Virus record (IMG/VR): IMGVR_UViG_3300031857_000258
Span: 1-53,428 of that record
Direction: 5' to 3' (one strand)
Origin: a virus
Taxonomy: Duplodnaviria > Caudoviricetes
Length of the DNA: 53,428 bases
In this document: positions 1 to 53,428 of the stretch, in pieces
Layout of the letters: every line of letters starts with the position of its first letter
Numbering within the stretch: the stretch's first letter is position 1
Notes under the pieces: model-generated
The model's database searches: none
Seen by the model: the letters and a program-made list of their open reading frames with translations, nothing else
What the model was told of the DNA's origin: nothing
Made by a program: the position numbers and the translations under genes

Positions 1-5565: not shown

Positions 5566-5750
5566 TATGCTTGTATATCTACGTTTTGACCCTTAACATC
5601 AGGTCTGATTTGACCGTGTTTATCATAAAGGTATTGTACAATCTCTACAACTTTTTTATCGGTTGCAGGATCAATTAAAGTCTTATATACTGTTTTGCGA
5701 TATTGGTCATAAACCATATCCCAACTATTTGTTATGCTTTGTACTATCAT
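5565..5750 (-). CDS. Hypothetical protein
   Basis: 61-aa ORF with GGAG RBS between tRNAs. Confidence 0.6.
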   Translation of the reverse strand: MIVQSITNSWDMVYDQYRKTVYKTLIDPATDKKVVEIVQYLYDKHGQIRPDVKGQNVDIQA

Positions 5751-5762
5751 AGATATATTTCT

Positions 5763-5806
5763 CCATATAAAAACACACTAGACCCCGTTAGTATGTTTTT
5801 ATATGG
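5763..5806 (-). other. 18-bp hairpin starting at tRNA-Gln CCA (same family as 2667-2748)
   Basis: CCATATAAAAACATACTA-ACGGGGTC-TAGTGTGTTTTTATATGG. Confidence 0.55.
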
Positions 5807-5877
5807 CACCCGAGGTAGGAATCGAACCTACAATATCAGAGTCAAAGTCTGGTGTGTTACCACTACACTACTCGGGA
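5804..5877 (-). tRNA. tRNA-Gln(TTG), first gene of the array
   Basis: Loop CT TTG AC, G73, CCA. Confidence 0.92.
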
Positions 5878-5879
5878 TC

Positions 5880-5905
5880 AAATTACACTTAACTTTTTAA
5901 AGAAC
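5880..5905 (-). promoter_or_regulatory. boxA-like antitermination element (copy 1)
   Basis: GTTCTTTAAAAA just downstream of promoter; 26-nt exact repeat of 4250-4275. Confidence 0.6.
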
Positions 5906-5912
5906 TGTGTGT

Positions 5913-5964
5913 ATTGTACATGACTCCTAATCTTTGTCAATACACTTGTTGTAAGATTACAACA
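5913..5964 (-). promoter_or_regulatory. sigma70-type promoter of tRNA array with TGTTG-N8-CAACA palindrome
   Basis: TTGACA-16-TACAAT; palindrome 5947-5964. Confidence 0.7.
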
Positions 5965-5969
5965 CTTCC

Positions 5970-6006
5970 AAACAAAAAACCCTCAGATTTTTTAGGTCTG
6001 AGGGTT
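5970..6006 (-). terminator. Intrinsic terminator (attenuator 3:4 hairpin) ahead of tRNA array
   Basis: AACCCTCAGA-CCTAAAAAA-TCTGAGGGTT followed by TTTTGTTT. Confidence 0.85.
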
Positions 6007-6054
6007 GTGAAACTTTAGTTTACTTTTAAGGTTTACCTTGCTCCACTACCCCCA
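5999..6054 (-). promoter_or_regulatory. Predicted antiterminator helix (2:3)
   Basis: TGGGGGTAGTGGAGC (6054-6040) pairs with GTTTCACAACCCTCA (6013-5999) at 14 of 15 positions incl. G:U, overlapping the terminator 5' arm. Confidence 0.7.
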
Positions 6055-6143
6055 ACTCCGTGCGCCCATGACTGATTATCGCTACCAATAAATGGTGTGC
6101 GATACTCGCATGTTAACAAAGAGGGTTTCGATATGAGGAACAA
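6033..6143 (-). CDS. Putative attenuator leader peptide, 36 aa, containing all 20 amino acids
   Basis: GGAG-7nt-TTG start; MFLISKPSLLTCEYRTPFIGSDNQSWAHGVGGSGAR*; 32 distinct codons in 36. Confidence 0.75.
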   Translation of the reverse strand: MFLISKPSLLTCEYRTPFIGSDNQSWAHGVGGSGAR

Positions 6144-6224
6144 AATTTATCTCCGATAAAAATTAAATTGTAACATTATATAGGCTTCTTGGCAATAGAT
6201 TTGTGGTATTTTTTAAAAATATTT

Positions 6225-6950
6225 TTAAATATTTTCCCACTTACCATGTTCGATAGGCACCCAATGTTCTGGATCACGGACAATTTCAAATGTTGTTGGT
6301 GGCCATGTAATTGCGTGGCGTTGAAGTTGTGTCTGCACCAGATGTTCTGGATTATATTTGATACCTTCATTGTAGAATCTATCAAAATTAACTACAGCAT
6401 CAGCATAGATGGACATTGCATATGGGAGTCCAATTGCAAATTGGTCATTGAAGTTTGGTACATAGCCGTAACGTTGATTGTTTGGAATGTATATTGTGTT
6501 TGGTGATTTTAATAAACACTCATGTGCCAATTTCAAATCAATTGGCTCACTCAATCCTAAATCTGTGCGGGAACGAATTACCAAATCATATGCGTCAAGT
6601 TCTCTACGCCACAAATCACAATACTGAAGACACTTGTATTGTTGCCAAACATTTTTTGGTGTACTGTTATACGGCTCATATTCTTTAGGCAATTCTTCAA
6701 ATGTGGAAGGATCAAGAACTTCGATGAACTTGATTTTATACCAAGGAGGAAGATGTGCTTGCAGTTTGTCTCTGACTTCTCCCGCAGATTTTAAATCACA
6801 CCAATTTTTGGATATTTTTGGGTCCCATCCGAATTCTCTACGCCAGAATACGATGTATACATCGATAGCTGATTTGGTTAGATTTTGGAGTTGTGAATCA
6901 AAGTCTATTGAGAATCGTGGATTACCCGTTAGAAGTAGTGCTGTTTTCAT
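6225..6950 (-). CDS. Hypothetical protein, glycosyltransferase-like
   Basis: KTALLLTGNPR...YDLVIRSRTDL...FNDQFAIG...YNPEHL motif set seen in putative sugar-transferase families. Confidence 0.55.
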   Translation of the reverse strand: MKTALLLTGNPRFSIDFDSQLQNLTKSAIDVYIVFWRREFGWDPKISKNWCDLKSAGEVRDKLQAHLPPWYKIKFIEVLDPSTFEELPKEYEPYNSTPKNVWQQYKCLQYCDLWRRELDAYDLVIRSRTDLGLSEPIDLKLAHECLLKSPNTIYIPNNQRYGYVPNFNDQFAIGLPYAMSIYADAVVNFDRFYNEGIKYNPEHLVQTQLQRHAITWPPTTFEIVRDPEHWVPIEHGKWENI

Positions 6951-7461
6951 TTGTCAAGTATTTCCATTTTATATCTTCTTTTTTTATTGGTGCATCAGGA
7001 TTACTGATACCTTCAAATACATCCCATAATTCTTCTTTGACCGCAAACTTAGTCCACAGTCCAGTTTCTAAACTATATGCTTCCAATTCCCACGGATGTT
7101 GATAGTAATCTATAGCATCAGCATCAATTGAAATTCCTTTCCATTTGGAAAGAGTTTCGTTTGTTTCGCCGTGTGCAAACTGTTTGATATGAACCATTTC
7201 ATGTGCAAGTGTTTTTAATATTTCTGCGGCACCAAGCCATGGATGTACTTCAATCATGAATTCTCTTGCCTTGTTTGAGGCGTTATATTCTTCTATTGAA
7301 GCAAGTGCCCAAACAGTTAATTTTGGATTGAACTTGACTGTCAGATAAATGTTATCTCTTAGTCTTTTGGAGTGTATCAGATTTTGAGCGTAAAATTCTA
7401 CAGCCCTTTCAACAAAGGGTTTGAAATCTTTATCCGGACAGTTGAATATTCTGACCTTCAT
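6922..7461 (-). CDS. Zn metallopeptidase-like protein (HExxH)
   Basis: TLAHEMVHIKQ and downstream PWELEAY; likely start MKVRIF with GGAG RBS. Confidence 0.7.
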   Translation of the reverse strand: MKVRIFNCPDKDFKPFVERAVEFYAQNLIHSKRLRDNIYLTVKFNPKLTVWALASIEEYNASNKAREFMIEVHPWLGAAEILKTLAHEMVHIKQFAHGETNETLSKWKGISIDADAIDYYQHPWELEAYSLETGLWTKFAVKEELWDVFEGISNPDAPIKKEDIKWKYLTNENSTTSNG

Positions 7462-7482
7462 GTTATCTCCAGTTGCTATCAA

Positions 7483-7490
7483 TATTTAGT
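7483..7490 (-). promoter_or_regulatory. Possible T4-type late promoter
   Basis: ACTAAATA, variant of TATAAATA, upstream of peptidase gene. Confidence 0.45.
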
Positions 7491-7515
7491 CACTGGAACA
7501 TTTCATATTATGAAA

Positions 7516-7965
7516 TTAAACTTGAGTTATTTGTACACCCGATTTTTCGAGGAACGTAACGCCATCAGTATTCCGATAAGAGTTCCGATATAGAACACTG
7601 CTAATGCCACTTTGGTAGATAAGTTTGGCACAGTCCAAACATGGAGCGTGGGTAATGAACATAGTAGCACCCAAACCAGATTCTGTAGATTTAGCCAACT
7701 TGGCAATTGCGTTTGTTTCAGCATGAAGTACCTCAGGTTTGGTTTTCAATTCTTTAATTTCTCTTTGCGGAATACCATCAATTACGGCAACAACCAATTC
7801 TTCTTCACAGTTGTTGTCCCAACCGGAGGGCATTCCGTTGTAACCAATAGAAATGATGCGGTCATCTTTTACGACAATCGCACCAACATGAAGCCTACGT
7901 GCTGAAGACAGTTCTGCGAACACCTCAGCCGTTTTCATATACGCATCAATAAATTTTTGTTTCAT
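7516..7965 (-). CDS. cd: dCMP deaminase
   Basis: IISIGYNG, HAETNAI, HAPCLDCAK motifs. Confidence 0.92.
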   Translation of the reverse strand: MKQKFIDAYMKTAEVFAELSSARRLHVGAIVVKDDRIISIGYNGMPSGWDNNCEEELVVAVIDGIPQREIKELKTKPEVLHAETNAIAKLAKSTESGLGATMFITHAPCLDCAKLIYQSGISSVLYRNSYRNTDGVTFLEKSGVQITQV

Positions 7966-8375
7966 TTACTTTGTTCTGCTAAGATTTTATAACCTTTGCC
8001 TGTTGGGTGAACACCATCACCACTCATATGGTCTTTGGGTCTAGGTAGTACAGTATCACCATACTCACTTGCAATTTTCATTATTGCTTCGTGTGGTACA
8101 GGCTTTCGATCTTTACCTGGATCAATCCAAAAGACACGTTTACCTTTAATGGCTTCACGCATCTTTCTTAACTCGATTTCAGTTTTTACACCTTTGTGGT
8201 CATTAGCACCAAGACTGATAACAATATTTTCATAGGGTTTAGTTGTAGCCTGTGCGAGGTAATCTTTGTTCCATTGCCAAGAGTTCCAACCACCTCTTGA
8301 ATAACTAACACATTCAGGTCGATACATTGCTGTACCAACCGCAATACTGTCACCAATCACCATGCAATCAATCAT
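7962..8375 (-). CDS. SGNH/GDSL hydrolase
   Basis: GDSIA, SLGAND, DGVHP blocks. Confidence 0.85.
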   Translation of the reverse strand: MIDCMVIGDSIAVGTAMYRPECVSYSRGGWNSWQWNKDYLAQATTKPYENIVISLGANDHKGVKTEIELRKMREAIKGKRVFWIDPGKDRKPVPHEAIMKIASEYGDTVLPRPKDHMSGDGVHPTGKGYKILAEQSK

Positions 8376-8500
8376 AGAACCTCATAATCTTCTTTACCAA
8401 CACCACATTCAGGACATTCAAATGTGTCTGGCAATTCATCCCATTTACCTTCTACTGTTTCATCGTGGACATGTCCACATACAATACAAATGTGATCCAT
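8372..8500 (-). CDS. Rubredoxin (42 aa)
   Basis: Hand-translated MDHICIVCGHVHDE...WDELPDTFECPECGVGKEDY; two CxxC; TAATG coupling with rubrerythrin; missed by ORF track. Confidence 0.9.
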   Translation of the reverse strand: MDHICIVCGHVHDETVEGKWDELPDTFECPECGVGKEDYEVL

Positions 8501-8967
8501 TATAGTTTCTCCAATACTTGTTTATATGCATTAGCGTGACGTTCTTCAACTTTCTTCAAAGCATTAAAACGCTTATTTGCTTTAACTAGCAATGCTTTAA
8601 ATGCTTGAGCATGTTCATTAGATTCACGACCTTGTTCATTGAATTCTTTTACAGCCTCAATGTTTTGTTCTGCTTTTGCAATGTATTCAAATTGTGGATA
8701 CATCTCTGTGAATTCATATGTTTCACCTGCAATAGCAAGTTCTAAGCATTCTTTAGTAGTTGGTTTGCCCACTAAGAGTTCTAAATGTCCCCATGCATGT
8801 TTAATTTCTTGGTCGGCTGTTTCTTCAAAATGTTTTGCAACATCTTCAAAACCTTCAGCACGTGCCAATTTGGCAAAATAGCGATACTTGATGTGAGCCA
8901 TCGACTCACCTGCTAAGGCCTTTTCTAAGTTAGCCAGAGTTACAGATTTATGTTCTGTCATATTCAT
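8500..8967 (-). CDS. Rubrerythrin (ferritin-like diiron domain only)
   Basis: NLEKALAGESMAHIKY, EIKHA, GETYEFTEMYP, E..HA motifs. Confidence 0.9.
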   Translation of the reverse strand: MNMTEHKSVTLANLEKALAGESMAHIKYRYFAKLARAEGFEDVAKHFEETADQEIKHAWGHLELLVGKPTTKECLELAIAGETYEFTEMYPQFEYIAKAEQNIEAVKEFNEQGRESNEHAQAFKALLVKANKRFNALKKVEERHANAYKQVLEKL

Positions 8968-8980
8968 CCTTATTGTTAAA

Positions 8981-9055
8981 TGGTCCGGCGTGCAGGAATC
9001 GAACCCACATTCAAGGTGTAGAAGACCTTTGTATTATCCATTATACGAACGCCGG
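8981..9055 (-). tRNA. tRNA-Arg(TCT), solitary
   Basis: Cloverleaf, loop CT TCT AC, CCA. Confidence 0.9.
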
Positions 9056-9060
9056 GTAAA

Positions 9061-9351
9061 TTATTTAGTGTAGTCGATCTTATGAATGAGTTTATCTGCA
9101 TCCATCCAGTAAGAACAAAGTTCAGACTTATCATCCTTTAGACGATTAATCATATCAGTCACACCTTCACGTGTGATTCCACGACCTTCGATAATTTGTT
9201 CACCGAGGAATTTTTGAGTTACTTCATCAAAGTCACGATTGTGTTCAGTCATAACCAATTCATCGTATGCATGTTCAAGGCTTTCCGCCTCGATAACATA
9301 CTTGTTACGAAAAGTAGTCAACACATCAATCTCAAATAACGGCATAGTCAA
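9061..9351 (-). CDS. Hypothetical protein
   Basis: 96-aa ORF in operon context. Confidence 0.7.
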   Translation of the reverse strand: MTMPLFEIDVLTTFRNKYVIEAESLEHAYDELVMTEHNRDFDEVTQKFLGEQIIEGRGITREGVTDMINRLKDDKSELCSYWMDADKLIHKIDYTK

Positions 9352-9538
9352 AGTCCTTTAATAACTTAGTAAGTAAATTTTCACGTTCAATACCCATCAC
9401 TTCATCCAACATACGCTTCAACAAATCAATTTGACCTTGTTTCCATTTACGATCCTCCAAACTATAAGATGAATTCATAATGTCGGTATGCCAAAGGATT
9501 TCAAACTCAAGATAATTGAGAACAACATCCTTTGACAT
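9332..9538 (-). CDS. Hypothetical protein
   Basis: Likely start MSKDVVL directly after the metallophosphoesterase stop. Confidence 0.6.
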   Translation of the reverse strand: MSKDVVLNYLEFEILWHTDIMNSSYSLEDRKWKQGQIDLLKRMLDEVMGIERENLLTKLLKDFDYAVI

Positions 9539-9539
9539 A

Positions 9540-10442
9540 TTAAACCTCAATAAATTGTAGTGTGAAATTATCTGCTTGGTCTTCGTAGTTAACATAACCA
9601 CGTGGATTAGCAACAATGCGTGTAGAACCAATCATGTAATCAAAATTATGATGAGTGTGTCCATGTGTCCACAGTTTGATTTGTGGATGATCCAAAATAA
9701 ATTCAGACAAGTCTGAACTGTAAGCACCATTCACCATCACATCGTTTTCATACTGTGGCTTCGTTGATTGCTTAGAAGGAGCATGATGACCAACAACGAT
9801 CCAATTTTTAAGTGAATGTGAGCCGATTGCTTCTTTCAATGCAACCAAAGTAGCCTTGTGTTCACTCACAGATTTTTCTGGAGAAAACTTAGCTGGACGT
9901 GTATGAAATTGTTGACTAACAATATTGCTGTAGTCTGTGCTTCCATCTTCTTTTGTACCATAAACAGGAGATTTAAAATGAACAACTTCATCACTGTCCT
10001 GAATGATACGATAATCGTTCATGTAACCTTTGATACCGTACAGTGTTTGTGGATCTTCTTTGTTCATGTCAGTCCATAGACTGCCACCAAAGAACATGTT
10101 ACCACCAATCTCAACGAATTCTTTTTCTAGAATGTGTAGATTGACCAGATAACCAAGATTATCACGGAGAGTTGTAAGAGACTTAGCAAAATCACCGTGA
10201 TAGTGTTCATGATTTCCGAGGATGTAAATAACATGAGGAAATCTTGCAGAACATTCTTGAAAGAATGTATGAATTTGGTTAGATTTATCATTCTCACCTC
10301 GGAGATTATAAGTATCACGGGTATAAACATCCTTGGCAACACAAATGTCACCAGACAAGATTAGAACTTCCGCATTTTCGGTGTTCTCCAAGGAAATTGT
10401 ACCAAATTCCAGGTGAACATCGGAACAGAGAGCGACTTTCAT
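9540..10442 (-). CDS. Calcineurin-like metallophosphoesterase
   Basis: SDVH, GD, GNHE, HHAP, HGHTH, NPRGY motifs. Confidence 0.9.
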   Translation of the reverse strand: MKVALCSDVHLEFGTISLENTENAEVLILSGDICVAKDVYTRDTYNLRGENDKSNQIHTFFQECSARFPHVIYILGNHEHYHGDFAKSLTTLRDNLGYLVNLHILEKEFVEIGGNMFFGGSLWTDMNKEDPQTLYGIKGYMNDYRIIQDSDEVVHFKSPVYGTKEDGSTDYSNIVSQQFHTRPAKFSPEKSVSEHKATLVALKEAIGSHSLKNWIVVGHHAPSKQSTKPQYENDVMVNGAYSSDLSEFILDHPQIKLWTHGHTHHNFDYMIGSTRIVANPRGYVNYEDQADNFTLQFIEV

Positions 10443-10627
10443 TTTATTTTCTCCAAAGAATCTTTACGCATATAATGTATAGTTTGTGTTGCATTTGATG
10501 GTGGTTGTTTTACAACAGGCAGAAATATTACACCATCAATCTCTTTGGAAGGCCAATGAGAAAAGGTGTAATATACTTCGGTTTGATGTAGTGCATTCCG
10601 TAGTTTAATGGGTTTTTCGGTTTTCAT
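10439..10627 (-). CDS. Hypothetical protein
   Basis: 62-aa ORF coupled to neighbours (ATGA overlaps). Confidence 0.65.
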   Translation of the reverse strand: MKTEKPIKLRNALHQTEVYYTFSHWPSKEIDGVIFLPVVKQPPSNATQTIHYMRKDSLEKIK

Positions 10628-10749
10628 AATCTAATCAACATAATTAAAAAACAAACTGCAAGAATTCCAAAAGTAAACGTCCGACCCAATAGTGCGCCTA
10701 GGAATGCACCTAAAACAAAAAGACTATATGAGGATAAGAAGATTTCCAT
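10624..10749 (-). CDS. Small membrane protein, 41 aa
   Basis: Hand-translated MEIFLSSYSLFVLGAFLGALLGRTFTFGILAVCFLIMLIRL*; ATGA overlap with next gene. Confidence 0.55.
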   Translation of the reverse strand: MEIFLSSYSLFVLGAFLGALLGRTFTFGILAVCFLIMLIRL

Positions 10750-10774
10750 GTTAGAATCCAAGTTACTTACAAGG

Positions 10775-10827
10775 ATTCTAACAGACTTCTGTTACTTTGT
10801 CAAGTCTTGTGTTGTATTTTTGCTACA
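10775..10827 (-). promoter_or_regulatory. sigma70-type promoter with near-palindrome
   Basis: TTGACA-17-TAGAAT with TG extension; TGTTG-N8-CTACA at 10810-10827 inside hsp20 3' end. Confidence 0.65.
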
Positions 10828-11262
10828 ACCAATTTCGATTTTACGTGGTTTCTTTTCTTCTGGAATGATGTTTACCAGATTGATGACCAGTAGACCGTCA
10901 GCAATATCAGCATCTTTAACAACAATGGTATCAGAAAGTACAAATTTGTGGGAAAAATCCCTTGTACCAATACCACGGTGTAGATACTTATCGGAAGTCC
11001 TTGCGGTCTTGATTGCTCCATTCACGTAAAGTTTTCCACCTTCCGATGTGATTTCAATTTCATCACGTTTGAAACCCGAAACGGCAATTTCAATTGTGTA
11101 GTTTTCATCATCCTCTTTGAGGATATTATATGGAGGATAGGTTTGAACTTTAGCACCTTGTGTCAGAAGATTGTCAAATTCTTCAAAGGTACTTAGAAGT
11201 CGGTCGAAACCGACAGTGGATGGAAGCAAAGATTTGCCATACGGCAACGATAGATGTGTCAT
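10792..11262 (-). CDS. Small heat-shock protein (Hsp20, IbpA-like)
   Basis: GFDRL, YPPYNI, IEIAVSGF, YLHRGI, DGLLVINL, PEEKKPRKIEI. Confidence 0.93.
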   Translation of the reverse strand: MTHLSLPYGKSLLPSTVGFDRLLSTFEEFDNLLTQGAKVQTYPPYNILKEDDENYTIEIAVSGFKRDEIEITSEGGKLYVNGAIKTARTSDKYLHRGIGTRDFSHKFVLSDTIVVKDADIADGLLVINLVNIIPEEKKPRKIEIGCSKNTTQDLTK

Positions 11263-11410
11263 AGTTTTCTCCTAAAAGCGAGTTAAAAAATTGATACCCC
11301 GAAGGCATATCATCCAGCTTACCTTATACTGGTCCGAACTTTCGTGTCGGAGGTGTAATTACACGGACGCCTTTAACCGTAGCATCAAACAGCCCTAAGG
11401 TGGGCTCTTT
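11263..11410 (-). promoter_or_regulatory. Structured hsp20 5' UTR with ROSE-like SD-sequestering hairpin
   Basis: CTCGCT-TTT-AGGAG (11282-11269), preceded by GATATGCC-TTCG-GGGTATC and further hairpins. Confidence 0.55.
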
Positions 11411-11411
11411 T

Positions 11412-11822
11412 TTATTTATCCACGGATTGTGGTTTTTTACCTATGTTGTACTTTGGTACCAATTGCCAATCATTCTTTTCCTTATGTGAAAGAATTTTTA
11501 CCTGAGACAAGGACACAGTTGGCTCCACAGTCTGGTCTTTATTGACAATCTTGATAAGTTCCCAATCTTCCAATAGATTGGTAACAGTATTTCTCCGAGC
11601 AATATCATTCTCGGTCAGGTCTGTTGGCTTACCATCCAAGGAGAATAGTTCTTTGAAGTGTACAATATAATACTTGCCTTGCTTATGCAGAATGTGGCAA
11701 GATTGATATAAAATCTTTTCTTTTTTTGATGCTACACCAATGCGTGTAAGTGTTTCTCGGACCTTTAGGAAATCATCCTTTTCATTCAAGGTCACCTCTA
11801 CCATGTCTTCTATTTTAATCAT
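11412..11822 (-). CDS. regA: RegA translational repressor
   Basis: DFLKVRETLTRIGVAS, LYQSCHILHKQGKYYIVHFKELF. Confidence 0.95.
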   Translation of the reverse strand: MIKIEDMVEVTLNEKDDFLKVRETLTRIGVASKKEKILYQSCHILHKQGKYYIVHFKELFSLDGKPTDLTENDIARRNTVTNLLEDWELIKIVNKDQTVEPTVSLSQVKILSHKEKNDWQLVPKYNIGKKPQSVDK

Positions 11823-12205
11823 TATTTTTTCACTCCGCCTTTTTCTAATTTTTCTTTTATCAAAGCGATTTGTTGATCCGATAGAATGCGTAGGGCTTCT
11901 TTGGCCTTTTCATCAGAATAACCAAAATACTCCTTAACACAATCTAAATCCTTGATGACCGCCTGCTTTTGCCAAGATTGAAACTTACGTTTCATCGGTC
12001 TAATTGTATTTAGAAGATATTGGTATTGTAGTGTTTTGGGTACACTGTGACTCTTATTCAATTCATTTACATATAGAATGCAATCAGGTTGATATGAAAG
12101 GGAACGATTAACAAGAAAGGGTTTGTATGCTTCAAAATCTAATTCTTCTTGAGAAAACTTGTTACGTTTGTTCAGTATAATTTCGACAAAATCAAAAGGA
12201 CTCAT
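11822..12205 (-). CDS. gp62: Clamp loader small subunit gp62
   Basis: YKPFLVNRSLS, VKEYFGYSDEKAKEAL; synteny. Confidence 0.9.
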   Translation of the reverse strand: MSPFDFVEIILNKRNKFSQEELDFEAYKPFLVNRSLSYQPDCILYVNELNKSHSVPKTLQYQYLLNTIRPMKRKFQSWQKQAVIKDLDCVKEYFGYSDEKAKEALRILSDQQIALIKEKLEKGGVKK

Positions 12206-12212
12206 ATCAACC

Positions 12213-13151
12213 TCACTTGAAAGTGCAATCGGCCATGAGTTCTGTAAGAAATGCCATTAGATTGATTTCTTGATCCGCAACGAATGCGGCTTGATACTGA
12301 TATTTTGCCAGATGTAATACAGCTTGTGGAATACTATCAGGAGTCATAGAGTCGTACAAAGACTCATAGATTTTCCTGAAGATGGATGCTGAATCCGAAT
12401 CGATGTTATTGATTACCCACTTACGTGCAGTACCAAAGTCTTTTTCTTTCACCGATTTAATGAGGTCTGAGATTTGCAAATCAGCAACTGCGGCAAGAAT
12501 ACCCTTGTCGATTGTACCACCAACAGCATATCTCTGTAGTTCGTTTAGAACACGGCGGTTATCTGGAAAGTGTTTTGTGATGACAGATGCAACAACTTGC
12601 TTATCGTAAACAATAGCTTCTTGTTCAAGAATCCATTCCACACGCTTGAAGAATTGTGCGGCCATCTTAGCTTTTTGTCCGTTTTGAATCTTAAATTCAA
12701 CAACAGAACAACGAGAATGTAACGGATCAATGATACGATTCTTGAAGTTACATGTAAAGATGAAGGAACAATTAACTGCAAATTCTTCCATAGCACCACG
12801 GAGTGCGGGTTGTGTAGAATTTGGATTTAGATAATCAGCTTCATCGATAATGATGACCTTGCGGCCACCAGAAAGGCTCATTGACGAGGCATAGTTTTTA
12901 ATCTTGTTTCGGAATGTGTCAATACCGCTTTCGTCCGAGCCGTTGATGACGATGTAATCACATCCGACTTCCTCACATAGTGCCTTCGCAATCGTTGTTT
13001 TTCCGACCCCTGCGGATCCAGCAAGTAACAAATTTGGGATTTCTTTTCTGTTGACATATTCTTGAAACGTAGATTTAATAGACTCTGGAAGAATACAGTC
13101 TTCAATTTTATGAGGACGATACTTTTCCACCCACAACATTTGTTCGCTCAT
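12213..13151 (-). CDS. gp44: Clamp loader ATPase gp44
   Basis: WVEKYRP, GSAGVGKT, DEAD, SRC motifs. Confidence 0.95.
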   Translation of the reverse strand: MSEQMLWVEKYRPHKIEDCILPESIKSTFQEYVNRKEIPNLLLAGSAGVGKTTIAKALCEEVGCDYIVINGSDESGIDTFRNKIKNYASSMSLSGGRKVIIIDEADYLNPNSTQPALRGAMEEFAVNCSFIFTCNFKNRIIDPLHSRCSVVEFKIQNGQKAKMAAQFFKRVEWILEQEAIVYDKQVVASVITKHFPDNRRVLNELQRYAVGGTIDKGILAAVADLQISDLIKSVKEKDFGTARKWVINNIDSDSASIFRKIYESLYDSMTPDSIPQAVLHLAKYQYQAAFVADQEINLMAFLTELMADCTFK

Positions 13152-13183
13152 TCAAATTCTCCATAATATAAAACATCATTGTA

Positions 13184-13531
13184 TCAAATTTTACGCCAAG
13201 AGTCATTCTCTTTGACGTATAGTTTACCATCAGGACCTGGTACAATATTCACCGCAACACGTTTTTCAGTACCAGGTTTGTAATTTGGACCTGCACTAAT
13301 AACATAATAGTTTCCATAAGTACTCTGTTGCGGTGGCAATTCTTCACCATATGTTGCCTGCAATTGCAATACAGGTTTACCTTCAAGTTGTTTTTCCAAC
13401 TCAGCAGTTGGTAGTTCATCTTGTTTATAAACAATTCGTTCTTTGACTTGTTTATAACCTTCAACACCAACTGCGAGTAGACCAACCAGCCCTAGACTTT
13501 TTGCGAAACTTCTACGGCTTGTTGGATTCAT
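13184..13531 (-). CDS. Hypothetical protein with twin-arginine (Tat)-like signal
   Basis: SRRSFAK followed by hydrophobic stretch. Confidence 0.6.
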   Translation of the reverse strand: MNPTSRRSFAKSLGLVGLLAVGVEGYKQVKERIVYKQDELPTAELEKQLEGKPVLQLQATYGEELPPQQSTYGNYYVISAGPNYKPGTEKRVAVNIVPGPDGKLYVKENDSWRKI

Positions 13532-13803
13532 TTTGTTTCAGTCATGCCAATATAGAGTGCTTCGAATTCATTGTCTTCGGTCACTTCTTCTTGGAAAGAT
13601 TGTTTGTGATGTGTCTTTGCCATGCGGCGGAGAACTTTTTTAGGAATCTTGAAGTTATCATAGAGTGCATCGATAACATCTTTGATAGCTTCTTTGTGTG
13701 AGTCAATTACCGACATTTCGTTAGAAATTTCAGAGAGTGCATCACGAATAGATTTGAGTTGGTTCTCATCGAAAGAACCATAGAGAGTAGTCACAGCAGT
13801 CAT
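13528..13803 (-). CDS. dsDNA-binding protein (T4 DsbA/GapR-like)
   Basis: Helical, IKDVIDAL..F.IPKKVLRRMAK..HKQSF.E...E..EFEALY pattern. Confidence 0.65.
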   Translation of the reverse strand: MTAVTTLYGSFDENQLKSIRDALSEISNEMSVIDSHKEAIKDVIDALYDNFKIPKKVLRRMAKTHHKQSFQEEVTEDNEFEALYIGMTETK

Positions 13804-13805
13804 AA

Positions 13806-14489
13806 TTATCCTTCGTACTTAGAACCAGTTTCAGTAGTCACCCAATACTCAACAGGTACAGTTGTACTCTTAAAGTGACCAATGCCTTTAGATGCGATGG
13901 TAACTCCATACGCACCGGGAACAAAACGCAGATTTTCTGTAGCAAAGACCATGCGATACTTTGCACCGGTTACAGCAACGTTCAGTTGTGTTGAGTTAAC
14001 GTGTGACGCATCATCTTTTGCATCGAATGTTTCAATGCTGATTGTTTCACCATCAGAAACGAATGCGATGTTGGGTGAACCAAGTGCAGATGCAACTTTA
14101 GAAATCCATTCTAGGTCTTGTGCATCAAGAGAAAACTTAATCTCTGCATTGTCCATCGAGATAGTTTTATCTGGTGGAACAAGAATAGTTTCTTTGGCCG
14201 CTTTACGATACTTGGTGCTAGAACGACCACCAAGACCTTTGATGACAATGTTCTTATCTTCAACCTCAATTTCAGGCTGTGCATCACGTGCGAGTGTGAG
14301 TGTGCCCAAGAAATTGTTCAGATCGTGAATACCAAATTCAGCTTCGAACGTGTCGGTTAATTCTGCTCTTGCAAGAATGTTTTTTTGTTTTGAGATAGTT
14401 TCAATTACATTACCAGGTTTAACAAAGATACCTTCATTAATCGTGGCAAAGTTTTTCAAAATACTCATTGTATTTGTGGAAAGTTTCAT
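13806..14489 (-). CDS. gp45: Sliding clamp gp45
   Basis: MKLS..T..ILKNFATIN.GI, FGIHDLNNFL; synteny. Confidence 0.93.
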   Translation of the reverse strand: MKLSTNTMSILKNFATINEGIFVKPGNVIETISKQKNILARAELTDTFEAEFGIHDLNNFLGTLTLARDAQPEIEVEDKNIVIKGLGGRSSTKYRKAAKETILVPPDKTISMDNAEIKFSLDAQDLEWISKVASALGSPNIAFVSDGETISIETFDAKDDASHVNSTQLNVAVTGAKYRMVFATENLRFVPGAYGVTIASKGIGHFKSTTVPVEYWVTTETGSKYEG

Positions 14490-14500
14490 AATAATACTCC

Positions 14501-15151
14501 TTAAGTAGGTTCACGAATTATATCAGTTCCGAAGGAACTAATCAAGCAATTCTTCAAATTTTTCTTCAAATCTTCCAGACTTCCATCATTGTCGATAGTG
14601 TGGTCAATATCACCTCCAACCCATCTCCATTCTGATTCATGTACACCAGATTGGTCAATCATAAACGCTTCAGCTTTGTGGTCACCACGATTAGCCTTTG
14701 ATGCAATTTCATACCAGTGCGGTGTGATACCACGTTTAATCTCAATTAATGTACCGCCATATCTATTAATGAATTGAATTTCATTTTGAAATCTAACATC
14801 AGTGATAACATAATTTTGTTCAGGTGCGTTATCGATATAATTCTTTAACTTAATCACCCAAAAATCTTTATGAAATACATCACGACCAACTTCTGTGCCC
14901 ATGAGTTGAAGTGCTAGACGGGGAGTGAATTCTTTTCCGAATTCATAAGACCAGAAATCATCGGGTTTTTCTCGCCACTCACGTGAATGTTGAGTGTCAC
15001 CTTCAAGTAAGTGACGAGGCCAACCAAACATTTCTGCTGTAACATCCTTAACACCTTTTGCAAAGGAGATAGGAGTAAACCCCATATCTTTAAGAATGTC
15101 GCCTGCGGTACCTTTACCTGAACCAATGAATCCAAGTAAACCAACAATCAT
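14501..15151 (-). CDS. Deoxynucleoside monophosphate kinase (gp1-like)
   Basis: GFIGSGK, TPRLALQLMGTE, ITDVRFQNE, HESE. Confidence 0.9.
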   Translation of the reverse strand: MIVGLLGFIGSGKGTAGDILKDMGFTPISFAKGVKDVTAEMFGWPRHLLEGDTQHSREWREKPDDFWSYEFGKEFTPRLALQLMGTEVGRDVFHKDFWVIKLKNYIDNAPEQNYVITDVRFQNEIQFINRYGGTLIEIKRGITPHWYEIASKANRGDHKAEAFMIDQSGVHESEWRWVGGDIDHTIDNDGSLEDLKKNLKNCLISSFGTDIIREPT

Positions 15152-15948
15152 TACATTTCACCAACAAAGTTTGCTACTGCTGGCATGTCACCTTGGAAGT
15201 GATATGTTCCAATGTGTGTAGTACGCATCCATGGACAGAGCCAGATTTGACCACCCATGTTACGCCACCATTGACAGAACATGTAGTCTTCTGAGAGATA
15301 ACGCTCAGACTTTGGATCAATCACGGTATCAAAGTATGCATGAATGTAACGTGAGCCATCAAAGTGTGCTTGACCAACGTGGTCTGGCTTGTACTTGAGA
15401 TGTGGATATTGTTCCGCAAACTTAGGGAACACTTCACGCTTAATCATCATAAAGCCTGTACCAATTTCCATAACCTCAAGTGGTTCAGAAACGGAGAACT
15501 GTGCAGTACCTTTTACTGGATTGAAAACGTAATCACCAGTAACCTTTTCAAGCGTTCCAGGTTCAATGTCCGGATGCATTTGAACCGCTTTCTTTACGTT
15601 GCCCCACTTGATAGCCTTCTTAGGATAAGGACCACCAATAACATCTTTGTCAAGAGCCAACATTGCGATAACATCTTGTGGGTTGAAATTGATATCAGAA
15701 TCAATAAACAACATATGTGAGCAATCAGAACGATTTAGGAATTCATCCACCAAATAGTTTCTTGCACGTGTAATCAAAGACTCATTAAACAAGAATGAGA
15801 ATTTAACTTCGATTCCATATTGAATACACATACCTTGAAGGTCAAGACATGCTTTCATATAGAGTCCATGGTTTTGCCCACCATACATTGGTGTGGCTAC
15901 AAACAGCTTATGTTTTCTAAGTTCTTCTGTTTTGATTGAAATTTCCAT
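15151..15948 (-). CDS. Glycosyltransferase (GT-A fold)-like protein
   Basis: VATPMYGG, ESLITRARN, FIDSDI (DxD), GTGFMMI, LSEDYMFC. Confidence 0.75.
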   Translation of the reverse strand: MEISIKTEELRKHKLFVATPMYGGQNHGLYMKACLDLQGMCIQYGIEVKFSFLFNESLITRARNYLVDEFLNRSDCSHMLFIDSDINFNPQDVIAMLALDKDVIGGPYPKKAIKWGNVKKAVQMHPDIEPGTLEKVTGDYVFNPVKGTAQFSVSEPLEVMEIGTGFMMIKREVFPKFAEQYPHLKYKPDHVGQAHFDGSRYIHAYFDTVIDPKSERYLSEDYMFCQWWRNMGGQIWLCPWMRTTHIGTYHFQGDMPAVANFVGEM

Positions 15949-15963
15949 TTGTACTCCAAAAAT

Positions 15964-16001
15964 AAAAAAAAGGAGAGACCACTAAGAAATGGTACTCTCC
16001 C
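15964..16001 (-). terminator. Intrinsic terminator
   Basis: GGGAGAGTACCA...TGGTCTCTCC-T8. Confidence 0.7.
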
Positions 16002-16015
16002 GTATCAAACCAGTA

Positions 16016-16288
16016 TTAAGCGGTTTGTGGACGAACGCCCATAGCACGGCATTGTGCTTTGAAAGACTTGGAAGGAGTTCCAAGACGATAAACAGCAACC
16101 TTAGAGCCATCAGCACGTGACTTAATGTTGGTGTAGATAGCATAACCTTCGTTACGCAACTCAGAAATACGAGCGGCAACATTGGTAACACCAAATCGTG
16201 AGCGAGCCTGTGCTACGCTGAATGTGTTGTAACCTTCCTTCTTGGTCAAGGTTTGCAACATTTTTTCCTTAGCGGATACTTTTTTCAT
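16016..16288 (-). CDS. Winged-helix DNA-binding protein
   Basis: Likely start MKKVSAK (GGAG RBS); NVAARISELRNEGYAI...VYRLG. Confidence 0.7.
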   Translation of the reverse strand: MKKVSAKEKMLQTLTKKEGYNTFSVAQARSRFGVTNVAARISELRNEGYAIYTNIKSRADGSKVAVYRLGTPSKSFKAQCRAMGVRPQTA

Positions 16289-16337
16289 AATAAACTCCAT
16301 TTTAAAGTTAAGAACACTGCTCATACGAGCAAATCAC

Positions 16338-16366
16338 AGTATACAATTATGTAGGATAAAAGTCAA
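16338..16366 (-). promoter_or_regulatory. sigma70-type promoter
   Basis: TTGACT-17-TATACT. Confidence 0.65.
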
Positions 16367-16391
16367 GTGTTTTAGCGGTACACTTGAGAAT

Positions 16392-17747
16392 TTACCGTCC
16401 CACTTGCGGCAAATATTTGGACTTGGTTTCTTCCCAAGTCATGTATACCAAATCGTCATAGAAAAGAGTTTCATATGAAACATTGTTCTTCTTTTGTAGT
16501 TGACGAATGCGACCCTTGGCATACTTGGATTTCCAGAGTTCCGAAAGTGCTTCTTCGGATGTATCAAAAGATTTAACGAGTTGGTCTTCCGTGATTTCAC
16601 CACGGAGGAACTCATTGGTATTATTGTAGAGCGGAGAGAAATAGATACCACGTTGGTGTGCGGTACGTGTCAACTCTTTTGGAATACCAAGTTTTGGATA
16701 CAAGAAGTGTAGTGAACGATTCTTGTGGTCACGTTTGAACGGGAGACCTTTATCATTCTTAGCTTCCCACCACTCAAAGTATTTCTCCGTGTGGTTTTCT
16801 TTCAGCCAATTCCATAACATATTCAGAGTGGACTTGCGAGGCTCAAAAGCAACCGAACCAGATGAGAAACCCATTTTGTTCCAGTGTTCAAGACCATCGT
16901 ATTGAGATAGTCCACCAGACTTAGTATTTCCGTAGAGAGAAGTAGTTGTAACTCCAGCAAGAACATCACCATACTTTTCTTTCCACAATTTCTGAACTGT
17001 ATCGGATAGGCAAAGCAATGCAAGTAGCTTACCACCCATGTAATTGAAACCAAGGGGTTGAAGTGGAACAATAGAAGAACCGATTGCAGTATGGTTAATC
17101 ATACCACCTTGAGTTTTCTTTTCACGTTCCCAACCAATAGCAGTGTCACGTGGTGTCAAGTCTAGGAAGTCGGAAGAAATACAAATGACACCGAGATACT
17201 TGCCAGTCACATCATCTTTGACAATGAAGTTGAGGTTACGACCAATGTTTGAATTGTTCTTCATCGTAGAGATAAAGGTACGTGTCGTGTTCCATAATAT
17301 AGGAAGGTCTTTAGTACGCTTTTTGTCGCTTTTTATGGTTGTACCGTCAATTCCTGTCGTGAATTTTGATCCGGAGTCATCAGTGAATTCCATCACGGGA
17401 CGCAGGTTCATAAAGTCATCAGGCGATTCTGGTATCCAGATATTGTTCTTAGCAAGAACAATATATTTACCTTGTTCTTCATCGACAAGGACCTTTTCAT
17501 CACCCCAAAAAGTGTTGTTTGTTTTTGTGGGAAACTTTTCTTGAACCTCACACCACTTCTGGAACAAAGTATATTCTTTAACATCCATATTGGATGCATA
17601 AGTCAAATCTTCCGTAAGAACTTTCTTCAGTTCTTCGGTGTCAACATGCTCAAAGGAACTTTTTGGATTCTTTTCAGACCATTCTTCCCATTGTTTCTGT
17701 ACGTGTGCAGGCCACTTTTCGTTTTCAACATCAGAATCGTTTGACAT
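16392..17747 (-). CDS. DUF4338 / DruA-like protein
   Basis: GRNLNFIVKD..TGKYLGVI.ISSD, PLGFNYMGGKLLALL, TTTSLYG..SQY motifs. Confidence 0.7.
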   Translation of the reverse strand: MSNDSDVENEKWPAHVQKQWEEWSEKNPKSSFEHVDTEELKKVLTEDLTYASNMDVKEYTLFQKWCEVQEKFPTKTNNTFWGDEKVLVDEEQGKYIVLAKNNIWIPESPDDFMNLRPVMEFTDDSGSKFTTGIDGTTIKSDKKRTKDLPILWNTTRTFISTMKNNSNIGRNLNFIVKDDVTGKYLGVICISSDFLDLTPRDTAIGWEREKKTQGGMINHTAIGSSIVPLQPLGFNYMGGKLLALLCLSDTVQKLWKEKYGDVLAGVTTTSLYGNTKSGGLSQYDGLEHWNKMGFSSGSVAFEPRKSTLNMLWNWLKENHTEKYFEWWEAKNDKGLPFKRDHKNRSLHFLYPKLGIPKELTRTAHQRGIYFSPLYNNTNEFLRGEITEDQLVKSFDTSEEALSELWKSKYAKGRIRQLQKKNNVSYETLFYDDLVYMTWEETKSKYLPQVGR

Positions 17748-18369
17748 TAAATTTTTCTTTCACCTTGTTAATCATCATCTTTTGCATCTTGCGTCTTTGA
17801 TCGGCAAGTTTGGATCGTTTCTTCATTGCCATTTGCATAGCCAATGGCTTCACATGCATAGTATACACTACTCCGTTCATGTGGTCAAGTTCATGTTGGA
17901 AACAACGTGCGGTTATTCCGGCAAACTTGGCTGTTTTGGTAGCACCGGTGAAATCTTGGTATTCTACCTCAATGGTGGATGGACGTTCGATGTTTAGGAA
18001 CAAATCCATATATGATAGGCATCCTTCTTCCATTCGTGTCTTTTCTTCCGAAACAGTAATGATTTTTGGATTAAAGAACGCTACGTACTCATCACCTGAA
18101 CCCATGACGAATACACGATAGTTATAGCCACATTGGTTGGCAGAAAGACCAATACCATTATGCTTCTTACATGTTTCAACGAGTGAACTTGCAAATTCGG
18201 ACGGATCAACCGGTGGATTAGCAAAGTCAAACTCTGGTAATGCCGACTTTAAAGCCGGATGAATCTCTGGTACAAGAGTAAAGATTTCAATCTGTTTGCT
18301 GATTGCTGGTAAATCTTTTTTCCACGCATCGGTATCAAATACTAAAACATCATTTTTTACATCATTCAT
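17731..18369 (-). CDS. def: Peptide deformylase
   Basis: GIGLSANQ, EGCLS, QHELDH motifs. Confidence 0.95.
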   Translation of the reverse strand: MNDVKNDVLVFDTDAWKKDLPAISKQIEIFTLVPEIHPALKSALPEFDFANPPVDPSEFASSLVETCKKHNGIGLSANQCGYNYRVFVMGSGDEYVAFFNPKIITVSEEKTRMEEGCLSYMDLFLNIERPSTIEVEYQDFTGATKTAKFAGITARCFQHELDHMNGVVYTMHVKPLAMQMAMKKRSKLADQRRKMQKMMINKVKEKFNVKRF

Positions 18370-20081
18370 TTCGCCACCTGTGAGAAGTTATTTTTCTTTT
18401 CAAATTTAATTACAGACCTGAACTTATCAAAAAGTTGGTCACCTTTATGTGAGATTACAAATACATTTGTGCTATTATCTAGGCTGTTCAGTAGTTTAAG
18501 GAATTCTTCTGTACCAACTCCGTCAAGAGAAGAATCAAACACTTCGTCCAAAATCAATAGATTGGTATTCACTGAGTTCTTCATCTTAGCAATCTGACGC
18601 CATGTAAACAGAAGTGCAAGGTCAATACGCATCTTTTCACCTTCAGAGAATGATGCATAAGAGAATTCATCACGATGACGAGACTTGATTGTTTCTTCAA
18701 ACGATTCGTTTAGATTGAAGTTGACAAAGAAGTCCATTGAAGTTAAATACTTGTTAATCAACTTGTTCATAACAGGAAGATACTGCTTGATGATTTTGGT
18801 TTTGATACCAGTATCTTTAAGTAGTGTTGCCGCAAACTCATGGTACTGTTTATCTATCGACAATTGTTCAGCAACATCTTTGTATTCTTGTAATTCAGCA
18901 TTCAGAGTTTTCAATTTGTCATCGTCATTATCTGTTGACACTGTACGGGTTCTAAGTTCTTCAATCTCTTTTGACAGTCTGGTATTGTAAGAATTGACAC
19001 TTGTAACCTGTGTGTTCAACTTAACGACTTCGGAATTGTGTGCATTGATATGCTTTTGAATCTTTTCTATTTCTTCCAAACGATTGTGTACATTCTGTAG
19101 TTCTTCTTCCAGTTTTGTTGTTGCCGTTTGAATCTCAGTAATCCTGGTTTGTTTTTCAGTTACATGTTTTTCTTTTGTTTCGGATACAATAGCTTGCTGG
19201 CAGGTTGGGCAGTTATCATTGTTCTGGTAAAAAGAAATTTCTTTGTTTAATTTTCTGACGTTATCTTCAAACTTTGATTGCAGTGTTATGAGTTTAGTTG
19301 TTCTAGATGATACCGTAGTTTTGTCTGATATTTTGTTTGTAAGTTGTTCTATGTGCTTTTGAATGAGAGCAATATCTTTTGCAACCTTATTCAGGTGAGT
19401 ATCATTGTCCGAAATCTCTTGTACCTTTTTGTTGATTTCAACAAAATGGTTTTTCTTATTGTCTTCGATGTTTTGTTTCTGTAAGGAGATTTTAGCTTCA
19501 ACAAGTTTGATATTATAATCAACTGTTTTCTGTTCATCTTTGATTGTTGAAATCTTATTCTTAACAATGGAATTCATTGACGAAAAGATTTGAATATCAA
19601 GTAAATCCTCAATGATTGCTCTACGGTCTCCAGGAGACAACTGCATGAACGGAACAAAAGATGCCGACCCAAGAATTACAACTTGCGTAAAAGATTTATA
19701 ATTGAGTTTAAGAATGAACTTTTCGAGGTGCTCTTGGTAGTCTTTTGCCTTTGCGTCCTGATTAACCAGAACAGAGTCACAATAAATCTCGAACGCATTT
19801 GGTTTGATACTCCGAACAATCTTATATTGCTTCTTACCAATCTTAAACTCAATCTCAACGACACAATCTCCATTGTTGATTGTGTTCATCAATTGTGGTT
19901 TATTGATTTTACGAAACGGCTTACCGAACAAACCAAATGTGAGTGCATCCAGAATAGTGGATTTACCCGCACCGTTGTGGCCAACGATGAGTGTGTTTGT
20001 AGACCGAGTTAAGTCAATTTCAGTGAATGCATTTCCCGTGGAAAGAAAATTCTTCCAACGAACTTTTTCAAAAATAATCAT
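18366..20081 (-). CDS. gp46: Recombination ATPase gp46 (Rad50/SbcC-like)
   Basis: GHNGAGKST, CPTC zinc hook, FSEGEK, LILDEVFD. Confidence 0.95.
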   Translation of the reverse strand: MIIFEKVRWKNFLSTGNAFTEIDLTRSTNTLIVGHNGAGKSTILDALTFGLFGKPFRKINKPQLMNTINNGDCVVEIEFKIGKKQYKIVRSIKPNAFEIYCDSVLVNQDAKAKDYQEHLEKFILKLNYKSFTQVVILGSASFVPFMQLSPGDRRAIIEDLLDIQIFSSMNSIVKNKISTIKDEQKTVDYNIKLVEAKISLQKQNIEDNKKNHFVEINKKVQEISDNDTHLNKVAKDIALIQKHIEQLTNKISDKTTVSSRTTKLITLQSKFEDNVRKLNKEISFYQNNDNCPTCQQAIVSETKEKHVTEKQTRITEIQTATTKLEEELQNVHNRLEEIEKIQKHINAHNSEVVKLNTQVTSVNSYNTRLSKEIEELRTRTVSTDNDDDKLKTLNAELQEYKDVAEQLSIDKQYHEFAATLLKDTGIKTKIIKQYLPVMNKLINKYLTSMDFFVNFNLNESFEETIKSRHRDEFSYASFSEGEKMRIDLALLFTWRQIAKMKNSVNTNLLILDEVFDSSLDGVGTEEFLKLLNSLDNSTNVFVISHKGDQLFDKFRSVIKFEKKNNFSQVAK

Positions 20082-20713
20082 TATCTAAATTTAGGTCCTA
20101 CTGGCCAAACAGCTATTGATTCCCTGACACCGGAGATAACAGGTGCCACTCTATGTAAAAGGAACGATGGGAAAATAATCACATGTCCTTTTTTTAAATT
20201 TGTATTCCAGGGGTATTGTTCTGAGAAGTGATTGAGTTGAAACTCACCACCTTCAAAATCAACTCCAGGTTCACCAAGCAAAAGAATTACCGTCATCTTG
20301 CGTAGGTGTTCAAGTAAGTTGTATTGTACAGTTTTTCCATCCAATGGCAAGTCCATGTGAAACTCATGTTTACCACCTGGTTCATATTTGGCATATTGGA
20401 GATAATTATAACCATATATGTCAAAGTTGAAATACTTGTCGTTGTAATATGCAATTAAATTATTAAACTTCTCCCACATCCACAACAAATCTGGTGGAGC
20501 ACTATCCAATAAAACAACATCGGCTTTCCGTTGTTGTGGTATGTTGTAATTTGCATATTCACCACCACTTGTTGTTTTATAGTTGTTACGGAAATAATCT
20601 CGAATGAAATCACATTCACCTGGAGTAAACATCTCCGTATCCACAACAAAACGTGGAATGAAAAACATTTTCTCCGCTAATTCATCATTTACCATTTTAG
20701 TAGGTGAACTCAT
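20081..20713 (-). CDS. 2OG-Fe(II) oxygenase
   Basis: HMD, FEGGEF, FPSFLLHRVAPVISGVRES. Confidence 0.85.
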   Translation of the reverse strand: MSSPTKMVNDELAEKMFFIPRFVVDTEMFTPGECDFIRDYFRNNYKTTSGGEYANYNIPQQRKADVVLLDSAPPDLLWMWEKFNNLIAYYNDKYFNFDIYGYNYLQYAKYEPGGKHEFHMDLPLDGKTVQYNLLEHLRKMTVILLLGEPGVDFEGGEFQLNHFSEQYPWNTNLKKGHVIIFPSFLLHRVAPVISGVRESIAVWPVGPKFR

Positions 20714-21774
20714 TCTGATTCCTCATTCAATGCTTCAACGTATAATTCCCTCAGAAGCGTTTTAATTTTGTCTTTTTCTAAATCTGTTGTCAGGTTGTCA
20801 ACGTACTTATTTAAAATTGTTGTTGTGTCTTCGGCTTGATCCACATCATCGTCTTGCATGTCTTCCTGTTCAGTGAAGTCTTCAGCAATCGAAATATCAA
20901 TTGGTCCAATTTGGTATAGTCTATTGATTAGTGTATCAAACAGGTATGGATTAGTTTTATTAACAACAACAACTTTGACATAGCTGGTCTTCAGGTGTGC
21001 CAAGTCCATAGATGTGATGGTTTTAATGTCATCAACCTTATCATCATAGATAAGTTTCTTGAACATTCTGTTAGGATTCTGGATGAATTCCAGTTCCTGT
21101 GTCTTCAAATCTAGAATATGAAACCCACGTGGATCGTCATGGTCTTGCCATGTCAACTCATAGGGATTGCCGAGATAGTGTATGTTACCTCGACTCGACT
21201 TATGGTGATAGTGACCAGAAAACACCATGTCAAACTTGTCGAACATTTTAGGTTCTAAACCCTCATGTGACGGTGCACCACGATACATCTGGAAACCTTC
21301 AATCTCAAAGTGTCCCATACAGATTGTTGCTTCCGTAAGTTTCAAAGTTTGAATCGAATGGTCATAGTTCTCGGCACAAATCCACGGCATCATGCAAACC
21401 GAAACACCATCAAGTTGTAATGTATCCGGATTCTTTATGATGTTGATGTTATCATATTCTTCCAGAACGAGTCTCGGTGAATTAACATCGTTTGTGTTCT
21501 TGTAATATGTGTCATGGTTACCCACCAACATATGTACTTTGATACCACGGTCCGCCAACTTATCAAAGAACATCTTCTTTGCACGTTGCAGTGAATAGAA
21601 GTTTACGTATTTACGCCTATCAAACGTGTCACCAAGAATAAGCAGAGTAGTAATTCCGGCAAAATCAATAGCAGGAAAAAATGTTTCATCATAAAATTTT
21701 TCATAAAAGTCCAAAAAGTGTAATGAGTCATTTCTAGCACCAAAGTGTTGGTCAGTTATTATTGCTACTCTCAA
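20710..21774 (-). CDS. gp47: Recombination nuclease gp47 (Mre11/SbcD-like)
   Basis: TDQHFG, GDTFD, GNHD, SGHYH. Confidence 0.95.
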   Translation of the reverse strand: MRVAIITDQHFGARNDSLHFLDFYEKFYDETFFPAIDFAGITTLLILGDTFDRRKYVNFYSLQRAKKMFFDKLADRGIKVHMLVGNHDTYYKNTNDVNSPRLVLEEYDNINIIKNPDTLQLDGVSVCMMPWICAENYDHSIQTLKLTEATICMGHFEIEGFQMYRGAPSHEGLEPKMFDKFDMVFSGHYHHKSSRGNIHYLGNPYELTWQDHDDPRGFHILDLKTQELEFIQNPNRMFKKLIYDDKVDDIKTITSMDLAHLKTSYVKVVVVNKTNPYLFDTLINRLYQIGPIDISIAEDFTEQEDMQDDDVDQAEDTTTILNKYVDNLTTDLEKDKIKTLLRELYVEALNEESE

Positions 21775-22156
21775 TTCGTTTCCTCAGTTCCGTACTGCTG
21801 TAATTATGGTTACGAGTATTGTAATAATATTCCTTATCAAGGTGTTTACCTGTAAAGGGTTTAATCCTATACTCCTCGCCAAGTATTCTAACATCATAAT
21901 TCACTGAAGTCAATAGGTTTAAAAGGTCTTCTTCAGTGGAATATGGTATAATTTCATCAACGTACTTGCACCCTTTGAGTTGCACATACCGTTCGTAGAC
22001 TGATTGTACCGGTTTATTTTTTTCCGGTCTGTCTATTGTTGGATCGGTTTGAAGACCGACAATTAGGTAATCACAATGTTCTTTTGCTTCTTCAAGCATC
22101 AACACATGACCAGCATGAAACAAATCAAAACATGAGCAAGTGAATCCAATTTTCAT
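21752..22156 (-). CDS. Cytidylyltransferase (TagD-like)
   Basis: FDLFHAGH, R.H.YSSTELR motifs. Confidence 0.85.
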   Translation of the reverse strand: MKIGFTCSCFDLFHAGHVLMLEEAKEHCDYLIVGLQTDPTIDRPEKNKPVQSVYERYVQLKGCKYVDEIIPYSTEEDLLNLLTSVNYDVRILGEEYRIKPFTGKHLDKEYYYNTRNHNYSSTELRKRIESSNNN

Positions 22157-22157
22157 T

Positions 22158-22721
22158 TTATTCTTCCAAAAACTTTTCGATACCTTTGTTCTTTTTTATT
22201 TCCTTTTTCTTCTTCTTTGTTTCTTCGAAAGTCTCAATGAATTCGGAAATGTTATCGTACAGTTCGAAAGGCTTGGCTGGTGTATCATCGTAACCCATGA
22301 GTTCGGATTCATTGAAGATACCAAACTGCTCCGTTGCTTTGTACTTTACATACAGTTGTTTCTTTTCTTTTTGAATTCTGCGTAAGAATGCGTAGTAAAT
22401 AATTTGTGTGAAGTATGCGAAAGGATTGCTCGACTTTGAAACGTCAAAGTTTTCAAAGTACATAAGGCAGTTTTCAATACCATCTCCAACCATTTCGTCA
22501 CGGTAGGTATAGTTGATGAAGTTGGGTTTGTGTGAGAGACCCTCTGCAATCTTCATAAAGCATTCACCAATGTAATTGGGAATCTTTGGTTTTGGTTTAC
22601 CCTCTTGCTTTGCAAGTGCTACGGCAGCCTGGTATTCCAAAAGTGCTTGGCAAAAATCTGCGTTGTTGATGTAATGCTTTTTTGGTTTTGTAACCGGCAT
22701 TGGTATTGTTTGTTGTTCCAT
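22158..22721 (-). CDS. gp55: Late-transcription sigma factor gp55
   Basis: HYINN, YIGECFMKIA, NPFAYFTQIIYYAFLRRIQKEKKQ; likely start MEQQ. Confidence 0.95.
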   Translation of the reverse strand: MEQQTIPMPVTKPKKHYINNADFCQALLEYQAAVALAKQEGKPKPKIPNYIGECFMKIAEGLSHKPNFINYTYRDEMVGDGIENCLMYFENFDVSKSSNPFAYFTQIIYYAFLRRIQKEKKQLYVKYKATEQFGIFNESELMGYDDTPAKPFELYDNISEFIETFEETKKKKKEIKKNKGIEKFLEE

Positions 22722-22797
22722 GATATATGTACCTTTAAATTGCTTGACTTCCACTTGACAAAGGTCTACACTCCAGTATGTAGCCTCTGCATGTTAA

Positions 22798-23184
22798 TTA
22801 ATGAACTACGGATATATCTGGACCAACAGAGTCCAGCATTATAGCCATCAAATCTTTACTCATTTCTTCTTCATCGGAAGAATCTTCCTCCACATTTTTA
22901 GCTTTATGTATAGCATCCACAGCATTCTCAAAGTATTCGGAGAATTCAGAAGTGGGTTCTAAAATTGTAACAATCTCACCTTCAGTTATAAATGCCTCAT
23001 TGTTCTTGATGAGTGGTGCAGGTAACCAATGGTCCATCATAATGATTTGTTTACCCGATTTCATATCACTCTTAACTAAGACCACCATAGGCTCTCTAAC
23101 AATAAAATTCAATTTATCTACTTGTTCGAAATATGTTATAATGTCTTCACCAGACTTAAGGCGTAATAATTTTATTGTTTCCAT
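22798..23184 (-). CDS. Conserved T4-like hypothetical (Sm-like fold)
   Basis: IKLLRLKSGEDII N-terminus; position between uvsW and gp55. Confidence 0.65.
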   Translation of the reverse strand: METIKLLRLKSGEDIITYFEQVDKLNFIVREPMVVLVKSDMKSGKQIIMMDHWLPAPLIKNNEAFITEGEIVTILEPTSEFSEYFENAVDAIHKAKNVEEDSSDEEEMSKDLMAIMLDSVGPDISVVH

Positions 23185-24682
23185 TTTTTAATCCTATCTT
23201 ATAGAGTTTATAAGTGAACTTCTCCTCATTATATATCTTAGTTCGTTCTACGAAATGTTTGAGAGTGAAGTTCATATAACCCTTATAACGTAAGTCATCT
23301 GCTATGTCGTAAAGAACCGCTTCGACCTTGTTGTCACCGATTCGTAAACCACGTCCAATAGATTGGAGATTTCGAACTCTTGATTTGGATGGAGATGCGA
23401 ATATAATATTATGGAGATTCCTAATATTAATTCCAGTACTAAAGGTACCATAACTAGCCACAATAATAGCGTCATTTTCTTCCTCGGTGATCTGTCTAAC
23501 TTCTTCTCTTGTTTCTGTGTCGGTTTTACCGTAAACAAAGAAGACCTTCCTATTACCAATCTTCTCGGTATTAGTTATCATATCATACAATATTTTGCCA
23601 TGTTTGTCAACATATTGGTATAAAATTAGAGAGTTTCCATTCAAAGATACCGCAAGATTTTTGATAAATTTATTTCTGGCTTCATTCAGAATTAGATATT
23701 CAATTTCTTCTTGATAGGTTTTACCTTTCATCAACTTACATATTTCATCTTCATGTTTTAGAACCAAACATTTGATTGAAAAGTCTGCAATCTGCTTGTT
23801 GTCCATCAATTCTTTGGTTGTTGTTACCTTTTCAACGGGTCCAAAAAGACCCTCAAGTACCAGTTTGTGTGTCTTAGTTCCATCAAGTGTACCAGTTAGA
23901 CCAATACGGTACTTTGCGTTGATGCAGTTTGACATAATGGAAACAAGAGACTGTGCTTTGAATAGATGTGCTTCATCACCAATTATAAAATCGAATTGGT
24001 GGAAATATTCTTCAGGTTGTGTATACAGAGATTGCCATGTGGAGATGGTAAGCGGGAGTTCTGTGTTCTTGTCTCTACCCTGATAGATTCTGTGTACATT
24101 CTCTTGTACTTCCCAATCATTTTTGCTTGAGTAATCTGCAAAGTCCGAATAGAGTTGTTCGACAAGTGATGTGGTCGGAACAATAATCAGACCTTTCTTA
24201 CACTTGTACGTGAGTAGCTGACGCACTGCAAGGTAAATGATTAGAGATTTACCCGAGGATGTTGGTGAGAGTAGAAGACACCGTTTATTACGCATAGCAT
24301 GTACGTATGCATTCTTTTGGTAATCTCTTACATCTATATCATTATTTCTTGACTGCAACTTCAAATCTGTGATAAACTTATCTGCATGATACACAGAATA
24401 ATCATCAGTCAAATCAGGCCTTGGATCACCATACTCCAAAACATATTCACGTTCTTCACAAAAGTTTTCAATATAAGGAAGAAGACCGTGATAAACCTGA
24501 AACGTTCTAAGGTCAAACAGCCTTATTTTACCGTCCCAAATTTTATTGCGAAATGCTGGAGTGAATTGGTGTCCAGGTACATAGAAGGTAAAAAACTCAG
24601 ACAGTTCTTGTGCTGTCGAGCGTTCACAATTTACTTTAACATACGCTTCGTTTCGTTTCGTTACTATTAGTTTAGTTTCCAC
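23156..24682 (-). CDS. uvsW: UvsW RNA-DNA/DNA helicase
   Basis: SPTSSGKS, DEAH, TGT, QSIGRGLR; likely GTG start at 24682. Confidence 0.95.
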   Translation of the reverse strand: METKLIVTKRNEAYVKVNCERSTAQELSEFFTFYVPGHQFTPAFRNKIWDGKIRLFDLRTFQVYHGLLPYIENFCEEREYVLEYGDPRPDLTDDYSVYHADKFITDLKLQSRNNDIDVRDYQKNAYVHAMRNKRCLLLSPTSSGKSLIIYLAVRQLLTYKCKKGLIIVPTTSLVEQLYSDFADYSSKNDWEVQENVHRIYQGRDKNTELPLTISTWQSLYTQPEEYFHQFDFIIGDEAHLFKAQSLVSIMSNCINAKYRIGLTGTLDGTKTHKLVLEGLFGPVEKVTTTKELMDNKQIADFSIKCLVLKHEDEICKLMKGKTYQEEIEYLILNEARNKFIKNLAVSLNGNSLILYQYVDKHGKILYDMITNTEKIGNRKVFFVYGKTDTETREEVRQITEEENDAIIVASYGTFSTGINIRNLHNIIFASPSKSRVRNLQSIGRGLRIGDNKVEAVLYDIADDLRYKGYMNFTLKHFVERTKIYNEEKFTYKLYKIGLKNGNNKIITP

Positions 24683-25124
24683 CGATGAATCTTTCCCATG
24701 CAATATAGTCTTTCAGTTGGAAAGTCCTACTCTTTAGTTCTTGCATGATTGATTCACACACAGCAATTGCTTCATCGTGATACATTTTCTTTTCCAACAA
24801 CCGAATAAGTTCAGTGTCAGATTCCATGTAACGTTCAACACCCTGTTTAGTTTTCACATTCAAGAGGAAGGGTTCCCAACCATATTCTTCTAGTTCTTCT
24901 TGTGATAGAGAACCGTTATAATATTCTTCTTTGATTCTACGCATACGTGCATAGTCAAAGTTCACACGCTTCATTGAAAGCCTGTGATTCACAAGAATCT
25001 TTAGATACTTATTATGTAGTGTGGGTATTTTTAGAAGTTCTTTTCCAGGTTCCGTGGAATCAATTACGGAATCTTTTTCCCATTCTTTCAATATTTCTTC
25101 AAGTTTGCTCATTATAATCTCCAT
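24672..25124 (-). CDS. uvsY: UvsY recombination mediator
   Basis: WEKDSVID, IPTLHNKY, RTFQLKDYIAWERFIGG. Confidence 0.9.
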   Translation of the reverse strand: MEIIMSKLEEILKEWEKDSVIDSTEPGKELLKIPTLHNKYLKILVNHRLSMKRVNFDYARMRRIKEEYYNGSLSQEELEEYGWEPFLLNVKTKQGVERYMESDTELIRLLEKKMYHDEAIAVCESIMQELKSRTFQLKDYIAWERFIGGN

Positions 25125-25141
25125 TGCAAAATTATATTATA

Positions 25142-25639
25142 TCACGAAAGTTTTTCTAAGTCAAACCAATCATACCTAAATGTTGCAGTTGCAAAAACAT
25201 GTTCGTCTGCTGATAAAGTGGTATCAAACTCCAAGTCACTCAGTGAAAGTGGGAAAATATTATTAAGTTTGATTCTAAATTTTGGATTGTTTAAATTCGA
25301 CATTACGGTAAGTATGGCTTGTTTTTTACTCCCCTGTCTTCTGGTATAACTATCGCTAACGGAAGAAAGATCAACCATCCATTTATATATTGACAACCAT
25401 GACGACAGGTCTTCATTCACCATGAATGTAATGTCGAATGTATTGTATTCAATCTTTGTACCAGAGTGGTACAAATCTAAGTTTGGTGTTGATTGTACTG
25501 CTGTACCCAATGAAACTCCAGGAATATTTGCTTTCTGACAAAAATAAATTGTTTCAGAAATTTCTGGAAAGGTAACCAAATATTTCGTTGGCTGTAATAA
25601 ATTGGTTGTACTTGGATGAGATGCAATTGCTCCACTCAT
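25142..25639 (-). CDS. gp3: Tail tube terminator gp3
   Basis: YFCQKANIPGVSLG, F.VNEDL, FPLSLSDLEFD; synteny after gp23. Confidence 0.85.
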   Translation of the reverse strand: MSGAIASHPSTTNLLQPTKYLVTFPEISETIYFCQKANIPGVSLGTAVQSTPNLDLYHSGTKIEYNTFDITFMVNEDLSSWLSIYKWMVDLSSVSDSYTRRQGSKKQAILTVMSNLNNPKFRIKLNNIFPLSLSDLEFDTTLSADEHVFATATFRYDWFDLEKLS

Positions 25640-25673
25640 AATGTCTCCTTGATAACATCTATTATTTAGGAAT

Positions 25674-25704
25674 AAAAAAAGAGGAGCATTTCTGCTCCTC
25701 TTTT
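25674..25704. terminator. Intrinsic terminator after gp23 (bidirectional geometry)
   Basis: A7-GAGGAGCA-TTTC-TGCTCCTC-T4. Confidence 0.85.
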
Positions 25705-25741
25705 AAAGTACCACTCTACGGTGGCTTATTTTACTTGAGAA

Positions 25742-27094
25742 TTACATCAAGTTAGCAACACGGAAAATACGGTAGTAGGTGTTGCGCTTAGAGTACAACT
25801 GACCTAGGTCAGCGTTAGCACCACCAGCAAATGGGTTTGCAACCATGCCGTAACGTGTCTTGAAACCAATCTTTGGTTGGAATGTGTACTGGTCAACTGC
25901 ACGAACCATTTGTAGAGGAACGTATGGGCAGTAGAATAGACCAGCGTCATAAGGAGAAGAACCCTTATAACCAATTGTTACCAATTCTTGGTTAGCTGTG
26001 TAACCACCGAAGTATGGGTCAATATAGACCTTGATACGACCGTGGAGCAAGCCAGCAAATGTGTTACCAGTGTCATCAACTTGCAAGTCAGTAGACAATG
26101 CAGGAGTGTACTGTAGAACACCAGCCATAGCCATAGCGGAAGCAACGTCAGATGATACGATCATCACGTTGCCCTTACCTCTACGAGTTTCTTTGGCAAT
26201 AACGTTAGCATCACGTTCAACTTGGAAGATCAAACCTTTGAAACGCTCAACAGACCAACGACCGTTAGAGTCAGTGTCCAAGTCGAATGTACCAGCAGTT
26301 GTTGTACCATACTGAGCACCGTTCTTAGCAACAGTGTAGATTGTACGGATAACTTCACGGTTAATTTCAGCTAGAATTTCTGTAGACAGAATGTTGGACA
26401 ATTCTGTTTCAGCGTCAAGACCGTGGATTGCTTTCAAGTCTTGTGCAAGTTCTAGTGAGTATTCAGCTTTCAACGCACGGCTTTGAGCGGTAACAGTAAC
26501 CTTCTCGATAGAGAAAGCCATTTGACCAAAAGCTGTGTTTGAATCAGAACCCAAGTATTCAGCAGTAGCCGTTGGCATGCCGATACCGGTTGTGAATGTG
26601 TTAGCTGTTGTGAAACCGTTACCAACTGGGTTGGTCAATGTGTCACCAGTAGTGTTGTTAGCGAAACCGAAACGGTTAGTGTCGGAACCAATACCAGAGA
26701 ACTTGGTATTAGCTTCGTTGTAGAACGCTTCTTGGCCAGCGGCTGTATTGTCTTGACCATACTTGGCACGCATTGCAAAAATCAAACCTGTTGGTCCTGT
26801 CATTGGCTGAACGCCAGCAACATCATACGCAATTAGGTTAGGTAATGCACGGCGAACCAATGAGATCAAGATTGGGTCAAAGTTTTGAACACCAGCGCCA
26901 GTAGCCATAGATGGACCAGGGGCGGCAGCTTCGTTCAACATACCCATTTGGGCACGATCAGACGCCATAGCTTGAGATTGGTTTTCAAGGACCATGGCTG
27001 TAACAGCCTTCTTATATGGATCCTTAATAGCTTCTAATTCTGGGTGCTCCAGAACTGGTTGCCATTTTTGCTTTAGTTCTTCAGATAGTAACAT
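25742..27094 (-). CDS. gp23: Major capsid protein gp23
   Basis: GVQPMTGPTGLIFAMR, ELAQDLKAIHGLDAE, FQPKIGFKTRYG. Confidence 0.98.
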   Translation of the reverse strand: MLLSEELKQKWQPVLEHPELEAIKDPYKKAVTAMVLENQSQAMASDRAQMGMLNEAAAPGPSMATGAGVQNFDPILISLVRRALPNLIAYDVAGVQPMTGPTGLIFAMRAKYGQDNTAAGQEAFYNEANTKFSGIGSDTNRFGFANNTTGDTLTNPVGNGFTTANTFTTGIGMPTATAEYLGSDSNTAFGQMAFSIEKVTVTAQSRALKAEYSLELAQDLKAIHGLDAETELSNILSTEILAEINREVIRTIYTVAKNGAQYGTTTAGTFDLDTDSNGRWSVERFKGLIFQVERDANVIAKETRRGKGNVMIVSSDVASAMAMAGVLQYTPALSTDLQVDDTGNTFAGLLHGRIKVYIDPYFGGYTANQELVTIGYKGSSPYDAGLFYCPYVPLQMVRAVDQYTFQPKIGFKTRYGMVANPFAGGANADLGQLYSKRNTYYRIFRVANLM

Positions 27095-27126
27095 TTAAGT
27101 AACTCCTATGTTTTTAAATTATGTGC

Positions 27127-28332
27127 TTATTTTTGCACAGATTTTGAGATTGAATTTACAGCGGCGTTGATTAGAGGATCAGAAGATGCTTTTGATGGCT
27201 TGTCTTCCGGTACTTCTACACCTTCTTCTAGGGCAGATTTCTCACCAGCTTTAACATTAGAAGGAGCATACGCTTCTTTCAATGTGTTAACTTTTTCGGT
27301 GAATTCTTCCTCAGTCGTGAACTCAACACTCTCTGCGAGTGACTTAAGTTTTTCTACCTGAGTCTGCGTTAGGCCTTCGCAAACTGCTTGCACAGCCTGT
27401 ACTTTCTTATGTTCATTGATTTCTTTTTTGAATTCAATAGAACGGGAAATTTCTTCGTTCAATTTAGCTTCTAGTTCTTCAACTTTATCAGCCATTTCTT
27501 GAACAACATCAACTTTTTCTTCTGGAATGTCGATGTAGTGTTCTGCGAATAGATTCTTTAGACCACCAATAAAGTCTTCTACGATTTCAGCACGTAGGCC
27601 AGACTCAATAGCTAGTTCATTTTCTTTCATCCATTCTTCTACCATGTAATTTAGGTAGTCATCGATCTTAGCGGCAAAGTCTTCTTTGAGTTCTTCAACT
27701 GCTTGTTCGAATTGTTCGTGAAGTTGTGCTTCCACTTCTTCTGCAATTTCTTCTACACGTGACATAACGGCAGCTTCGAAAATTGTAGTAGCTTTAGAAA
27801 CGAATTCTTCTGATAGGTCTTCACCTTGAAGCAATGCATCAATGTCTTCTTTTAGACCTTTTTTAGCCATCATTTTTTTCATCATGGCTTTATCTTTCTT
27901 TTCGTCTTCATGGTCTTCTTTGTCTTCAGCTTCGGCAACCACTTCGCCATCTAATTCTTCATCTTCGTTCTTTTGACCGTAAGATTGGAATGTAGCACCT
28001 TTATTTTTTTCCATTTTTTGAGTACCAGGTTTACCTTCAGGTGCTTCAACAGAACCTTGTTCAGCAGGTTGACCGGTAACTTTTTTCATTGGCTCTGAAC
28101 CTACTGGAGGTGTAGCGCCTGGTGGTGTAGCTGTAGCAACACCTTTAGTGGCATCTGGACCACCATCTGTTGTCTTGGTAACTTCTGTACCAATATCACC
28201 GACTTCTTTTTGGCCTGCAACTACGGATGTAGGCAGTCTAGAAGGACCGTCTGTACGTTTTGACATAGCGCCGGAAACACTCTTGTTTAGAATATCAGCG
28301 GCAGCTTCAGATAAATTAAATTTCTTAACCAT
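27127..28332 (-). CDS. gp22: Prohead core scaffold gp22
   Basis: Acidic coiled coil, IDDYLNYMVEEWMKENELAIESGLR; synteny. Confidence 0.92.
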   Translation of the reverse strand: MVKKFNLSEAAADILNKSVSGAMSKRTDGPSRLPTSVVAGQKEVGDIGTEVTKTTDGGPDATKGVATATPPGATPPVGSEPMKKVTGQPAEQGSVEAPEGKPGTQKMEKNKGATFQSYGQKNEDEELDGEVVAEAEDKEDHEDEKKDKAMMKKMMAKKGLKEDIDALLQGEDLSEEFVSKATTIFEAAVMSRVEEIAEEVEAQLHEQFEQAVEELKEDFAAKIDDYLNYMVEEWMKENELAIESGLRAEIVEDFIGGLKNLFAEHYIDIPEEKVDVVQEMADKVEELEAKLNEEISRSIEFKKEINEHKKVQAVQAVCEGLTQTQVEKLKSLAESVEFTTEEEFTEKVNTLKEAYAPSNVKAGEKSALEEGVEVPEDKPSKASSDPLINAAVNSISKSVQK

Positions 28333-28361
28333 TTAAAACTCTCCTTGGTTTTGTATGTGGA

Positions 28362-28369
28362 TATTTATA
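28362..28369 (-). promoter_or_regulatory. T4-type late promoter
   Basis: TATAAATA upstream of gp22; variants at 25663, 33192, 34983, 40473, 52084. Confidence 0.75.
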
Positions 28370-28372
28370 ATA

Positions 28373-29017
28373 TTATAGTTTTCTAAGGAAGTTTTCAAAG
28401 ATTTGTAAACTTACTTGTTCGATTTCTTTACGTGAAGCCTTACGAACTTGTTGTATCGCTTCTTCAAGATGAACTTCGGTCCACTTACCATCTACTAACA
28501 TCCATTCTTTGCCCTCCATAATTCCCTGTACAAAAGCACCAGGTGCAGAAGGATCGGCCACAATATCTGCCGCTGTGGCGAGATAGAAATCGGGTTGCAC
28601 AACGTTCACACCGTTGACCATCTTTAAAGAACCCATACCTCTAGAAGACACACCTAATTGTGCGCCGCCTTCGATAAGGCTTCTTGCGATGTTACCCATG
28701 GGTGTATCAAGTATCTTTGCTTTACCAATCCACTGGTTACCGTCTTCACGGAGACCAACAATCATGTGAGACACACGATCCAAGTTGATTGATGGTGTGT
28801 CGGGATGTCCCAACTCACCAAAAGCACGATGCTTATTGATATAATCTTCGGTGTATCTGTGAACTTCTTTACGTAGTGTATTGAATTCGTAGATACGACC
28901 GTTTTTGTTTTTCTTTTCGGCAACAAGGAATGGACCTTCAATATGAAGGACTTTTTTACCGTCAGCTTCTTCGGTTAAATAACTAACCGTTTCGGTAATC
29001 TCTTTAATAAGTTTCAT
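28373..29017 (-). CDS. gp21: Prohead protease gp21
   Basis: NKNGRIY, GELGHP, GVSSRGMGS, DIVADPSAPGAFV. Confidence 0.95.
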   Translation of the reverse strand: MKLIKEITETVSYLTEEADGKKVLHIEGPFLVAEKKNKNGRIYEFNTLRKEVHRYTEDYINKHRAFGELGHPDTPSINLDRVSHMIVGLREDGNQWIGKAKILDTPMGNIARSLIEGGAQLGVSSRGMGSLKMVNGVNVVQPDFYLATAADIVADPSAPGAFVQGIMEGKEWMLVDGKWTEVHLEEAIQQVRKASRKEIEQVSLQIFENFLRKL

Positions 29018-29424
29018 CTTACACCCATTGCCTTTCGTTTTCTTAACGATATTTTTCTTTTCCGTAAGATTTGATTCTTCTTACTTCTAAGTTTAATTTT
29101 AGCCCTACGTGCCCCCATCTTACGATGGCGGCGTTCTTGTGCAGACATTCTTACGAGTTTGCCTCCACGTATCGTATATCCTGGTACTGAGGAGAATTTC
29201 TTCCTTCTTTGTACCTTACCGGCACGTATTCTTATACGTACCAGTTTTGTTCTTCCCATCTTCTGAACATTGGCTTCTGTTAAACCCAATTTTTCAGATT
29301 CTTCTTTAACTATACGTTCTTTTATTATTTCTAATTTATGTTCGAATAGTTCTTTAATTCTTTCGTCTATTAACTTTCTGGCTTCCTCTAGGTTACCAGA
29401 AAGAAAACAAGCAATCAGTGACAT
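29014..29424 (-). CDS. Prohead core protein (gp68-like, basic C-terminus)
   Basis: Arg/Lys-rich C-term ending SLRKRKAMG; directly upstream of gp21. Confidence 0.7.
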   Translation of the reverse strand: MSLIACFLSGNLEEARKLIDERIKELFEHKLEIIKERIVKEESEKLGLTEANVQKMGRTKLVRIRIRAGKVQRRKKFSSVPGYTIRGGKLVRMSAQERRHRKMGARRAKIKLRSKKNQILRKRKISLRKRKAMGVR

Positions 29425-29960
29425 TATGGTCTCAGACCGTATCCAGCACCATAGTTGAATGCCGCTGGATCATTAAATTGACCACGTTGGTAATAAGCGT
29501 TATCTTTACGTAGTTCTAAAATAATTGTATAACTGTCTCCGTTACCCATACCACGTGTAGTGATACCAATATTGCCGTTTGAACCAGCCGCACCAGCGGT
29601 TGGATTTGGAATTGTAATCCAGTTACCTGCACCATCATACTCACCGTTACCGTTCATAAAGAACGCTGTGTTTGATGCTGTTGCTGTCCAATATAATTCA
29701 ACATCAGAATTTGCAGTTCCGGAGCAATCATACCATAAACGATTAATTGCTAAGCCGTAATATGGAAGTGTTGTGTTAGCGGAACCACCTTGTGTGTTTG
29801 CAACAAGGAATCCGTTAGTAGCTAATGCACCAGACAGTGTGTTAGCAACGATACGTGCAGTGTTTGTTTCTTGACCTGTACCATCGAACTTAGCTGTCAG
29901 TTTAATAACTGCGTGTTGTGTATCGTCTTTTAATACGTTAATTCCATATACGTTTGCCAT
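29424..29960 (-). CDS. Hypothetical virion protein
   Basis: 178-aa ORF within head module, DSYTIILELRK. Confidence 0.7.
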   Translation of the reverse strand: MANVYGINVLKDDTQHAVIKLTAKFDGTGQETNTARIVANTLSGALATNGFLVANTQGGSANTTLPYYGLAINRLWYDCSGTANSDVELYWTATASNTAFFMNGNGEYDGAGNWITIPNPTAGAAGSNGNIGITTRGMGNGDSYTIILELRKDNAYYQRGQFNDPAAFNYGAGYGLRP

Positions 29961-29962
29961 TT

Positions 29963-30673
29963 TTATTCCTTAGAAAACTTTGCGATAGTTTGAAAATGTT
30001 TTGCACTTGCTTCAAGCATATCTTGCATTTTTGCCTTGTTTGCCTCATTAATCTTTTTGTATAACTCCATCATTTCTTTTGCCATCTGTGGAGTTACTTC
30101 AGTAGTTGAACCATCAGAGTGTTCTACTACCATATTTTTCTTGCTCTCATTTACTTTCTTGATTTTGTCCAAAACAGTTTCTTCTGTAACAGATGACCAT
30201 TGCATATTTTCATATGGTACAGTTACATATTTATTAATTTTATCCACATAATATAGTGCAACTCTTTGGCCATTAGGAAACTGTCGAATGGATTTTCTAC
30301 GCATAATGAGAACGGCAGGTGGATCTAATTCCTGTGACATAGAAGTTTTACCTTCCATCACCGGACTAGATGTTGCCATCAAAGCACGTTTATCTTTTAA
30401 CTTATTCAGAACTGGGTCGTGAGAATGTATCTCCTGACCGGAAGCATGTAGTCTTTGCACATCATTCAATGTTTCCACAACAGATGCCAGATATTCTGGA
30501 TGATGTGCATGAAACAGTATGTGTGCGGCATAATCACCTAGGTCAACAACACCACGTTTTTGAATGTCTAAGTGATGGTGTAATTCTGTCGGCGACAGAA
30601 CACCATCTCCATTTTCGTCAGGAGAACCATCTTCTTTTATTTCCTTCTGAAGAAAATCTTTTAGGCTTTTCAT
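29963..30673 (-). CDS. Putative internal head protein with EF-hand pair
   Basis: MKSLKDFL..EIKE leader resembling T4 capsid-targeting sequence; DENGDGVLSPTE loop. Confidence 0.6.
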   Translation of the reverse strand: MKSLKDFLQKEIKEDGSPDENGDGVLSPTELHHHLDIQKRGVVDLGDYAAHILFHAHHPEYLASVVETLNDVQRLHASGQEIHSHDPVLNKLKDKRALMATSSPVMEGKTSMSQELDPPAVLIMRRKSIRQFPNGQRVALYYVDKINKYVTVPYENMQWSSVTEETVLDKIKKVNESKKNMVVEHSDGSTTEVTPQMAKEMMELYKKINEANKAKMQDMLEASAKHFQTIAKFSKE

Positions 30674-30861
30674 TATTCCGTTTCGGTTGCGGGTTGATGT
30701 TGTGCAATTAAATTTTGTGCGATAACTTGTTTTTTCTGCTCAATAGTGGCAAAAATTCTATCGTTGATTTCATTATACAATGCATCACGCATTTGTGTGG
30801 CGTTATCAGTAAACGCATTATCAACTACTGCTCTAAGATTGTCGTTCATATTATTCTCCAT
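30673..30861 (-). CDS. Small prohead core protein (gp67-like)
   Basis: 62 aa immediately after portal gene. Confidence 0.65.
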   Translation of the reverse strand: MENNMNDNLRAVVDNAFTDNATQMRDALYNEINDRIFATIEQKKQVIAQNLIAQHQPATETE

Positions 30862-30872
30862 TAAACATAAAA

Positions 30873-30880
30873 TATTTATA
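30873..30880 (-). promoter_or_regulatory. T4-type late promoter
   Basis: TATAAATA overlapping gp20 stop. Confidence 0.7.
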
Positions 30881-32570
30881 ACACTCTTTGAAGCATACGC
30901 ATCGTTGGAGTGTAATCATTGTTCAGGCTTAAATCGCCTTTAGGTGTTTGTGCAGTATCTTGTGGTGTTGGATTTGCGGCAGGCACTGGTGCACCAGTGC
31001 CACCACCTGCTCCCGCACCGCCTGCACCGTCAGGATTCATCAACTCTTGTTGACCTTGTTGTGCAATCTGCATTGGGTCCATAATTAGACCGGCAGCTTT
31101 TTCTTTATCAATTTGTTTCTGCATTTCTTTAATGTCATCGTCAGATAGACGTAGAACATTACGTTGAATCCATTCCATAGAATAGTAACGACCAACATAT
31201 GGATCAACTGAACCAAGAAGTGATAGACGTTCACGTACCAATTCCGCATCTTTGAGTTCGGCAAAATTATTGTCTTTTAAGAAATCGTAATAAATGTTTT
31301 CTTTGAACTCATCGAATTCTTCTGATGTACAAATACCTTTTAGTACGCATTGAACTCTGAGTGCTTGGTCAAAAATCTCTGAGAACTTTTGGCGTTGACG
31401 GTCAACAAACTTTGAGAACTTAACTTCGTCACGTGAAATTTCACCCACACGACCTAAAGAGAAACCAGAACTTTCTGGATTCAAACGTGAAACTGGAACG
31501 TTGAGGGACTTGTATAGTTTTCTTTCAAAATACTTTACGTCTTCAAGTTCACCCAAGTTTTGTCCACCTGGTAGTGTAGTGATTTCGGTACCTTTACCAC
31601 CTTCACGGCGAGGTAACCAAAAGTCTTCCATCATAGAAAGGAATTTACGGTCATCACGTACTTCACCGGTCTGTGCATCATACACCAACTTGTTTTTGTA
31701 CTTGACCATAATGTCACGGAGATATTGTTCTGCTTTTAACTTTGGTAAATTACCAACGTCAATGTAAAAAATTCTACGTTCTGGCGCACGTGAGATACGG
31801 TAGATAACCGTTGCATCTTCAATCATGCGTAGTTGGTTCAGAGGCTTAATCGCTTTGTGTAAGTATGATAGAACAACTGCTCGGCGAGAGTCCATTAAAC
31901 CCGAGTTGACGTTAATGATTGCGTCTTTAGCAATACGTGTGCCAACTGGACCGTAGCTAGAAGAAGAACCAGATACAACTTTATCGTTGTAGATATAATA
32001 TTCATTGACTGTTTGTACTACGTCAACGGATGTGCCTGTATCTTTTTCTTTTTTAATCTCACGTATCTTACGAATCTTACGTGGGTCAATATATCTGAGT
32101 GCTTTAATACCCTGTGTAGGGTTCTGATCGTCAATGATTACATGATAAAATATTCTACCGTCAACATAGAATCTACGGAAAGTATCTGTAGCCATGTTTT
32201 GGTAATTTAACAATCTGAGAACTATATTAAATTCTTCTTCGATTGCTTTCTTAATTTTATCTGGTTGTTTCAAGTCGTCCATAATAATACGAATTGATTT
32301 TCCATCATCGTTTTGAACGATTGCTTCGTTGATAATATCATCGATAGCAGATTCAATTTCTGGTTGCATCGCCATCTCACGATAACGGGAAATCAACTCA
32401 ACTTCATTTTTGGCAGTACCATCCAAGTCCACATATGTGCCGTAATAAGCGGCAGAGGAAATGGTTAAAGCACCATCTTCATTTGAAGGTGGTGCAAAGG
32501 TTTTCTCCGACTGCTGTTCAACATCAACCTTTTGTCTGGAGATTTGAAAACCGAAAAGATTTAGTGCCAT
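30876..32570 (-). CDS. gp20: Portal protein gp20
   Basis: RAPERRIFYIDVGNLPK, EDFWLPRREGGKGTEITTLPGG. Confidence 0.97.
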   Translation of the reverse strand: MALNLFGFQISRQKVDVEQQSEKTFAPPSNEDGALTISSAAYYGTYVDLDGTAKNEVELISRYREMAMQPEIESAIDDIINEAIVQNDDGKSIRIIMDDLKQPDKIKKAIEEEFNIVLRLLNYQNMATDTFRRFYVDGRIFYHVIIDDQNPTQGIKALRYIDPRKIRKIREIKKEKDTGTSVDVVQTVNEYYIYNDKVVSGSSSSYGPVGTRIAKDAIINVNSGLMDSRRAVVLSYLHKAIKPLNQLRMIEDATVIYRISRAPERRIFYIDVGNLPKLKAEQYLRDIMVKYKNKLVYDAQTGEVRDDRKFLSMMEDFWLPRREGGKGTEITTLPGGQNLGELEDVKYFERKLYKSLNVPVSRLNPESSGFSLGRVGEISRDEVKFSKFVDRQRQKFSEIFDQALRVQCVLKGICTSEEFDEFKENIYYDFLKDNNFAELKDAELVRERLSLLGSVDPYVGRYYSMEWIQRNVLRLSDDDIKEMQKQIDKEKAAGLIMDPMQIAQQGQQELMNPDGAGGAGAGGGTGAPVPAANPTPQDTAQTPKGDLSLNNDYTPTMRMLQRVL

Positions 32571-32628
32571 ATTAGTTTAGTTCCAATTCAAGTAAACATG
32601 AAGGGGGAAATTAATCCCCCGTATATAA

Positions 32629-33171
32629 TTAAGATGTAGTGTCTGATTCCCACCACTGATATGCTAGAGTTGTTGTAAATTCTTCGATAGCATCGTTAGA
32701 ACCCCAATCTAGATCAATAGGTGACAAATCGACAGGGAAAGCACCAACAAACTTGTAACTCTTTATGATGTTACCAGCTTTGTCATATTGGTCAACTTTA
32801 GCATCAACAGAATAACCACTAGGGCTACCTGCTGTAACAGTACGCAAGTTACCACTATGTGAGTTGACACCATTCATCCACGATTCGAATGCTTTACGAA
32901 CCTTGAAGTTTTCATCGTTGATGATTGTAATTGTCCAGTCAGCAAAGTTTCTGTTTCCAGCAAACTTCAACTCACGACCAAAGTAATAAAGTGGAACAGT
33001 ACCAACAGTTGAACCTGGCAATTGAGCAGTCTTGCAAAGGAATGTTAGTGCTTGTCCAGAATTTACTGGGTCGTTAGCAAAGGTTGGGAAAGTCATTGTG
33101 ACTTGGAACAGGTTAGGACGAGCACCATCTCCGATGAGATTTGCACGAAACTCTGTTACGTTGAAAGCCAT
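32629..33171 (-). CDS. gp19: Tail tube protein gp19
   Basis: GARPNLF, GRELKFAGNR.F..WTITIIND, IEEFTTTLAYQWW. Confidence 0.95.
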   Translation of the reverse strand: MAFNVTEFRANLIGDGARPNLFQVTMTFPTFANDPVNSGQALTFLCKTAQLPGSTVGTVPLYYFGRELKFAGNRNFADWTITIINDENFKVRKAFESWMNGVNSHSGNLRTVTAGSPSGYSVDAKVDQYDKAGNIIKSYKFVGAFPVDLSPIDLDWGSNDAIEEFTTTLAYQWWESDTTS

Positions 33172-33197
33172 TGTTATCTCCTATTTCTTATTATTTA

Positions 33198-34934
33198 TTA
33201 CACAGCACCAACGATTTCATTGAAACTTACACCAGTGCGTACAGCAACAAAGTTCAATTGAATGTAATTAACTGAACGGGCTGGCTTGATGTAAATATCT
33301 CCGACAAACTTGTTGGCATCAATAACTTCAGGAGTATTATTTGTTGTATCGCAAACAACACGATAGTCATAGATACCACGGCGACCTTTAACGTCACGTA
33401 GGAACGGTTCAACTAGAGCAATAAATTGGGCACGTGTAAACTCATCGTTCAATTCGAACAATGCATACTTAGATGCCGTTGCAATAGCTTTTTCTAGAAC
33501 AATAAACAATCTACGAACATTAATACGATTGAATGCAGAAGGTTGTGTTACCAAAGTCTTATCACCATACAACATGGTTCCTTGACCTGGGAAGGACACA
33601 ACTGGGTTAACACCAACTGAATAGATGGCATCACGTTGTGCTTGTGTTGGATTCCATGCCAACTTAACAACGTTCTTGATTGCACCACGGTTTACGCCCG
33701 CTGGTGAGAACCAAGGGTCACGTGTCTGGTCTGTACGAACGCATAGTCCAGCAATGTCACCGTTCAATGGTATCCAACGATATACGTTGTTGTACTTGTC
33801 AAATTGGTATTTCCAACCAGAGTCAGCGACTGCATATGTTGATGCACGTGACAATGTTGTAACCCAAGAAGTGACGGAAGTTTCAGGAGTTGCACCACCA
33901 ACAATACCGGATTGTGGAGGAGACAAGAATGTTACACAATCTTTACGTGCAGAAGCAATAGAATCAATTGTATATTGTTGTACTGCTGTATAGTTAGATG
34001 CACCACCAGCGTCACCTGTAACAATCAAAGAAATGTCAACAACGTCTGGGTTTGTGAACTCCCCATAAGCGGTTTCATAATCTGCCGCTGACAAAGCTAA
34101 GTCTGAACCTAAACCAAGAGAAACCGTTGAACCGGTGTTAGCACCTGCCATGGAGCAACCAGAGAATTGCGTGTTTGCTGTTTGGCCCCATGAAGCAGAA
34201 GTGTTTGCAGGATCTACTGGACCTAATGCGTAAATATATTTCGATTGTTCACGCAAAACAGTTCTGTAGTAAGAAGTTGAACCGTCATCATTTGTAGCAT
34301 CAGATGCTTTTGAAAGATATGGGAACACTTCTAGAACGGTACCTTTTGCACCTTGGCTGAACAAACCGTCTTCGTCAACCACAACTAAGTGAATTTGGTC
34401 GTTTGCACCACCAGAAGTAGCAACATAATTAGATGTGCTTGGTGCCGCAGGGAAATATGATTTATAAGTCCAAGAAGTAAATGTTGTACCTGTTGCATTT
34501 GCATTTGTTGTGTTAGAATCCCAAATAGAAACTTTTAATGAGTTTCCTAATGCGCCTGGATAACGTGCAACAAATGATTGTGTATTAGAATCCACAATAT
34601 ATGTGGTATCATATACGTCAGTATTTTTAATTGTCAACGCTGTTGTTGTATTAGCACCAGCATTTTTAGATGTATTGTTGGCAGCACGTACAACTTGAAG
34701 ATTATTTCCATAAGCCAAGAAGTTGGCCGCTGAAAAGAATGAAGTTGCTGTGTTGCCGTTTGGTTGCCCAAACTTGTTAACTAAATCTGTTTCGTGTGAT
34801 ACGAGCGTTCTTTTTCCTACTGGTCCCCATTGAAATGGTCCAGCGAATGCACCGGCCGTAGTAGATACCGCAGGAACAACCGTAGTTAAGTCGACCTCGG
34901 ATACATTTACGCCTGGAGAAATCTGAAATGCCAT
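33198..34934 (-). CDS. gp18: Tail sheath protein gp18
   Basis: SPGVNVSEVDLT, WFSPAG, RINVRRLF, IKPARS. Confidence 0.96.
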   Translation of the reverse strand: MAFQISPGVNVSEVDLTTVVPAVSTTAGAFAGPFQWGPVGKRTLVSHETDLVNKFGQPNGNTATSFFSAANFLAYGNNLQVVRAANNTSKNAGANTTTALTIKNTDVYDTTYIVDSNTQSFVARYPGALGNSLKVSIWDSNTTNANATGTTFTSWTYKSYFPAAPSTSNYVATSGGANDQIHLVVVDEDGLFSQGAKGTVLEVFPYLSKASDATNDDGSTSYYRTVLREQSKYIYALGPVDPANTSASWGQTANTQFSGCSMAGANTGSTVSLGLGSDLALSAADYETAYGEFTNPDVVDISLIVTGDAGGASNYTAVQQYTIDSIASARKDCVTFLSPPQSGIVGGATPETSVTSWVTTLSRASTYAVADSGWKYQFDKYNNVYRWIPLNGDIAGLCVRTDQTRDPWFSPAGVNRGAIKNVVKLAWNPTQAQRDAIYSVGVNPVVSFPGQGTMLYGDKTLVTQPSAFNRINVRRLFIVLEKAIATASKYALFELNDEFTRAQFIALVEPFLRDVKGRRGIYDYRVVCDTTNNTPEVIDANKFVGDIYIKPARSVNYIQLNFVAVRTGVSFNEIVGAV

Positions 34935-35007
34935 TTTACTCTCCTTGTTTTATATTGCTATTGGCAGTAATAACCTATAGTATATTTATGAAATGGTGGT
35001 TTTATAG

Positions 35008-36672
35008 TTAACTCATGAAAAAAGCAGAAGGATTATCTTCTTCTTTTGTCATCCAAACATCACCACCCTCTACGATGTAATTTTTGTCAGTACCATCATC
35101 AAAGATACCAAAAGATGGCATTTCTTCATCCGATTGATTTAACATCTCCAACTGCATCTGTTTTCTCAAATCATGGTTGACAATCTCTTTAAAGTATTGT
35201 TGTGTTGTCATCCATGCAAACATAACCAAAGTCATCACAATGTCATCATTTGCACCTTCTTCAGCCTTGAAACTGTTGTGGCTTGACACAAAAGTTGTGA
35301 GTTGAGATATGGTATCAAAGTCATTAATAATTAACTTGTTATTTTCTATCAAAGTTTTGAGGTTGGAACAACCAATTCTCTTAACTTGTGGTGACATTTT
35401 CAAACCAAGCTGAATGCCACGACCAAAACCTGTACCCATTGCCTGTGCTTTTTTGTTTCCAGTCTCAATCTTGACCACGTTTTCATACTCAAGGTCTTGG
35501 TGGAGAGTGTCGGCAATTTGTGGTGTATTATTTATTTCTATTAAAACGTATGCATCGTTAAACAGTTTTGCTGTATTATAGATGACAGTTGGGAATAATA
35601 CTGGTGAAATGGAAGATGAGTTGTATTTGGCAACCTGACGGTATGGTATAGCCGAAACGTCAAATACCGAGAACGCAGAACCGTCCAAGTTTCTACCTTC
35701 CGCTGGATCAACTGTGATGGCATAGATATGGTCTGCCACACGTTCATCATCACCTTTGATCGGATACTCATAAACATCAAGCATCTCATGTTTGGCAACT
35801 GGTTCTTTGTACACCAATTGAGCCAGTTTGGAGCCAGAGATAAGTGTGTTTGTAGAACCCAAGAATTCACATTCAAACTCTTGTCTGAACTGTTCTTCTG
35901 AGGTGTTTTTAATGGTTTCTTCTTTCCATTTTTCATCACGACCTGGTACCATTGACCAGTGAATCTCAAATGTCTGGTAGCCGTTCTTCTTACCGATAGC
36001 ATCCATCCAGAGTTTGTAGAATAGATTCATACCGTTTGGAGTGGACACAATGATAATCTTGGTAGATTTACCTGATGAGATAACGGGGTAAACAGAGTTA
36101 AAGAACTCATTAGCAATGTTGGCTGGAACGAACGCAAATTCGTCTAAGAATACAATGTTAAATGCTCCTCCACGAACTGCTGAAGATGATGTGGATGCCG
36201 CAATAATTTTTGAACCGTTCTCTAGTTCTACGTTACCCTTGTTCCATGTCACCACACCTTGTTGGAGCCACATAGGGAGGTTTTCGTATGCTAGTTGATA
36301 CTTTGATAAAATGTCACGTGCTAGTGAACCTTTGTTAGCAAGAACGGCAATGTTTTGTGAATCTTGAAAGAGTGTTACCCAAAGAAGATATGCAACTGAT
36401 GTGGTTGTTTTACCGACCTGACGGGGACACTTGGTGATTGAGAACCGATTTTCATGGTATGTACGAATCATTTCTTTCTGAAAATCCCACATACGGAACG
36501 GCATCAGTCCCTCATCAACGTTAACAATTTTGATGTACTTCATTGCAAAGTACACAGGGTCTTTGGAACATATTATGTACTCATCAACTTCTTCCTGTGT
36601 ATATGCGTGTTCAACTCCGGCTCTTTTCAGTAACGGATTGTCACGGTAAGAATCTTTATTATTAATCGGCAT
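35008..36672 (-). CDS. gp17: Terminase large subunit gp17
   Basis: PRQVGKTT, FLDEFAFV, VSTPNG, DDIVM. Confidence 0.96.
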   Translation of the reverse strand: MPINNKDSYRDNPLLKRAGVEHAYTQEEVDEYIICSKDPVYFAMKYIKIVNVDEGLMPFRMWDFQKEMIRTYHENRFSITKCPRQVGKTTTSVAYLLWVTLFQDSQNIAVLANKGSLARDILSKYQLAYENLPMWLQQGVVTWNKGNVELENGSKIIAASTSSSAVRGGAFNIVFLDEFAFVPANIANEFFNSVYPVISSGKSTKIIIVSTPNGMNLFYKLWMDAIGKKNGYQTFEIHWSMVPGRDEKWKEETIKNTSEEQFRQEFECEFLGSTNTLISGSKLAQLVYKEPVAKHEMLDVYEYPIKGDDERVADHIYAITVDPAEGRNLDGSAFSVFDVSAIPYRQVAKYNSSSISPVLFPTVIYNTAKLFNDAYVLIEINNTPQIADTLHQDLEYENVVKIETGNKKAQAMGTGFGRGIQLGLKMSPQVKRIGCSNLKTLIENNKLIINDFDTISQLTTFVSSHNSFKAEEGANDDIVMTLVMFAWMTTQQYFKEIVNHDLRKQMQLEMLNQSDEEMPSFGIFDDGTDKNYIVEGGDVWMTKEEDNPSAFFMS

Positions 36673-37084
36673 TCTTCGCTTTTAATAGCTTCGATAGTTC
36701 TGAGGTTGAACCCACAAAAATTGCTTTGTCTACGTTGACACCAGAATCATTCTTCTTGATGTTCTTAAGTTCTCTAATAGTTTTTTGCATGACCATTAAT
36801 TTTTCGTTTGCTTCTGCCGTGTTCTTAATAAGAGTGGCAACCACTTCAAACGCACGTGGGTGTTCTGTCTCCGATGCAATTGCAAGGAGATGGTCGATTG
36901 CTTGATTACCTTTTACAACCAACTCTTTTAATGTTTGTCTAGATTCTTGATAATCACTGTCAAGGTCACCATCTAGGTTTTTGGTAACTTGTGATTCAAT
37001 CTTTGCAGGTAACTGTTCCGTTTTTTCTATAACGGTCGGTGTCACATCAAATATTTCAGTCATACTCTTTTCAAATTTTGACAT
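36662..37084 (-). CDS. gp16: Terminase small subunit gp16
   Basis: EHPRAFEV, AIFVGSTSELSKLLK. Confidence 0.93.
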   Translation of the reverse strand: MSKFEKSMTEIFDVTPTVIEKTEQLPAKIESQVTKNLDGDLDSDYQESRQTLKELVVKGNQAIDHLLAIASETEHPRAFEVVATLIKNTAEANEKLMVMQKTIRELKNIKKNDSGVNVDKAIFVGSTSELSKLLKAKNAD

Positions 37085-37087
37085 AGT

Positions 37088-37729
37088 TTATGATATGGAA
37101 GATTTAAATACCATAAATCCTAATATTGGTGCTTCTGGCGGTGAAGGATCATTTGAGTTATTACGGAAGGTAATAATTGCAGAACCATTTTGTGGTGTTG
37201 CCGTAACATCATACAACGCCATTGTACCATTAGCGATATGTGCCACATACACCAAATCAGTATTAGTTATGAAACTGTTATTGAAGGTGAATGTATCTGA
37301 AAATTCAGCAGGAGTAATAGTGTTGAAAAGTGTTATTCTACCAGTCAAAGCATCGAGTGTTATTGGATCGGTTCTGGAACCAGTTTGTGTAACTTGACCA
37401 CCAGTGCCCGCTTTATAACCCATGCCAGTACTTGAAATCAATGAAGTTGATGTTATAACGTTTCCTGTGACAGTCAAATCACCAGCAAAAGTTCCAGTTG
37501 TGTTTGCAAGTGCAGAGTTTGCTTTTGCGAATGCGGCTTGAGCGTATATATCAACGGTGTTTGAAGAAGCATATGCAGAGTTTGCATGAATGTTGACGTA
37601 ATTTCGGAGAGTATCAACTCTAACACTGTTTGTTATAGATGATACTGTGTTAGAAACAGGAATTATGATATTTGCAGGTGTACTGGAAATATCATTCAAA
37701 TTTGGTAGTTGTGAAATCTTTTTTGACAT
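37088..37729 (-). CDS. Hypothetical virion/fibre-associated protein
   Basis: MSKKISQLP N-terminus and AQAAFAKANS motif shared with fibre proteins; inserted between gp15 and gp16. Confidence 0.6.
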   Translation of the reverse strand: MSKKISQLPNLNDISSTPANIIIPVSNTVSSITNSVRVDTLRNYVNIHANSAYASSNTVDIYAQAAFAKANSALANTTGTFAGDLTVTGNVITSTSLISSTGMGYKAGTGGQVTQTGSRTDPITLDALTGRITLFNTITPAEFSDTFTFNNSFITNTDLVYVAHIANGTMALYDVTATPQNGSAIITFRNNSNDPSPPEAPILGFMVFKSSIS

Positions 37730-37732
37730 TTT

Positions 37733-38809
37733 TTATCCTATTAGAATGACTAATTCTTCATTGTCTTCTGTTAATATATCTTCTTCAATTTCCGTTACTA
37801 ATGGTTCAAATAGAACGGTTTCTGGGAATTCTGTTGTTTGTGTTGAGTATGTATAATTATTTGGTAACACAACATCAAATGGATTTGGTTGAACTTGTAT
37901 TGTAACCAACTTAGCAGGAGTTACTTCAAAAGAAGATGGAGTCCAAGTTGTATTGGTCACCAAGCCTTTAATTGGAGTTCCAGTTACAAAGTGTCCATTT
38001 AGACCATGTAATTCTAATTTTCTGGTGTCGGCATACCAAGATGATACTTTACCAGATGCTGTAGCCATATCATATGAATATCCCTGATACACAGTTTCTT
38101 CTATTTGAAAATTACCTAAACCACCTAAAGCCATATTGGCAATAGTGGTATTGTGGGACATTGAAGTGTCATCATATATATTTGTTATTGCCGTCTTAAC
38201 AATTTTTGGTTCTGTCACCGGACCATACAGATAACCTTTCACGGTGAAGGTTAGAGTCCATATGATGCTACGTACTTTCGAATTGTAATCACCTTCATAG
38301 TCAACTTCATTTGAAACGCTTTTCAAAATTATCGGTAGTTGTTTTACGATTCCCATTTCTGGAACCAAATTTACATTTACTGTATAATCTGGTGTAAAAT
38401 ATGGGAGGATTTTTTCCATCAACTGAGCGCCGTCTTCAATGTTACGGACATAAGCCAACAATGAAAAATCAAAATCAAAAGGTACTGGATTGTACACCGC
38501 CAAACTTGCACCTGTTTCTCCGCTATAAGAGGTGTTTTTCATGTTGGTGTTTAGTTTACGACCAGCATCATAACTCATGTTCGTCATTTCGAACGACATG
38601 ATTGGCAGTGTTACTTGAACTTTTTTGTCTAGGTTTGGATCACCTTCTAGGCGAGAAACATATTTTTCTTTTCCACCATAAACAATTGGAACTAAAAAAT
38701 GTTCCTGTTCGACACCATTGGAATCGTATCGTGCTAATTTAATATCATTGAAAAGGTTACCGAATGCGATAACAACCTTTCTGATTATTCTATGATATGC
38801 GTAACTCAT
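37733..38809 (-). CDS. gp15: Tail sheath stabiliser gp15
   Basis: IRKVVIAFGNLFN, LPIMSFEM, EKILPYFTP, IIWTLTFTVKGYLYGP. Confidence 0.92.
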   Translation of the reverse strand: MSYAYHRIIRKVVIAFGNLFNDIKLARYDSNGVEQEHFLVPIVYGGKEKYVSRLEGDPNLDKKVQVTLPIMSFEMTNMSYDAGRKLNTNMKNTSYSGETGASLAVYNPVPFDFDFSLLAYVRNIEDGAQLMEKILPYFTPDYTVNVNLVPEMGIVKQLPIILKSVSNEVDYEGDYNSKVRSIIWTLTFTVKGYLYGPVTEPKIVKTAITNIYDDTSMSHNTTIANMALGGLGNFQIEETVYQGYSYDMATASGKVSSWYADTRKLELHGLNGHFVTGTPIKGLVTNTTWTPSSFEVTPAKLVTIQVQPNPFDVVLPNNYTYSTQTTEFPETVLFEPLVTEIEEDILTEDNEELVILIG

Positions 38810-39678
38810 GATGGTGTACCGAAAGGATTAGATTCTGATAAGTCCACAACATCATCAGCTTCAGTTTGTATCGAGAAGTTATCATACATTTCACGATCTT
38901 GTGGATCAGTCAATGGGTCAACTGCATTTGAAATAACAAAACGTGCATTGCTTGTATTACCAGTTAACAATTGGTTATTTGCAAATGTACCCAGAAGGTC
39001 CGTAACTTTAAGTGTACCTGTTGGACGATCCCAATATGCAACTGTGCCAGATACGCCAGATGTGTTTGCTGTGACCACTTCACCTAATGCAAAGTTGTTT
39101 GATGCTGTGTTCGCTGTTACCATTAATGTAACATTATATGCTTCTTGGAAAACCGTATCATCAACATTTGGAATGCCAGTGTCGATGGTTTCTTGTGAGT
39201 ATTTGAACTTCTCAAGTTCAAGTTTGTAGAAGTATGGATACTTGTTACCTAAAACATAAAAGGCTTCTGAATAATTAACATATTTTATTTCATACATTTC
39301 ACCATTTTGTGATAAGAATGGAATGTAAATCAAATCACCTTCTCTTGGCCTTTGATATGTTTGTGGCACCCAACGTGCAAACGAACGTTTGGAGACAATC
39401 ACCGACATGTTGTTACGAATTTCTAGTCCAAATTTGGAAAAGAACTCACGTTCACCTTCATAACCATCCACATTTGTTACGTATAATTCCAACGGATATG
39501 ATGCGTCAAACCTTTTTAATGGATCTTCACCATAAATTAAATCTCTGGCCGAGTCATTACTATTTGGAATGTAATAGCAATCTACACCATTAATTTTAAT
39601 GGTTTCAATCATCAAGTCTTCTATAAGTCTTTGCTCAGGACTTGAATTGTAGTTATTGAAATAGAGATTTGTTGCCAT
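38806..39678 (-). CDS. gp14: Neck protein gp14
   Basis: SKFGLEIR, RPREGDLIY, SESNPFG. Confidence 0.92.
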   Translation of the reverse strand: MATNLYFNNYNSSPEQRLIEDLMIETIKINGVDCYYIPNSNDSARDLIYGEDPLKRFDASYPLELYVTNVDGYEGEREFFSKFGLEIRNNMSVIVSKRSFARWVPQTYQRPREGDLIYIPFLSQNGEMYEIKYVNYSEAFYVLGNKYPYFYKLELEKFKYSQETIDTGIPNVDDTVFQEAYNVTLMVTANTASNNFALGEVVTANTSGVSGTVAYWDRPTGTLKVTDLLGTFANNQLLTGNTSNARFVISNAVDPLTDPQDREMYDNFSIQTEADDVVDLSESNPFGTPS

Positions 39679-40454
39679 TAGTTTAGATAAAACTCAACTG
39701 GTAGTTCATATTTGGATTGCATTTCAAGTTCCAAATTTTTGATTTCTTCTGTTGCTTCTTCAAAAATTTTATCACCATTTAATGTGACACCACCGGGTAG
39801 TTGCACACCTGCAAACTTTTTCAGGTTATTCCCCCAATTACGTTTAATAAGTGCTGTCGCATATTCTTTGAGCCAACGGTCATTCCAAACCGATGCATAT
39901 TGTGTAGAATCGATCATTGCATAACATTCGGCAATAACAACAGAACCTGCTTTGACTGCTGAACCCCAACCCCAATCACAATATAATTTTTGCATGTGTC
40001 GTTGATATCGAATTGGAACTTCACCAGTAAACATAATCTCTAGTGAACGTAGGTGTTGCATCGTAAGTGTATAGTTAACATAAGATGCAGAAGTAAAATC
40101 ATACAGTTCATTCAAACGAAGTTGATAACGAAGGTCAAACATGTTGTTCGTATTGATAGAATCGGAGAGTGGAAACACTCTTGTTACACCAACAATATTG
40201 ACCGAATTGTTGCCACTATCAAGTGTCACAGAAGGTGACATATTGATATATTTGTTATTAACATCCGTCTGTGTTATCGCTTTGATATAATATACCTTCT
40301 GTAACGCATCAAAATGGTAGTCTTGCCAGTATTGAAACGCATCATCGATACGGTCTTCAACCTGGTCGTCATCAACGTTGATTTCAATGGTTGGAAATCC
40401 CAATCTACGTAGGCAATATTCTTTGAACGTTTGTCTGTTTGTTACTGATGGCAT
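39678..40454 (-). CDS. gp13: Neck protein gp13
   Basis: YCLRRLG.P.IEINV, WLKEYATALIK..WG.NL.KF, LPGGVTLNG. Confidence 0.93.
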   Translation of the reverse strand: MPSVTNRQTFKEYCLRRLGFPTIEINVDDDQVEDRIDDAFQYWQDYHFDALQKVYYIKAITQTDVNNKYINMSPSVTLDSGNNSVNIVGVTRVFPLSDSINTNNMFDLRYQLRLNELYDFTSASYVNYTLTMQHLRSLEIMFTGEVPIRYQRHMQKLYCDWGWGSAVKAGSVVIAECYAMIDSTQYASVWNDRWLKEYATALIKRNWGNNLKKFAGVQLPGGVTLNGDKIFEEATEEIKNLELEMQSKYELPVEFYLN

Positions 40455-40471
40455 ATGTTTCCCCTATGGGA

Positions 40472-43144
40472 TTATTTATCTTCTGGTTTCAAGTGGTTTA
40501 TTTCACGCTTCAATTCATCAATTTGTTTCTGTTGCTCTTTAATTGCTTCAATCAATAAAGGTATTAATTTTTCGTATCGAACAGTAAAATATTTTTCATC
40601 AATGGGTGCTGGAACAACAATTTCAGGTTGTACTTTCTGTACTTCTTGTGCGGATACACCAACTTCAAGTTGATATTTGTAGCCAAGTGCTTGTGCAATA
40701 TTATTTGGATAATAAGTGAAACCATTTAATGTTTTGATTTTTTCAATTGCATTAACAATATTTGAAACTCTTGTTTTCAATCGATCATCGGAGTAAAATG
40801 CAGTTATGTTGTTGGTTGCTCTAATTTCACCTGTTGTTGCGCTTGCCGCAGTGCCCACACCAAGCGATGTAAGTTGAGGAGAAGTATTCGTAACTATACC
40901 AGCAGGTCCAATGGGTCCAATGGGTCCAATAGGTCCTTGACCGCCACCAGGTCCAATAGGTCCAATAGGTCCAATAGGTCCTTGTGGACCTGTAGGTCCT
41001 CTAGGTCCAATCGGTCCGATAGGTCCAATAGGTCCTTGACCGCCACCAGGTCCAATTGGTCCGATAGGTCCTTGTGGCCCGATAGGTCCGATAGGTCCAA
41101 TAGGTCCTTGACCGCCACCAGGTCCAATTGGTCCGATAGGTCCTTGTGGCCCGATAGGTCCGATAGGTCCAATAGGTCCTTGACCGCCACCAGGTCCAAT
41201 TGGTCCGATTGGTCCTTGTGGTCCTGTGGGGCCTCTAGGACCAATTGGTCCGATAGGTCCAATAGGTCCTTGACCGCCACCAGGTCCAATTGGTCCGATT
41301 GGTCCTTGTGGTCCTGTTGGACCAATAGCACCCAATACTGGATACCACGCTGTAAATGTATTACCTTCGTTAAATCGAACACTTAGTTTTGGTGTACTTG
41401 AATTTCGGTCAATCGCAAACATTGCACCATAAGAACCAGCGCCAGTTGCAGGATATTCTGAACCTAAACCAATATACCAAGAGTAGAATTGAGTTCCGCC
41501 AGTGCCAGGTCCGTTTGTACTACCTTGTACATAACGATATCCAAATCCGTATGATGGGTTTGTTGCGTCAAAAGCTGTTCTTGTACTATGGACACCACCC
41601 ATATTGTTGTACAAGTTTACAGCACTTATTCCGTTTAAAGTGGTCGCATCAAAAGATGCTGGTCCGATTGGTCCAATGGGTCCAATAGGTCCGATAGGTC
41701 CTTGGCCACCACCTGGTCCAATAGGTCCAATAGGTCCTTGTGGTCCTGTTGGTCCGATAGGTCCAATAGGACCAATAGGTCCGATGGGTCCTTGATTACC
41801 AATTGGTCCAATGGGTCCTTGTGGCCCAATTGGTCCAATGGGTCCGATAGGTCCTTGATTGCCGATAGGTCCTTGTGGTCCAATAGGTCCAATGGGTCCT
41901 TGTGGTCCTGTGGGGCCTCTAGGACCAATTGGTCCGATGGGTCCGATAGGTCCTTGACCTCCAATTGGTCCGATAGGTCCCTGTGGACCTGTTGGTCCAA
42001 TAGGTCCAATAGGTCCAATAGGTCCAATGGGTCCTTGATTTCCGATAGGTCCGATAGGTCCTTGTGGTCCAATGGGTCCGATTGGTCCGATGGGTCCTTG
42101 ATTTCCGATTGGTCCTTGTGGTCCTGAAACACCTTGATTGCCGATTGGTCCGATTGGTCCGATAGGTCCTTGTGGTCCAATAGGTCCAATTGGTCCGATG
42201 GGTCCTTGATTTCCGATAGGTCCTTGTGGTCCGATTGGCCCGATAGGTCCGATGGGTCCTTGTGGACCTGTTGCACCTCTTTGACCAGCAATCGTAATAG
42301 TCCAAGAAGATGCGGCTGTTGTGCCTAAGTTAAAATCTGCGGCAATTGCAAATGATGTGCCAGTGATTGTGACAACACCTTCGAAAAAGTTTGCGCCGGT
42401 GTTTGTTGCTCTTACACGATTTCCTGTTACAAAATTATGAAAAGTTGTATTAACAATTAGAGTAATTGTTCCCACACTTGCAGGCGTAGCATTCGTTGTT
42501 GATGTTACTGATGAACCTGGTCCAGTTGCACCAGTTGGTCCCTGTGGCCCAATAGGTCCGATAGGTCCGATAGGTCCTTGATTGCCAATAGGTCCGATTG
42601 GACCTTGTGGTCCGATTGGCCCAATTGGTCCAATAGGTCCGATTGGTCCTTGTGGTCCAGTGTTGCCGATAGGTCCTTGTGGCCCAATTGGTCCAATAGG
42701 TCCGATGGGTCCTTGATTGCCGATAGGTCCGATTGGACCTTGTGGACCTACAGGTCCAATGGGTCCTTGTGGTCCAATGGGTCCGATAGGTCCAATGGGT
42801 CCTTGTGGTCCAGTGTTGCCGATAGGTCCGATTGGACCTGTGGGTCCTGTTGGGCCTCTAGGTCCGATTGGTCCTTGTGGTCCAGTACCACCGATAGGAC
42901 CTTGTGGTCCAATGGGTCCAATAGGGCCGATGGGTCCTTGATTACCAATTGGTCCAATGGGTCCAGTAGGTCCTATCGGACCAATGGGTCCTGCTGGTCC
43001 TTGTGGTCCTGATGTGCCTGCTGGTCCCTGTGGTCCTGTTGCACCAAAACCTCCGGCACCAACCCATTGGCCATTAGCGGCAATCACATAAGTGTTGCCT
43101 ACTGTTAAGCCATTCTTAACTAAGAATGTATTTGCTGATGCCAA
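40472..43144 (-). CDS. Collagen-like tail fibre with C-terminal intramolecular chaperone (peptidase S74)
   Basis: Three Gly-Pro-X tracts; YSDDRLK...GVSAQEV...[14 protein letters not shown]. Confidence 0.85.
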
Positions 43145-43175
43145 GGTTCACTCTCCCCTAGGTGTATTATTCTTA

Positions 43176-43652
43176 TTATTTGTAAAAACCGGTTCTAACT
43201 AATTTAATTGTTAGTGGCTCGCTTGTTGTTGGTGTGAACAATAAATTCACAATGTTTGAATTGGACCTTGTTTTGCTTATATCTAAGTTTGCAGAAAAAG
43301 TACCGAGCGTTCTATTAAAAAGAGTACCTTGTTCGGTAGAATATACATCATCTTCATCTTGCATTACATATATTGTTGTGAACAAATATCTTCTGGTATC
43401 ACCCGAAGAACCGTCAACAATTACAGAGTATGTTGCCGCACGATAATCATCTGCATGAAAAGAATCAACAATGGTTACATTACCTGTTCTTGAAATTACA
43501 TTATTAGATGTTACAGAAAACGCACCACCAGAAACAAGACCACCCACATTTAGAACTCCCGTTACCGAGCCGTCACCAAAAAGGTTGAACTGCCCCACAT
43601 TTGTTGTGGGGGTTCCAATTATCAATGCATCAACTACCGCTTTATTACTCAT
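43176..43652 (-). CDS. Hypothetical fibre-associated protein
   Basis: VDSF...YRAATY..IV beta-rich domain typical of T4-like fibre accessory proteins. Confidence 0.6.
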   Translation of the reverse strand: MSNKAVVDALIIGTPTTNVGQFNLFGDGSVTGVLNVGGLVSGGAFSVTSNNVISRTGNVTIVDSFHADDYRAATYSVIVDGSSGDTRRYLFTTIYVMQDEDDVYSTEQGTLFNRTLGTFSANLDISKTRSNSNIVNLLFTPTTSEPLTIKLVRTGFYK

Positions 43653-43653
43653 G

Positions 43654-46600
43654 TTATGCTTGTGCTTCTGTCCAAGAGATACGTGATTGAATGTTTCGTG
43701 CGTTCGTATTTAAACTTGTTACAACAATTGTCACCACATCAGGACCATCTGGGAATACTTGTGTTCCTGTGCTGTTATTTGTGCCGCCACCGTTAACAGA
43801 GTTACCGAGGTCACGAACAAGGTTCAAATCTTGTTGTGTAGCAGAATAAATTGTACCGCCACCATCGTTATTAACGAAGAATGCGTAAATCAAGTCACCA
43901 CCACGAACGTTACGCCCCGCTGTATGATAACATACTTGCGAAAGGCTTGGAGCACCAGCAGTTTGCCATGTGTCACCAGAATCTACAATACCATTCAAGA
44001 TCAATTTAACCAAGAAAATACCATTTGTTAAAATATCCAATTGACGAAGTGTCAACTGCATTGTATTGAGAACTTCACGTTGGCCAAGAACACCTGGAAT
44101 ACCAGAATCAACTGAAGGTGCGAGTCTAATTGAAAGAACTGCGTTCGTTGCACCTGCACCAATATTAATTGATGAGGTTGACGGTGTAGAGAACACGAAT
44201 GATTTATCGTCATCGTAACGACCGTCCATAATAACAGAAGAACCCCAGTGTGATATGGCTGGTACAAACTGTGGTCTTGCAAGGGAAACCGCAATTGGTG
44301 CAGTAGCAGAATAGGTGTGTCCAGTTGCTGTTACACCCATTGGATCAACAATCAAGGTTAAGCCACTACCTGCGGCTGTGGCCGCACGGCTCATTTGAAT
44401 ACTGTTTGGAGTGCCTGCTGTAATAGAAATAATAAATGTTCCTGTTGAAATTCCCGTACCTGTAATTCTTTGACCAACTTGAAGACCTGTTGTTGGTGAT
44501 GTTGTTGTCATGGTTGTTGAACCACCAACAGTCACACAACCAGTAAGTGCAGTATTACCTGTTCCACCACGTGTTAAACCTGTAAATGTACCGGCAGTTT
44601 TACCTGTGTAGTTGATGTATTCCATATTTGCTGGATTTTTAATTAATAGTGAACCCGCAGAAGGAAAGTTTGCTGTGTTTGCAACAGAAATACTTGTATC
44701 ACCGGAAGAAATTGAACCGGTGATTAATGTTTCTGGTACATATGTGTTAACTTCATAACGTGCTGGAAGGTTACCTGAACGTAGATATGCTTCTGTCAAC
44801 TGATTGTTATGAATAAATCTGTGGCAATAAATGACTTGACCTGATTGATCTTTGAAACCGAATCGGATTGCACCTGCACCATACCAAGAATAGTCCATAT
44901 AGAACATCTGAATTCTGGACAAGTCGATGTTGTAACCTGAAGGTCCTGTTCCGTCCATACGGTCCAAGTTCCATGCAGTTTGTGCAATTCTAGTATCAAT
45001 AATTTCTGAAATAACTGCTGTCGCTTTACCTGATAATGTTACACCACGGTATGGTGGAGAAATTTGCATGGATGTGTCTGATGCAATTGACATAATTTTG
45101 TAACACATACCACGAATAGAAATGAACTGGCCGGGGAAACATTGTTTGCTAAACAATGTTGTTACACCGTTTACAGTTGCACCAGTTACAGTTGATGATC
45201 CGTTGGTTACGTTTACATAACCAGATAGTTGTGTTGTTGAACTTCTACGAACGGCCCACAGAGTTTGTCCATCATATTCAAAGAACATACCGTTAGTCGC
45301 AGTAAACATACCAATACGTGCTGATGCACCATACCAGTTTGTGACACTCAGTAATGAATTTCCGGATGCTGGTGTTGCAGATGGTGTTGAAAGTGCTGTG
45401 TAAGTGAATGTATAATTTGTTGGTGTATCAACAACAGTAAAGTTTCCGTTATACGCAGTTTCAGTACAACCAGCAATTGTTATACCGACACCTGGAAACA
45501 AAAAGTGTGCAACTTTTGTTGTAACAGTTACTGTTGTGCCTGAAGAAGAAATTTGGTCAACAATAATATTTGGACGAAGAATCGTACCTGTTGACCATTG
45601 AATGCCCTTACCAGATTGATAACGGAAGTAACGGCGAGTCTGACGAACAATAGCATTGTCTTGAGCGCCAGTACCCATAGATAATGCTGTACCACCATCA
45701 AAAGGTCTGTGTGCGGCTACACCGTATGGTTCAGCATAAACTCCACCGCCAGCACCAACAGCAATCGAACCTGTGGGTGCGCTTGTAACACGAACTTTAA
45801 ATGAAGTTGATGACGTTACAGTAACAACAGTCCAGTTACCATTAGGTGCATTTGTTGATGCTGTTAAGCCGTAGCAATAGATGGAAGAACCAACACTCAA
45901 TCCGTGTGGTTCGTTTGTTGTGAATGTTACTAATGTACCTGAGTTAGTAATTGTTGAAATTGAAAAGGCGGCACCAGTATAGAAACCACCAGAAAATACT
46001 TGTGTGGAAACAGAATTGAAAATAGATTCTGTTACGTTTGCACTCGATGATCCAGAATAAACAACGTTAGCACCTGATCTAGAATCTGCAATAAACAATC
46101 CATTGAAGTCATCGTTGTATGTGTCTTGCAACTGAATTGGTGTGCCCGCTTCTGGTACTTGAGTTGGTGTAATAAAATAACCTGCACCAGAAATTGCTAC
46201 GTTAGCTGATGCTTGAAGTTGTAGTGAAGTGTTATTTGCAACTGTAGAAACAATACCAACAAACACATTGGATGCATTATAAATTGCATAACCCGGAACA
46301 ATTTGAGTAGTAAATGACGAACTTAATCCTGTTAATGTTGCACCAGATGTGGTTACTATTCCGGATCCTGTTGCTTGTGTGAAGGTTATCGTTGCATTCT
46401 TGGAGCCAGAAGTTGTTATAATATCTGTAACTGTTAGTGGCTGTTGCAGGTTTGGATAGTACGTTGAACGGTTTGATAAGTAATTAACTGTTTCCCATTT
46501 CGTAGGCTGTAGACCATATTCAAAGTCGGTATCAATTAGAGACTGTGGTAAAGATGTACGGAGTTTACTTACAGGATCCATCAACGTTTCTGATGGCATA

Positions 46601-46893
46601 ATTGACTGGTCAACTTCATCAACAAGAATTGAAATCTTGTCGGCTGAAGACATAGCCGCAGTGTTGTATGCAAGAACAATCGTGGTCTGTGTTGCACTTG
46701 GAGAACCAGGAGTAACCGTAGCGGTCAGAACCGGGTCTGAAAAGTTGTAAATAACTTTATTACCAGCGGTTACGTTAGTAATCAGAACAAGTCTCTCCGC
46801 AGGGTAGTAATGCGGAATAATGATTGTTTTAGTTGCAGGATTAAAAGAATAGTTTGGGTTGGTACTATTCTCTAAAATTACTCTACGTGCCAT
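43654..46893 (-). CDS. Large virion structural protein
   Basis: 1079 aa, Thr/Gly/Ser-rich; SLIDTDFEYGLQPTKWE, RQTRRYFRYQSGKG, YSWYGAG. Confidence 0.75.
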   Translation of the reverse strand: MARRVILENSTNPNYSFNPATKTIIIPHYYPAERLVLITNVTAGNKVIYNFSDPVLTATVTPGSPSATQTTIVLAYNTAAMSSADKISILVDEVDQSIMPSETLMDPVSKLRTSLPQSLIDTDFEYGLQPTKWETVNYLSNRSTYYPNLQQPLTVTDIITTSGSKNATITFTQATGSGIVTTSGATLTGLSSSFTTQIVPGYAIYNASNVFVGIVSTVANNTSLQLQASANVAISGAGYFITPTQVPEAGTPIQLQDTYNDDFNGLFIADSRSGANVVYSGSSSANVTESIFNSVSTQVFSGGFYTGAAFSISTITNSGTLVTFTTNEPHGLSVGSSIYCYGLTASTNAPNGNWTVVTVTSSTSFKVRVTSAPTGSIAVGAGGGVYAEPYGVAAHRPFDGGTALSMGTGAQDNAIVRQTRRYFRYQSGKGIQWSTGTILRPNIIVDQISSSGTTVTVTTKVAHFLFPGVGITIAGCTETAYNGNFTVVDTPTNYTFTYTALSTPSATPASGNSLLSVTNWYGASARIGMFTATNGMFFEYDGQTLWAVRRSSTTQLSGYVNVTNGSSTVTGATVNGVTTLFSKQCFPGQFISIRGMCYKIMSIASDTSMQISPPYRGVTLSGKATAVISEIIDTRIAQTAWNLDRMDGTGPSGYNIDLSRIQMFYMDYSWYGAGAIRFGFKDQSGQVIYCHRFIHNNQLTEAYLRSGNLPARYEVNTYVPETLITGSISSGDTSISVANTANFPSAGSLLIKNPANMEYINYTGKTAGTFTGLTRGGTGNTALTGCVTVGGSTTMTTTSPTTGLQVGQRITGTGISTGTFIISITAGTPNSIQMSRAATAAGSGLTLIVDPMGVTATGHTYSATAPIAVSLARPQFVPAISHWGSSVIMDGRYDDDKSFVFSTPSTSSINIGAGATNAVLSIRLAPSVDSGIPGVLGQREVLNTMQLTLRQLDILTNGIFLVKLILNGIVDSGDTWQTAGAPSLSQVCYHTAGRNVRGGDLIYAFFVNNDGGGTIYSATQQDLNLVRDLGNSVNGGGTNNSTGTQVFPDGPDVVTIVVTSLNTNARNIQSRISWTEAQA

Positions 46894-46910
46894 GTTTTAA
46901 ACTCCATTTA

Positions 46911-49900
46911 TTAATAACCAGTCATAATTGCTATTGGACTGAAAGGGTATTTCTTTGTTTGTGCCGCTGTTATCTGATTTGGTGCCAGAACTCTAATCGT
47001 GCAATCCATGTTGGTCTGTGGTGCAGAAGAAAATGATACTTGAGAAACATTTCCTGTGTTTGCTACGCTGTAACCTTTTGTGAATGCTAGGAAACCGGAA
47101 CCAAAAACTATATCATATGTATTTATGAATGGAGGAATCGACATACCTCCCAATTGAACCAGAATCTGTTCAGAAGCCAAAATATTTACTACATTTGCTT
47201 CTGCATAGAGGTCGAATGTTCTTGTAATACCATCAAAATATGCTGAAATATCATCAATTACTGTGATGTTTGTTGTTGCAGTATTTGCAACCGCATACGC
47301 CGCATTTGCTGTTGCATAACCAGCATTGGCGGTGGCATAACCAGCATTTGAGGTTGCGTATCCGGCATTAGCAGTTGCGTAAGCCGCATTTGCCATGTTG
47401 GAGATACCAAAACCCAAACGACCACCAATTGGAAGACCGATCTGTTTATATGTCGGCGCTGCCGCATATGTTGACCAGTCTTGGAAAGTATTCTCTGTCG
47501 ATACCATAATACCATCGGTATTACCGTTCGAAGAAATAACCCATTGTCCACCAGAAACACCAAATTCATTCCAGCGAATGTACGTATTAGTTTGATTACC
47601 ACGATTGATAACCAACTGGTTGTTTGATGTTGGTGTAATTGCTGTTGTCAGACCAGCACTCATCGTAATAACGTTTGTCTGAACGTCTAAGTTAGCTGAT
47701 GAAATTGCGGCAAATGAACCCTGAACTTGCAGATTACCAGTGATGATTACGTTACCGGTAATGAAACCTTCACCATTAACGTCAAGTGTATAACGAGGAT
47801 CACTTCTGTTAACACCAAGTCTTGCACGTGGTGCATCATAGAGCATAACACCAGTGTTACCTGTTGCTATACCAGCAATCAAATTGCCGTTTGCGGTTAC
47901 TGTTCCGGCGTATAAGTTTGCGGTTGCACCGGTGAGGTACAAAGGACCAGTCATTGTGTCGCCAGTTTTGGATACTTTGAGTGCCGCATTGCCTGTGATT
48001 TCACCACGGAGAGTTGCTACATTTGTAGAAACAATACTGTTTGTGTATAGGTTTGTCGATACAGCGTTAGCCGAAATTCTTGTATTGATTACGTTAGCAG
48101 TTAGGTTTGCAACGTTTGTTGTAATGTAAGCATCTGTATTCAAACGAAGTGTTGTTGCGTTTGTTGTAACCGAACCGTTCAGGGTGGCAACGTTGTTCGT
48201 AACTTCACCACGAATTGTGGACAAGTTAGCGGCAATCATAGTAACAGCCAATGAGTTTGCACCGGCAGCATTAGCCGTTATTTCACCACGAAGTGTTGCT
48301 ACATTAGCGGATATATTGGTATTAATTACGGAGTTAGCCGATACTGCATTGGCTGTGATCTCACCACGAAGTGTTGCTACATTAGCGGATATATTGGTAT
48401 TAATTACGGAGTTAGCCGATACTGCATTGGCTGTAATCTCGCCACGCAAGGTCGCCACATTAGCAGAAATGTTGGTATTAATTACGGAGTTGGCTGATGC
48501 CGCATTAGCAGTAATAGAACCGTTGATTGTCGATACATTAGAACTAATAGAACCATTAATCGTAGCAACGTTAGCAGAGATATTAGCATCTGTATATTGA
48601 TTTGCGGCCGTGTTGTTTGCTGTAATCTCTCCACGGAGAGTGGCAACGTTGGCTGATATTTCACCACGAAGTGTTGTAGTATTAGCGTCAATCGAACCAT
48701 TAATTGTTGCTACATTCGATGTGATTGAGCTATTTAATGTAGATACGTTACCTGATATTTCACCACGGAGAGTAGCAACATTTGCGGAGATGTTGGTATT
48801 GATAACTGAGTTAGCCGATATAGCATTGGCAGTAATCTCTCCACGGAGAGTTGCTACGTTGGATGTTATTGAGCCATTTAACGTGGAAACATTAGATGTA
48901 ATCGAACCGTTTATTGTGGCTACGTTAGCCGATATATTAGTATTGATTACAGAGTTTGCTGATATCGCATTGGCTGTAATCTCTCCACGCAAGGTAGTCA
49001 CGTTAGCAGATATATTGGTATCAATAACAGAATTAGCCGATACTGCATTAGCCGTAATCTCACCACGTAGAGTAGCTACGTTGGCCGATATATTGGTATT
49101 GATTACAGAGTTGGCACTTATCGCATTCGCTGTAATAGAGCCATTGATTGTTGATACGTTACCTGAAATTTCACCACGTAGTGTTGCTACGTTAGCCGTT
49201 ATTTTTTGATCCATTGCAAGATTTGCAGACAAAGATTGCGTTGCAATGGATGTATTAATTGTTGTTACATTGGATGAAATTTCACCACGGAGTATGTCAA
49301 CGTTTGCAGAAATTGCAGAATTTACATATGTGTTTGTTGAAGTTGCATTCGATGCAATCTCACCACGTAACGTGGCTACGTTAGCTGAAATATTTGTGTT
49401 AATAACCGAGTTAGCCGATACAGCATTGGCTGTAATCTCACCACGGAGAGTGGCAACGTTGGATGTTATTGAACCATTTAATGTTGCTACGTTAGCTGAA
49501 ATGTTTGTGTTAATAACCGAGTTAGCCGATATAGCATTGGCAGTAATCTCTCCACGGAGAGTTGCTACGTTAGCCGATATATTGGTATTGATAACCGAGT
49601 TAGCCGAAACCGCATTCGCTGTAATCTCTCCACGTAAGGTGGCTACGTTAGCCGATATATTGGTATTGATAACCGAGTTGGCAGAAGCGGCATTAGAGGT
49701 GATTTCACCACGTAACGTGGCTACGTTAGCCGATATATTAGTATTGATTACAGAGTTGGCTGATACCGCATTAGCGGTGATTTCACCTCTTAGTGTTGCT
49801 ACGTTGGCGGAGATGTTTGTGTCAATTACCGAGTTGGCAGATACTGCATTAGCCGTTATTGAACCATTTAATGTGGCAACGTTTGCTGTAATCTCACCAC

Positions 49901-51707
49901 GTAAGGTGGCAACATTTGAAGAAATGTTTGTATCGATTACTGAATTGGCTGACACAGCATTAGCGGTGATTTCACCCCTCAAGGTGGCCACATTTGCGGA
50001 GATGTTGGTATTAATTACCGAGTTAGCACTTGCGGCGTTAGCTGTAATCTCTCCACGGAGAGTAGCAACGTTGGCACTAATATTAGTATCAATAACTGAG
50101 TTAGCCGATATAGCATTGGCAGTAATCTCACCACGAAGTGTGGCTACGTTGGCACTAATATTGGTATTGATTACAGAGTTGGCTGATACCGCATTAGCAG
50201 TAATCTCACCACGAAGTGTGGCTACGTTGGCACTAATATTGGTATTGATTACAGAGTTGGCTGATACCGCATTAGCAGTTATTTCTCCACGTAAGGTGGC
50301 AACGTTCGCAGAAATGTTAGTATCAATAACTGAGTTAGCTGATACCGCATTAGCAGTTATTTCTCCACGAAGTGTGGCTACATTTGAACTAATGTAAGAA
50401 TTGGTGTTTAGTATTGAACTATTTGCTGTATTATATGCACCATTGGCATGAACGTATGAAGAATTTGCTTGAGCAAAAGCCGCATTCGCTTGATTATAAC
50501 CAGTATTCGATGTATTATATGCACTATTAGCGTGAGCGTATGAAGAATTTGCAGTTGTGTATCCAGCATTAGCCGTGGCATATGCTGAATTAGAATTTTG
50601 ATATGCGGCATTTGCAATAGTTGATACAGTTGATACCGTATTTGAGATTGCATTAGTTATTTCAGTTGTAAAGGCTGTAATTTGTACTGTTGAGTCTGGA
50701 AATGTTAATGTTCCATCTTTTGTGAAATTCCATTGTGAGAAGATTCCACCACCAACATTTGCTTGTATTATAACATCTGTATTTGCATATACTGTTGATA
50801 CACCGAATGCTGCCGCAATAAAACCAGAAGCATCATTAAGAACATTTGCTGTAATTGCTATTTCATCCGTTGGTAAATTCAATATTCCGCCACCACCAGC
50901 AAATTTTAAATCTCCGGTCATTGTGTCGCCAGATTTACTTACTTTGGTGTTTGCTGTTGAATAAGCCGCATTAGCCGTTGCATAACCAGCATTAGCCGTT
51001 GCATAAGCCGCATTGGCGCTGGCATAACCAGCGTTAGCAGTAGCATACCCAGCATTAGCCGTTGCATAAGCCGCATTAGCCTGATTAAAAGCCGGTTGAA
51101 TTTGTGGTGTTACATTGTTGGCAGCCGCATAAGCGGCATTAGCCGTTGCATAAGCCGCATTAGCCTGATTAAAAGCCGGTTGAATTTGTGGTGTTACATT
51201 GTTGGCAGCCGCATAAGCGGCATTAGCCGTTGCATATGCACCGTTCGCATAACTACCTATCGCAATCTTTTCAAAACCTGTGCCAGTATTTGTCAACAGC
51301 CATGACTTATCAACTTCAGACCACATAAGTAATGTGTTTGGTTGATTACCCCTGGCAACTTCGATACCAGCATTTGCAATTGGAGTTCCATATGCATTCG
51401 CATTCAACGTAATAATATTATCGTTGATTAAAAGTATCTGTGTATTTGTATAAACAGTGTTACCATTAACAATAAAATCACCATTAATGGTTACATTGCC
51501 ACCAATTGTACCACCAGAAGAATTGAATTTTAAATTTGCTGTATTAAATGCGGCATTTGCATGTAATGAAACGGTGTTTATTTGAGAATAAACTGGACCC
51601 AATTCTTCACCAGCGGGAATATATTGTATATTCCTAACTTTTGTTGGGTTTTGTTGGCCACTTGATACTCTCACTGAGCCAATAGTTACTGTGTTACCTG
51701 TTGCCAT
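46911..51707 (-). CDS. Long coiled-coil repeat fibre protein
   Basis: 1598 aa; ANAAYAT heptads, KVSKSGDTMTG motifs, 11+15-residue repeats. Confidence 0.8.
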   Translation of the reverse strand: MATGNTVTIGSVRVSSGQQNPTKVRNIQYIPAGEELGPVYSQINTVSLHANAAFNTANLKFNSSGGTIGGNVTINGDFIVNGNTVYTNTQILLINDNIITLNANAYGTPIANAGIEVARGNQPNTLLMWSEVDKSWLLTNTGTGFEKIAIGSYANGAYATANAAYAAANNVTPQIQPAFNQANAAYATANAAYAAANNVTPQIQPAFNQANAAYATANAGYATANAGYASANAAYATANAGYATANAAYSTANTKVSKSGDTMTGDLKFAGGGGILNLPTDEIAITANVLNDASGFIAAAFGVSTVYANTDVIIQANVGGGIFSQWNFTKDGTLTFPDSTVQITAFTTEITNAISNTVSTVSTIANAAYQNSNSAYATANAGYTTANSSYAHANSAYNTSNTGYNQANAAFAQANSSYVHANGAYNTANSSILNTNSYISSNVATLRGEITANAVSANSVIDTNISANVATLRGEITANAVSANSVINTNISANVATLRGEITANAVSANSVINTNISANVATLRGEITANAISANSVIDTNISANVATLRGEITANAASANSVINTNISANVATLRGEITANAVSANSVIDTNISSNVATLRGEITANVATLNGSITANAVSANSVIDTNISANVATLRGEITANAVSANSVINTNISANVATLRGEITSNAASANSVINTNISANVATLRGEITANAVSANSVINTNISANVATLRGEITANAISANSVINTNISANVATLNGSITSNVATLRGEITANAVSANSVINTNISANVATLRGEIASNATSTNTYVNSAISANVDILRGEISSNVTTINTSIATQSLSANLAMDQKITANVATLRGEISGNVSTINGSITANAISANSVINTNISANVATLRGEITANAVSANSVIDTNISANVTTLRGEITANAISANSVINTNISANVATINGSITSNVSTLNGSITSNVATLRGEITANAISANSVINTNISANVATLRGEISGNVSTLNSSITSNVATINGSIDANTTTLRGEISANVATLRGEITANNTAANQYTDANISANVATINGSISSNVSTINGSITANAASANSVINTNISANVATLRGEITANAVSANSVINTNISANVATLRGEITANAVSANSVINTNISANVATLRGEITANAAGANSLAVTMIAANLSTIRGEVTNNVATLNGSVTTNATTLRLNTDAYITTNVANLTANVINTRISANAVSTNLYTNSIVSTNVATLRGEITGNAALKVSKTGDTMTGPLYLTGATANLYAGTVTANGNLIAGIATGNTGVMLYDAPRARLGVNRSDPRYTLDVNGEGFITGNVIITGNLQVQGSFAAISSANLDVQTNVITMSAGLTTAITPTSNNQLVINRGNQTNTYIRWNEFGVSGGQWVISSNGNTDGIMVSTENTFQDWSTYAAAPTYKQIGLPIGGRLGFGISNMANAAYATANAGYATSNAGYATANAGYATANAAYAVANTATTNITVIDDISAYFDGITRTFDLYAEANVVNILASEQILVQLGGMSIPPFINTYDIVFGSGFLAFTKGYSVANTGNVSQVSFSSAPQTNMDCTIRVLAPNQITAAQTKKYPFSPIAIMTGY
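48250..50400 (-). repeat. Tandem 78-bp (26-aa) coding repeat with 33-bp sub-units
   Basis: ANVATLRGEIT + ANAVSANSVINTNIS repeated; synonymous variation between copies; boundaries approximate. Confidence 0.9.
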
Positions 51708-52061
51708 TTATAACATGCCCGCTGTTTTTGTTACCTGTGGTGAAACATTAACAATTCCCTCCAAAACTCTCACTCTATTGCTTCCTCCAGCAGATGTAAT
51801 ATACACATCATAAACATATCTTCCGGCGTAAATGTTTGCTGTATTTGCCGAGGTCATACTCATTGTTATTGTTCCATTAGCACCACCTGTTGTGATTGAA
51901 AATGTTGCCGATGCATTGGATGAATAATATGATTTTCTCATTTGAGAAGTTGATGTATAGCCTACGAGATTCATGGGCTCACCACTCACATCATCAAGTG
52001 TGATTGTCGTGTTAAAGTCTGCACCTTGTTCTAAAAATAGTTCTGAATAACCTGCTGGCAT
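51708..52061 (-). CDS. Hypothetical virion protein
   Basis: LFLEQGADF, GRYVYDV, RVLEGIVNVSPQVT; beta-sandwich-like, fibre module. Confidence 0.7.
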   Translation of the reverse strand: MPAGYSELFLEQGADFNTTITLDDVSGEPMNLVGYTSTSQMRKSYYSSNASATFSITTGGANGTITMSMTSANTANIYAGRYVYDVYITSAGGSNRVRVLEGIVNVSPQVTKTAGML

Positions 52062-52138
52062 ATTGTTAGTTCCTTTAATGGTATATTTATTTGTTATTGG
52101 AACTTAATAACAGGACCAATACAACCTGGTCCCGTTAT

Positions 52139-53428
52139 TTACGGCAGTTTCTTCTTCAACTCTTTGATTTCTTCCGAAAGTTCTTTTACGGCTTCAATCA
52201 AAATTGCAGTGATTTGTGAGTAACGAACGGCTTTAGAAGTTTCATCATTTTCAATATTCTTGGTTTCATAAACAAGTTCTGGAGCAACCTTCTCAAGTTC
52301 TTGAGCAATAACACCAATCATTTTATCGGTTTTACCGATGTAGTTGAAAGTATAACCGTTCAGGGACTCAATCATCTCTAATCCATTAGGAATACGAACT
52401 ATATTTTCTTTGAGTTTGATATCGGATGGTGAACCGTATGCAGTAACATCCGCTACTGAAATAATTCCGTTTGCGTTTATTTGAGCCCAATTTGTACCAG
52501 TATGTGACGAAAATGTTACACCTTCATTAGATGAAGTTGCAATATTTGAGGGCACGGTGCTGTCGACCGCCGGAGTGAAAACAAATGTAGCATAATCACC
52601 ATACAAAGTCACAAGGCCGCCGCCGTTGAGTATTTCACCGGAAATAAACCCACCAACTGTTTTTAAATCGCCGGTGTTTGGATTTACTGTCACCGCTCTG
52701 GAACTAGAAAATGCTGTCTGAGCAACACCTAAGTTTTGAACGCCTACAATGTTCAATACTGGACCAGATCCGGTGCTTGTAGAATTAATTACAGTTGATG
52801 GTCCGCCTGGTCCAATAGGTCCAATTGGTCCGATAGGCCCTTGTGGTCCAAGAGGTCCGATGGGTCCAATAGGTCCGATTGGTCCTTGTGGTCCAATAGG
52901 TCCAATAGGTCCGATTGGTCCTTGTGGTCCAATAGGTCCAATTGGTCCAATTGGTCCGATAGGTCCCTGTGGTCCAATAGGTCCGATTGGTCCTTGTGGA
53001 CCGATAGGTCCAATTGGTCCGATAGGTCCGATTGGTCCTTGTGGTCCTGTAGGTCCTGTAGGCCCTCTAGGTCCGATGGGTCCAATAGGTCCGATTGGTC
53101 CCTGTGGTCCAATAGGTCCGATTGGTCCTTGTGGTCCGATTGGTCCAATGGGTCCTTGTGGTCCGATTGGTCCAATGGGTCCTTGTGGTCCAATAGGTCC
53201 GATTGGTCCTTGTGGTCCTGTTGGGCCTATAGGTCCAATAGGTCCAATAGGTCCGATGGGTCCTTGTGGTCCAATAGGACCAATAGGTCCGATTGGTCCA
53301 ATAGGACCTTGAGGTCCGATAACACCTCTTGCAGAGAAGTTAAGCATCAACACATCATTATTGGAAAACACACCAGTTGAAGACTGATAATTTACAGCAA
53401 GAACACCATAACCCGTTGATGTTGCAGA
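52139..53428 (-). CDS. Collagen-like tail fibre with S74 chaperone (5' truncated by window)
   Basis: Frame open to window edge; GPI/GPQ tract; [10 protein letters not shown]...GVIAQELE...[15 protein letters not shown]. Confidence 0.85.

What the first reader, a model, noticed from the sequence alone, without database searches (positions are those of the whole stretch)
5970..6154. Pan-codon leader-peptide attenuator gating a complete phage tRNA array
Seen in sequence: directly upstream of the tRNA array is GGAG-7nt-TTG opening a 36-codon ORF, MFLISKPSLLTCEYRTPFIGSDNQSWAHGVGGSGAR*. It contains all 20 amino acids by codon 30 (Met only as initiator) and uses 32 different codons, including 5 of 6 Ser codons and typically rare ATA, TTA, CCC, GGG, AGG. 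Codons 30-35 (6054-6040) pair at 14/15 positions with 6013-5999, the 5' arm of a 10-bp terminator with U-tract (6006-5970), so the two helices are mutually exclusive. A further hairpin (TATCGC/GCGATA around ACCA/TGGT, codons 14-22) could act as a pause signal. Established: trp/his-type attenuators use this geometry but repeat codons for one amino acid. Inference: here the leader samples nearly the whole code. Complete translation covers region 2 and terminates; a stall at almost any codon frees the antiterminator and transcribes 29 tRNAs covering all amino acids. That would be a general sensor of tRNA depletion, e.g. by host anticodon nucleases or starvation. Caveats: sigma70 promoters also lie downstream of the terminator, so this would be an added, probably late input (CTAAATA at 7483, CCTATATAAT at 6184-6175); stalls at the last few codons may still mask region 2. 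I do not know of a description of such a system.
Basis: partly seen in the sequence, partly recalled or inferred. Interest (0 to 1): 0.97.

Follow-up and report, generated by a model that had tools for sequence, protein, structure and literature searches.

The report
Phage leader-peptide attenuator before tRNA array
A short, conserved, translated reading frame whose last codons can pair with the front arm of a transcription terminator sits just ahead of the tRNA gene cluster in a group of freshwater T4-like phages; it looks like a ribosome-operated transcription switch, though the tRNA genes also have strong promoters of their own.

Summary
The 36-codon ORF (6143-6033, minus strand), its 20 amino-acid types, the terminator and the competing helix are all as described.

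Relatives from IMG/VR and metagenomes gave 50 distinct peptides and 51 distinct transcripts. All keep an open 33-44-codon frame, a terminator, and a helix between the ORF's 3' end and the terminator's 5' arm. Both helices covary. The stop codon lies -6 to +4 nt from the end of region 2 in 46 of 51.

This supports a ribosome-dependent attenuator. 'Gating the array' is not supported. A near-consensus sigma70 promoter follows the terminator in all 67 relatives, more promoters lie inside the array, and two homologous loci lack the module.

'Pan-codon' fails at codon level. The peptide core (…EYRTPFIGSDNQSW…) is under purifying selection.

All-20 composition recurs in 34 of 50 peptides, even where the core diverged. 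A simple null expects 2.1 complete clusters of 12, against 7 observed, but descent confounds this. That reading stays open at about 0.2.

The parts
6167..6195 (-). Promoter P1 of the window variant: TTGCCA, 17-nt spacer, TACAAT, with TG before the -10 hexamer
   Evidence: scores it 10 of 12. In 16 of 44 distinct family variants the homologous promoter is TTGCCA-17-TATAAT, followed after 6 nt by the ATG. That spacing predicts a leaderless mRNA. The window variant has a shorter spacer and uses a new -10 hexamer, a leader and a Shine-Dalgarno site instead.
6151..6154 (-). Shine-Dalgarno GGAG, 7 nt before the TTG start
   Evidence: Read directly. A 4-nt Shine-Dalgarno match 4-10 nt before the start codon is present in 26 of 44 distinct variants.
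6033..6143 (-). Leader ORF of 36 codons plus stop, with a variable N-terminal part, a conserved core (codons 12-28) and a G-rich C-terminal part set by region 2
   Evidence: Searches confirm the ORF. The frame is open in all 51 distinct transcripts, and it is 33-38 aa long in 48 of them. In the core, differences at codon positions 1/2/3 are 31/27/167. In the C-terminal part they are 168/245/177.
6074..6107 (-). Central hairpin inside the ORF (codons 13-23); candidate RNA polymerase pause hairpin
   Evidence: RNAalifold predicts 12 pairs, and 96.9% of cells are paired. One pair changes A-U to G-C through two synonymous changes. In the divergent L225 a G-C pair becomes A-U through a change that turns Arg into His.
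6040..6055 (-). Region 2: the 5' strand of the antiterminator, covering the last codons of the ORF
   Evidence: Searches put the duplex with region 3 at -21.8 kcal/mol in the window. The duplex beats shuffles in 48 of 51 transcripts, and the pairs covary.
5998..6013 (-). Region 3: pairs either with region 2 (antiterminator) or, through 6006-5997, with region 4 (terminator)
   Evidence: Alignment columns 94 and 97 covary with partners in both helices.
5974..6006 (-). Intrinsic terminator: 10-bp stem (6006-5997 with 5987-5978), 9-nt loop and T-run
   Evidence: A terminator is present in 40 of 40 distinct transcripts of the first set. On the wider alignment, 86.4% of cells are paired and the covariation score is 0.217 against 0.107 in shuffles.
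5947..5964 (-). Palindrome TGTTGTA-ATCT-TACAACA; it belongs to the downstream promoter cassette, not to the attenuator
   Evidence: Read. A GTTG…CAAC inverted repeat appears in every relative's sequence printed, and in L221 and L224, which lack the ORF. It is repeated inside the array next to the promoter at 4332.
5913..5940 (-). Promoter P2: TTGACA, 16-nt spacer, TACAAT
   Evidence: scores it 11 of 12. It is present in 64 of 67 relatives by strict pattern and as a TTGCCA variant in the other 3.
5804..5905 (-). Conserved P2 transcript leader (5905-5880), followed by tRNA-Gln (5877-5804), the first gene of the array
   Evidence: tRNA-Gln is the first tRNA in 49 of 67 relatives. In the other 18, no tRNA falls within the 330 nt examined.

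Best explanation
This is a self-contained, ribosome-operated transcription attenuator module. It consists of promoter P1, a 33-44-codon translated leader, an internal hairpin, an antiterminator and a terminator. It sits between an upstream gene and the first promoter cassette of the tRNA cluster in a clade of freshwater T4-like phages.

Shown by comparison:
- The frame is kept open, and it has a working start of one of two kinds: a leaderless ATG at the predicted transcript start, or a Shine-Dalgarno site with TTG, GTG or ATG.
- The last codons (region 2) are complementary to a stretch (region 3) that includes the terminator's 5' arm. Both alternative helices covary.
- The stop codon sits on or next to region 2.

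Inferred mechanism:
- A ribosome that runs to the stop codon covers region 2. The terminator then forms, and transcripts from P1 (and from upstream promoters) end at about 5974.
- If the ribosome is absent, late or held up within roughly the first 26 codons, region 2 pairs with region 3 as soon as region 3 is made. The terminator cannot form, and transcription continues through the P2 cassette into tRNA-Gln and beyond.
- The central hairpin may pause the polymerase until a ribosome arrives.

The input is therefore the progress of translation on this leader, and the output is extra transcription into the tRNA cluster on top of what P2 gives. The core of the peptide is under selection as a peptide. 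It either modulates ribosome progress or has a second role after release. Which of these applies is not settled.
For: Conservation of the parts:
- The ORF is open in all 51 distinct transcripts. Lengths are 33-38 aa in 48 of 51.
- Two start architectures keep translation possible: 16 leaderless, 26 Shine-Dalgarno-led and 2 unclear, of 44.
- The core shows third-position bias: 31/27/167 differences at codon positions 1/2/3, and 147 synonymous against 48 nonsynonymous codon differences.
- A terminator is present in 40 of 40 transcripts.

The 2:3 helix:
- Duplex energies run from -12.5 to -21.8 kcal/mol and beat shuffles in 48 of 51.
- Own partners average -18.5 kcal/mol against -14.7 for partners from other variants. 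0 of 20,000 permutations reach that difference.
- On a structure-blind MAFFT alignment, 79.2% of cells are paired, against 31-56% when the partner columns are slid. The covariation score is 0.218 against 0.130, reached by 0 of 500 shuffles.
- The terminator (3:4) has 86.4% of cells paired and scores 0.217 against 0.107, reached by 0 of 500 shuffles.
- L034 and L071 differ by a fully compensated A-U to G-C change.
- The divergent L225 keeps all three helices with different sequences.

Geometry and folds:
- The stop codon is -6 to +4 nt from the last paired base of region 2 in 46 of 51. The distance from the stop to the end of the T-run is 52-65 nt.
- In folds of the nascent RNA up to the terminator loop, 2:3 forms in 46 of 51 with no ribosome, in 47 of 51 with a ribosome held on the core, and in 5 of 51 with a ribosome on the stop codon.
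- The C-terminal peptide varies without third-position bias (168/245/177), as expected if the RNA rather than the peptide is constrained there.
Against: - No transcript or ribosome data exist. The two RNA-library runs found are short contigs and may hold DNA.
- At equilibrium the full transcript prefers the terminator in 47 of 51 even without a ribosome. With a ribosome held on the core, the antiterminator is the minimum-energy fold in only 14 of 51. The switch would have to be kinetic.
- A region 1:2 helix, needed for the classical four-region scheme, is not better than shuffles (11 of 51).
- P2 and at least four further sigma70-like promoters drive the tRNAs anyway. The gain from read-through may be small.
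- L221 and L224 do without the module.
- The link to the tRNA cluster rests on a single inherited gene order, not on independent associations.
- In one subgroup (L029, L038, L062 types) no convincing sigma70 P1 is found.
- Most relatives were found with patterns that required the core residues. This inflates the apparent invariance of the core.
Confidence: 0.6

Rival explanations
1. The leader is selected to hold one codon for (nearly) every amino acid, so that a hungry codon of any kind, such as after tRNA cleavage by a host nuclease or starvation, stalls the ribosome before region 2 and drives read-through into the phage's tRNA genes.
For: - 34 of 50 distinct peptides of 33-44 residues hold all 20 types, and 13 more hold 19.
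- The consensus 17-residue core has 16 types. It lies where a stall would leave region 2 free: region 2 starts 0-12 nt after the Trp codon, 5 nt or more in 50 of 51.
- With residues equal to the consensus core held fixed and all others redrawn from the family's own variable-position composition, 2.10 of 12 clusters are expected to be complete. 7 are (P = 0.0003). With proteome composition, 1.05 are expected (P = 0.00001).
- Completeness survives core divergence. L225 has six core changes yet 20 types in 39 residues, with Arg, His and Ile appearing at other positions. The L050 type has Cys, Glu, Tyr and Ala in permuted positions. His appears near the N-terminus in several variants that lack it after Trp.
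- Phage tRNAs are reported to counter tRNA-targeting defences (search listing and abstract starts only: PMC10264068, PMC11464382, PMC11555353).
Against: - The core is conserved in order as well as in content, with synonymous changes dominating.
- The best-kept residues (Thr, Pro, Phe, Ile, Gly) are types that also occur elsewhere in most peptides, so redundancy does not relax them.
- Internal Met is present in only 3 of 50 peptides, so elongator tRNA-Met is not sampled.
- 16 of 50 peptides lack 1-4 types, and L022 has only 16 types.
- No codon, as opposed to amino acid, is conserved beyond synonymous choice.
- The nulls ignore descent from a complete ancestor.
- The property was noticed after the fact.
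- One codon per amino acid gives low sensitivity compared with known attenuators (recalled knowledge).
- P2 makes the output modest.
Confidence: 0.2
2. The conserved core is a programmed arrest or slow-down sequence that acts inside the ribosome, in the manner of SecM, TnaC or SpeFL. It sets read-through in response to one particular ligand, factor or state rather than to tRNA supply in general.
For: - There is strong purifying selection on the order of the core residues while the flanks drift.
- The core lies 0-12 nt upstream of region 2 (5 nt or more in 50 of 51), so the position of an arrest would decide whether region 2 is free.
- The attenuator structure itself is supported.
Against: - The peptide matches no known arrest peptide or family: Pfam and PHROGs give 0 hits, and the Atlas gives no usable hit.
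- Core residues do change in L194 (Arg to Cys, Gln to Leu, His to Pro) and in L225 (Phe-Ile to Leu-Asn).
- No candidate ligand is known.
- Arrest cannot be tested with these tools.
Confidence: 0.15
3. This is an ordinary stand-alone small gene with its own promoter and terminator, encoding a micropeptide that acts in trans. The terminator simply ends the gene and insulates the tRNA promoters. The pairing of the ORF's end with the terminator arm serves the message itself, for example its stability or translation, and does not regulate the tRNAs.
For: - The module is separable. L221 and L224 have the same neighbours without it.
- It carries its own promoter and terminator.
- The core evolves like a protein.
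- The tRNA cluster has its own promoters.
- Leader peptides and released attenuator RNAs with functions in trans are on record (abstract starts only: PMC7298713, PMC6614838).
Against: - It does not explain why a helix that competes with the terminator is kept by covariation.
- It does not explain why the stop codon stays on region 2.
- It does not explain why the C-terminal residues follow the RNA rather than a peptide constraint.
- No relative with a known function was found.
Confidence: 0.2
4. This is a structured non-coding RNA of the tRNA region, and the reading frame is incidental.
For: - The fold of the 198-nt stretch is more stable than shuffles (z = -3.44).
- The RNA helices are conserved.
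Against: - The frame is open in 51 of 51 transcripts.
- Two independent ways of starting translation are maintained.
- The core shows third-position bias.
- No Rfam family matches (best hit 22.5 bits against a gathering score of 50).
Confidence: 0.03

Closest known systems
Leader-peptide (ribosome-dependent) transcription attenuators of amino-acid operons (trp, his, leu, thr, pheA, ilv)
   Same: Both have a short translated leader, an intrinsic terminator and an antiterminator helix that competes with it. In both, the antiterminator is masked by a ribosome that reaches the stop codon. The distance from the stop to the U-tract is of the same order (52-65 nt here).
   Different: - The leader has no run of codons for one amino acid. 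It is maximally diverse instead.
- The peptide core is conserved as a sequence.
- A 1:2 helix is not demonstrable.
- The downstream genes are tRNAs with their own strong promoter.
- The host is a phage.
- In 16 of 44 variants the message is predicted to be leaderless.
Leader-ORF attenuators that respond to slowed translation in general, such as antibiotic-responsive leaders upstream of resistance genes found by Term-seq (recalled from the literature, not read here)
   Same: The logic is the same: a ribosome held up on a short leader frees an antiterminator and switches on genes that relieve the translation problem.
   Different: Here the genes downstream are tRNAs, the element is viral, and no inducing condition is known. 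None of this was tested.
Sinorhizobium trpL attenuator, whose released RNA (rnTrpL) and leader peptide (peTrpL) act in trans (abstract starts seen: PMC6614838, PMC7298713)
   Same: It is a precedent for a leader peptide and a terminated attenuator RNA that have functions of their own. That would fit the conserved core here.
   Different: There is no sequence likeness, and a function in trans was not tested here.
Nascent-chain arrest peptides (SecM, TnaC, SpeFL; recalled)
   Same: Both are short conserved peptides placed just upstream of an RNA element whose state depends on where the ribosome stands.
   Different: No sequence match was found, and arrest has not been shown.

Membership tests
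Ribosome-dependent leader-peptide attenuator (trp/his type) | Short ORF with a usable translation start upstream of the terminator | tested here: met
   The frame is open in 51 of 51 transcripts. Of 44 variants, 26 have a Shine-Dalgarno site 4-10 nt before the start and 16 have a leaderless ATG 6 nt after the -10 hexamer. The core shows third-position bias. Translation itself has not been observed.
Ribosome-dependent leader-peptide attenuator (trp/his type) | Intrinsic terminator after the leader | tested here: met
   A terminator is present in 40 of 40 transcripts, and the pairs covary.
Ribosome-dependent leader-peptide attenuator (trp/his type) | Antiterminator helix that excludes the terminator and is covered by a ribosome at the stop codon | tested here: met
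   Searches support the helix. The stop codon lies -6 to +4 nt from the end of region 2 in 46 of 51. In nascent-RNA folds, 2:3 forms in 46 of 51 without a ribosome and in 5 of 51 with a ribosome on the stop.
Ribosome-dependent leader-peptide attenuator (trp/his type) | Run of regulatory codons for the cognate amino acid | tested here: not met
   The window ORF has 32 distinct codons of 36. Across the family, the mean copy number per residue type is near 1 for most types.
Ribosome-dependent leader-peptide attenuator (trp/his type) | Region 1:2 helix (anti-antiterminator or pause hairpin) | tested here: inconclusive
   The 1:2 duplex beats shuffles in only 11 of 51. A separate central hairpin is conserved. 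In full-length folds region 2 often pairs upstream.
Ribosome-dependent leader-peptide attenuator (trp/his type) | Downstream genes depend on read-through | tested here: not met
   P2 lies between the terminator and the first tRNA in 67 of 67 relatives. Further promoters lie inside the array. L221 and L224 lack the module.
Ribosome-dependent leader-peptide attenuator (trp/his type) | Read-through rises when the ribosome stalls | not testable with these tools
   This needs reporters, Term-seq or coupled transcription-translation in vitro.
Nascent-chain arrest peptide | Conserved peptide motif that stalls its own ribosome | not testable with these tools
   The motif is conserved. Stalling has not been observed.
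Kazal-type inhibitor domain | About 50 residues with six cysteines, and significant sequence match | tested here: not met
   The profile search of PDB sequences gives ovomucoid third domain only at E = 0.5-1.4, below a PilZ-domain protein at E = 0.2. Across the family the mean is 1.22 Cys per peptide.
Any Rfam RNA family | Score at or above the gathering threshold | tested here: not met
   The best hit is 22.5 bits against a gathering score of 50. Only tRNAs pass in the whole window.

The most novel reading that the evidence does not exclude
The leader is a general hungry-codon sensor. By carrying about one codon for each of 19 amino acids ahead of the antiterminator strand, it turns the loss of any one charged tRNA into extra transcription of the phage's own near-complete tRNA set. 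Such a loss could come from a host anticodon nuclease or from starvation. This would be a feedback loop that guards viral translation. The recurrence of all-20 composition in diverged variants (L225, the L050 type, the L034 type) would be its evolutionary signature.
Probability: 0.2. Interest if true: 0.95.

Novelty: new variant of a known kind. Interest (0 to 1): 0.74.

Why it matters
Ribosome-operated attenuators are textbook devices of bacterial amino-acid operons. I found none described for a phage tRNA cluster. The searches were made, which used terms for leader peptide, attenuator, antiterminator, small ORF, phage and tRNA genes. Only listings and abstract starts were seen.

This one is conserved in 51 distinct transcripts, with covariation in both alternative helices, so the RNA switch is about as well supported as sequence alone allows. 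It links the state of translation in the infected cell to transcription next to viral tRNA genes, at a time when phage tRNAs are being recognised as a counter to tRNA-cleaving defences.

The promoters are sigma70-like and the module is under 250 nt. It can therefore be tested directly in laboratory E. coli reporters, even though the phage's host is unknown.

It also offers a clean test case for an unusual idea: that selection can act on the amino-acid repertoire of a peptide rather than on its fold.

Tried and rejected
Searches that found nothing useful:
- DNA search of 50,697 phage records with the 381-nt region gave no match.
- Rfam at a permissive threshold gave nothing near a gathering score. 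Over the whole window only tRNAs pass.
- PHROGs and Pfam gave 0 families for the peptide. The ESM Atlas gave no usable hit.
- The profile search of 1.84 billion representatives gave 8 hits with E up to 0.001. Five are family members. The other three are longer repeat proteins that resemble the core (P0005, P0007, P0008), which I take as a chance or convergent motif.
- In the PDB sequence search the best E-value is 0.2 (a PilZ-domain protein). Ovomucoid scores 0.5-1.4. Neither is significant.
- The one hit in genome contigs (L226) lies in an unrelated longer frame and is a chance hit.
- Four of the 51 metagenome pattern hits are outside the family: L144, L149, L158 and L163.

Tests that did not support a feature, or are weak:
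- The 1:2 and 1:4 helices are not better than shuffles: 11 of 51 and 7 of 51.
- The column-shuffle test of completeness gave 30 of 44 observed against 10.9 expected, with 0 of 5000 shuffles reaching the observed value. Shuffling breaks clades, so I set it aside as confounded by descent. The null is better but still ignores descent.
- His relocation, counted by lineage, is about 5 of 10 against 1 of 8. That is my own tally and it is not significant.

Sequencing runs:
- There are 20 holders, of which only two are RNA libraries, both with small shares. All are contigs.
- Laid on the window, one 109-nt contig of X19 spans 6036-5946 across the terminator. It may be DNA or come from a relative. It says nothing about starts, ends or levels.

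- Complex prediction and structure prediction were not used. No binding claim is made.
Full report
**What the window is.** All long ORFs lie on the minus strand. The major capsid protein is 64% identical to those of Melnitz and Mosig, which are T4-like phages. The contig is the whole assembly held. It is therefore a T4-like myovirus fragment from an environmental sample. Runs that hold it are mostly lake and aquatic metagenomes. Late-promoter-like motifs are strongly strand-biased: NATAAATA occurs 10 times on the minus strand and 0 on the plus strand, and CTAAATA 4 and 0.

**The observation.**
- GGAG at 6154-6151, a 7-nt spacer, and TTG at 6143.
- A 36-codon ORF that ends at 6033, with 32 distinct codons and all 20 residue types by codon 30.
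- A 14-of-15 pairing of 6054-6040 with 6013-5999 (11 Watson-Crick, 3 G-U), which one more pair extends.
- A 10-bp terminator with a 9-nt loop and a T-run.
- An internal TATCGC/GCGATA hairpin.

Two corrections apply. One of the 29 tRNAs lies upstream of the element, and the 29 cover 19 amino acids, with no tRNA-Tyr in the window.

All 20 types in 36 codons is rare. The probability is 0.0007 under codon usage and 0.003 under base composition, and 0.13% of 36-residue windows in real genes reach it. Still, 3 of 260 short six-frame ORFs in this window also reach it. The single sequence proves little.

**Relatives.**
- A search with the upstream 241-aa protein, which is blind to the element, gave 23 IMG/VR loci at 64-94% identity. 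Twenty of them reach the region, and all 20 have a small ORF, a terminator and a second promoter.
- Searches with the peptide alignment (59 loci) and with a degenerate pattern for the invariant residues widened the set. The pattern gave 58 viral and 51 metagenome stretches, of which 4 are unrelated.
- These pattern searches required the core residues, so they overstate how invariant the core is.
- Three further routes do not have that bias:
  - The promoter-cassette motif found L194, whose core has Arg to Cys, Gln to Leu and His to Pro.
  - A profile search of 1.84 billion proteins found P0006. Its DNA is L225, which has six core changes.
  - An alignment of the upstream protein found L221 and L224, which lack the module altogether.
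- In all there are 50 distinct peptides and 51 distinct transcripts.

**The ORF is a real coding frame.**
- It is open in all 51 transcripts and is 33-38 codons long in 48 of them.
- Translation can start in two different ways.
  - In 16 of 44 variants a TTGCCA-17-TATAAT promoter is followed after 6 nt by ATG. The transcript should therefore begin at the start codon.
  - In 26 of 44, the window included, there is a leader with a Shine-Dalgarno site and a TTG, GTG or ATG start.
- The window type has a shortened promoter spacer and uses a new -10 hexamer further down. That both promoter and start were re-made argues that translation matters.
- In the core, differences fall 31/27/167 on codon positions 1/2/3. 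In the N-terminal part they fall 280/317/373, and in the C-terminal part 168/245/177 (pairs are not independent, and the core figure is inflated by the way relatives were found).

So the core evolves as a peptide, the N-terminal part is loosely constrained, and the C-terminal part follows something other than the peptide.

**That something is RNA.**
- The last codons (region 2) pair with a stretch (region 3) made of about 7 nt plus the terminator's 5' arm.
- The duplex is -12.5 to -21.8 kcal/mol and beats shuffles in 48 of 51 transcripts.
- Among 17 region-3 types, each region 2 prefers its own partner: -18.5 against -14.7 kcal/mol, reached by 0 of 20,000 permutations.
- On a MAFFT alignment made without regard to structure:
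  - The 2:3 helix has 79.2% of cells paired, against 31-56% when slid. It has 29 cells changed on both sides against 11.9 expected, and a covariation score of 0.218 against 0.130, reached by 0 of 500 shuffles.
  - The terminator has 86.4% paired and scores 0.217 against 0.107, reached by 0 of 500 shuffles.
- The same region-3 columns covary with both partners.
- Examples can be read directly. L005 has a different terminator and a perfectly matching 12-nt region 2. L034 and L071 differ by a compensated A-U to G-C pair.
- L225 keeps the 2:3 helix (-18.7 kcal/mol), the terminator and the central hairpin, all with altered sequences. One hairpin pair is kept through a change that turns Arg into His.
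- The central hairpin is otherwise nearly invariant: 96.9% of cells are paired, with one compensated pair.

**Geometry.**
- The stop codon lies -6 to +4 nt from the last paired base of region 2 in 46 of 51 transcripts.
- Region 2 begins 0-12 nt after the Trp codon.
- The T-run ends 52-65 nt after the stop.
- In folds of the nascent RNA, cut at the terminator loop, the 2:3 helix is in the minimum-energy structure in 46 of 51 with no ribosome. It is there in 47 of 51 with 30 nt masked around the core, and in 5 of 51 with 30 nt masked at the stop codon.

This is the behaviour expected of a ribosome-dependent attenuator.

**Evidence against a simple switch.**
- For the complete transcript at equilibrium, the terminator is preferred in 47 of 51 even without a ribosome. 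With the core masked, the antiterminator wins in only 14 of 51. The decision would have to be made kinetically, as is accepted for the trp attenuator (recalled knowledge).
- A region 1:2 helix is not better than chance (11 of 51).

**What it controls.**
- Right after the terminator come a palindrome, a near-consensus promoter P2 (TTGACA-16-TACAAT) and a conserved 26-nt leader. tRNA-Gln follows.
- P2 is present in all 67 distinct relatives: 64 by strict pattern and 3 as TTGCCA variants.
- The same cassette of palindrome, promoter and leader recurs inside the array, next to the promoter at 4332. Further sigma70-like promoters lie at 3828, 3405 and 332.
- L221 and L224 have the upstream gene followed directly by the cassette and tRNAs.

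So the module is an add-on. Its read-through can only add to P2-driven transcription, or matter when P2 is off. The association with tRNAs is one inherited gene order, not repeated independent evidence. In one subgroup I could not find a sigma70-type P1. A CTAAATA late-type motif lies upstream there. In the window, a CTAAATA at 7489 could send late transcripts through the two upstream genes into the module.

**The pan-codon idea.** At codon level it fails.

At amino-acid level the picture is mixed.

For it:
- 34 of 50 distinct peptides have all 20 types and 13 have 19. The consensus 17-residue core has 16 types.
- I held residues equal to the consensus core fixed and redrew all others from the family's own variable-position composition. 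Under that null, 2.10 of 12 sequence clusters should be complete, and 7 are (P = 0.0003).
- The signal comes from clusters whose core lost types yet are complete. These are L225 (expected 0.02), the L050 type (0.01) and the L034 type (0.06).

Against it:
- The null ignores descent.
- The best-conserved residues (Thr, Pro, Phe, Ile, Gly) are types present elsewhere in most peptides.
- Internal Met occurs in 3 of 50 peptides.
- 16 of 50 peptides are incomplete, down to 16 types in L022.

I rate this reading at about 0.2. A specific role of the core, either inside the ribosome or as a released micropeptide, fits the order conservation at least as well.

**What the peptide resembles.** It matches nothing significantly.
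- Pfam and PHROGs give no family, and the Atlas gives nothing usable.
- The profile's best matches to solved structures are a PilZ-domain protein at E = 0.2 and the ovomucoid third domain at E = 0.5-1.4, around its …EYR-P-x-C-GSDN… stretch.
- In the large library, a Kazal-like repeat protein (P0005) and a repeat protein with …FAIGLDNQVWAH… (P0007) score through their repeats.

I take these as leads at most.

**Not available.**
- RNA evidence is lacking. The only RNA-library holders are short contigs that may be DNA.
- Literature searches returned no description of such an element. I saw only listings and the starts of abstracts.

**Verdict.** This is a conserved, translated leader with a covarying terminator/antiterminator pair. 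It works like a ribosome-dependent attenuator, but it is not a member of the amino-acid-operon class. It has no regulatory codon run, and the downstream genes have their own promoter. It is a new variant of a known kind, and the question of what it senses is open and testable.

Noticed in passing
window 5964-5880 and about 4360-4245 (minus strand); also L221:2250-2330 and L224:2250-2330: A promoter cassette recurs inside the tRNA array and in relatives. It consists of a GTTG…CAAC palindrome, a TTGACA-16/17-TATAAT promoter, sometimes an ATTGAGAAATCAAT hairpin, and then a conserved 26-nt leader before a tRNA. In L041 and L060 the palindrome arms differ but still pair. This suggests an RNA hairpin, or an operator that co-evolves with its binding protein.
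   Followed up: partly
window 1-9055: The 29 tRNAs cover 19 amino acids. tRNA-Tyr is missing here but is present in the relative L225 (2731-2814). The array reaches the contig end, so it may continue. One tRNA (Arg-tct, 9055-8981) lies apart, upstream of the element.
   Followed up: partly
window 5135-5226; L225:6938-7029: ARAGORN calls a 92-nt tRNA-Ile with anticodon tat in both phages. That is unusually long for tRNA-Ile, so it may carry an insertion or be mis-assigned.
   Followed up: no
L224:2336-2900: In this relative the first tRNA-like sequence is followed by an ORF with Cys-rich and HNH-like motifs, and then by a second similar tRNA 5' part. This looks like a homing-endonuclease insertion in or next to a tRNA gene.
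   Followed up: no
window, minus strand: 52091, 47127, 40480, 35536, 34990, 33199, 30880, 30235, 28369, 11420 (NATAAATA); 25669, 12013, 9068, 7489 (CTAAATA): Late-promoter-like motifs occur only on the coding strand (14 against 0), mostly just upstream of structural genes. The one at 7489 could drive late transcription through the two genes upstream of the attenuator.
   Followed up: partly
window 1583-2071, 7516-7965, 7962-8375, 8500-8967, 9540-10442 (minus strand): Genes in and next to the tRNA region include an RNase H-like protein inside the array, a dCMP deaminase, a partial GDSL-hydrolase-like protein, a rubrerythrin/ferritin-like protein and a metallophosphoesterase.
   Followed up: no
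P0005, P0007; PDB hits: The peptide core resembles the …Y-x-P-x-C-GSD-N… stretch of Kazal-type domains and a …FAIGLDNQVWAH… repeat of a 904-aa protein. Against single solved Kazal chains the match is not significant (E = 0.5 or more).
   Followed up: partly
window 5946-6036, run X19: A 109-nt contig from an RNA-labelled virome library spans from the ORF's stop codon across the terminator towards P2, and it carries a relative's sequence beyond that. It may be DNA, and it shows nothing about transcript ends.
   Followed up: no
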